A stretch of 64,000 nucleotides of DNA from the NCBI GenBank assembly GCA_009103225.1, contig RHPI01002955.1, forward strand, positions 154,486 to 218,485. Direction: 5' to 3'. Below the pieces are notes generated by a model. The model had not been told where the DNA came from, did no database searches, and worked only from the letters and a program-made list of their open reading frames with translations. The DNA is from Chlorokybus atmophyticus. Lineage: Eukaryota; Plantae; Mesostigma and Chlorokybus algae. Below, piece after piece: positions 1-64,000 of the stretch (the first letter of the stretch is position 1; each line of letters begins with the position of its first letter). The translations under genes were made by a program, and so were the position numbers.

Positions 1-1341
1 TGAAAGCGCCGTGGAGTGAGTTGCAAGTCAACAAGCTCCTAAGCAAGGACGCTTGGAAAATGGACACAGTGGTCACGCAATGTATGTGTGCGGGGATGTG
101 TAGCCAAGTGAGACGAGATCACACACCACAAGCACCAAGTGTGCAAGTGTGAGCAAGCATGGTTACGACTGAACAATAAGTGGGGTGCGAGCAAGCATTG
201 CAGCTGTGTAGGAATGATGCAGTGTGCAAGTAGCAAATGCGATGGCCACAACCATGAGCAAAGAGTGTACACTTGCAAGTGTGCACTTTTTGCGGGCAAC
301 GGGCAAAGGCCAATCCGTGGAAACACGACAGTTTGTCGGAATATCTGATCTACTAACAGCACGTACTCAACTATCACTGAACTACTTGTACTGCGGGGCT
401 CTACTCCATCAAGCCTCGGGCGCTCATCGGCTCCAATGTGGGCCAACGGTTAGTCTCTGGCGGTGCCACCGCCACTTCTGCTCAAGTTCGTCTACTAGCA
501 ACTCACTTTCGATGCTTGCTGCGGGCTTCACCTCCGTCGGCTGTCAACACGGCCCGTCGCCATGTTGACCGCGTCCTGATTGGTCGAGACCCATACTGGC
601 AGGTGGCTGTAGGCGCGGCCCGCTAATATAAGGGCTGCGTCCCGTTTGGCAGAGATGTTGCTGGCAATTTGAAAGCGGGTTGAGAGATCTAGGCACCATC
701 AGGACAGTCTTTGGTGTAGTGTGCAGTGCGAGAGAGAAGTGGGTGTTGAGGGTCACCGTTGTGACACGGTATATAAAGGTTAACGATAGCGTGCAACATG
801 CAAAATATGTGCATGTTTCAATGATAATATCATCTCATTGCTTGAGTAAATTAACCTTTTGAATATTTTTTGGTATTCACGAAAACACTATTATATGACC
901 TGAATGCGCATGATAATTATGCATGCTTAGCTTTTTTGCAACTCATATGTTAACTAATCCGAGTGCATATAAACACCGGACGCATACTGCACAATTGACC
1001 CGGACAACCCTTTTTCCCCATTGCTCTAAGCCATAGGCACTCTAGTGCGTTCATTGTGTCATTGCCTTGACGCACCGGTAGCGAAAAGCAGTATCCACCT
1101 TCATGCATGCGCATGGCAAGCAGAACATACAAGAATATTCGTATATGCGGTGCTAGTATTGGTGTGACATTTCGCCCTTCATCTGGAATGATTCCCTCTG
1201 ATACAGGAACCGCACAGAGTGAGAGAGATTCCTTCCTTCACCGCCAGACTAGTAAGAGGATTAGTAAGAGGTGCACGCCGCTAAGCTCTGACAGAGAGAG
1301 AGACAGAGAGAGCGGCCTGATCGTGGCTTCAACCCCACATT

Positions 1342-3543
<2,202 letters not shown>

Positions 3544-4800
3544 TAGTTCTTTCTTATTCTTGTCGCTCAGCGGCAATTACTGCTGGAACGGATTGGGAAT
3601 GTCGCCCTCATTGAGTAGTAACGATGATGCTGCATTTGTTACCCTTTCTTGGTAAAGCTTCCAACGGGTGTTCTGCGATGAAAGTTCATTCGTTCGAGAG
3701 AGACCTGAAGTTTACTCAAGGAAGGCTGATGTGTTTATTCCAAATGCTGTTACCGTTGATATGCACGCTTGAGGGTGAAGGTATCGTACCCATTGTACAC
3801 TTTCCATTCATCTTTTTGAGTGTACATAGTTAGAGTCATTCGCGCTGGCTACCACCCAATGCTCAATAGTTCTTCATTTGACTACTACTAGTTGCTGCAG
3901 TGTTTGCTGAGCTGCTCAGACATGCGCATATGCACATTTTAGTTTGTGCCTGCTGGCTACTACAATGGTGGTACCCGTCGTATGTAGATGTTGGAAGGGT
4001 TAACTATCTGCTGTTGCGTGATGAAGTCAATATGCTGTGCCTTTCTCACAACGCTCAGTGCACTTGCCTTTGTAACTTGCCCTCCTGCGTAGGACAATTC
4101 AAAGCGAGGCGCACAATGCAAGGCTCAGAACCGCACCAGCCAGCTACAAACATGCCTTATAGAGCGTTGATGACTTTTAGAGACGTAGGTTGCCACTTCC
4201 CAGCCCAACACCCTGACAACAACTACAACATTAATAACAACAGCTGTATGATATCATATGCACTCTGCCCTTCAGCTAGAGTATATACTCTAAGTGCATC
4301 CGATGCACATAGGGTTGTATAAGTTGACATATTGGTATGCTTGCAGGGACAGCCTCAACAGTAAAGTTGAGCTAAAGGTAGGGTGCCCTTGCCTTGTCCG
4401 GCCACGTCTGCGTTTACGAGCGCCCCATTCTAAGGACTCCGGTCTGCGCTTAATAATATTAAGCACCAACTGAAGCGCTAGCATATAGTGCATATCAAGC
4501 CAAAATGCAACATATACCGTACTCCATAATAAGCTTTTTGATTGTATGTATGCTAACGGTGTATACAATCAGGGTGACCATATGAGTAGACATAATACAG
4601 CATGATGATACGTATGACATGTTGATGCGTGCTGATGTGTACACACCACAGCACACATCATCAAGTTATGTTGATTGGTACTTAAAATGCTATCTTTGAT
4701 TACAACGAGTGAGTCTTGTAATATTACATAAATAGACAACAATTTATCACTAATTACCCATGCATGCGTATATGGGCACAAAGGAAGGGGGCGGGGAAGG

Positions 4801-4845
4801 GGGTTGGGGTTGGGTTGGGTTGGGTTGGGTTGGGTTGGGTTGGGG
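4801..4845 (+). repeat. (TTGGG)n short tandem repeat, potential G-quadruplex
   Basis: About 8 consecutive GGGTT units visible in the sequence. Confidence 0.8.
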
Positions 4846-5913
4846 TGGTGGTGTTATTGCATGGGTGTTAACGTGCTGTAACGTACGTGGTGAGATATAT
4901 GTAAGACATGTGCTCCTGCTGAAGTGAGCGATTTTACACAAGCTAAGTGAATAGAACTCCATTCATAACACGTTGTCGATCTCGACTGTTGAATGTGCAT
5001 ATGCTGTGACTTGCGATATTATGTATTAATGCATATCACATCATTCTATACGGTATGTAGCGTGCTGTGTATACTCGAGCCTCAATCCGTCGGTTTTTAA
5101 TTCAGATATACCTGGTATACCTGTATTTCACTTACTCACATACACCACATGCAGATACCGTGGTGCATTACAGCGTGCAACGACCGTGCACATATCTAAT
5201 AACGTGGCAGAGATATTCTGGTGGAATAATAATAATATCAAAACAACACGCACGCCCCACTTTGTAAGCGGCCGCTTTGCACTTTAATCCCCTTCATAAT
5301 GTTATGGGAATCTTTTGCATGCTGTACGCCGTTTCGTCGGTCCTCAAGCTAGCGCGCATGCGTACGCGCATTAGTTCGGCCGCGACTTGGCACGTACAGC
5401 ATGTGTTTTACCGTACGAGTGCGACGTCATCGCTACACTGCTGACGCGTGCGACCAGCAATCACCTGTTGCCATGTGGACGGCTATGACCGGCGATGATA
5501 TCTATACTGTTGCATTCAATGGTATGCTGCCGGACACACGCATGGTGTACCCACACGTACGTTCGACGTACGTAGGTACACCATCTGTACCCCACTTGAT
5601 GAAACTGACGAGTTTTATACCACAAGGCGGAATGAACCCTACTGCTGCGGTAGTGCTGCCTCCTTGCCCCGGTCGGTTTGTCAAGAATTAAGGCATAACG
5701 TCTCATGCTGTACTGCCATCAATAGGACTGCTCACACGAGTTGCCAGGCGGTACGTCACCACGTACGGTACACGGCAGGCTCTGAAAGCGGTGTTGATGT
5801 CATCACATGGCATCATTAGCACTCTTCTCTTGTGCCTTAGCCGCTACGGCGGTGGTGTGGCTGAGGGTGTGAGGGGTGTTGGTGTTGGGGAGTGAGGGTT
5901 CAGCTGCTGTGTC

Positions 5914-7123
5914 ATGGAGGGCATGATGAATGCAGGAGGAGGAGGAGGAGGAGGAGGAGGAGGTGTGGGTGCTATGGGTGGTGGGGTGTATGCCAAGCAG
6001 CACAAGGGGACGCTGCCTGGGCACTTGATGCCCGGGGCGATGTTCATGGGGTTGGCGGCGTGGTGGTTGTACAACATATGCAGGCGGTACGCACAGAGGC
6101 ATCTGGCATGGTCGTTGTCCTTGCCCGTGTCTGTATCTTTGTCTTCGTCCTCTTTGTCCTTGTCGTCGCCCTCCTCCTCGTCGTCCCTGGCTCCCAGGAT
6201 GTGCCCATGCAAGCCGCCTCTCTCCAGTTTCGCCGGCAGGCCTCTGGGCTTCTGGCTAACCGGCAGCGACGACCATGCAGACAACACCCACACCCACACC
6301 AACGACATTGCCGCTACCATCCCCTGGACCCGCCTAGGTGAGCCCCTCGCCGTCATCCTCCTTACCCTCATTGGCATCCTAGTGGAAGGCCACAGCTCCC
6401 ACTGGAACCTGAAACGCGCGGAGCACTCCACCATGTAAGCCCACCTCACCATGCATGTCCTGAACCACACCGCCGCCCCCATGCATGCCCCCATGCATAC
6501 CTCATGCATGTGGCCTTTCTTGCCCCAGGTACCTGGGCTTCGCTGTGGCGGCGGCGGTGGGGCTGGCGGGGTCTAGGACGTCGGCGGGGAGGGTGTGCAT
6601 GCCCAGGGGTGCTGAGCACATCCTCTACGCCCTTGCCTTCGCCGGTGAGGCCGCCATGATCGCCGGCCACGTCGCTGTGGACGTCCCTCCTGGCACTGCC
6701 TTGTGGCTGGCACACGAGCTACTGGCAGCCACAGCACTCGCCACTAGTCCAATACTGGTACTGATGGCCAGTTTGCCTCACTCCATACCAGCAGCGGCAG
6801 CAGGGAGCTATGCCACTATGCTTCAAGGGATGTGGTGGTGCCAGAATGGACTGTTTTTCTTCGGGCCAGTGCCGAGCCACCCGTCGTTTCTGGCAGTGTG
6901 GGAGGTGTTCGTCTGGCATGCAACGCTCCTGGCACTGCTCTATCTACTGGCAATGTATCTATCTGCACAAGCTACTATCAAGAACAATGATAAGATGCAT
7001 CAAGCCCAGCTGCAGTTCATTACAAACAGTGCCTGCACCCTCCTCGAACAGGCAAGAAAATGTCTTTATGATGCGTTGGCACCTGAGTATGATGTTGTCT
7101 TTTTGGCTGTTTGTGCAGGATGA
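5914..7123 (+). CDS. DUF716 / TMEM45-like multi-pass membrane protein, 2 exons
   Basis: Exons 5914-6434 and 6529-7123 (AT|G junction gives HSTM-YLGF). Motifs GTLPGHLMPGAMFMGLAAWWL, EHSTM and LQGMWWCQNG, plus several TM segments, are typical of plant DUF716 proteins. Confidence 0.8.
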
Positions 7124-7625
7124 TAATTACGTTTGTGAAAAAGTGCGGCTGGTGTCGCCTTGAAGGTTGCTGTATGAGAATAACAACAACAACAGTAACA
7201 ACAACCACAGGTTGTTTTGCGACCTCCCGCATTTCTCCGGCACTCTCTCACCCTTTTACTTGCCATTGTAAAAGGTCCTCTTCACCCTGCCTCACCTGTT
7301 TTGCATATGCAACTGCTGCTAGAGAATCGCCAATTCAGACACGCCGTGTTTGTGTACATTCAGAATCTCTGCCATAGTGAAATGTAGGTAGACGCATCAA
7401 GAAGTAGCTATACTTCACACCAGTAATGCTGTCACATTAACAATGTGCTGCTGGCTAAATGTGTAACACCATCAAGTTTGCGTGCATGATGATATATTGC
7501 ATGTGCGTGCACGTGAGGGTGTGTGCGTCTATGCATGGGTGCACGGGTGTGCCAACACAACGAACTCATACAGGTCTGTCTATTGCACCTTTTACAACTA
7601 AGTCATGTACATAACTATATACTCT

Positions 7626-10415
7626 TTACAGAATGTCTGATACAATGGTCCAAACCCCATTCTCCTCTGCCTTGCCATTGATAAGTCCAACAATATTGTT
7701 ATTATTGCTCCTCTTGCCACTCTCCTCACCAACGTGACCAACCATGTCACCATCATCATCATCATCGTGATTGTCGTGTGCATGCATCCCCACATTCATG
7801 TTGTTGGCTCGCTCCCGCCGAAGGCGATAAGCTTCTGTGAGTTGCCATTGACGGGAGCGCACGGCATCATCCACGTCATCTAACGAACCGTATGGAATGT
7901 TGGGCAGCTGCACTTTACCCGCTGTTGATGGGGATGTTGGGGTGGACGTTGGGTTGGGTGTTGGGTTGGATGTAGGGTGGGATGTTGGGTGGGGTGAAGT
8001 GGGTGAGGACGGTTTGGGAGTGGCGGTAGAGACGCGTGGCGGTGACTTGGCTTCACGCCTATGTGTGTATGCGCTGGTGAGCGCACGCACGCGGTCCTCG
8101 CGGTCTTCTTCTGGAAACAACTCACCCACAACACTTGCACTGCAACCGAAAGCAATGTGTCACAGATCTAAACCAAATACACCCAACATGTGGTGCACGC
8201 GTGTGTCCCTCACCTTGTGGTTGGTGATGTGTATGTTGGTGGTGTGAACGACGAAGCCATCTGCACAGTGGCAGCATTGCTGTTTTCGCCCTCCACGCGC
8301 TTGTTGTTGGGTTTCTTCCCCTTCTTTGCATGCGGCAAAGACGGCAGCCTCGCGCTGGCAGATAAGGGCTGCTGAACTGCCTGCTGCTGATACGGCTGTT
8401 GAACTGGCTGCTGATACGGCTGCACATAGGCCTGCGGATACGGCCCCTGAACTGGCTGCTGATATGCCTGATACGGCTGCTGCATCGCCTGCGGGTGATA
8501 CGACTGCATCGGCTGTCTCGATACCGACTGCGGCATCTGCCAGGAGCGCATTGGCTGTGGGGAATATGTCAATGGAGGGGGCTGATACCGAAGAGGAGGA
8601 GGTTGGGGATAGTAATCACGCTCGTACTCTTCACCGTCGTTGTCGTCGTCCTCGTCGGGGAACACGGAGAACTTCAATGAATCCCACCATCTTGTCACCA
8701 CACCTGAGAGTGTAATAATCAGTCAGGTATTATACGTGCGCGCGTGCGCATGTGCACATGCATGCGCATGCATGTGTAGATGTGCGCATGGGCGTGGGCG
8801 GGTGCATGTGGGTGCGCACATGCGCATACGTGTGCGTGTGCGTGCTTGTGTGTTGTTCAATGGCATAATGGTTGTATCACCTTCGCGGACAAGGGCCGTG
8901 GCCATAACGAGCACGAGGCCGAGCAGCACAGGGCAGCCGGACGCCATGCTGGAGGCCCAACCGCCCGTTGCCGCTGGCGGCGGGGGCGCCACAACTGGGT
9001 GACACAACAACAGTCTGTCAACAACCATGTAACAGCAGCGGAGTGACAAGTTCATTGCCACCGCACACTCAAACACGCATGTAGGCGCACGTACATGCGC
9101 AAGCGCATACATGTGCAGAAACTTGAATACACATGCACGCGCATGCATGTGTATACATGCGTGCTCGTGTGGGCTTCTGCATGTGCAGGCACATGTTTGT
9201 TCAGAAAGATGCCTGACTGCACGCGCACATAGGCACACGCATGTGCGCATGTGTATGCGTGCTTGTGCGCATGTATGCGTGCTTGTTACGGCGCGCGCGT
9301 GGGTGTCCTCAAGTGTGCGTGCGTGCGTGCTTGCGCCAATGTATATGAGCACATCTCTTACTTGGCGCAGCTACAGCAGTCACGAGTGGCGCCGGCCCCC
9401 CGCTCATCATCCCCGTCGTCACCCCCTTCGTCATCTCTCCAACAGTCGTCTCATGCACGGAACTCAACGCATCGTTGTCCACGTTAGCCGCACTGGTGGT
9501 CACAGCGGCCTCCTGGATGTCGGACAGACGCGATCGCGACATGCGACCGAAGTAACCCGTCGAGGGGAGACCGTGCTCACGCTGCCAGGAGGCGACCGCA
9601 GCACGCGTGGACTCGCCGAATTCACTGTGGTGCACATGCGTGCGTGAGTTGGAAATGTGGTCTTGCATGTGTGCTCACGCGCGCGTGCGCGTATAGACCA
9701 AAACTGTACTTGTGCATACTTGACTATGAGAGAGATAGAGATACAAGAGTACAGGTAAATGCGTCTGTCTGCCAGCAAACAACACTCCCGAGAAGGTAGA
9801 CATCACTCCTGTTAAGAACTACATGCAAAAGGATCTATGATTCAGTCATTCGCTCTGACTTGAGCTTGCGAAATGCACGCATTGCTCCCGTGTTATTACT
9901 CTTATTGCTGTCATCATCATCATCATCATCGACATGATCATTACACTAATTGTTGTTGACTCACCCGTCAATCTGGTTGGCACTGAGGTAGCTTCCTCTT
10001 GCGAGCCACCTCTGTAGCTTGCCTACCTCCGCTCCGCTGTCCCCCAGTCCAAGATCCCTATCAAACTCCACTACCGCCGCCGCCACCGCCGCCTTGTACT
10101 TCACCGCCGCCACGCCAGCCCTGCCAGGAACACGGACAGACACGCCGTCAGCGACATCCCTCACATGCTTGCTGAGGAGGGAGGTGATATGGCCATCCTG
10201 GCACATATGCAGTGCACAAATGCTCGCCTGCGGCGGCGGCGACGGCGCAAGCTGGGGGAGAAGGCCAGGCCCGTCCTTGTTGATGGTAATGTTGTGGTCG
10301 CTGACGACGTTGCCCTTGGCGGCATCCTGGACGTCATCGCCGCCGCCGTTGTCGTCAAGGGCGGCGGCGGTGTCTTCGTCGGCGACGACGCATAGCTCAT
10401 CCCCGCCACCTGCAT
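7626..10415 (-). CDS. Peptidoglycan-binding domain (PG_binding_1) protein with single TM helix and Q/P-rich tail; putative plastid transit peptide
   Basis: Splicing across 9965/9624 gives DLGLGDSGAEVGKLQRWLARGSYLSANQIDGEFGESTRAAVASWQREHGLPSTGYFGRMSR, the PGBD three-helix pattern. Further exons 8994-8881 (TM: VLLGLVLVMATALV), 8703-8214 and 8139-7626 join in phase. The N-terminus is S/T/A/R-rich; the first intron and start codon are uncertain. Confidence 0.75.
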
Positions 10416-10852
10416 GGCAGTATACAATAGTAGAGACCTTTTAACACCAATTCCGCCCCGTCCTTGTCCTCCTCCTCCTCCTCCTCCTCCGCCGCCGCAA
10501 CGGCCTCAGCCAGCAGCGCAGAAAAGCGCGCCATTTTTCGCCTGTTGCATGGTTAGATTACACCACAGGCTACGGCCCCAGATGACGATTGGTATCACGT
10601 CTCTCTCAGATACGCAACGGGTACATCAGAGCGTATCTATGAATATCGCAGCTGCGTTACGTCACCAAGGCGTAACCAGCATAGTCACGTGACCACGGTA
10701 ACCTGCATTACGTCACTCAACTATACTGTTACCCCAGTCGTTTCTTTGGCCTGATCAGGCCGATCAGGCCGAGCAATAGCAAAAGCCTGGTGCCTCCCGA
10801 TGTCCGTCTTCCTCTGCTCTCTCTGTCCATGAGACTTTCATCTTCTCAGCCT

Positions 10853-11066
10853 ATGGCCTCCGCTCGTGTGGTGGGTGCGGCGGCGGCGTTGTCCTCCTCC
10901 CCCCGGTTCGGCTCGGCCTCCAACTCCCCGCTCATGCCGTCGACGCCCAGGAAGAAGCGACGCAACAGCCCTGCGGGAGTGATACTGGCGGGGGGGACGA
11001 GCAGGCTGGGGCAGTATTTGGAGAGTATGGATAAGGGGAAAGCGGCACGGAGATTACTTGCGCTGG
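10853..11066 (+). CDS. Probable first exon of a gene truncated by the CT run/gap; [13 protein letters not shown] resembles a nucleotidyltransferase (MobA/NTP-transferase) N-terminal motif
   Basis: GC-rich ORF head-to-head with the PGBD gene, ending at donor CTG|GTGAGG just before the (CT)n run. The family call rests on one short motif. Confidence 0.35.
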
Positions 11067-11079
11067 TGAGGGATTGTTG

Positions 11080-15205
<4,126 letters not shown>

Positions 15206-15599
15206 GCGGGGGGGGGAGTGTGTGAGAGATTGTGCATGCGCACAAATGCAGGGTGATGCACGCGTGCGTTGGCATGCACAAAGGTTTGAGCGGGCACGCA
15301 CACACACGTGCATACGCACACGCGCAAGCACAAGCACACGCAAGCATGCTCGCACACACGCACACACTACGACGATACGCACACACGTGCGTGCGTGCGT
15401 GTGATTGGTGCGCACACATATTCTCACGCACGCATGTGTGTGCGTATGTGCTAGTCATCTCACGCACGGACACGCACGCACGTGCGTGTGCACCTACACC
15501 CTTACACACACACACAAACACCACACACTGTTTCTCGTGTGCACACGCACATGTGCAAGCACATGCGTGTGCACACACACGTACAACACTCTCTCTCAC

Positions 15600-18500
15600 C
15601 TTGTACACCTTATGCTTATCGCACAGGTTATCGAAATCCGTGAACAGTCTATTCAGAAACACGACGAGTTTCAGCGCGCCGAGCTGCGCCGATAGAGGCG
15701 TGAACCCCACGATGTCGGAGAAGAGGCAGGTGGACTCGCCGTAGTAGTCGACGATGTTGCGGCTGCCGCGGCGGAGGAGGCGACCGATCTGGGGGGGGGG
15801 ANGTGGGTTGGGTGGGGGTGGGGGAGGGGGAGGGGAGCGTGTGCGTGTGCGCGTGCGTGTGTGTGTGTGCACACATGTTTCACACGTACGCGCACGCACT
15901 TGCACGCGTGCGCGTGCATGCGCGTGCGTGTATGCGTGTGCTTGCACACACGCACATGCACACTTGCGTGCATCTGCGCTTGCATGCGTGCGCGTGTGTT
16001 TGTACGTTTGGTTTGATCTGCGCTCACCTTTGGTGGCACCAGATCGTACAGCAATCGATCCGATATCTTGTTCTGTCTCTTGAGCTCTTCTTGCAACAGA
16101 AACCAGCTCCTACTCTTCAATTCCGTCTCCCTCACCGCTAGCACTAACAACAGCAACTCCACCACTATGAGCGCCAGGTCCACATACGGGTACTCTTCGT
16201 GTTGCCCGTTGTTGTGTCGCGGCAGCGTAACCACCACAGCGACGTAAAACAGTATGGCGCAGGACGAGACAAAGGTCGCGTATATGAACCGTAAAGCACA
16301 AGCCAACATGAGCACTTGGAGTGCTATCACCGTGGTCATGACGACACACTCCCCCAGCCTCATATTCAACCGCATCACCGCGAGGAGTGTCGACACGCCC
16401 ACGCCACACACACTCAGCGCAGACATCACCTCTTGGCTCCATCTTCGCTTTAACGTCAGCAGCAAAACGCCAGCGCAAGCGATGAGAGTGTAGTTCAAGC
16501 GAACGAGGAAAGCGATGAGCAACCAGGAGTAACTGCGGCGCTGGAGGATGTCGACGGCAGTGGTGGGGAGTAAGGTGGCGCAGAAAACAGCGAGGACGAC
16601 CTGTGTGGGTGGGTGGGCGTGTGTGTCTGAGTGTGTGTATGTGGGTGTGCGGGCGCGCGTGCATGCGTTCACGTGCGTGTGTGTATGCGTACACGCGCAT
16701 GTGCGTGTGCATCGGTGTGTCTGTGTGTGCGCGTACACACATGCGCGCACACACATACAAGAACACATGAGCGCATGTTTGCGCGCACACCCGCATGCTC
16801 ACACATGCGTGTAAGGTAGTGAGACAGACAGTTGTCAACCAGTTGTATACCACCTCCCCCAACCTACCTGCATTTGTCGCAAGCTCGCTCGATTCCACCT
16901 ATTGCAATAGCTGTTCTCAAGCTCTTTCTCTCTGAAGTTGAGCGTGATCGGGTGGAGCGGCGGCGTGTGGTTGTGGACGTGGTGATGGTTACTGTGGCGG
17001 TGGTGTTGGTGGCGAGCGCTGCTGCTGCGACGCATGCTGGAAGTGCCGCCACCCTTGGGGGGTTTGCGTGTGATGGAGGCGTGGAAGTGGTGGACGCTTG
17101 AAGGCATACATGTCCACCACCACTGTGACCAAAACCAATTGAGACATGTGAAGACAAACACACACGCGCACGGACACGCGCGCGCACACGCACACACAGG
17201 CATGCAACTATGCACACGCGTGCACGCACCCACTCGCACACCCACACACGCACGCACACATATGCACCCACACTTACATGCACACGTTCATATGTGCATG
17301 CGCACGCGCACGCACATGCACGCATGCACGCGCGCACATGTCATGGCGATATAGTTGTTAACAACAAACAAGCCCTTCTCACCAAATTCCATCTGTTCCA
17401 CCCCACAAGCTGCATCTTATCTCCCGTGTTCGATCCCGTCGGTGAGCTCGACGTCGAGAGCGGTTGCGGCAAGTTCAGCTGTATCGTCGTGGCCAAGTTC
17501 GATGGTACCGGGGACGCGGGCGACATCGCCAAGGTCGCCGAAGGAGATATGGACTTTGGAATATCAGTATCAGAGTTGATATCCGCGGCGATATCGGCGG
17601 GATCCCAGTGAGGCTGAGGGAGACTCATAGTGAGTCTGTGAAGAAATTCTTGTTGTCTGTCTTCGGCTGCATCCTCCTCCTCATTGTCATTGTTGTCATT
17701 GTCATTGCTGTTGTTCTTGTTGCTGCCAGTGTTGCTCATCGTATTGTTGTTGTTGTTGTTGTTGTCCGTCTTGGTGTCTACTGTTGGGTTGTCATCGAGC
17801 GTGCTCTGGTTGTGTGTGATGCTATTGTTGCTGTTGTTGCCCTTGGGTGACAAGTCAGCCATGATGTTGTCGGCAAGTAACCGCTCTTCAGCGTATTTGT
17901 CGCTCAGTAAGAAGAAGGTCTCCATGGCACCCTTGCCCTTGACCTCGATGACGCCACGGCTCTCAATCTCAAAGCCACCGGCTGCCTGATGAAGTGTGCG
18001 TGTTAGCGAAGTGCACTATGCGTATGTTTGTGTGGTCGCGCACGTGGCACGATGAGCACACGCAGACACACGTGCAGGTACATGCGTATGCGTGAGCATG
18101 CGTATGCGCACGTGTATGTGTGGGCCCGTGCATGTGAAGCTATAAAGCAGTTGCAACCCAGCACGCACCTCCAACAGTTGTTGCGTCGCTTTGGTCATGT
18201 GCGCCTTTCCAGGTGCCCCGTGACTGCACAAACCAAACATGATTCAACTCTCAGCACCATTGCTACCAACACACGCACCCACCCACCCACCCACCCACCC
18301 CACCCATACACACCTTGCCATGCGCGACGCCGTGTTGACCGTGTCCCCGAACACCCTGTAGTTGAGCTTCTTGAGCCCGATGACCCCCGCCACCACGCTG
18401 CCGGAATGCATGCCGATCTTCACCTCAAGCGGGATCATCGCCTTCTTTGCAGTCTAGTGGGACAACATTGCGTGCTTGATAGATGCAGTTGTACTCAGCG

Positions 18501-21500
18501 AGAATAAAGTGTACACAACATACTTTGTCGTACACTGCATGTGCGCGTGCGCGCATGCGTGTGCACACGTACATGCAGCTGTAACACACACACACACGCT
18601 CACACCTGTTTTCTTTTCAGCACTGCTTGCAGCTGCGTCTTCACCTCCAATATATCCAGCGCCAGCGCCGCGACCCTCACCGCATGATCTTCTTGTTTAT
18701 CCGGTATCCCCGCTCCACACATATACACTTCCCCAACAGTTTCAATCTTGTACACGCCGTGCGCATCACATAAAGCATCAAACTCCGAGTACACGCCGTT
18801 GAGGAATGTGATCAATCTCTTTGCGGGAGTCGAAGCGACGATCTGAGCGAAGCCTTCTAATGCGACGAACATGATGGTGGAGTCGACGTACGTGTCGGCG
18901 ATTAAGGTGCGACCGCTTTGGAGAGCGCGGAGGGTCTTGCGGGGCAACATGGTCTCCAACAACACCTGGGAGGGGCNNNNNNNNNNNNNNNNNNNNNNNN
19001 NNNNNNNNNNNNNNNNNNNNNNNNNNNNNNNNNNNNNNNNNNNNNNNNNNNNNNNNNNNNNNNNNNNNNNNNNNNNNNNNNNNNNNNNNNNNNNNNNNNN
19101 NNNNNNNNNNNNNNNNNNNNNNNNNNNNNNNNNNNNNNNNNNNNNNNNNNNNNNNNNNNNNNNNNNNNNNNNNNNNNNNNNNNNNNNNNNNNNNNNNNNN
19201 NNNNNNNNNNNNNNNNNNNNNNNNNNNNNNNNNNNNNNNNNNNNNNNNNNNNNNNNNNNNNNNNNNNNNNNNNNNNNNNNNNNNNNNNNNNNNNNNNNNN
19301 NNNNNNNNNNNNNNNNNNNNNNNNNNNNNNNNNNNNNNNNNNNNNNNNNNNNNNNNNNNNNNNNNNNNNNNNNNNNNNNNNNNNNNNNNNNNNNNNNNNN
19401 NNNNNNNNNNNNNNNNNNNNNNNNNNNNNNNNNNNNNNNNNNNNNNNNNNNNNNNNNNNNNNNNNCCCCCCTCATACCTGCGCTCTATGCCTTTCCACCT
19501 TCACATCCTTCCCCAGCAGGTACCCCATCCTGTCCGCCCTCTCCCTCTTCCACGCCGCGAACAGATGCAACCCCAACGACGCGCTCATATACGCTAACGT
19601 TCTCGCTAGTCCCGTGCCGTCCGCGTGGGTGTGCGGTCTCGACGCACACGCCACGTACATGAGAAAAGTCATGAGACCGGCGACGGAGACAACGTAACGG
19701 GTCCAACTCAGACCCGTGAGGTGGTAAACGAAGTTGAGCACGATGATGAGAGTGATCTTCTGGTATTGGGTCGACCAGACGGGGCCGCCGACGGTCACGG
19801 TCCAACTGCGAGAACCGCATGTGTGTGTTGGAGGTGATGTCACTCGTGTACGGGTATGTGCGTGTGCGTGTGCGTGTGCGCGTGCGCGTGCGCGTGCGTG
19901 CATGCGTGCGTGGGTGTGTGACACACGCACACGCATATGCAAGCACACGCACATGCACACATACACACCCTTGCCCACGTGCGCACGCACCCACGCACAC
20001 ATACACCAAGTGTGTGCACATTCCGACACTCACCCGCTCATATACGTGACTCCGAGCAGTATCGTCAAGAACGGCGGCAGCCAGCTCCCATGCGTGGTGA
20101 GTACAAACGACCCCCTCACATGTCTACTCGCGCTCGCTCCCCAAACCATCACTACCAACAAAGCCGCCCCGACGTTGATCCCCCACCACGCCGCGGAGTG
20201 AGTTATGAGAGAGGAGTGGGAGGCGCCGTGGCAGAGGACGTTGAGGAGGAGGAGGACGAGGGTGGCGGGGAAGGTGCGGTGGACTCCCTGGGGGAAGAGG
20301 GTAGGAGGGTGGGTGCGTGTGTGCGCGCGTGCGCGCATGCGTGCAAACACATGCACGCACGCACAGATGCGAGTGGGCGCACGTGCATGTGCGCATACAT
20401 GCAAACCCATGCGCACACGCACACGCAGAATACGTGTCAATTGGCGCGCACTCGCGCACGCGCACGCGCACACACACACACACAACTCACCCTCAGCATC
20501 GACGGCCCCACCGTATGCCTATAATCCTTCTCCAGTTCCGGCGACACGAACGCCAGCGTCGCCCAATGCATCGTGGCGTTCCTCCTGCTCCTTATCGCTA
20601 ATATAAACACGTTCGCCAACACGATCATCGACACGCTCTTGTGCCACCTCTGTCTCACGCTGTTGCGTTCCCCGCCACCCGTGTGGTTGTGGTTGCTGTC
20701 CTTTGTCGTGCCGTCGTTGCCAGTGTACTTGCGAGCGAGCTTCTCGACGGAGGTGGACACGCGAGCCTGCTTGTGGGACGAACTGCTCGCACGGGAAGTG
20801 CGCTTGGTTTGCATGTGGGTGTGTGTCAACGTGTGTGCGGCGTGTGAGGGGGAGGTGGTATTGTTGTCGTGGGTGCGGTTGTGGGGTGTGTGGGTGGTGT
20901 TGTTGCCCGGGACGGTGTTGTTGAGTGTGTTTGGGTTTGTGGTGTGCGCGCTGTTATTGTTGTTAACGTTGTTGTTGGGGTGGGTGGTGGTGGTGTCGAT
21001 GTTGGTGGTGGTCATGTTGTTGCGGGTTGTTGCGTGGCTTCGGGTGCTCATAGCCGTAGCCATCATCCCGGACGACGTCATCGTCATATCAAGCATCATC
21101 TCAGGACTCGACAGCGGCGACTTCACCTACACAAGTGGATGTTAGGTCCCACCCTCCACCCCACCCCACCCACCCCACACTCACCGCCTGTCCCCACTCT
21201 TCCTTTGCCGCCATCTGCCACTCCCTCGCTACTCTCAGCCACCTCTCGTTGCCATTCACTTCCCCCTCTCTCTGCAGCTCAGCTATCACGCTCGCGTCCC
21301 CTCCGCCCAGAGAGAAGATGTCACCATGAATCAAAGACAGAGGCTTGATCATCAAGGGCTCGGATTGGCGACGGGAGGCGCGGGGATTGGTGGTGGAGGT
21401 GGAGGGGGGAGGGAGGATGGAGTGGCCACTTGAGAAAGACTGAGAGAGGGGTAAGTGAGTGACCTGCGTGTGCGTGTGCGTGTGCGTGTGCGTGTGCGTG

Positions 21501-22719
21501 TGCGTGTCTGTGTTCTTACTGGAGTGGCACGGCGGAGACCGAGTTGGCTGGCTCGTATACTTAGAAGGGCATTCCTGCGCAATGACAAGCGCATCTAGCA
21601 CTCTCTCTCTAACTGTCTCTAGACTCAATACACATAGCGGAACACGTGTGTCTTACGTTGGTGTGGAGGGGAAGCTGCAGCCTTCCAGAAGCCATTCCTC
21701 ATGAGGCTGATGCAAGCACACGACACTCATGAGTATTTGCACACGCACACGCTCATACAAGCACGCAGAAAGTGTGACAGAGTTACTCACGTGTAGGCCA
21801 CGCATGCGGGAGCTGTCCCGACGCCACTTTGAGGGGGACCCGCTCTCGTCCCCACCCTCGTGGTCTCCCACTCGACTACGCGCACGACTTGGCATCAGCG
21901 CGCGCACGCACGTGTCATTACACCCACACCCACACCCACCCACCCACCCACAACTCACTTTGGCACAGACTCAGAACTACTCCTTCCCCGTCGCAGCCTC
22001 GCCTGCTCCTTCACCTCACTGCTCTGCTGTTTCTGTACCAACGCTTGTTGCTGCAGTTGCGGCGTGTCGACGCCGAGCATCACCGAACCCGACGACGCCG
22101 TACGGGCAGGGATCGTCACGTGGATGGAGCCGTTGTCGGACTCGGAACTGTTGTCGCGTGGAACCTGGGGTGAGAAGTGTGTGTGTGTGTGTGCACGCGT
22201 GTGTGTGTACGCAATTACGCATGTGAGTGTGTCTGTGTGCGTGCGTGCTTGCGTGTGTGTACACAAATACGCTGCACGACCACATGCGCTCGTACACTCG
22301 TCGTGCATGCGCATGTGCGCGTGTGCGTGTGTGCGTGTGTATGATAAATCCCTGGCTAACCTAGGCAAGAAATGGGAAACAAGGCGCTTACCACTATGCG
22401 CAGTTGTGGTGAGGGCGGCGTTGTTGTCGTTGTTGTCATCGTTGTCGGGTCGGGATGCACAGCATTGGGTCGCCAGCGGCGTTTGGTCGTGAGCGACGAA
22501 GACGGCGATGGTGTTGTTGTTGTTGTTGTTGTTGTTGCCGGCATCGTTGGTGATGATGTGCTCGGGTTGCCGCTGTCGTTCTGCCTCGCGGGCCGCAGCA
22601 AGCCCTGGTGTTGCGGGAAGGATGTTCTGTTGGTATGTTGTTTTAACGCACATGTTGGTAGGGCAAGTGCGAACGAGTTTGAAGGTACCTCGTCTTGGTC
22701 GGATGGCATTGCGGCACAT
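15600..22719 (-). CDS. 12-TM class III nucleotide cyclase with two catalytic domains (TM6-C1-TM6-C2), predicted guanylyl cyclase; 3'-partial
   Basis: Exons include 21126-20491, 20287-20034, 19805-19478, 18965-18645, 18453-18314, 18223-18169, 17985-17383, 17122-16868, 16600-16028 and 15788-15600. C1: [10 protein letters not shown]...[12 protein letters not shown]...[16 protein letters not shown]...[14 protein letters not shown]...[13 protein letters not shown]2 start: [10 protein letters not shown]...LNRLFTDFD...VYK. Each TM cassette is preceded by a L-x-F-x3-ELE-x2-Y motif. The start codon is uncertain. Confidence 0.88.
18977..19465. other. Assembly gap (489 N) inside a cyclase intron
   Basis: N run; the flanking exons (…RAQ | VLLETMLP) join in phase 0. 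Confidence 0.95.
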
Positions 22720-23619
22720 CAATGGTTGAAATCAGACAGCATTATGGCGCCGAAAGAGCGTCATTGGGCAGAGAGGCTGGCGAGCGTGCTTGGCTGCTGT
22801 GGGACATTACACAAACAGCTTCAGATGCACACAAACGTGCGCGCGCGCTCAACATAGCAGGACTTGATGTTGCTCTAGCAGCTTGAACTACCAGTGTACT
22901 TCTATGATTTGTTGCAAGCGTACTGTGATGTATACAGCATGTGCACGTCAAGCACACACTCACAGACATGCACACCCACGCACTTCTGCACGCACAATAC
23001 ACGTGCGCAGGCACGAAGACCGGCACGCGCAAGCACACACTTTTTTCAGGACGAGGGAACACACTGTTTTCAGAACAAAAGGGGAGACACTCGACTACGA
23101 GCTTGCACACACGCGCGCACACACAAATAACACTGCTGGAGGGGGGGCTTGCGCGCGCGCGCGCGTGTGTGTGTGTGCACGTGTGCGCATTGTGTTGTGA
23201 AACTGAAGTAGCAAAGGAGAAGGGGGAAGGGGGGAGGGGGGGCAACCTGGGGGATACAAACCGGAATGCTTTCTGCAGTGGTCTACTGTTGATGTTTTGA
23301 GTTGAACTTCAATGGCGATGGCAACTCGTTACTGCCACAACAAAAGTGTGCACCGGTTATAAACGTGACCGAAACGTTTACAGCTCAGTACTTGACACGG
23401 TTGCTTGCATCACGCACAGTCAATAGCTTCAACCGAGTGCTGGCCCAACTAGTTGACCATCACATAAGTATTTCAACTCCGCACTACTGTTGAACACACA
23501 CACACACACACACACACCCCTACGATCTTGCGAGTTACAGAGAATAGTCCACCAAGTCCAGCCTTAGGTGATCAGAAATAAAGGTCCGCACACAACCCAA
23601 CACAAGCACAACCTACCTG

Positions 23620-23705
23620 TAACCAGGCCAGGCCACTCCAAACCAGGCCAGGCGACTCCAGGCCAGGCCAGGCCAGGCCTGGTCAGGCCTGGTCAGGCCA
23701 GAGCC
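23620..23705 (+). repeat. Degenerate (CCAGG)n pentamer repeat
   Basis: ccaggccaggcc...ccaggccaggccaggcctggtcaggcctggtcaggcc. Confidence 0.7.
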
Positions 23706-26416
23706 ACCCGTCTCAACACGTCGTGTCCGTCATCTGTCCCGCCACCTGAGAATCTCCCGCCCGCCCCACCTGTCCCTACCTGAGAGGCCTACTTGGCCTA
23801 CTGAAGCGTCAAGCGCGGTGAACACTAGCGGCTTGTTGTGTGTGCGTATTATCATCCACAACAAATTGGTTCAATTTGAAATACAGAGTGCAGTCAGTGT
23901 TGACAGCTTGACAACGTCATATAAGCAAGAATAACAATAAAGGGAGGCGAATCTGAGGTACGCGCCCCAGAATCACCTGTAATTTATCGGCAACAAGCTC
24001 GTACAAAACATGTATGACTCAAGTTACTAAGTGTAACGGCAGTAGTAGCGGTACCAGGCGTCGTACGGCAACCTGTTGCTGGTCGCAACTTGAGGCAATC
24101 AACGAGGAGACCTCATGTACGGTGCGCCTGTTATAGCGCATGTCGCCGTGCTTTGCAGAGTACGTGCGCATTTCGTACATGCTTTGAGGCCCAACAGGCC
24201 GGAGCTACTAGCGCTTAAAGTGGTTAGCGTACAATGTCGCGTACTTCACCGTGACACCGTACTGCAAACGTTGAAACTGCTACAAGATGATTGATAATTG
24301 CTGGTGCATTGGGCGTTGGGTTCAAGAATGTGAGGATAGCATAGCATGGTCAATCATCTCGATATTGTACCCAGTCACTTTGACCGTGACCCATTGTCAC
24401 ACATGAACCACAAGCCACGGATCGTATTGGGTCCCGATTCATTTGTGTCTTGGGTCCAATACCTATGGGGTCCGATACCACTTGAGTAAACGGCCTATGA
24501 GTCATAGGCTATGATGTTGTCGGTGCTGTCTGACCACAGGTAACTTGGTTGCTTTCAATGTCGGCACCATTTGATAAGAATACCAGGGTATGAACCCTGA
24601 CATGAGAATAATGACATGACAGGTGATGAACCCTGTGCTGTGGTACCTGCCGATCATAACGACATGATTCGTCCCAGTAGCGACTCGCTATTCGTACTAA
24701 AGGGTGTCTTGTGGTGGGTCGGGGACGGCACGGTTCAGTTAGGCCGTGTGTGTGTGACAGTGTGTCTCACGGTTGTGAGGAGGTTTGCCGTTGCTGATGT
24801 TGAGCGAGTGACTGGCAACACTGACAAAACTTGGCGGCAAAGCAGCTTGCTGCATGCCTGGACCGATTGGCTAGAAATAGCACTGGCAATAATCATTCGG
24901 TTTGAGGTTTTGTCAATTTTGCAACGTTACGATGGGATGCAGCGTAGTGACTTGTATAATTGATATATGAATGACTTGCGAAGTTCATAAACAATGTCAT
25001 GTTGCGTCAACAACATGGGTGTGATCCTTTCCTACATACAGAAATTGAACACTCGATGCTTATAAGGTACACGATGAAACAAATAAAGATAACGCAACAG
25101 TTACGCATATGTAAATATATAGCGGAGTGATTATGACGATGATCACCCTATATGTCAACCGACCTGACGGTCGATGGATAGACAACTTTTCTCGCAGCAT
25201 GAATTTTATTCAAGCAGTTTTCAGTGAGGAAACGAGGGGAAACACTTTACAAGCATAGTGATGGCATCATTACAGAGCGAAATTCTAACCAGCATATCAT
25301 CATTTTATTTTCTACCTCGCCGTTTTTCCAAGCCCCAACCTTCACGTTTATACCATGTCTAGAACCTCATATATCTCCAATATGGCTTTTAGTCTTCATG
25401 TGTCATGTGTACAGAAGATCTGCGATATATGGGGCATGCATATGGTATGGTGCGATATGTGCATGGTGCAGTGCAAGTGCAATTAGCAGTCATGTGCAGT
25501 CAGTCAGTCAGTCAGTCTATGCACTCACTTATACAAATCACCAAGCTAATCTCTCTCTTGTCTAGCACACTACCCGCTAAGCTGATACGAGTGCCTATAT
25601 GTCAGTCAGTCATGCATACATAAAGGCGTAGTTTTACCTGCCACAATGTGGCATGTACTTACACATGTAATGATGATGTGTATACAAAGGTTCATGCTGC
25701 TGTGTCATAGTTTAATGTATGCACACTCCAAAAAAAGAGGGGCTATGATAGGCCCCCCCTCCCCCCCCCTTTCCACGGCTACACGCGGGGGATTACAACA
25801 CATCAACACAATGTACAACATCTTGCAAATGAGGTGTCTATACAACCATTGGTGCGTAAGAAGGCAAGCCCACATCGTTGGCAATACCATCTAAGCCTGG
25901 CTGATTGTCTTAACATGTGCAACTGCCATGGCCATGTGACAATGTAAATGATGTGTCCATTGCGAGCCTAATAATACAGCCAAGTAGCTAAATCAGAAGG
26001 CTCAGGTTGACATTTACCTGCGCCAATACTTGCACTGCCAATGCTGCAATCAATCCAATGCAGCTGACTGACGGCACTGATGTTGTGTGCTCCACGCACT
26101 GCAAGAGCAAAAGCCTCAAAGACCCCACGCAACAGGGCATACCAACAATCAGCATCTCAGAAGCTGTGACCGTCAACAGCCAGCTCCTCTGGGCGACCTT
26201 GTGTGGTGTAACGAGGAAGGCTTGTTGCTGGGTAGCCCACCAGGCTAGCAGCAGCATCTGAATGATCTTGCTACAAGGTGCTGATCACAAACAAAGCACC
26301 TTCCCAACCATGGTGAACCCTCCAGGTTGTGTTTGTCTAACAATCAACCAGCTGCTCGCAACGGGTGATTGAAGCAACACAACTGCATACTGCTCCGCCT
26401 GGTGCTGGTGGTGGTG

Positions 26417-29400
26417 TCAGCTGCCTGACTTCACAAAGTGAGCGCTAAGATGTTTTGCAAGTTGAAACGCGGATGTCTTCTCAACACCGAGAAGTCCAAC
26501 TAGCCGATTGTCGCACAAGATGATGCGCCCGTCACTGGGGTCTTGTAGACCGTTTGACTTGATGTACGCCCAGATCCGTTTGACCGCCTCGGGTCGTGAA
26601 ACTTCCGAAATCTGGAAAGAGTACACTTGCTCAACAACTGAAATGTGCCATGATAATGCAACATGCATATGTTGACGTGCAAACAACCAATCGGCCTACA
26701 GATTTACCTGTAGAAACTCAGCTAGCTCAGGGGATATGCGCACAGGTTTCTGGAAGCCAGAAAGCTTTGCTGGCTTGTCTGCCGCATCTACGGCTGTTTT
26801 CTTGCTGCTGCGCTTTGGTTTGGTGACAGTAGCAGCCTTCTCCTCGTTATTGGTCTGTGTCTTAGCAGTAACTGTCTCTTGAGTACTCTCTGTATCAACG
26901 CTGACTGCAACCTTGCTCGCTCTTCTGGCCTTGGCTGGAGACCTCTCCTTGGGTTCCTTGCCACTGGCGGCCTGCTTTTCCGCTTTCTTGGCCAACAAGT
27001 CCAAAGCATCTTGGAGTGTCAATTCAGCTGGTGACATAGCCTGCAGCATAGGCACGTATAAAAAGGCTGATACTGCAGGTACTGACCATAACCGGCTGGC
27101 TGCGCAAGAAAATTGTACCTTGGGGATGGATGCGTTGAGCTTGTTCCACCGCACATAAGGGCCGAACTTCCCTGTTGAGATGGAGACAGGTTCGTTGTCT
27201 TCGGGATGGTTACCAAGTGTACGTTTGGTACTCAATAATGCCAAGGCAGAGTCCAGAGTAATGTCAGTTGGGGAGCAGCCTTTGGGAAGACTGATTTGTA
27301 TGGGCTTTGCCTGGGGATCAGCATCTGGCATAGTCGCCTGCACGTAGTGGCCGAATGGACCAGCCTTGAGCACAACCTGATTGCAAAACCACATCAATGT
27401 CAATACGTTATGGGCCCCGATACACCAAGCAGCGTTGTGAAGCATGGCTGTATCGTACCTCTGCACCAGTTTTGGGGTCATTTCCGAGAGCAAGGCCTTC
27501 ACTAGAGAGCGCAACCTCATCGCTAAGATGTTGCTCGAAGGAGGTAGCGTACTTGCAGTCAGGGTACTGAGTGCAAGCTATGAAACAGTTGCTAGCGCCG
27601 ATCTTTATTGACAGTTGGCCCTGTAGAAATTATCCAACAATTGTCCATAACCGCTCAGACCATGACTGCGGTCAACAGAAGGCAAGGCATTACACAACGT
27701 TGCACTCACAGTGCTGCAGCGTGGACATTGCCTGCTCTCTGCATCTGGAAACAGCTGTGTTGCCATCTCGTCATTCAGAACGTCCAAAACCTGTTCAAGA
27801 CAGCTTTCATGTGTTGAGCAGGGGTGGTGCAACAGAGACTTCATAATCAGGAGCTAATGCTTGCATAGGAGTGCAACATGGACGGCATGCTTGTACCTCT
27901 CGTATCTTCAAACCTTCTGTGCCGGCAATCGCCTGCTGCAGCGTGCTCCAGAACCTGCGAAGGATATCTTGCCGCAGCTTCTCGCCGCATGACACGCTGT
28001 CGAGGCTGTTCTCGAGCTCAGCAGTGAAGCTGAAGTCCACTACTTGCGGGAAGTACCTCGTCAGGAATGCTGACAACTGTGCACAAGCAAGTAGTTGTTG
28101 GTCACTGGATATGCATACATGCAGAAGGACACAGTGGAAGCTACTTATCAAGAGCATCAAGCGTACAATGCGGCCGCGGCTTTCTGGGATCAAGGTGCGC
28201 TTCTCTTTTCTGATGTAAGACCGATCAAGCAGCACTTGCATGATTGGTGCATATGTTGATGGGCGACCGATCCCCATCTCCTCCAATTGCTTCACAAGTG
28301 TACCCTCAGTATACCTGCAGGATGACCAGCTATAAACTTTGTTGTGTGAGTTGTGTGCTTATGTCCTACTCCCACACAACACAACATCGCATGGACTAGT
28401 ATATTACTCACCTTGGGGGTGGTTCTGTGAAATGCTGAACAGGAGTGACTTCATTTGCACGAGACAAAAGATCACCTTCCTCCAGCACAGGCATGGTGCG
28501 ACTTTCTTCAAGCCCCGATTCGCTGTCATCATCCTGCTCTTCTTCTTGACTGGCTATGGATGGTCGACGCACGGCCAGAAACCCATCAAACATGATCGTG
28601 GAGCCAGTCGCGCGGAACTTCAACTGCTCTGAGGGTGCAGCTTCGGATGCAATGTCAATGGCTACCTGGCATGCATCAATGAAGTCAAACAAACTGATGA
28701 CCGCTGACGATGCAGATTGCGGTGGACTACATAATCATCAAACCTGGTTTGAAATGGCGCTGGACATCTGGCATGCTACAGTGCGTTTCCATATGAGAGC
28801 GTACAGCCTCAGCTGATCTGGTTCCAGGTAGGGCTGAACGTCTGCAGGCGACCTGAAGACATCAGTCGGCCGAATAGCCTCATGTGCCTCTTGAGCATTC
28901 ACCGACTTGTTCTTGTATACAGCTGGAGACTCTGGCAGATACTCATCTCCAAACCTGTGTATGCAGGGTTTCAGACATGATGCACACTGAATGCAGGTTG
29001 AGCTCCACTCCTCACTCGAGACCATACTTGCTATATACGTATTCACGTATGCGTCCTGTTGCCTCCGCTGAGAGGAACGTGCCATCTGTGCGCATGTAGG
29101 AGATGAGCCCTTGTTCTGTCCCAGTACCCAATTTTATGCCTTCGTAGAGTTTCTGAGCAACGCGCATTGTGCGCTCAGCTGTGAAGCCCAGCTGCAGCGA
29201 TGCCTGCTGCTGCAATGTTGAGGTGGTGAACGGCGCGGGAGCATTGCGCCTGACCTACAAAGCAGGTGTTGAACACAAACGCCCCCAAACACCAAATCCA
29301 CATTATCACAAGTGGCTTAGCGGAAGGTGTACATAGCTGCATGTGCACATACCTGCTTTCTCTTTACGCTGTTGACATAGAACTTGGACCCTCTGGCAGC

Positions 29401-31605
29401 TGAGGCGGCTTGCTGGGCGGAAGCCTCATCTGACAAAGAGAATTTGCTGAGCGCTTTGCCTCCATACTGAGTCAATTGTGCGGTAAACTGCTGGCCATCT
29501 GGTGATGAGAATGCTGCTTGCACTGTCCAGTACTCCTGCATGACAAATAAGCAGTGGGCTTGTGTGTAGTAACATAGGACCCTTCAAAGCCAAGTTTGTA
29601 CCTGTTCCTTGAAGGCCTCGCGCTCAGCCTCGCGTTCACATAAGAGCCGTAACGCAACAGACTGAACCCGACCAGCTGACTTACTGCGCAACTAAGACAT
29701 CCAACATTAGTACTCCTAGGCGGCCATACCTTCTTGATCACCACAACAGCCCACGCACCATCCGGGCAGTTTTCTCCACAGCACAGGAGATATGTGGAAA
29801 CCCATGAGATAGTCAAGGCTTCGACGACAAAGGTAAGCCTCCACCAGAGCAAGATCCAACTTGCGTGGTGATGCAATGGCGTCTTTGATAGCTTTAGGTG
29901 TCACCTGCACAGACATGCTTGATGACATAGCTGCCAAAACAGCTACCTGTAGTATGACACGCAATCAATGCTATTTGTACATGCATGCCTGCTCGCATGT
30001 AAGTGCTTGGCATATGATATGAGGCACGCATGCATGCAATCATGTGGACATGTTACAATATATGCCCGCGCACGCACGCATACGCTTGCACATGTGTGTG
30101 CATGTCTGTCCAAAATCGACCAGATTGTTGAACTGCTGAAGAATAAGCAAATGATTCGTAAGTGCTTACCTCTGTGAAGGTAGCTCGCTCTACGGCAATG
30201 TTGCTTGGCAGCGAGCGATCTGCTTGCAGAAGGTCCAGAACGTGCCACGCAATGGCCTCTCCTTCCCTATCTGGATCGGTGGCCAGGATGAGCCTCTGCG
30301 CATCTGCAAGCGCCGACCGTATTGCCGACAACCTCGTCTCGCCTTTTGATGACATTTGCCAGACCATCTCAAAATCTGCCTCCGGCTTGACTGACCCCTC
30401 TTTGGGCAGCAGGTCCCTAACATGACCGTAGCTCGCCAATACCTGTGGTGCACCCCATTGAGAGGTCATCTTATATGCATAACATCATGCACAAAACAAA
30501 CTGTAACATGCCTTATAACCTGGCCCAAGGTACTTCTCTATGGTCTTTGCCTTGGCTGGGGATTCGACCACCACCACGTTGCTTGCGTATGTCTTCAAGC
30601 CCGCCGCAGACCATGCAGATTGTAATGACCGTACGCTTGGTCTCCATCTTGGAGTTGCATGAACCGACGTGCCTAAGAACTCGCTCGTGCGGGACGACTG
30701 GCGACTGGAAAGATGTGATGTTGCTAACCTAAACTGCGGTAGAGTCCACAGCACCTGACCACAGCGAGAGGAGGCAGGTTGGGAGGGGTGTCATAGCAAA
30801 GGTAACACAATTGTAGTAATATAATCTACCAGAGCTCAATACGTGGTCCTGCACTCCCGCGTACAGTTTCAACATGCTTGGTAATCAGTAGATTTAGCTG
30901 TTGTGGACCACTGCATTAGTTGCATCCACCTCCTGAACCATGTGCATGCCACCGTGTGCAGCGACAGTCATGCACCATAGCAGGCATTCGAAAACATTGC
31001 AGCAGTATACAGTGACGTTGCCTGTGGCAGCATGAGGTTTGAAACTCGTGAGCAAGGTCTGTAGATTGTAAAAGCTCAACACTCATTGGTTTTACTTGCC
31101 ATAGCTACCTGCAGCATACATGGATGTTGAAGCCAATGTTGAGTCAATGCGATGCAGTCTTGCAATAGTTCAGCCTTCAAGCACGAATCCGTGGTTATAC
31201 ACCGTGTGCACATAATAGTGTGTCACTCACAACAAGACAAGGTGTTCCTTGTTGTGCAATCAATATGTTGTTCACAAGCCAATTGCAACTCAGGTGAAGC
31301 AAGGCGTTGTGTATTCCTTGTCGCTTTTAGGCAAGCAGCACGCGCACACACACAAGGTTTACTTGCGAACGCATTGCACGTGAGTCAGCTTGCACTGCCT
31401 CGCCTGGCATTTTGCAGGGTTTTCGGTGGTAACCAATACAAAGCAACGCTACCTGTGGTGTGCCGCCCTTGTAGCACAGCGCCCGCAAAGCTGTCGTCGC
31501 TCGGCGGACGGCAGAGGAAGAGCAGCCTGCTGCGCCACCCATCCCAGCCGCCATCGTCCTTGAGGCTGGCCAGGCATCTGCACTTAAAGCGGCGCTTGCA
31601 ACCAT
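26417..31605 (-). CDS. topA: Organelle-targeted bacterial-type DNA topoisomerase IA with Toprim C-terminal repeats and a C-terminal SWIB/MDM2 domain
   Basis: Motifs VVVESPAKAKTI, LASYGHVRDL, ILATDPDREGEAIAWH, TMRVAQKLYEG, GLISYMRTDG (catalytic Tyr), QEAHEAIRPT, GIGRPSTYAPI and LGNHP...GKFGPYV. The final exons give KPVRISPELAEFL/VSRPEAVKRIWAYIKSNGLQDP...IILCD (SWIB). Putative transit-peptide exon 31605-31453 joins 30754 in phase 0. Confidence 0.9.
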
Positions 31606-32876
31606 CACATATCACGAGCCAGCTTCTGCGCTATGCCTCCACCACCTCCTTCACCGCCACCTCCTCCTCCTCCACCAGCGCCACGCCTCCACGCTGCCGC
31701 CGCAAAGAGATGCCGAAACCGTGGTTAAGTTTTAATTGCGTTTTGGCGGTCACAGAAGCGGATATCTGCGCTTCTTGCCAGGCGGAAGAGTCGATATCGG
31801 GTGGAATCCCGTCACAACTGCGGTTTGCGCTTAGCCACGTAGCATGCAGCAGCACAAGTGAGCTTGGCTGCGGGGCCGTAAGCCACCTGACAAGGACGGT
31901 AGCATGCAGTTTGCACATCAACCTTGAAGCAACATTGCGTTATTAGCTGTGAGCTGTGCGTAAGCTGGCAGAAGCTTACTTGACGCTTGAGTAGCTTACA
32001 CGCACAGAAGCAAGCATTGATGCCTGTGTCTAAGCTGTTAGCTACCCAAGCGTCAATCAATCATTGGTCGCTGGGTCAGCTTTAAGCTGACAAAGCTTGC
32101 ATACAGTGTAGAGTCTTTTAAGTGTCATTTCACGTGAGCTTTGCTGGCTTACAACTCGTACACAGATATCAAGCTTTGCTTGCCGTGATCAATGTGGCTG
32201 ACAGCAATCAAGCAATGGTAGCTCACAGCGTACACAAGCTGGTGCATCTCACACCCAGCTTACTACCAGCTGTACCAGCAGATTGCACACAGCTCGCAGC
32301 ATGCTTGGCAAAACAGCGTACTGGAATGCCGGTTTTGCCAGCGTTGTCTGTGGGGCGCACTTGCAGCGCTGCTGAAGTGTGATTGTTGCTGGTTTGCCTG
32401 CACAAGCTAGCAACAATTACACCGTTCGCACCTGCTGTTGCTATCACCCAGATTGCGTGCTGGCGTCCTCGTCGTCCTAATTTAACCTCAGGTCAGCCTG
32501 GCCTTACAACTCCAACCACTTCTCTCATGCTCATGTTACGGGCTTTGCACACTGTAATGAAGCGTGCCCCTGTGTGTGATGGTGTTGAGCCTGACAACTC
32601 GCACTCACTGCCTGCAAGCTACCATGGTTGTGCACTCTCTCTCCCAAACGCTGTGTATGCAAGTACTTGCATTCACTGCGCGCTCTATGGGATGGACCAA
32701 TGCAAAGCACGCAAACAGACTGTGTTGACCATGACACGATGAAAGGTTACATTAGACAGTCTACAATGTTGATCTACACAATGATGAGACCCTACTGCTG
32801 CTTAGCCTATAATGGCAACTCGGATGCAACAGCCTTGTCATTTGTTGCCACGAGTGAGCTTTCAATTCCATCTATG

Positions 32877-35187
32877 CTAAGGATTCAACGCCTCTGGTAT
32901 GAGCAGATAGCTGGAAATAAGGAAGGCAATACTGCCCCAAAAGGTTGAGAAAGCAGTCCCCCAATGCTGGCAGCACTCTGCGGGGTACTCAAAGAAACCG
33001 AACAGCCCTGAAAGAAAGAAACCAACACCGCCAAAAGCATTCCAAAAGCCAATGTGCCATTCGAGGGACTTGAGCTTCACCTTAAGCCACCCGCCCTGAA
33101 CCTCCACGCAAGTCAGGTACCCATTGACAATGAAGAACACCGCACCAATGCACTGCGGCAGCCAATACAGCAGGTCCCACTGTACATAATGGTGCGGCGG
33201 GTAGTCACCGGACAACACGCCTGGCACACCTGCACATGTAAAGGTGTTTTGCAGCCCACATTCAATTGTTATTGCATGTGTCGATAAACTTGTATGCGGG
33301 TATGCTTCTGTGTGTACACGTTGAATGGAACTCCATTGCGTGCTACGAATGTGAACATTACTCGCTTGTTGGCAACATAAGAGTCTGACTGCACACATGC
33401 GCATGTGTAGACTGCAAATATGTGTGTGCATATGCATGTTCGTGAGTGTGCAGTTTTGATCCTGTCTGGTGCGAGCAGGACCAGACCTGTTACGGCGGAT
33501 GGCATTTCAAAGATGGTTGCGCCGATGAGCTGCAAGAGGTTGAGCACGTATGCAAAGTTGTGCGGTTCCCAGCCAAACCATCTGAAACGCCTCTTCTTTC
33601 TCATCACGACTTCTACTTTGCCGCCTTTCATGCCATTTACCGGTGCTTCTGATGTAATGCCAGTCCTAGCATCCCCATCACCATTCATCTGTGAGCCCTT
33701 CTGGTCTTTCGCCTGCCGCTCGTGCATAATCAACGCCACGCCTTGCTCCTCGTCCTGCACTACCACGCGCTCCTTCACACGATCCGGCGGGTTCAACACC
33801 TGCGAGTCAGTCACCATCAACCACTTTGTGGCTGCGTATCACGTGGGCAAAAGAGGGTGGCAGTAATACAGAGATGCTGCATGCAGCTGCACCTCAAGAA
33901 AGGAGATGTACGCGCCGATGAGGAAAAGGGTCCCACCGGGCAGAGCTGTATAAGCAATCCACTTGGTCTCAGCATTTTGCGAATGCAGAGGCCACATTGC
34001 GAACACGCCGTTTAGCGTCCAACTGATTGAACCTGTCCACACGCAAAATCTCTTCAGCTCAGTACGCTCACACCCACGCATAATGCACGCGCATGTACAC
34101 ACGCATATACATGTGCAGCAAACACGAAGACGCACGCACACACATTCTAGCACCACGATGTTGCATGCGCATACATGCACACGCACATTTTTACACGACC
34201 ATGACCACACTATAGGCAAGAGTCAACATGCATCAGTAACGTGTGGAGGCAAGACCAAGTGTGAAGGCCATGGCGGTCCACCAGGCGAGGTTGCTGGGCG
34301 CGAAGCCAAAGAGGCGGTAGCCGAACGGCGCAAAGAGGGAGCGAGGCTTGCGTACTTGGCGGGCACTGCGCTCGGGCGAGCCAAAGTACTTCGCAGTTCG
34401 CCGCTTACGGTGCCTTCGACTGCCACACTTGATGTGAGTTTGTTGCATTGGTGACTTGCGTTGCGTATGCTCAAGTGAGCGTGAGCTTTCACTCATGAAC
34501 ATGTTGTACACTTGCAATCACTCATTGTGTTGCAAGCATGCTTAAACTTTTTGCACTACGCAACTAAGCTTGAGAGAGACGTGATCAAAGGCAGATAAGT
34601 AAACAGTGTTAGTGGGAGTAACAAGTGCATCACGTAACAATCCAACAGCGATTGCTCTCATACTCCCCAGGCAGCAATGCAACAAAACAACAGCAGCTGC
34701 TTACATGCTTGAATCTTCAAACATATTGTCAGTCGATTATGCTGCAACTGTGCAATATAGTGCAGACGACTGCTGAGAGAGAATTGAGTAAGACAGGAGC
34801 AGCAGTCACTGGCATGCATGGCAATGAGCACTTGCATCAATGCGCATACGATGTAGCTGCGCACCTGGTCCAAAGTGCGAAGATGCCATGATGATCGTGC
34901 TCATGCAGGACGTGCGTAGGCTGGAAGAAGGAGGACAGGACGCCACCGGCCTCCTTCACCCTCCATTCTGCCGGAAAGGCATGCCGCCGCCGTAGCCTGG
35001 GCAGATGCGGATGGATGCCTGCTGCGTCCTCTTCCGCGACATTGGCGCCGCCGCCTTTATCCCTAGCAGTCGACGACATCTTCCCTGGCGCTCCTCGTCT
35101 TGCTGCTGGTACTCCTCCTCCTCCCACGCCGCCACCGCCGCAGCATCGGCCCTGGACACGTGGGCTGTCGGTGCAGCTGTGCTCCAT
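32877..35187 (-). CDS. Multi-pass membrane protein resembling the fungal YrhK-like integral membrane protein family
   Basis: Spliced motifs ALWTSRRHRKR, AWWTAMAFTLG, GGTLFLIGAYISFLE, LLQLIGATIF, WLPQCIGAVFFIVNGY and WHIGFWNAFGGVGFFLSG...STFWGSIAFLISS. The start is uncertain (ATG at 35187 or 35079). Confidence 0.65.
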
Positions 35188-35882
35188 CGACGTGAAATCT
35201 GTCGGCGCAGAACCCAGCAGAAGTGTCGGCGCTGCTCCGGTGTGCACTGCTAAATTTGCTTACGCCGACGGTGCTGTATCGGCGTGACACGTGGCCTCAA
35301 CGGCGCACTGGCGTCGGCGGCGGCGTCAGCGGGGACGGCGATGTCGTCGTCATAGTAAGTGGAGGCGGCGCTTAAGCAGTTTGCACTCAACATCACGTTT
35401 GGGATCAGGTACATCAATCTGCAGATTAAGTGTCGTGTCTTCGTTGCACAGGTCAACGCAAGTAATGCTTGCAGTGTGCTTGGCTTCTCAAGTGCAGTGC
35501 GTCCCAACACTTCCTTGCAGCGTGTTGGCCTTAGCTTATGATGTACACAACAATTGATTGCTGCTCCACCCTGCCAGCGTACTTGCACAAGATGTTTCGT
35601 TCCGCATTCGGCACTGACTGGGTGCTGGCACGCAGCGCTGATCAGGCTAGACACAGAGACCATCAGAAAGGGTACACAGGAAGCTGATCTATATGATCTG
35701 TATGAAACATTGGTAATTTAGTAAAGTCTGATACAGGTGATTAGCATTGCGTCGAGTGCCACTCTACAGTGCAGTGCTGGGTGAGGGTGAGGGAGGACTG
35801 CAAGGCTGGTTCAACTGGGCGTCGCAAAGTGAAGTGTTAAACGTTATTTTGGGGGATGTGAGAGGCAGCAAAACCTGTTGCA

Positions 35883-38007
35883 ATGGCATACAAGCGGGTG
35901 GACAGCGCGAGCGGCTTCTATGAGTGGAACGTTGAGCGCCTGCAAGCGTGGTGGCGCATGATACGTGCCCGCCGAAAGTATCACAAGCAGGTGGGCAGTG
36001 CCTTTGTCTGATACACGGAATGCACAAAATGCACACGCGCACACATACAAACACCCACACAGCCACGCGCTTGCAGGCTTGCACGTGCGCACAATTACAC
36101 ACATACGGCTGCGTGACAGCTGCATTGTAACAAAACATGGTGCTTACATTCATGATGCACCTGCTGCTGACATGATCATGCAATACACGAGCGCACGCAT
36201 ACATCCCTGCACACATGCGCACACATAGACACACATGCGCGTGTGCACGTGGACAGTAATGATACAAGATCAGATGCTGAGCCAGCTTGTGTGTGTGCTC
36301 TCGTTGCGCATTCAATGGCACTGCTAGTTGTGTTGCCGTCTAGACCTGCCACACACGCTGCTTATCATCTGCTTCTTTAACAGCGCCGTGCAGTTATTGT
36401 CGTCCAAAGGAGATATCGCCAGTACAAAGCACACGTTCGATGGCGTCGGAACCCCAACTATCCCGCTCGATACATCCAAGCAGCATGGCGCCGATACACA
36501 GTAAGCATACAGTGCAAGCACGTTGGTCAGGCGCACACGCATGCACACGCTAATGTCCATCACGCATGTACATGGTAGCGCGTGAAGCTGTATCACCATC
36601 TCCGCGACCTCATAAACTTCCGCAACACCACCGCGGATGCCTCCGCACTCCTGCGCTTCATCAACCCGGGAGAGTCCCGCCTGATGGACGCTGCGGCGGG
36701 CACGCGTGTGAGGCTCAGGCTGGCAGGGGAGACTTTCCCCCCTGTGGTGAGCCATGTTGTGTGTCTTGGTGCTCTGTATGCCAATGAGCATTTGTTGTTG
36801 TGGCCAGCGGCTGACCAACACCACTGTATCTACTTGTGTTGTGCCTCGGTTGCGTCTGATGGTTATAATGAGCTCTCTTTCATGGCAGATCGTGTACAAG
36901 ATCTACACGCGAAGGCCTGTCATCGATATGTGCGCCTTCAGCCCAAAGGACTACGTGCATCCAACCACAGGTGCTGCATGACACTTAACTTGTGACTGTA
37001 TATGCACATATGTGTACATGCATGAACACCGGTATGCACCTGTACGCTGCTTGTGCGTGTGCATGCATAAGCATGTGCTTGTGGATGCGCGTGTGCGTTG
37101 GCGGACATGTACATAGTACCTCCCATCACAGGCGATGACGGGAGTTGGTATCGGCGTGTGGACAACAACGGATGGCGGCCGCTACCATCCTGCTTTCATG
37201 AGTGGGACGCTGCACAGAGGTCATCCGAGACGACAACAACGCAGAACACACACAGGTATGGTCCTGACGTTTTGTTGTCTAGTTGATGTCCCCCGAGCAT
37301 CAAACCAGTTAATCCTTGTTTCATCTCGCAGAGTTAGTATTCCCGTGTTCCACTACTCACGTGCGAAGAGGCAAGAAGTGAAGAGCATGCAGCTGAAGCG
37401 CAAGAAAAGGCGATGGTTGCAACAACTGTACGTGTTTGTTGATTTTGTGTTTGTGATTTTGTGAAACTGCATGATTGTCATAGATGCAAGTGCCTGCATT
37501 GCCATTGCTGAATGCAAGCGCATGCAGGTATCAAATGGGCGAGCAAGAGGGAGAAGACTGTCCGTCCTCATCAGGTACGCACTTGTTATGTTGATACACT
37601 AGGTGTACTGTCGTCAGATGGTTTGCTGGCAAGGTATGTGTCAAGTTTGGCCACATTGTTTGAAGGCGTGCGGCGCTATCTGTATGCCTAATAGCTTACG
37701 TATTGTGTTCAGCTGGAAAAGAAGTGACGGAAGACTTGATTGAATGGAGTAAAGGTGAGCACAAGCACGTGACATGCAATTGCAGCTTTGTGTCGTACTG
37801 GTTGTGAATTGTCTTTGTATTCCGACTACAGCGCTGGACTTTGAGTCGTATCTTCAAAGCTGGCAGGAGTTGGGGGCATCAGGTTATTCCGATCAGCTGC
37901 CATCACTAGACGAAGAAACTTTCAAAGAAATGACGGAGGTCCCTCTGTTGCCATCTTTTAGCATTCCTCACAACCTACTAGAAAGTTACGCGCAAATCAT
38001 CATGTAA
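35883..38007 (+). CDS. C11orf65/MFI-like protein with N-terminal IQ-type motifs
   Basis: Spliced motifs LINFRN...LLRFINPGE..LMDAAAG..VRLRLAGETFPP-IVYKIYTRRPVIDMCAFSPKDY, WYRRVDNNGWRP, RKKRRWLQQLY and DLIEWSKALDFESYLQSW match the C11orf65 family as I recall it. Upstream exons give LQAWWR, VQRRYR and IQAAWR. Confidence 0.8.
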
Positions 38008-38189
38008 TATATTTAGCAGTAGCCGTGCGCAGTTGTTGTCATTGTATGTATTGAAATCTGATGTTTAGAAACAAAGATACATATTGTTGCAATGTACATG
38101 CTGTGATGCAATCATTATACATTAGTGGTAGCGAGTCACAACCTGAACCTACGTGTTGAATGTTCATCACCATATAACTCCGCACTGCA

Positions 38190-39201
38190 TGCATGCTAAT
38201 AAAGCCTCGCTCTTGTCTTGCGTGTCAACAACTTCTTGTGCTCTTTCGATGTGCGGTCAAGTGCGCATGGCATGTTTTAAAGTGAGCTCAGACTTTACAT
38301 GCGTGAATGGTGACACATTCTCATAAGAACACACACATATTTAAAGCATACATACCCTGTGATGTTACTTGGATGTGTTGTGCGCGTATCCCTTGTTGCA
38401 GATTTCGCACTTACAAACCTTTTCGGGTGCGGCGTATCGTTTACAAGTCCCCTTTGCTGGTGTAGATGCGCACTGCACCTCAGGTTGAAAACCCTGTGTG
38501 GATGTGGATGGTAACTATGCAAGTACCTGTGCGTGTGTGTGAAATGCTGATGGTCGTGATGATACAGGCCCCTTGCGATACGCCCCTGAGTCCACAGTGA
38601 GCTGCCGCAAGTTTTTTAAAGAGGCGACCCATGCTTGTGGCCTCCCTATGCTCGTTGTTGTGGATGATGCCGTGCTTATGCTAGCGCAGGTAGGTGGCCT
38701 CGGCGAGAGCAGTGGCTGCAGCGACAAGAAAATCGGCAAACATGGTGGCAGGGTCTGACCAGCAGGCGCATTTTAAGGCGTGTGCGCTGGGAACCACACC
38801 TGTAAACAGTAGCATGTGCTGAGTAAGAGTCCTTCCGACTGAGAACGGTCAGGCAACACTGAGTATGTTGCAACAAAATGCACAGTATGCTGAATAGCTT
38901 TCAACTTGTTAATACTGCTGCATGCCACAATCACTTGGAACTAGTGACTTAATGTGTTGTCACAAAACACACAATGCATTACATCAACTGCCACACTGAG
39001 TGCCATCGCTACTGAGCAGTTTACACGAAACTCTTGCATGGCATGCACAGGCAGCCTGAGCCACGCGCTTCCCAAGACACTGCTCAAAGACTTACCGGGC
39101 CATAAAACGGACTGACTCAAGCTTCCCAACGCACTGCTCAGCGGCCAAGACACCGCCGCTGCCGCTGCCGCTGCTTCTGCTTCTCCATCCACTGCAGCCA
39201 T
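38190..39201 (-). pseudogene. Pseudogenised inverted paralog of the zinc-finger-like gene at 45790-46717
   Basis: Colinear similarity: MAAVDGEAEAAAA vs MAAISGEDAAAA; RPQAWVAS vs RPQARVAS; PEVQCAS...CEICNKG vs PEVECAS...CEVCNKG. In-frame stops at about 38773, 38515 and 38365, and exon 1 ends in a shifted phase. Confidence 0.7.
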
Positions 39202-39203
39202 CC

Positions 39204-39547
<344 letters not shown>

Positions 39548-40421
39548 CGCGTCGCCGCCGCCCTCGCCGCCGCCAGCCACAAGCACACGCAGAGCGACAC
39601 AAGCAGAGCTGAGCTCAGCACTAAGGTCAGGCCCTCTGTCATAAAGCGCGGGAAGGCGCATCCCGCCGTCCGTTGCGTTAATCTGACGGCTGGTTGTGGA
39701 GCGACGCCCATTTGGTGATAAGCACGATGACACATACGCCATGCATGCAAGTGTTTTGCTTAAGCTGAGCTGAGCTGAAGCTTGGATCGCAGCTTTTTTG
39801 AACTTGCTGTTCTTAGCTGCCTAGCGTGCGGCGGTAGTCAAGGAGGCGGAGGCCGAGGAGGCAATGGAGAGAGGAAGGGAGGGAGGGAGAGAGCGGAGGC
39901 GGCGGCGGAGAGAGAGCGAAGGAGATGAGAATATGCTTGTGAGGGATGTGAGATGGGTTCGGATTTGATCAGCGGGTGGGCGCCATCCACCGGGTGAACG
40001 GATTTGTGGCTGGCCGACAGCCGCTTGACGGTCAAGCGGCTGTTGCTTGCAAAGCGCTCCAGGCGGTAAGGACGAGTGGTGATTGTTTTAGTCAGCAAGT
40101 CAGTGTGCAACATGCTTGGTTGATGCGCAGAACTTCGTGACATCGAAGGCTACTTGGATCCTGCCTGCCAGCAAGTACAAACTCACAAGCTATGCACATT
40201 TTGCCTTCAGCATGCCACACGGCTCATGTCCTGAAAAGTTTTGAGTTTCTGTGCATGCATATGCTGATAGTAGCCAACCTCAATAGGCTTGCTTGAAGTA
40301 GGCTTATTCTCAGCATGCACCTGAGACTTGTTCACAAACATCGCAACCAGGTTACAAAGCTGTAACTCGCACGTGCATAAACACACACATCTACTTGTGG
40401 TACGAGCACACACTTGCCCAG

Positions 40422-41149
40422 ACAGACAGACATTTCTCCACGGCTTTCCAGCACCTCACGGCTGAGGAGCTGTGAGGTGCTGGAAAGCAGCATGGTACGT
40501 AGTTACAACCAAACAACAAAGCTGCAAGCAATGCATACATGCACACAGAAACGCGCACACATGCGGGCGCACAAAGCACGCGTGCGCAGGCAGAGAGAAG
40601 GATGTTGGATCGGCGGCTAGCCTCGTTCTGGGAAAGCTTCAAGCTGGTCAAGCGAATTTTTACTCACAGCTGCAGCGATATGTGTTCTGTCGGAGTGCGT
40701 GTGAAGCCACCAAGGTATGAGCTGCTATGGTCAATATATCGATGCCAAGAAAGGTATGAGACTTTGTGTTACACCAGACACGAGGGTTTTTTCTTTGTGA
40801 AACTGTCAAGGTGTTTGCGACTTTGATATTTTTTTTTTTTATCCTTGTTGCAAAAGTTCTGGTGCGAACGCAAGCATGCGTGCAACAGTAGTACTACACA
40901 GGGAGTTATCGCAAGCAGCAGCAACATGATTGTCACCTCGGTATGTGCTCAAGCTTAAGCACACGAGACAAGACACCAACGCAACAAATGGACTTACATG
41001 ATAGTTGGCAGCCAAAGGCCCCAGAAGCGGTGACACGAAGTACTCTCGGAGGGCGCACATGCGAGCGCCGCACCCACCACGTGCGCCCTCCCCCAGAAGG
41101 CAAATCGCCTGTGGACCAAGGTTCTCAGGGTCTTCTCTCAACATTGTAA
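40422..41149 (+). CDS. Candidate spliced gene of unknown function, divergent from the pseudogene
   Basis: Short ORFs bounded by plausible splice sites (CAG|ACAG 40422, ATG|GTACGT, GCAG|GCAG, AAG|GTATGA); no recognisable motif. Confidence 0.25.
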
Positions 41150-42711
41150 TGAAGCTTCAAGCAAGTTGCTGTGTTTGGTCCTAGTGCTTTTACGCATGTC
41201 ATCGCGTGCATGCGCGCGCCCGTCACGTGTGCATACGATAATACGTGGGTGCGCTTCAAGTGCAAGCTGCGCGTGCACGCGGCTGAGCGTACATGTGTTA
41301 CACGGTGCGTGCCTGTTTGAGTTTTGTGCTGGAGAGGTGCTTTGTGCTGGCAGAGTCATGCAGTTGATGGCGTGTCTGCATGTAGCCTCCACGATCGCCA
41401 AGTGCCGAGACAAAGTGCAGTGCTTACACAGCTCTGCCAAAGCCGTGCCCATCGGGACCTTTTTCTCATCAGCATATGTGGCCTTCGCTTGAGGAGCAAC
41501 TGTACAGAGCCTCTCGGACAGTGCAATCGTCGAGTATGCTACTCGTACCATTGCGTGTACACTGTTAGCAATGTTCATGGTTAACCAGGCTATCCAGGTT
41601 GTCCAGGTCAACAAGAAAGGTATGATTGTTACACTGTATCAGGCCTAGATGACGTCTATAACAGTCAAGCACAGAAAGGTTTCGTCAATCCCCTATGAGA
41701 GAGCTGGCGCCATTTGAATACCACATGCAAATGTGTACTACATATTATGCGGTATATATGTATGTCGCATATGCGTTCATGTACGCCACATGCACGTCCA
41801 CGGCATGCAATGTTTGTCAGCGCTACTTCCTACCATCCGCTTGTTGCTGTGTGCACACGCAACATGTGCCTGATGCAGGCCTCATACGCATCATATCAGC
41901 ACATGCCCACCACGCAACCCCACCACCGAGCACGCAGCCATCATACCATGATGGCATCGCCAGCATGGCGTCACGCAGCGCAGCCATCCCTCTGAGTGCT
42001 GAGTAGAGGTAGCAGAACATGGAGTGCGAGGCAAGAACCTTTGCGCTGCTGAGCGCAGCAAGCGCGAGTGCACTGCTATGCGGCATAGCAGCCTGGTTGA
42101 CTCTCGGGCAGAACGCCTGACTGAATCGTGCTGACTTCAGCACCCAATGACTCTTCTGACAAGACAAGCAACAGACTACACACTGGTGTCTATAAGTACC
42201 AGATCCTTGAGTTTGTGCAGTGGCACGGGGCAAAAAGGCTTGGGACGTGACTTCCCTCAGCGTGCCTCAAACATTAAACAAACGAGAGGAAGAGTAGTGC
42301 GTTGACACGCTTGAATGGCTAGTATTGCATGACCCAATCAAGATTCGGATTGAACCAGGTCTGGTGGTTGCCATTGCCTCAGGCACTATAGGAGAGTCTC
42401 CAATAGTATACATAAGACCTATACTGTTGTTTTGGACCTGCACAGTACCCCAAGAAAGCATCTGTGGGTTGTAAGGTAAAGATAGTACCGGCAACAAAGG
42501 ACCAACCTTGCTACCAAAAGAAAGTCCGTCCTTGTAGAATCCAGTGGTTCATTTCTCTACACATCTAGAGGCATCTTCCTGCCACGCACAGACCTCTGCA
42601 TTAACGCCCATGGTCATTTCAAGACACACGAGAGGACGGTATAAGAAGCAGTGAGTACTCTTAAACGAGCGTCAGTCGACTGGCAGAGCGGTTTACCAGG
42701 TTGCAGGCAAC

Positions 42712-44231
42712 ATGGCAGCGGTGATGGTGATGAAGGTGCGGGTCTCATGCCTGGCAGGCATGTTGATGTTGGTGCTTGCCTTCTGCTTCTGCACCCTCCC
42801 GTCAGCTGACGCTGACAACTATGGTTACAACGGCAAGTGGGGCAACCAAACCGCTGTTTCCAGGTAACATGCAGGCATGCGAGAATGGAATCATGCATTA
42901 ACTGACTGATGCTCACTGCTTTTGGCACTGCTTACCTTGCGTACTGCAGTGTTTATGGGCTGAGAATCAGGCGCTTAATCGAGCACGCAAACAGGCAGGG
43001 GCCCTTTGTTGCCATTGTTGCACCCGCAGAGAGTGACCTGCAGTACCTGCTGGACAATGCACTGGTGCTCAACAGTAACATACCCTTCATTGACTTCGCA
43101 GGCACACGGTGGGTATACATATCTGTTCACACACATTCGTGCATACCAGGCTGTTGTACCGAAGCAGCAATCAATGCAACTTGAGATTTCAGTTGAACAA
43201 AGTAGCGCACGCACGCAAGTTACCAAGCATTCTTGCTTGTGACAGGTTTCACCTTGTGAAGGTGTCCGGGAATCCCGTGGTGGCGGTGGCGTTGGGCCTG
43301 GCAATGACCAACACGGCGCTGACTGTGCAGGCGCTGTTGGACAACTTTGCTGTGAAGTATGTTGTGCTTTACGGGTTCGCGGGCGGCGTTGAGCCTCAGT
43401 ACAACGTTGGTGATGTTCTTGTGGCCTCCCGCTGGTTGCACTCTGGCCTGGTTGTCTGGCAGGTTAGTCTCTCGATAAGCATTGTCACCTGCAGTGAACC
43501 ATTGCATCAGTAGTTGACTGGCTAAACCTTTGACGATGCAGAGGTTTGGTGACTCAGTCAAGACGCCGCTGCCTTTGGAAGGCACCGGAGTGCAGTCCCG
43601 CAAGTATGGCTACCTTCAATTCAATCACTACAACATCAAAGGTGGGTGGCTCAATGGACACAACATTAAACCCTTGCAATGACTGCTACCGGTTAACACT
43701 AACTTGTCTGCATGGTCGTCTGCAGCTGCAGGTGTGCGCAACCGCCTGAACAGAATCTGGCACCAGGCTGAGCAGTTTTACCAGCAGGGGACTGGAAAGG
43801 GTGAGAACCCGCCAGCGGGGGTAGCGAATTTCTACTACAATGTGGACAGGCACCTTCGCCAGGTAGCCGCGGAGGTCGCTGAGAATGTGAAGCTGGACCG
43901 TTGCGTGGATGAACAGCAAGAGACTGGTTGCGTGTTGAACCAGCCGAAAGCATACGCTTCCGGCGAGATCACGGGTGCCACCGCCAACATCTTTGTCGAC
44001 AACGCCGCCTTCCGCAAGTACCTATTCAAGCAGTTTGGAGCTGGTCTCACGGATGAAGAGACTTGGTCTGCACTGTTCGTCTGCAGCACCAACAACGTGC
44101 CATTCATCGGTTTTCGGACCATTACCAACCTTGCTGGAGGTGCTGGCACCGCAGATAACATCAACGACTTGATCATCATTGCTTACTGTAACGTCGTGCG
44201 CCTCATCGCTGCTGTCGTGGACAAAGCTTGA
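42712..44231 (+). CDS. Bark storage protein-like / nucleoside phosphorylase (MTA/SAH nucleosidase fold) protein with signal peptide
   Basis: Hydrophobic N-terminus, then ANRQGPFVAIV, PFIDFAG, YVVLYGFAGG...VGDVLV, WQRFGD...LPLE, NRLNRIWHQAEQ, ANIFVDNAAFRKYL and VPFIGFRTITNLAGG, matching land-plant BSP-A-like proteins. Exon 1 is 42712-42863 and exon 2 starts at 42950. Confidence 0.85.
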
Positions 44232-45789
44232 GTCATCAACCGTTGCTAAGCAGTGTGACTGAACGGTCACATTTTTGCGGAATGCAGTTTGTGGGTTAAC
44301 ATAAGGCGCTTGATGTGTGTGGGTTTTGAGCAACACCTGTATGTGGACTGAGCAGAGTAGGACAACCATTTTGCGTAGAGTTTATCCATTACTACTGTAC
44401 TATGTCGGTTGGATAAACACGCGTGTGTTACCTGGACGTAGCATCATTTGAACGTTAGTGGTCGGGCTGTATGCTGAAGAAACGTTTTGTAACTTGGGAC
44501 CCAATGTAGTCACTTACAGTTGAACGGTTCAACTGTAAGTCAACCTTGTCACTTTGCCAATGAATGCTCAAATGCGCTGACTGCATGGCAGCTGAACTCT
44601 GCCAGAGCAGTGCCGGAGCTGTGCCTGCTTGTACGCTGATGATGCATATAATACTGCAATGCCAGTGCCATGGGTTTTTCTCTCTCTTTGCCTGCATGTG
44701 TGCTTTGCGTGTGTGCACGTGTGCGTGCATGTGCGTGCAGCTGTACATTGTGGTTGCGAAAACTGCGACCTGCTTCTTCAGTACGCACAAAAACACAGAA
44801 GACATTTCACATACCAACATGAAGGTAAAATGCGCATAGCACATCTTGCTGCTTGCACGTGCGTATGCTTCAAGTTGTATGTGCGTGCTTTTGCGTGTGT
44901 GTGTGTGTTGCTAAGCAAGTGGCAGCTTTTTTGATCTGATTGCAATGTCAACTAAAAACACTGCTTGTCGCAGCATGCATGTGTGTTGGTTGCAGCGTTG
45001 TTTGCGCTTAGTTCAACGCTTCTCGGCATGCATTTGACATGTTGTTATAGACCTTGTGCAGCATGCTGAAGGCAATATGAGCATAGCGTACAGGTAATCA
45101 TAACCTCCCAACAGGGCACTAGCCTTTCCCTGCTGCCTAACTCAGCATGTTGGACATCAACTGGCTGAAACAAACACCCACGACGCAAGATTACCACCTC
45201 GAGCTCTTTGAAAGCGACCGCCGCTTGAAAGCCACAAGCCTGTTCACCTGGTAGCTGACAGCCAGCCGCTGGATCCAGAGCCAAGTAAAGCCCACACCCC
45301 TCGCAAGCATCCACAAACTCCTCCGCTTCGCCACATCCTCTCTCTCGCCCTCCATCGCCTCCTCCGCTTGCTTGGTCACCGCCGCCCACCAGCCAGCTAA
45401 GCACAAGCTGTCAACCCAGCTGCAACTAAGCAAAGACTCGAGCTCGGCCAAAAGCAAACACACTTTGCATGCATGTGCTGTCGTGCTTATCGCCAAACGG
45501 GTCGCTCCGCATTCGGCCGTCCGATCGCGCCGACGGACGGCGAGATGCACGTTCCCGCGCTCGGTGACTGAGGGCCTGAAACTGAGCTGAGCCTGAGCTG
45601 AGGCTCAGCTGCTCTGTTTCTGTCGCTCTGCGCATGCTCGTGGCTGTCGGCGGCGTTGGTCGCGGTGGGGGCAAGAGGGGGGCCGAGAGACATTGATTAA
45701 GAGGGACGGAGAGCAGAAGGGAGGGGAAAAGGCGGGCGGGACAAAGAGGGAGGGAGCAGGGAGGGAGAGCAGGGAGATAGGGGAGGGGC

Positions 45790-46717
45790 ATGGCTGCAAT
45801 CAGTGGAGAAGATGCGGCGGCAGCAGCGGCAGCGGCAACTTGGACGCTGTGCAGCGTGAGTCAGTCGGCCTTCGTCCCGGTAAGTTGGCTGCCTGTGCAT
45901 GTCATGCAAACTGCTCAGCACTGTTGACACGCACTGTGACGAATGGTGTGATGCGTTGTAAGTCACTTACAACTGCACATTCACTGCACCGTGCAGTAGT
46001 AGTACTGGTGACTAGTTCTATTACGGTTGTAGTACTAGTGCAGTGAAAAGCTTAGTGCTTTATGCTGCAACGCAAATGCGCAGTTGTTCTTGGTTGTGAG
46101 CTGTCTTACCGGGCACATAAACGTGTTTGCAGGTGTGGTGGCCGATGCACACACCTTCTCTCACCTGGTCAGGTCCTACCGTGCTGCCATGGTTGCTTCT
46201 GTACTCATCGCAACCGCTGACCTCGCCAACGGCATCCAGCATCGGCACCTCAGCATCATCAAGCATACAAAGGCCACAAGCACGGGTGGCTTCTTACCAA
46301 GACTTAGACCAGCTCACTGCGGATTCGACAACCAACTGTCAAGGGTCGGTATCTTTGCAACCATTCGCATTTCAAACGCCTGCGCAGAGGGGTGTAGAGA
46401 TGCCGTCAACATCCATATCGGGCTCTCCTGAGGTGGAGTGCGCATCTTCCCAAGCCAAGGGTGAGAAAAGGGCTCGCAGGAGGTTTGCTGAACATGAAAA
46501 GGCTTTCAGGTGCGAAGTCTGCAACAAGGGGTTCGGTCTCGACTCCTCCAAATTGCATCATAGGGTATGTACATCAAAGCCTGTAGATTTCTACGAGAAT
46601 ATCGCGTTGTATTTGGTTATTGAAGGTTTACCTTAAACATGTCGTGTGCAGCTAAGAGAGCACTCTGAGGAGCATAACAAGTTGCTGAAGCGCAACAAGA
46701 GACCGAGGTGCTTGTAG
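45790..46717 (+). CDS. Small protein (about 196 aa) with a C-terminal C2H2/matrin-like zinc-finger motif
   Basis: Exons 45790-45879, 46133-46564 and 46652-46717 are all phase 0 and open. FRCEVCNKGF...HHRLREHSEEH; finger spacing is not fully canonical. Confidence 0.55.
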
Positions 46718-47253
46718 CATGCAATTTGGGCTGGATAGATTCGGTGATGTTGCGTTGTGCTCATATGTGAAATGTTTTTAGAGAAGTTAATGAGCTCAAA
46801 GCGCAAGCGTCTACATTGAGGGAGTCATGTGTCAGTTATTGTTGCAAACAGTGGATTAGCATCGACACATGCTCACCGGACTTGTCAACTACAAGTTGCA
46901 AGCTCTCTTGGCAGCGATGAAACTTGGTCAATACCTAATGTGGTTTGCTTTAGCAGAAAGTGTAAAACAACTCAGCAACCTATTGTCGCATGCCGTAGAA
47001 AACTCCCAACCCTTCTTCTTCAGCCTCGCCTCCAACCATAGGCCCTCACAACAATTGGGTGCAAGTCATCTACCTTTCGCATGTGTTTGGATATCATCAC
47101 ATGCAATAATGTCTTAGCTGGAAACAGAGGGCAGGGGAATCTTCCCCATGTGAAGGGAAATGCTGCCACCCACATCATCTATTAACAGCACAAGTGTGCA
47201 TGTAGGCACAATCGGAAGCGTGGGCCAGCGACTAGCATGCAAGTCAAACCAAA

Positions 47254-49933
47254 TCAACGCCGCCTGTGCCGACCATCATCGCCGCGCACATCGCCGTTCT
47301 CAACGGCCCTCTCGGGCCCCCTATCTCTGCTGCGACTGCGTCGTCTTCTGTGATCAGAATCCCTGTTGACAATCCATCTTAGCAATTTAACAACATGGTA
47401 CTCCATCATCAAATGTTGTCGCACACACCTGCTTCTGCGCTGCTGGTCTCGGTAGCTGCTGCCTCCACTCTTGTGATACTCTCGCCCACGATCTCTGCTT
47501 TCATGGCCATGATGCCGCCTGCGGTCTCTTTCACCGTCGGCATCGCGCGCATGGCTCCTGTGATTGTGATCTCCACGAGGACTTCTGTCTCGGTCACGGT
47601 CTTTGGCAGCAGGGGATCCATGATGGCCATTGCTCGTGTCCTTGTTGTCAACGGCCTCCTGCTGTTTGTTGCGCGCTTCACGCTCCTCCTGGCGCTTGGC
47701 TTTCATGGTCTCCACTGTTTGGCGAATCCTCTGATAGCCCTACAGCGCGCATGCTCAGTCAGCACTCTGAATGCAATGAACTGTACTTGGACAAGCATGA
47801 TGCACCGCTTCTGCTGTGCGTGTCTGTGGTCATGTTGAGGTATATGTGCACAAAAGCAACAGGAAGCATGCATTGCACGCAGATGCACATGTATACGCGC
47901 CCACATGCCCGCGTGCGCATACATACCAGTGCAATGCTCGATGCTATCCCAAGTCAGAGTACTGCATGTTGCTCGTGTAATATCATACACGCTTGTGGAG
48001 ACTGACGCTCAACCAACACTGCGTTACCACGTGCTGCTTGCCATCTAGATGGCTGGAGAGGCGCTTCTCGGTGTCGGTGGCGTCTTGCATGGCGCCGCAG
48101 ATATCACAGACCACCATGCGCTTCTCCTTCTCTAGGACGGACTGGCCGTACTCACCGGTGGCTGTGGCGGGAGCGAGGGCGGAGGCCCGCTGGGCCCGCA
48201 GGTCCTCGACCTCCCGCAGACACGCCTGCGCCTCGTCCACGCGCCCCTCCTGACCATGGCTGTCCGCCTTCTCCACCAACTCCTCTATCCTCCGCCCCAA
48301 CTCCGACACGCGCGCGGCCTCCTCGGGCGCAAGCGGCGGGGGCGGCGCATCCTATACGTGTACGTGCGCGTGAGTGAGTGAGTGTGGGTGACCATGTGCA
48401 TGCGTGCGGCTGCATCCCTCCCTGCCTGCATGCGTGTGCGCTTGCGTGCGTGTGCCTTAGCGCAACTGTGCACATGCGCGCCAGCATCGCGCCTGTTTGC
48501 ACATGTGTGCATGCGCGTGCGTGTGCATGTATGTGTGTGCGTGCCAGAATTGTCCGTGCATGCTTGATGCAGTGTCAACAATACATGTGTTGCATGTTCT
48601 GCATTTGCACACGGCTGTAACACGTCCACACATGCACCGCAACTGCATCCTCACCTTGTTCAGGCGTTCTTTGGAGCGGCGGATCCGACGGTCGAGGTCG
48701 ATGAGGAGGCGTTCTAGGTAAGCCAAGTATTCGGCCTCAAAGCGGGCGGCCAGTGTCGACGCAGAAGCAGACTCCGCAAGGTACGGCTCGCGCAAAGCAT
48801 CAACGTGCTCATTTGGGCACGGGCCCAAGTCAGACCGCGTGTTGTGGAACAGATCGTGTGGGCAGAAGTTCACCAGATGCCACCTGCCAGAGAGCGGACG
48901 TTCGTACACATATAACATGTATCATCACACATCTCTTGTTTGTACTTTATATAAATTGTACTCAAAGGGTGGAAGTACTGAAAAATCATCACACATTTGG
49001 TTGTGCACGTGCATGCACACGCGCTCATGTGCGCGCCAGTCCGCCCATTTGTAATTTCAGCGCACATGCAATGACACGCTCTTGTACACCATGAGACATC
49101 TCTTGTATTATTGTCGTTGCGGTGGTCGCAATTGCCTTCATAACCACTACTTGACGGAAGCTACAGCTACAAATAAACATGCAAGCGCGCAGTTGAAGCA
49201 AGTCAACAAGGACAAAAGAAGGTCTCCAACATATGCCTCCACTGCACCAATATTTGTGAGTGGATTTCTATTAAAACCAATTCTGCTATGCATACACCTG
49301 CCATGCAAGGACTCTGCTCTCAACTATCATGCCTAATGGTATTGCTGAAAGCTTATCACGTTAGCTTTACACGCAGATCTAATACTGGCAATGACACTAC
49401 TGTATCTACGACAATCCATGCTACCACGACTGAAATTGCATCAATACCACAAAATGCCACCTCATCCACGGTGCCATAGTGCTGCTACGATTAAACCGCT
49501 GTTGCTGACTTTGTACTTGTCAGAACCATCACCGTGCTACCCAAGACATGGATTGGTGAAGGAAGCATTATTCACATGCAAACAGCTGCTTATGCACTAA
49601 CAGTTTTGCCAACATTTTAAGTGTTGTTGACAATGCAACACTCACCAGCATTGCTACACCCAAAACTGATGGTCGAATGCAATTGACAGCAACGGACACG
49701 CTAAATGCAACACACATGTGACGCAGCAAACTTGCAACAAATATGCCAAGGAAAGAAAAAGTCACTATCATACACAAGTACGAGCAGACTGGGCCAGCAA
49801 GCATGCATTTGGGGTCTATTTCAGTCACTTGCCTGCAGACGTCAGAGTCGGTTAGGCTGGGCTCCCTGCGGGCATGCAGCGGCACGTCCCTGTCCTTGCC
49901 CATAAGCTCGTCCAAAAGCGCCCGAGCGTCCAT
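47254..49933 (-). CDS. LUC7: LUC7-like U1 snRNP-associated splicing factor
   Basis: MDARALLDELMG, VCR...FCPHDLFHNTRSDLGPC, VCDICGA...HLDGKQH and an RS/RD-rich C-terminus. Confidence 0.92.
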
Positions 49934-50096
49934 GCTGACCACCTCTCCACCACCGCATTCACACGGACATCCACAACAACACCGCCAACACCGCCGCCGC
50001 CGCTTCAGGCTTGGCTTAGGGTTCGGGGCATGACCAATAACACTGTCCTCGTTGTCGTCGTCGTCGTCGTCGTTGTTGTAGGCGGCGGCGGGGGGG

Positions 50097-51198
50097 ATGG
50101 TTGACCATCAAGCAGGATGCGGCTGCTGTGGAGGCGGCGCCGTCGTCGCGCCCGCCGTCAGCCAGACCCTAGAGGAGGTGGGGTTCTCCCGGGGGCTGGG
50201 CGCCGCCGCCTCTGCGGGGGACGTCGCCAAGGTCAAGCGCCTTCTCAAGGGCGGCGCTGACCCTAATGGAAGTGGAGGAGGGGGGCACACTCCTCTCCAC
50301 TATGCCGCCCTCGCCGGCCACGCCGACATCTGCAGGGCGCTGCTGGCTGCCGGCGCTGACCCCAACGCCCGCACCGCTGCCGGCGGCGCCACCCCTCTCC
50401 ACCGCGCCGCCCTCAAGGGCCATGCTGAGGTACGAACTGCTTTATAATGCAAGGTAATTGTATTTGTCAAATACGACGAGAGGCAAAGGGGAAAGCACAA
50501 CCACATCCACAACTACAAACAGTGCAACTGCTGTATTTCTTCTGTGTCTGGTTGATAGTAGGTACTGCAAACAGTCGCAACTGTGTCAACAGCTCATCAG
50601 GCATAGGTTGTGAAGCTGTACGCTCTTGTCTTCTGCCATCCTGTACATGAAAACATACAGGTTATTGCTGTTCAGTTCTGGTGGTTATAGTGTTGCCATG
50701 GGAGCACTCACTGTTTTCTATGCTTTGCTACGCATGCACGCATGTGTTGCAAATGTGTGTGCATGCATGCGTGCATGTGTGCGCGCATGAAAACATACAG
50801 GTTGTTGCTGTTCAGTTCTGGTGGTTATAGTGTTGCCATGGGAGCACTCACTGTTTTCTATGCTTTGCTAGGCATTCACGCATGTGTTGCAGATGTGTGT
50901 GCATGCATGTTCGTGCATTTTTGCATGGGTGCGAGAGCATGCAGTGCTCTGTATCCTCCACGCCATTGACCATGCGCACTACCCCTTCCTTCATGCCCGC
51001 TTGCAGTGTTTACCCTACAACCCACACAAATCAGCAGTTCTGTAACCGCAGGTTTGCATGGTGCTGTTAAAAGCAGGAGCCGACTGTTTGGCCATGGATG
51101 TAGAAGGGCGCACGCCAGTTGATCGCGCTGCAGATGTCAATGTCAAGCATGCCATACGCGCGGCGTGTCCACAAGCTGCCGCTTTGATTACCATCTAG
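50097..51198 (+). CDS. ANKRD39: Ankyrin repeat protein 39-like, 2 exons
   Basis: Exons 50097-50429 and 51052-51198 (phase 0). N-terminal CC...VSQTLEEVGFSRG motif plus ankyrin repeats TPLHYAA, TPLHRAA and GRTPVD. Confidence 0.85.
50646..50912 (+). repeat. Two tandem copies of a 140-bp unit in the ANKRD39 intron
   Basis: catgaaaacatacaggtt(a/g)ttgctgttcagttctggtggttatagtg... starts at 50646 and again at 50786, with few mismatches. Confidence 0.9.
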
Positions 51199-54100
51199 CA
51201 TGCGAGCCAGTTGTGTGTGTGTTATTTTTGACCACGTGTGCTTGTGGTGTTGTCGCAGTGATGTCTTATGCAAGCATCCGTGTTTGCAGGGACAAGCAGC
51301 AGAGTATCTTTCATTTGCCGGCTGCTGGCATGAAGCAGCACTGAGAGGAAGTGTACCCAATACTGTGTACATGACGATCATCTAAGGTACAGCATATGCT
51401 GTGTAGACGTTCTGTGCTCTGTGTTGGGCTCTGTAGGAGAAGTTCCGCATCCCCACGGATACGCGCGCTGCGCAGTAGAGTGCCAGGGGGCCACACAGGG
51501 GTGCAACAGCAAATGAAATGAGCCACCTTTTCGGGGTTATGAGTGGTTGTATCAGAGCGCTGGATGCCAGTGACAGTTTCAGCGCTTTAGCCTCCACCAA
51601 CATTGCATAGCGTGTCTGCAGACACAATCGTAGTAGTCCACATTGTGATGCTCACACGACAGTGTTTGCAGATGTACAGCCAATTTGCGCCCGCCTGGAC
51701 ATGACACATCAACTGACTGTTGACAAGCTGCCAGCGCGGTACGTGTTGCTGTTGTGCCAATGTTGCCAGCCTGCAGCATGCTGGTGGGAGTGTGTGGGTT
51801 GATCTTTGGCGTGTGACTGCAGGTGAGGTGGTTGTTCTTGTTCTCGGAGTTGTGGATGATGTTAGCAGCATCCACAGCATGCTGCAGGCTGTCTGTTGGG
51901 ATGCATAGCCTATGCGATAGTTTTTGCCAACCATCCTTGCACGTGGTTTTGCCCATTGTGCAGGGTCTGCATGGTCTGTGCTGTCAACTCCTTTTGTTGT
52001 CAAGATGCAGACCATGACCAGGCCTAGTCTTGTGGCCAACAACCATGCAAGAGTCTGTTTGATGTGTTGTTGATGTTGTCGTGAGTGGGTGGTTCAGGAA
52101 GTTATTGCTTACAGCATGGCACACCAAGCATTTTCGTCATTGCAGCATACCACCTGTCATACCTTGTACAGGATAAGCACGAGGCTGTGAAAAGCATGCG
52201 TTGGTGTGCCTTCACCATTGTGCCAACTCTATAGACGGCACATGTTCTGACAAACGTAGTGTACCACATGTGCATGCATGACTAATAGGGGGGCGTAGAT
52301 GTAGGTGTAGGAGTAGAGAAGGTAGCCCGGTAGTCGAGCATGTAGCAACGAGGTGAGTGTTTTCTGTAAAGTGTTGCAGTGTTGCGTGGTGTGGTCTGAA
52401 TGGGCATACCGCTCTCGCACTATCTGCACACACCTCGTGTACATGTTCTGTACATTCTACAGCCCATACCCATGCTATGATTAATGCATCATTTGGCATA
52501 TGGCCATGTAACCCTAACCATAATGTCTGCAACCATGGTGCTTGCTGTGTTGCCCGTTACAGAGGTACAAGATCACATGTGGCTGCTGTGGAGGCGGGGC
52601 TGTAGTAGCATTATCCGGTCCGGGTTCCCATCGTGGCTTTGCTGGTTGTTCCAACCTCTGCCTTTGCTCCTTCCATTCCCTCCCTACGCCCACACTGGTT
52701 TCTATATCATGTACATGATGTACGCAAGGCAGCTGCAAGCCACAACTCTATATATGTATGTAGTAGGTCAACAATTGCAGCGTACCCCTTGTACAAACAA
52801 TGCAAAACGGAAATGTGTACACATGGGCGCCAGCAATGTGTGCCCTGCCTGTAGCAAGTGCCTTAGCCACATGACTACAATACAAGTTGCCAAACTTGCA
52901 CAAAGTGCTATAAGTGGACTTGTGTGAAGAGTGCCGCATTTGCACGACAACTTCACTAAAACTATAGCCCCCACAAACATTTGTAGCGATGCCAGCTTGA
53001 ACACCGTCAATTGGAGGTAAAGACTTGTTTTATGTCACTTGCATTATATGATGTATTCACATATTAGCAATCTGCATACACCCAAACTACACTACCTTAT
53101 ATGATATCATATATCGCAAGCAATTGCAATGTGATTCAATATGGTATGTTATGGATCATCGTACGGTGAGGTATTGTGCACATCGTTAAGCATTCAATTA
53201 TCGCAGCAATCATATGGCTGCTAGCGGTGCGATACATGTTAATGACATGGATGTGCCTTAGAGCATAGCATAGCACCACTCTCATCTTACTTGTCCTGCT
53301 CACGCCCTATTGCAGGCCTAACTCCCTACTTTGTATTCCCAGGTTGATTGAGTATTGCTGTCTGCTGCGAACTATCTGCCCCACTGTCATTGCATAGCAC
53401 GGCACATACCATCACATGAGGTAGCAAGTACGTGGCCATGAGTGTGTCATTAATTGCCTCTGCTTATTATGCTTCTGCTGCTATGCATCATTGCATGTGC
53501 ACGCATGTTTGTGCATAACATACCATAATAATTACCGTAGACAATTATACCAATCTGATGATGTTTGAACATAAAGCTCTCGTGTTCAAAAATTAAATAT
53601 ATATATATGTAACCATAGCACTTGAGGTAGCGAATGGGTGGCCCGGGGTGTGATATTAATTGCCTCTGCTTGTTGTGCCTGCTCTACTTGCCCTACTGGT
53701 AAACCACTGGAACATCACCTCCCACCCTCAAGCACACATAATTGAAACATGCACAGCAGCTTCTGTGTCTACAGGTCCATGCCGTGGCATGCGTTTTGCT
53801 GGTCAATGAGTAGGTTATTGGTAATGACCAGAATTGTGGTGCTGCTTCACAGCCATTGTGTTCATCAAGACGGAATGGATAGGGCCGCCACAGAAGCGGC
53901 AGCGGTTGCTCGCTTTGCTCGCCGAAGCGATAACCACAACCCTAACTGCCGAACGGTTTTTCGTGTCAGACCTGACTCGTCAGCAGCAATGCGATCCAAC
54001 GCTTACCGACCTGTACGGCCACGACGACGGGCGGACGCACTCATCCCCTAACCACAAACATTAACTTAGGCCGATCCGATATCACATTCAGCGCCAAACG

Positions 54101-54339
54101 GGAGATTCCCGTCTAGCTAACAGCGCTAACGCCATGCCCGGCTAGTTCGACTGGCTTTCCCCGGATATAACTTCTGCAAGCTATCCTCTACGGTGGAACA
54201 GTACTGATATCGGCGGGTAGAGGATCAGCAGTCAGGTGTAAAACGGCCAAGATGGGGTAGCCGTACAGGAATCATGTGTGGCGCGCTACAGATCATGCAC
54301 TTGGCGCCAAAAACGCGCGCGCCACGACGGCTCAGAGCG

Positions 54340-54365
54340 CTGCCACGTAGTTATCGACGTCAGAT
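54340..54365. promoter_or_regulatory. ABRE/G-box-like (GCCACGT) and GACGTCA bZIP-type motifs upstream of the OXS3-like gene
   Basis: gctgccacgtag and cgacgtcag lie adjacent; short motifs, so function is unproven. Confidence 0.3.
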
Positions 54366-55452
54366 GAGTCCGACGTTGGTCACTGCGGTCGTCAGAGTCC
54401 TTATCCGGAAACCGCACACTTTAACCCGCGGTTGAAAGTTGCACAATTTAGGAATTACGCCCCGTTCAGACGCGGCGCTGACTGGGCTTTTACGGCCAAG
54501 TTTTACCCTTTTTTCGCAGAACAGAGGTTAGCGTGAAACGGGGATTCAGCTTGGTTAGGGTTTCGCTGAGGCAGCTGTGGGCGCTGACTGAGCGGCGGCG
54601 GCGACAGGGGCTGCGGCAGAGGCGTCGTTGGCGGTGTCAGGGGTGACGGGGGTTCTGTTGATACAGTTGGAGACGCTTGTATTTGCGCCTGTCTACGCTT
54701 TGCGCGTTGCTTTGGCGCTGGTGTGCGACCAATGCGGGCAGAGAGGTGAGGCTCAGCATAGTCCGCCTACTTGCGCTGTTGTTTGCATGCTTGATTGCGT
54801 TTGAAACCCGTTCATTTGTATGTGCGAAGCTGATGTGTATGTATGTGTGCGTATTGCCTTGCTATCTGGACACGTTTGGTTGGTTGCGCCCCATGTGTAA
54901 TTTCGCATGCTTGCTAGCCGTTTCAGTGTGCGGCATCCAGCTATGAACCTTGCTTAGCCTATTTGTGTCACAGCTTAGGGTTGTGTAAACAATCATTCAT
55001 TAATTGTCTACAGAAGGCCAGCTCAGCAGCTTTCAATACAGTTCGTTTCCTTACTGCTCTTGCTGTTGCTGCGTGGTGTCTTGCACAACGCAGCAACAGT
55101 GAAGAGCAGTGGTTGCGGTCTCAAGCAACAGGAATTTGTCCTGTAGTATATTTGCATTGAGTTGTTTGCGACTGTTTGCAACAGCTTAGGTTTGCACCGT
55201 ATGCCAGCAGCTTGAGTGTGCACCAGTCGTGGTTCAAGTTTTTGCTTTGCGTGTCGTGCGCATACAGTTCTGCCAGCTGCTTTAAGTAGGCAGACAGTTC
55301 GTCACAGAAGCAACCACTATTGCCGCAGACTGGAGCTTGCTATGACGAGTGAATGCCATATAGCACGTGCCAAGTGCTGATTGCTTATACTTGTCTATGT
55401 GGCAGAGCTTTGCATTAGACGGCCCGCTAGCAAGTGAGCCATTAGCCTTGTG

Positions 55453-56616
55453 ATGGCACTGGCAGCCAACTTCTTCTCATGGAACGGATGGGAGCCACAT
55501 GCGTACGACCACCACACTGCGGCGGGGGCGTGCGGCTCATCAAGCTCCACTGACAACTACACCACCACTCCACCAACATTATTTCCGGAGGCAGTCGAAG
55601 GGTGTTTGGCTCGGTTTTCGGTGCTCGGGTTGACCCGGCAACCGAACCCAGAGTCAGCTGCAGACACAACTAGTCACACAACCACCACACAGCCCGGCGT
55701 GCCCGTGGCCTCGCCGTGCACATCGGATACGTTTGTTAGCGCGCGATCCCTCCCGGCAGAGTCTCTCAGCCAGTATGGCGAGCCTACAAAGCCGATAAGC
55801 AGGTTACCACCACTGGCGCGAAGGGCCGATGGTGATGATGATGCACGGGTTCCAAGGCTCACCCGACAGTGCGATGCTTCTGCTGCCATTGCTGAAGATG
55901 ATGATGTCTGCTTGTCGGACATGGATGGCAGCGATAGCCGACCTGCATCTCCCGCGGACAGCGACTGCTCTGATGAAGTCTCACCCATGTTTGGCAAGCA
56001 TAGAAGGTGAGCAAACCACAAGCATTTGTATCTCAGCTGCAGCTGCGTGTGCATGCCCACGCCCTCATATACACGTGTGCTGAGTTGTCCGTGTCTCGCT
56101 TCTTTACTTGTTGTATTGTGCTCAAGTTGTGTATTTTTGAGAGATCATGGGCTGACTGTTCATTGTGGTTGCAGGCGATCCCTTTCACAGTGCTACCTCG
56201 GCAAGTCTCGTTCGTTCTCGTCTCTGACAGACCTGCGTGTGGCGTCCATCCATGAGATTGTGAAGCCGGACAAGAACAAGCGCAAGCTGCAGAAGATACT
56301 TGGCAGGGGAGGGCCTGTGCGGGGCCGCGGGCTCGCCATGGTGCTGAACCATGAGGACACCACATCAACAACTACAATGTCAACAACAGCTGGGCCTTGC
56401 AGCGCGGATACCGACCAACATTATCACCTGCACCGCCTGTGCAACAATGGAGCTGTAGCTGAACCGCGATCACCTTACTGCTGCGCTTTCAACCGCAGCG
56501 CTAGCAGCAGCAGCCTCACGGCTGCGAGCTTGCGATCGCACAGCCTGGGCCGCAGCTTCGGCAGCTCGGCTTTGCTCGAGCCCGTGCACGAGCTGAGCAA
56601 GTCCGACAGCTTCTGA
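55453..56616 (+). CDS. OXS3: OXIDATIVE STRESS 3 (OXS3/O3L)-like protein, 2 coding exons
   Basis: Exons 55453-56006 and 56175-56616. An acidic Ser/Asp stretch is followed by RRSLSQCYLGKSRSFSSL...EIVKP and a basic patch, matching the OXS3 core (RGLSxxYxGKSxSFxSL). Confidence 0.75.
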
Positions 56617-59298
56617 ATGCGGTGCTGTATCATCATTATTCTTTTATGAGGGCAGGTGGGGGGGGGCTCAGGGCCACTTTTCACGAAACCGGGCTAGCCA
56701 GGGGGGGAGTTTGGGGATTTGCTGCAATTCATTAGTTTGGGGAAGCTTGCGAGGCTCGTGTAGAGTTGTACATATTGTAAATTGGACCAGGATAGGCTCT
56801 GGAGTAAAATGGCTGCTTTGATTAGGGTGGACCATCTGCACTACGCTTTTTGTCGTTAAAAAGGAAGGAAGCAGTTAGGCCCAGTAGTAGTTATGCAGCC
56901 TGCTTATATCGCAATACATCATGGTGTGTGTTGTCTACTACAAACATGTTGTGTTGCTGGATTGGGCAAGGACCATGACAGATTTCACTCTCATGTCATT
57001 GGACACATCATCATTGGACGATGCGCATGTACATCAGCTTCGGCCTTCAGACAGGGGAAACCTTGCATAAGCAAGCACTCCATATCAACCATATTATGGG
57101 GGCCCAGACCAGCGCTCTAGCTCATACTAGATCACTACAACCAGTGCTACATGCCAGACTGTTAGACTGCTAGACACTATTGGCAAGCAGCAGAGTATAG
57201 CCGGCAGACAGGCAGGCAATGAGGCACCACCTGCACAGCAGAGGCAGTGTACAACATATAGGATGCAGGGATTGTGGCATGTGGACAGCGAGGAGGATGA
57301 CTATGCTTGCACAAACTTCTTTCTCTCTAGTACATAGTAGATGCATCCCTGTGCCTCGCTCTTTGTTGTGCTTGTGTTCCGAGCACCTCTATGCACAGGG
57401 TATAAGTCGTATTTCACACTTGCAGACCATGCACACACATGTCACATACGAGCAAACAAAGCTTGAGCAAGCAAACTGGCAGGCACAATCACACCCGGAG
57501 CACCCAAGTGCCATGCTAAGTGCTCCTATGTGCAATGCAATGAAGGGGTGGGTGGGTTGGTGAGGCAGGCAGTCGCAGCAGCAGCAGGTCAACGTACGAA
57601 ACAACCAACCTGAGGCGCACAAGGTCTGCATGGCATCAAGCACGTAAGCAGAGGGGCAGGTAGTCAGACAAACAACCACTTGACCGCCCAACCAACCAGC
57701 AAACTACACAATATCATGCTATTAACTTGACGATGTGACTATTATGCGCCATGGTGCCTGCTGTTTGGACGCAGCGTTGGCGGGAGTAGCGTTGTTGCCT
57801 TACGCGTTGCTGCCTGACGTTGTGAGTGCCTTTGTGTTGTGTGTTGGTGTTGGGAGGGTACGGCCGAGAACTGATTGCCACAGGATTTGTTGAAACATTG
57901 GTGTTTGATGCTATTCGCAGTAGTCCTTGTTGCCACTTGCATTTGCCGACAAATTGTAAAGTTTACAGACTCCTATGTCTCATAACTCAAGCTACGTAAG
58001 CCATGGCCACATTGATGTTCCTTTGACATGCTTTACACGTGCGCATTTGCTCACTATGCGGATAGCACCCTTGGGGGCAGGTGATCATAACGGCATGTAT
58101 GCTACTGCATGACTAACGCGGTGGAGGCAATACAGTAGTTGCGCAGTAGGGTAGCCCGGTGTATTGCAATACTTGAGTTGATGATGTGCGAGCTGTGCAT
58201 GCAATGCCACGCTGCTACCTCAATGCATGTTCTATGCATATGCAACAACACCAGCATGACTCAAGCAGCATGAGCATTTGCACATTGTGTACCCACGCAT
58301 AACCGCGCGCACATGAGCACAAGAATGAAAGTTACAAGCATGTGTGCTTTGCCAACAGTACACGGGGCTTGCTGCGAAGTCTGAACCGGAACGTCATGGT
58401 AAGCATGCATATGCCTGCAGCTTGTCATTACTGGTTTACCAAGCAATGAGTGTTGCTGTGCAGGCACAGTTGTGTAGCTATCAATCTGCTATACGCAGCG
58501 TTGGCTGTTGTATAGACTGACCAAGTAACACTGATGCAAGCACATGCACAAGCACAGTGATGCACACGCAGGCACACTGGCATGTGAACACGGCTTGTGT
58601 GACCTTGCATGCACGAAATCCCCATTCCTTCTCTTATACACAGTGGTGCACACGCACAGTTACAGCAACCAGAGGCCAACACAATCAATTACAACCGGCA
58701 AGAGCAGCTAGGCTAGATGCATGCGCTTAGTTAAGTGCATCCAAGGCGTAGGGTCAAGCGGAAGGCAAGGAGCGAGACACGGGCAAGCAGCAGAACTAAC
58801 GCAAGCCTAGGGTCGGCGTCCTTCTTCACCACCACAGCAACAGCAAGTAGGAGGGGAGGAGAGGTTAGAGCAGGGCGGGGCGGGATGCTGTGATGTGCTG
58901 TGTGCTGGAAATGGCAACTGCGCCGCCAATGATCGCTTGTGAGTGGTCCGCAGCGCACGATAGGACGAAAGTTAGCCAGCACGGCAAATGGACTACGTAC
59001 AACATGAATGCACCGGCAGCATAGCATGGCAACAGGCACATGCATGTACAGAATCACATACATATGCAGTCACTGTCACACCCCACCAGTTGTGTACGCA
59101 AGGGCAATAATTCCATCAATGCCAGGCGTCTATCAGAAGGGTTGACATCACATGTTCCATTGCAGCATGTGCAACCAGACAATACAAAGCCCCAACTTCT
59201 GCGCTTACTCCACGTCCACAAACGACCAAAGCCATTGTGTGATCACTAGCGTGCAATTAATTGCTACCGCATCACAGGCTGTACACTTTGTACCTGGA

Positions 59299-62200
59299 CT
59301 ATGTTACAGTTTCCCTTGGCAACGCTAAACACCCCTGCATGCTGATCTTCACCCGTCCCGAGCCCCCGCGCTCCGACATCACCGGCGTTGGCGATATCCT
59401 CAGCGCGCGCAGCTGCACGCAGTTTGTCACGTCCACCAATCTGAGCCGCTCGCACCCCTGAAAGTGTCACATAAATTGAGAAATAACACAGTTAACGCTT
59501 GAACACGCTCACGTATACAAGCATGTGCGCATACACGCGTGCTTGCGGCGCATGAATGAACAGGACGCATGCATAACAAAGGTTGAATCTTGTACCTCGA
59601 TCCACACACATGCACGAACGCACACACACATACACACATGCAAACATGACAACTATGTGCACACTGACGGTACACATACTGCAAGTGCAATCTCCCGCAG
59701 GGCTTTGCAGCTGTGAGCCTTCAATGTGTGAAGATGAAAGGCGTCTGAGATTGTTAATGAACGCAATGAAGCGCATCCACTGGCATCTATGGTCTCCAAC
59801 AACTGAGCTCCTGCCAGCTGCAGGGTCTGCAACAACCAATCACATAGTTGCAAAAACAAAAACTATAGATGACAGTTGAAAAAGGCATCAACTCTCTATG
59901 ACTTGCCTCTACTTCGCGGCAACCGGTGATATCCAGGGCCTTGAGACTGCTTGCACAGTTGCTGACAATCGCACGCGCAGCCTGTCCGACAACTGACATG
60001 GTTCAAGCACACGCTTTACAACACACGCTTGAACGAAATTGCAAAGCTTGCAGTGTATGCCAATGGTATATGGCACCTCCTCATGAGGTAAAAGAAATAC
60101 ATGTCTTGAAGATCCTGTCTGACCTGTGTGGAGAGCGTGCGCATGCCACTCAGCGAAAGCGAACATGTACGCGGGCACTCAAAGCGATCAAACTCCTCCA
60201 GCGCAGCACACTGGAAGGGCACACATGAGAGAGAGATTATGCACTGATCGATAAGCAAGCCATGAGGTGTTCAATGACGTTGTGCAACAGCCTTGCCTGC
60301 GACAGCGACAGCGAGGTGAGATTTGGGCAAGCAAGTGAGAGGCTGCGAAGGTGACGGCATTGCGCGAGCTGAACTGACTTTAGCCGCGCGCCCGATACGT
60401 GAAGCCACTCCAACTGCACACGAGTATGTAACGCATAAGCACTCACTGCCCAACACAAGTTATACACACGCACAGAAATCTCCTGACCTGAGTGCATGCG
60501 CTCAAATTGAGGTCTTCTAAACGCGCGCTGGCTGGTAAGTGCAGTGCAAGGCCTGGAGCAAACAGTGGGCAAGCTGCCGCTCGCAAAGACTTCAATAATG
60601 ATGCCGGCGATGCTGACACCAGCGGACGCAGCGCCTGCGGCGTGAGGTGTGGAAGGCGGGAGATGTCAAGCTCAACCAGTGCGGTGGACCTCAGAAGCGC
60701 CTGTGTGAGCAGAGCTTTTACTGACAATCTTCACGTGTTACGCAAACATGACTGCAATGAGTGCGAGCGTGCTGGTGTGTATGTGCGTGTGCAGACGCTT
60801 GCGTGCAATTTGCTCACCTGCACGCCATTGTTGGTGGTTTGTTCACAGCCGGCAACTACAAGGCTTCTGACCCCAAACTGCTCAAATGCAGTGGCGCCAG
60901 TATCTGCACTTGCTGCTGCACTAGCCGCTGGAGGGCAGAGAGCAATATCCTCCACGGGCAGGCCAGAAGAGGCGATGTCTGCCACACGTGCAGCCCCATT
61001 CGACGGATATCGGCCCAGAAACTTCAGCGCTGCATCCGTTATGCCTTCGCAGTTGCTCAAGTCCAAATGCCTTAGCTGCATACAAGGACGACATCAGCAC
61101 AGCAGACGCTATAGCAACATGTCTTCCTCTGTTGGTCTCATCAGCACTTACTTTTGAGTGGAGGCAGCAGACAATGGCAACATCGACATCTTGCAGATGT
61201 CCGCAACCTCGCAGATCTATGGACTCCAGCGACCTGGTTGGCGCCCTTACTAATGGCGCAACCTTCCCCGCTGCTGACGTAAATGACGCACCTGATTGCC
61301 TACAATTGTCAACAACACCAGTACACGCATGCGAGCGCGCAGTGCAAGTGGTTGTGTGCTGCGGTTGTACTGGCAGCAGCTTCACGCACATGCACACGCA
61401 CGCGCTCATGCAATAGCCACAAGTAGTTATTGTGTAACTGTACCGGCAGCAGCTTCAAATATGCCCTGAAAGTCTTTCAGCATGCTCCCGCACTTGCGTA
61501 GACTGAGAGTGCGGAGGGCCGGGTGCGCGGCCACAAGGGCAGCAAGGCTGCTGGCGGCGTTGCTGATGGTGTTGTTGGCTGTTGCGGAGAGGGTGAGGGT
61601 GAGAGAAGTCACGCGGGAGCGCTGTTCCCGCGCCAACGCAGCAAAATCACGGGACACCTGCATTCACGTTGGATATCAAGAATCCCTAAACCAAGCTTAT
61701 CGTGAGCTGAAAGCTGTTACTCCAGACACACGCTCATGCACACACGCGTTATGGCGTTACTTCAACATGCAGCACGTTTACCGTGCACCAGTGTGTGCGA
61801 CGCATTGCACACGTGCATGCGGTCGCACACACTGCTGCACGGTAAACGATACCTACATGCACGCTCACACAAACTCACCCCACATGAGAACGCGAACATT
61901 CGCGCGCACACTCGCACGCTTTGATGCATGTGCACACAAACTTGTGTACGTGCAGGGTGTATTTGCGAAGCGCATGCATACTGCACGTATGCATACTGCA
62001 CCACGCACAATAAGCGACTTACTGCTGCAGCGCATGCGGCATCGCGTGGGGCAAGCAGTTCAAACACGATCCGCTTGCATTCATGTGGGAGTGAGTCCCA
62101 CGGCACAAATGACGACGAAGATGAAGTCGATGCTTCCCCTGCTTGCATGTAAACCTAACATTAGACTATCACACATGCTGCAACAAGCAGGAAGACTCAA

Positions 62201-62846
62201 GTTACCTCCATCATCATGCAGCCGGGTTTGCTCCATCGACATAGTGAGCAAACTGTTTGCAGCTGCTTCAATGCTCAGCCCGCATGCTTTGTACGCCTGC
62301 TAGCCATACTATTAGCTGTGCAGCAAACATATAGAGGTTGCCTCACAGCTTGCAAACAAGAAAGAAACGGAGGCAATGTTGAGCTGAATGGTTTGTCAAG
62401 CAGAAGCAAAACAGCCAAAAAACACATGACAGAGTCAATGACAAGCACAGGAACACCTTCGTCCGCCTTACAAGGTCAGAATCACACAACAAGCGCGAGA
62501 CACAAACTTGCTGGCTGGCTGTCTTGTCTGCTTGCATAGTGACCTGTTGAATAAGGTCCTTCTCCATGAGGGGGAACAGCTCCTTGAGTGCATCCACGTC
62601 ATTCTCCTCCCCGCTGCCATGGTCGCCTGCTTTTTTCCGAAACTGAAGCTCCTTTTTGAGCCGGAAGCTCTGCGTCCGTCCTCCTCCTCGCCGTCGCCTC
62701 CCACCACCACCTCCTCCTCTTCCCTGCCTTGTCCATACGTCATCCTCCCCATCCTCATCCCAGTCCCCAGCCCCACCGCCGCCGCCCCCGCCTCCCACCA
62801 TCACGCCCACAAGCACAAGCACAAGCGCATGCACACGGTGAAGCAT
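59299..62846 (-). CDS. F-box/LRR protein with an N-terminal CUE-like domain
   Basis: VDALKELFPLMEKDLIQQ (CUE-like), PWDSLPHECKRIVFELL (F-box) and many Cys-containing LRRs (LRHLDLSNCEGITD, LESIDLRGC, LKALDITGC, LETIDASGC). Stop at 59299-59301; start could be 62801. Confidence 0.8.
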
Positions 62847-63669
62847 GTGCTTGGCAGCATGGCGGGCGGCGGTGACCGGGGTGGTGAGGGTGCGGGTGGA
62901 GGTGGAGAGGATGAGGGCTGGCGCTGTGGGTTGAAGCTGGCTGAGGGGCAGCCTGTCAGCTGGCGAAAGACGCAACCAGTAATGGTAATGCGCAGTGTGT
63001 CCGCAGGCTAGATAGTGGCTTGTGCTTGAGGCCTGAACTTGCGTGTCTGAGGTTGCTTGCTTGCTTACCTTTGACTACCTGGTTATTTGCTGGTCTACTT
63101 GCTCGTTTCTTCGCTTGCGCGCTTGCGTGTTTGCTTACCAGGCAGCGAGCTGCTCGCTGACTAGGCAGCTTGCTGCTTACTGTGAGCAAGCGAGCAAGCG
63201 GTTCAGCAAGCTGCTAACAACTTGATTTGCTGGACCGCTGCACAGCTGTTTCCTTATCAAACTGCTCGCATGCTTGTTTAGATAACAATGTTCTCTCAAG
63301 TTGTATCTCAGACAAGTCGACCTCAGCTGAGCTAAGCCGAGCTCAGAGCTCATGTAGGTGCATGTAAGCAGGCCGAGGCGGCAAGTTGGGACGTGTACTG
63401 CGGCAATCCTGTGCAGTCCACTGCGGAGTATGCCACATACTTTGGTGAGTAACCTTTCTCTGCAATGCATGTTTTCGATGTTGCAATGAACACCAACCAC
63501 CTACTTGCTTCTGCAGTCAGCACAACCTTCACTCAACAGCCCGACCAATTACTCGTGGTGGAGGCTGCAAGCCAGGTTTGACAGTATAACTGTTGCAAAA
63601 CATTGTGTGTGCATGCGTGAGCGCAACCTTTTGAGCTCACTCTAGGTTGCTTTGTGCAACTTCAAGCAG

Positions 63670-63891
63670 GCCGGTGCGAGCACAGACATCGACGTCATGG
63701 TATCGACAGACACAGCTACAGCTTGTTCAATGGAATCCAGCGTGGAGCATAGGTTGAACACAGCCGCAAAGGCTATTGCAAGGTCGGTTTCATGTACATG
63801 TAACCAAACGCCTTGTTGATTGCGCTTGCCTTCTGACCTCAGCGAGGTGGATTATGGCAGGTTGGAGGCGAATTCAGATGGAGAAGCTTTG
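63670..63891 (+). CDS. Two phase-compatible exons of an unidentified gene probably running off the window
   Basis: 63670-63782 and 63843-63891 join via AG|C and stay open (AGASTDIDVMV...AKAIASEVDYGRLE). Confidence 0.35.
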
Positions 63892-64000
63892 GTCAGTTTG
63901 ACATTGCAACAGCAAGTTAACAACTTATATCAATCCAATGTAAGAAGCAGGTGAGACTGCGGCAACTCGCACTCGATGCTTTGCTTGTGCACGAATGAAA

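Follow-up and report, generated by a model that had tools for sequence, protein, structure and literature searches.

The minus strand of contig RHPI01002955.1 of Chlorokybus atmophyticus carries, from 22439 to 15600 of the 64,000-nucleotide stretch that we analysed (hereafter the window), one spliced and expressed gene. Its protein runs from a low-complexity N-terminus through six predicted transmembrane helices (TM1), a cyclase domain (C1), an asparagine-rich linker and six further predicted helices (TM2) to a second cyclase domain (C2). This TM6-C1-TM6-C2 order had been proposed in a sequence-only reading of the locus, and all the sequence features listed there are present on the minus strand. 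The same reading supposed a streptophyte alga, rightly: the exons are 100% identical to the Chlorokybus atmophyticus JGI model Chrsp111S00060.

Gene structure and transcript

RNA contigs containing the gene were found in three runs. One of them, of 4927 nt, spans with zero mismatches ten exons from 21126 to 15600, from TM1 through C2; every border is GT-AG and the spliced product is a stop-free frame of 1131 codons. A second RNA contig, of 1640 nt, connects membrane block 2 with C2 and with sequence beyond, and two independent runs of different years agree. TM1, C1, TM2 and the start of C2 form a single polypeptide. Two separate transcripts for the two halves, an outcome that would have spoken against the sequence-only reading, are ruled out by the single RNA contig with its continuous reading frame. 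Gene structure, expression and domain order, like the residue pattern described below, are observed directly.

Upstream of 21127 the 4927-nt contig includes a further 796 nt of transcript. Exact mapping of the JGI model's peptides places the 5' coding exons on the minus strand between 22439 and 21185 (22439-22383, 22149-21961, ~21877-21791, 21706-21656, 21573-21520 and 21439-21185); they encode a low-complexity N-terminus of about 232 amino acids with no Pfam domain. A fusion to a P4-ATPase is ruled out by the roughly 800 nt of upstream transcript, by tblastn, in which the N-terminal portions of five known fusions of ATPase and cyclase gave no match in the window, and by Pfam, which found no ATPase domain in the N-terminus. 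The earlier impression of a long low-complexity N-terminus with no P4-ATPase upstream was therefore correct.

The first membrane block is encoded by three exons: 20491..21126, with the end of the low-complexity region and helix 1 (contig X1, AG/GT borders); 20034..20287, with helices 2-4, which RNA supports and the JGI model lacks; and 19478..19805, with helices 5-6 and the start of a helical linker ending in ...ERHRAQ (contigs X1 and X2, with splice sites). Three of the six segments exceed the hydropathy threshold, the three weaker ones having been counted by eye. Between this block and C1 lies an assembly gap (N 18977-19465). RNA contigs of two runs connect 19478 directly to 18965 (joint 18963/19476, cut +2), so the gap falls within an intron (18966..19477), whose minus-strand borders are GT..AG and over which the reading frame is preserved (HRAQ|VLLET).

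Downstream of C1, the exon at 17383..17985 encodes the end of that domain and the Asn-rich low-complexity linker, and the exon at 16868..17122, again missing from the JGI model and present in X1 and X2, adds a His/Ser-rich linker and the segment preceding helix 7. The second membrane block, with a helical linker toward C2, lies in a single RNA-supported exon (16028..16600), in which six hydropathy segments exceed the threshold (residues 878-1033 of the spliced product).

Could this composite be an artefact, with two neighbouring genes, a repeat-truncated pseudogene or a contaminant gene joined by the genome or RNA assembler? Besides its N gap, the locus contains two single Ns and a dinucleotide repeat of 4.1 kb; the gene model in public databases is truncated, and Logan contigs could in principle bridge adjacent genes. 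Against this, the reading frame passes through ten splice junctions, all of them canonical, and the two RNA runs, which are independent, concur. The 1640-nt contig ties C2 to the second membrane block, and the same full architecture is found in Mesostigma orthologues and in two paralogues from Chlorokybus, all of which form a clade with our target. This explanation is largely refuted, and we consider it extremely improbable.

The 3' end and the public gene model

The last exon in the window (15600..15788) encodes the first third of C2 and ends in ...DKHKVYK, followed by the donor GTGAGA. RNA contigs of X1 and X2 extend 735 nt past it, outside the window, with a sequence starting (V)NTIGDAYVC. 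Only ten C2 residues were recovered from RNA beyond this exon, and about two thirds of the domain is unread. The next 30 nt of RNA after 15600 have no match in the window with three mismatches allowed, nor do the C2 ends of the paralogues; no RNA of X1 or X2 was placed on 15210-15597, and tblastn with five full-length relatives against the whole 64 kb found no further cyclase-like exon. The remaining C2 exons are absent from the assembly, which drops them at a perfect (TC)n run of 4122 nt (11082..15205) followed by a single N. RNA, to which the sequence-only reading had looked for the missing C2 exons, supplied the second metal Asp; the exons themselves are absent from the window and not merely unread.

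The JGI model is incomplete in its own way: it is without four helices (most of TM1), a linker exon and the entire C2. Searches of protein collections returned just this truncated model and paralogues, and no full-length target protein. Since the public model is truncated and the 3' exons are missing from the reference assembly, annotation-based surveys would overlook the architecture altogether.

Catalytic residues of the two domains

The sole Pfam family matched was PF00211 (class III nucleotidyl cyclases, cut-off 21.9 bits), and no PDE domain was found by Pfam. The first half of C1 (18606..18965) matches it with E 9e-22 and the second part (18314..18453) with E 6.6e-14. The intervening stretch before the last C1 exon contains a 55-nt exon with AG/GT borders (18169..18223), which explains why the RNA has 196 letters between 17984 and 18606. 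The C1 end at 17383..17985, with VKGKG, the Lys motif for the gamma-phosphate, gives a weak match at profile positions 156-182. E-values for the three C1 pieces were 9e-22, 6.6e-14 and 0.017, and the C2 exon matched at profile positions 6-54 (E 7.2e-12). Bit scores of 78 and 52.4 for C1 exons and 45.7 for the C2 exon are all above cut-off, and the whole C1 of the JGI model reaches 179 bits. A relationship with CAPE (combined adenylyl cyclase with PDE) is ruled out by the presence of two cyclase domains and of PF00211 only. CAPE does share with the target a class III cyclase domain and a streptophyte lineage, and has been discussed in relation to motile cells, but it has an N-terminal class I PDE domain, a few helices and one adenylyl cyclase domain. 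It is reportedly missing from Mesostigma.

Residue positions were set by alignment to mycobacterial Rv1625c/Cya and to mammalian AC8, AC5 and AC9, and are given in the order metal site 1, purine site 1, metal site 2, purine site 2, Asn, Arg. The target reads A E E R N R in C1 and D N D in C2, the later C2 positions lying beyond the recovered sequence. In C1, metal site 1 is an Ala (FVALEGF) and KIETVGE places a Glu at purine site 1 and another Glu, not Asp, at metal site 2; the second exon has an Arg where adenylyl cyclases carry Asp (C2 of AC8, AC5 and AC9), together with the Asn and Arg. A Glu at purine site 1 is a hallmark of guanylyl cyclases. C2 has the first metal Asp (FSDIVGF) in the window and the second (NTIGDAY) in the loose RNA end, where its absence would have spoken against the earlier reading. 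The catalytic set is therefore spread over both domains, C2 holding the two metal Asp and C1 the Glu, Arg, Asn and Arg, a pattern in line with the swapped, complementary halves proposed before. With the halves swapped and complementary, the enzyme would be expected to have just one active site, of the pseudo-heterodimeric type.

Whole-domain similarity was dropped as proof of the swap for C1, where scores are mixed. The second C1 exon resembles mammalian C2 more than C1 (30.9 vs 20.0 bits for AC8, 29.3 vs 16.9 bits for AC5), but the target C1 scores 100 bits against an animal C1 and 87 against C2, and the paralogue C1 89 and 105 bits, respectively. Against an animal C1, the C2 domains of the paralogues reach 116-119 bits, compared with 64-67 against the C2. 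The assignment of swapped roles to C1 and C2 is read from functional residues, not from overall likeness.

The losses in C1 also bear on whether the protein resembles a cyclase but is silent in catalysis or has a regulatory task, as a pseudoenzyme or a receptor scaffold. Both metal ligands are gone from C1, the C-terminal two thirds of C2 lie outside the sequence read, and the long low-complexity inserts are unusual. The C1 losses are exactly those expected for a non-metal half, however; C2 keeps both Asp in window and RNA, the Asn, Arg and KGKG of C1 are intact, the complementary set is complete in the paralogues, and the target is transcribed and correctly spliced. A silent protein seems to us improbable.

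Relatives, substrate and origin

Word-indexed homologue searches were dominated by single-domain cyclases. Among the matches, 122 two-domain proteins have the swapped layout, including dictyostelids, ciliate-type P4-ATPase fusions, dinoflagellates and an oomycete (among named members are a Symbiodinium protein annotated 'gca', Prorocentrum and Achlya). The target, two Chlorokybus paralogues 54-67% identical to it, Mesostigma proteins and one marine sequence form a clade with 100% support. C1/C2 patterns are AEDRNR/DNDERK and SEDRNR/DNDEQK in the Chlorokybus paralogues and YEDRNR/DNDDTK in Mesostigma. In the paralogues, the C2 positions for the transition-state Asn and Arg are Gln/Lys and Arg/Lys; by analogy, the target C2 has presumably lost Asn and Arg and would retain the triphosphate Arg. 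Its sequence features place the target among the widespread swapped-halves cyclases of protists, of which Dictyostelium GCA is the type, and without a P4-ATPase; what we describe is a new lineage for an already known kind of enzyme.

Dictyostelium GCA is a 12-transmembrane guanylyl cyclase (PMC8684759). Like the target it is free of a P4-ATPase, and it carries on one chain the 6TM-C1-6TM-C2 order predicted for the target as well. The dictyostelid relatives that we found (EENHNR/DADQQQ), among which protein P0008 is probably the GCA orthologue judging by taxon, length and pattern, have a C1 without metal Asp and with Glu, His, Asn and Arg, and a C2 with both Asp and without Asn/Arg. The target differs in falling in a separate clade (C1 about 39% identical), in its residues at purine site 2 (Arg, against His in the dictyostelids) and at purine site 1 of C2 (Asn, against Ala), and in its long Asn/His-rich inserts, found in the alga only. 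Alveolate guanylyl cyclases also have swapped C1/C2 motifs (PMC5746546). The P4-ATPase type of Paramecium and Tetrahymena GC, Plasmodium GC-alpha/beta and Toxoplasma GC shares the purine-site-1 Glu and two-block topology with the target, and ciliate-type sequences (DEKSNR/DQDDLE) lie within the top 150 C1 matches. The ciliate-type proteins differ in that they keep the C1 metal-site-1 Asp, have Ser at purine site 2 and belong to a different clade; the target, with a transcript of just 4.9 kb, lacks the P4-ATPase half of these fusions.

Among solved structures, Rv1625c/Cya is the best sequence match for both first exons (E 1.8e-19 and 1.3e-9); as predicted for the target, a class IIIa domain follows an anchor of six helices. 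Unlike the target, it consists of a single kind of 6TM-cyclase unit that forms homodimers, and each domain carries all the catalytic residues (Asp, Lys, Asp, Asp, Asn, Arg). Structure was approached through the AlphaFold model of paralogue P0003, with 6+6 helices, a pTM of 0.67 and a pLDDT of about 90 in the catalytic domains. Foldseek of this paralogue model, not of the target, gave 8sl4, 8buz, 9u3r, 7pde and 6r3q as top matches (E 1.7e-29 to 2.1e-26), and mammalian AC5, AC8 and AC9 as best whole-chain matches (E 1e-29 to 1e-25 over about 1150-1240 columns). The mammalian enzymes are pseudo-heterodimers with one active and one degenerate site, as predicted for the target, but their role order is opposite, they have Lys/Asp where the target has Glu/Arg, and identity is about 15% overall. 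The comparison gives no evidence for G-protein or forskolin regulation of the target.

Taken together, we think it likely that the locus encodes one expressed class III cyclase of Chlorokybus with twelve helices and swapped halves, similar to Dictyostelium GCA, which most probably converts GTP into cGMP. The protein would comprise about 1500 residues and be arranged like the membrane adenylyl cyclases of animals (six helices, C1, six helices, C2), with catalytic roles opposite to those in animals: C2 would provide both metal-binding Asp and, as in the paralogues, the triphosphate Arg, and C1 the Glu and Arg that read the purine, the Asn and Arg of the transition state and the Lys of KGKG. On the paralogue model, C1 and C2 would pair head-to-tail as a pseudo-heterodimer in which one site works and the other is degenerate. 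The Glu would take hydrogen bonds from guanine N1-H and N2-H and the Arg donate one to O6, a pair whose charges are exactly opposite to those of the adenine-reading Lys/Asp. The substrate, like the physiological role, is inferred, the former from this hydrogen-bond logic and from relatives with Glu/Ser (ciliate-type) or Glu/His (dictyostelid-type); the tie to a flagellated stage that had been suggested found no backing, nothing connecting the gene to such a stage.

Is the purine pair compatible with another product? The same pseudo-heterodimer might make cAMP, or accept both nucleotides, if the Glu/Arg pair formed a salt bridge and did not read the base, leaving specificity loose. Glu/Arg mirrors the charges of Lys/Asp and the two residues are near enough for self-pairing; no enzyme assay on any Glu/Arg member was found in the literature searched; and Lys/Asp occurs in seven swapped relatives, so that an adenylyl cyclase could be built on this scaffold. 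On the other hand, the hallmark Glu is found at purine site 1 in 111 of the 122 swapped relatives, and characterised members of the ciliate-type and dictyostelid-type groups produce cGMP (PMC5746546, PMC8684759). We regard a cAMP-forming or promiscuous enzyme as unlikely. The Arg at purine site 2, at first thought unusual, turns out to be the commonest residue there among the 111 Glu-bearing relatives (Arg 41, Lys 37, Ser 16, His 12, Cys 3), and Glu/Arg is the commonest purine pair among the swapped relatives found. With its predicted GTP specificity, the target is a clean candidate for testing Glu/Arg as a specificity code in a largely uncharacterised protist family.

Whether canonical cGMP-forming enzymes ever existed in the plant lineage is a long-standing question, and land plants are not known to have a recognisable class III guanylyl cyclase. 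The deepest streptophyte branch, in Chlorokybus and also in Mesostigma, has kept several copies of the protist type with twelve helices and swapped halves, transcribed in Chlorokybus, which would date the loss of this type to after that branch. That this architecture is not usually described in the green lineage, as the sequence-only reading supposed, agrees with the literature searched, where we found no description. More tentatively, the clade with Glu/Arg and the C2 Asn could represent an ancestral green-lineage membrane guanylyl cyclase of protist stock, kept only in the earliest streptophytes and perhaps in a marine picoalga, and lost before land plants, a scenario that we see as possible rather than probable. 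If true, the plant stem would have in this clade its first canonical source of cGMP that can be assayed, with blocks of six helices that could serve as ligand receptors.

The nearest non-streptophyte relative (P0006/P0152) comes from marine contigs that are intron-poor, with a GC content of 63-65%. There is also an Atlas hint of similar proteins, of about 1100 amino acids, in Chlorophyta.

Transcript, gene model and 3' end

ORF listing and three-frame translation place the predicted cyclase on the minus strand as a split gene, from ~22.4 kb down to 15.6 kb. When public runs were compared with 15210-21200, one RNA run (X1) gave a single contig of 4927 nt that spans every exon with no mismatch; four shorter contigs from an older run (X2) are consistent with it. 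The RNA-supported exons, all on the minus strand, are 21126-20491, 20287-20034, 19805-19478, 18965-18606, 18453-18314, 18223-18169, 17985-17383, 17122-16868, 16600-16028 and 15788-15600, the last ending in ...DKHKVYK at a GTGAGA donor. All ten have AG/GT borders once ambiguous junctions are shifted slightly. Their spliced sequence holds 1131 codons and no in-frame stop; the other two frames contain 58 and 33. The N gap at 18977-19465 lies entirely within intron 19477-18966, across which the frame is kept (...ERHRAQ|VLLETMLP...), and the single N at 15802 is intronic too. Because the RNA contig, the splice borders and the stop-free frame join them, both halves belong to one mRNA and one ORF, as the sequence-only reading had supposed. 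The introns contain many CA/TG repeats, and other Ns adjoin poly-G/poly-C tracts (15791-15802, 19466-19471).

In an exhaustive search, the best phmmer match of the first C1 exon (C1 and C2 being the first and second catalytic domains) was a 1084-aa Chlorokybus atmophyticus protein, JGI Chlat1 model Chrsp111S00060, whose exons match the window at 100% identity; the streptophyte alga guessed from sequence is thereby confirmed. This model lacks exon 20287-20034 and part of 21126-20491, that is, four of the six predicted helices of the first block, as well as exon 17122-16868 and the entire C2, ahead of which it ends in an intron read-through (...LVPPKTVHGFR). It thus presents a single cyclase domain with some eight helices, where the RNA-corrected gene has two domains and a predicted 12 helices, and these omissions make the architecture invisible in the public annotation.

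Both RNA contigs extend 735 nt beyond the last exon, into sequence absent from the window. The first 30 nt of the extension translate to (V)NTIGDAYVC, which supplies the second metal-binding Asp of C2, a residue whose presence had been left to be checked. This 30-mer has no match elsewhere in the 64-kb window, and tblastn with five relatives found no further C2-like exon anywhere in it. The last intron leads into a perfect (TC)n of 4122 nt (11082-15203) followed by a single N, past which the reading frames hold unrelated ORFs. Most likely, an incompletely assembled microsatellite or join at the (TC)n swallowed the last C2 exons. Similar perfect (CT)n runs, each adjoining a single N, occur at 3222-3406 (184 nt) and 39214-39544 (290+40 nt); these dinucleotide runs are probably incompletely assembled microsatellites or assembly joins.

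Catalytic halves and membrane topology

Profile PF00211 matches C1 in three minus-strand pieces, 18974-18603 (profile 5-93, E 9e-22), 18453-18247 (98-137, E 6.6e-14) and 18015-17344 (156-182, E 0.017), and the C2 exon at 15788-15597 (6-54, E 7.2e-12). Residue positions were set by alignment to solved cyclases (Rv1625c; AC8/AC5/AC9). The C1 motif FVALEGF places Ala opposite the first metal Asp of Rv1625c; KIETVGE has Glu for the adenylyl cyclase Lys and a second Glu for the second metal Asp; and a further motif aligns Arg with the C2 Asp of AC8/AC5/AC9 and conserves Asn and Arg. C1 also carries VKGKG. C2 contributes FSDIVGF in the window and IGDAY from RNA. The alignment thus bears out what had been read by eye: a C1 that has lost both metal Asp and retains Glu, Asn and Arg, and a C2 with the first metal Asp.

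When all retrieved proteins are aligned with an HMM as guide, these positions can be written as patterns (metal site 1, purine site 1, metal site 2, purine site 2, Asn, Arg). The target reads AEERNR in C1 and DND... in C2, its Chlorokybus paralogues AEDRNR and DNDERK (Chrsp203S03283) and SEDRNR and DNDEQK (Chrsp38S05578), and two Mesostigma models YEDRNR and DNDDTK. C1 and C2 are therefore complementary, in the reverse order of the animal enzymes, and the swap proposed from sequence stands. Similarity scores agree for C2: the paralogues score 116-119 bits against animal C1 and 64-67 against animal C2, the target fragment 54.7 and 31.6. Those of the second C1 exon also fit the swap, and those of the whole C1 are mixed.

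Two hydrophobic blocks are present, one ahead of each cyclase domain. The proposed 6 TM-C1-6 TM-C2 layout holds in its order and in the second block, which has six strong hydropathy segments; in the first block of the target only three segments exceed the threshold, three weaker ones being counted by eye. The full count of six and six comes from an AlphaFold model of the paralogue Chrsp38S05578 (36-sequence alignment, pTM 0.67), which has six long helices ahead of each catalytic domain, with pLDDT about 90 in the catalytic domains and 60-80 in the membrane parts. Its best whole-chain structure matches are human/bovine AC5, AC8 and AC9 (E 1.7e-29 to 2.1e-26), then Rv1625c. The reported absence of an upstream P4-ATPase is confirmed three ways: tblastn with five ATPase halves found no match in the window, the N-terminus has no Pfam domain, and only about 800 nt of mRNA lie upstream of 21127. 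The N-terminus and the linker between C1 and the second membrane block (20491-21126 and 17383-17985, minus strand) are long, Asn-, Thr- and His-rich low-complexity stretches, transcribed and in frame.

Relatives and probable substrate

Since green algae are rich in class III cyclases, meeting one in Chlorokybus is in itself unsurprising. No account of a two-domain, 12-helix cyclase from Chlorokybus, Mesostigma or other green algae came up in full-text literature searches. Papers on CAPE (combined adenylyl cyclase with PDE) describe only single-domain 'algal AC-like' sequences, and CAPE is reported to be absent from Mesostigma (PMC5159850, PMC8115329). The target is an already known kind of enzyme; the original observation is confirmed and its interpretation partly supported. 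The novelty lies in the lineage in which the swapped 12-helix architecture occurs, in the corrected gene model and in a streptophyte subclade of its own.

The two-domain proteins retrieved comprise 122 that are swapped, 5 in the mammalian order and 7 of neither kind. The swapped set includes dictyostelids (Polysphondylium, Synstelium; EENHNR/DADQQQ), a Symbiodinium protein annotated 'gca', Prorocentrum, the oomycete Achlya, the stramenopile Platysulcus and long P-type-ATPase fusions with the ciliate-type pattern DEKSNR/DQDDLE. Glu occupies purine site 1 in 111 swapped proteins, and their site 2 is most often Arg (41) or Lys (37), less often Ser (16), His (12) or Cys (3). Once singled out as unusual, Arg is therefore the commonest residue there, and odd only by animal standards.

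Is the substrate GTP or ATP? The evidence best supports a pseudo-heterodimer with a single active site, in which C2 would provide the metal ligands, while C1 would recognise the base, stabilise the transition state and contribute the gamma-phosphate Lys. Guanylyl cyclases are marked by Glu at purine site 1. At site 2, a donor (Arg, Lys, His) would fit guanine O6 and collide with the adenine N6 amino group, the converse of Lys/Asp. Those relatives of swapped layout that have been characterised produce cGMP: swapped motifs are described for alveolate guanylyl cyclases (PMC5746546), and the Dictyostelium guanylyl cyclase GCA has 12 TM helices (PMC8684759). Given this Glu, the donor side chain and the cGMP-making relatives, GTP is the probable substrate, the main rival being an adenylyl or dual-specificity enzyme.

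In a quick IQ-TREE search on concatenated C1+C2 (115 rows, 387 columns), the three Chlorokybus genes cluster with the two from Mesostigma and a single environmental protein in a clade of 100% SH-aLRT; support at deeper nodes is weak. Among the retrieved proteins, Asn at the C2 purine-1 position is confined to this clade. Its environmental member, the closest relative found outside the streptophytes, comes from a marine picoeukaryote and lies on gene-dense, intron-poor marine contigs of 63-65% GC (L001-L003). This intronless gene (10001-13942) encodes 1313 aa (KEERNR/DNDEDK), with an extra cNMP-binding domain before TM6-C1-TM6-C2, and this domain pair recurs in three more marine relatives (P0272-P0274). 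A cyclic-nucleotide sensor built into the cyclase suggests feedback control.

The two Chlorokybus paralogues are full-length, share the target's architecture and show about 77-82% identity between themselves; lying on different scaffolds, they may have arisen by recent duplication or represent haplotigs. Two further runs (X4 and X5), whose labels name other organisms (B and C), contain 10-15% of the sampled words of the target gene, mostly exonic, which is compatible with Chlorokybus sister species carrying it.
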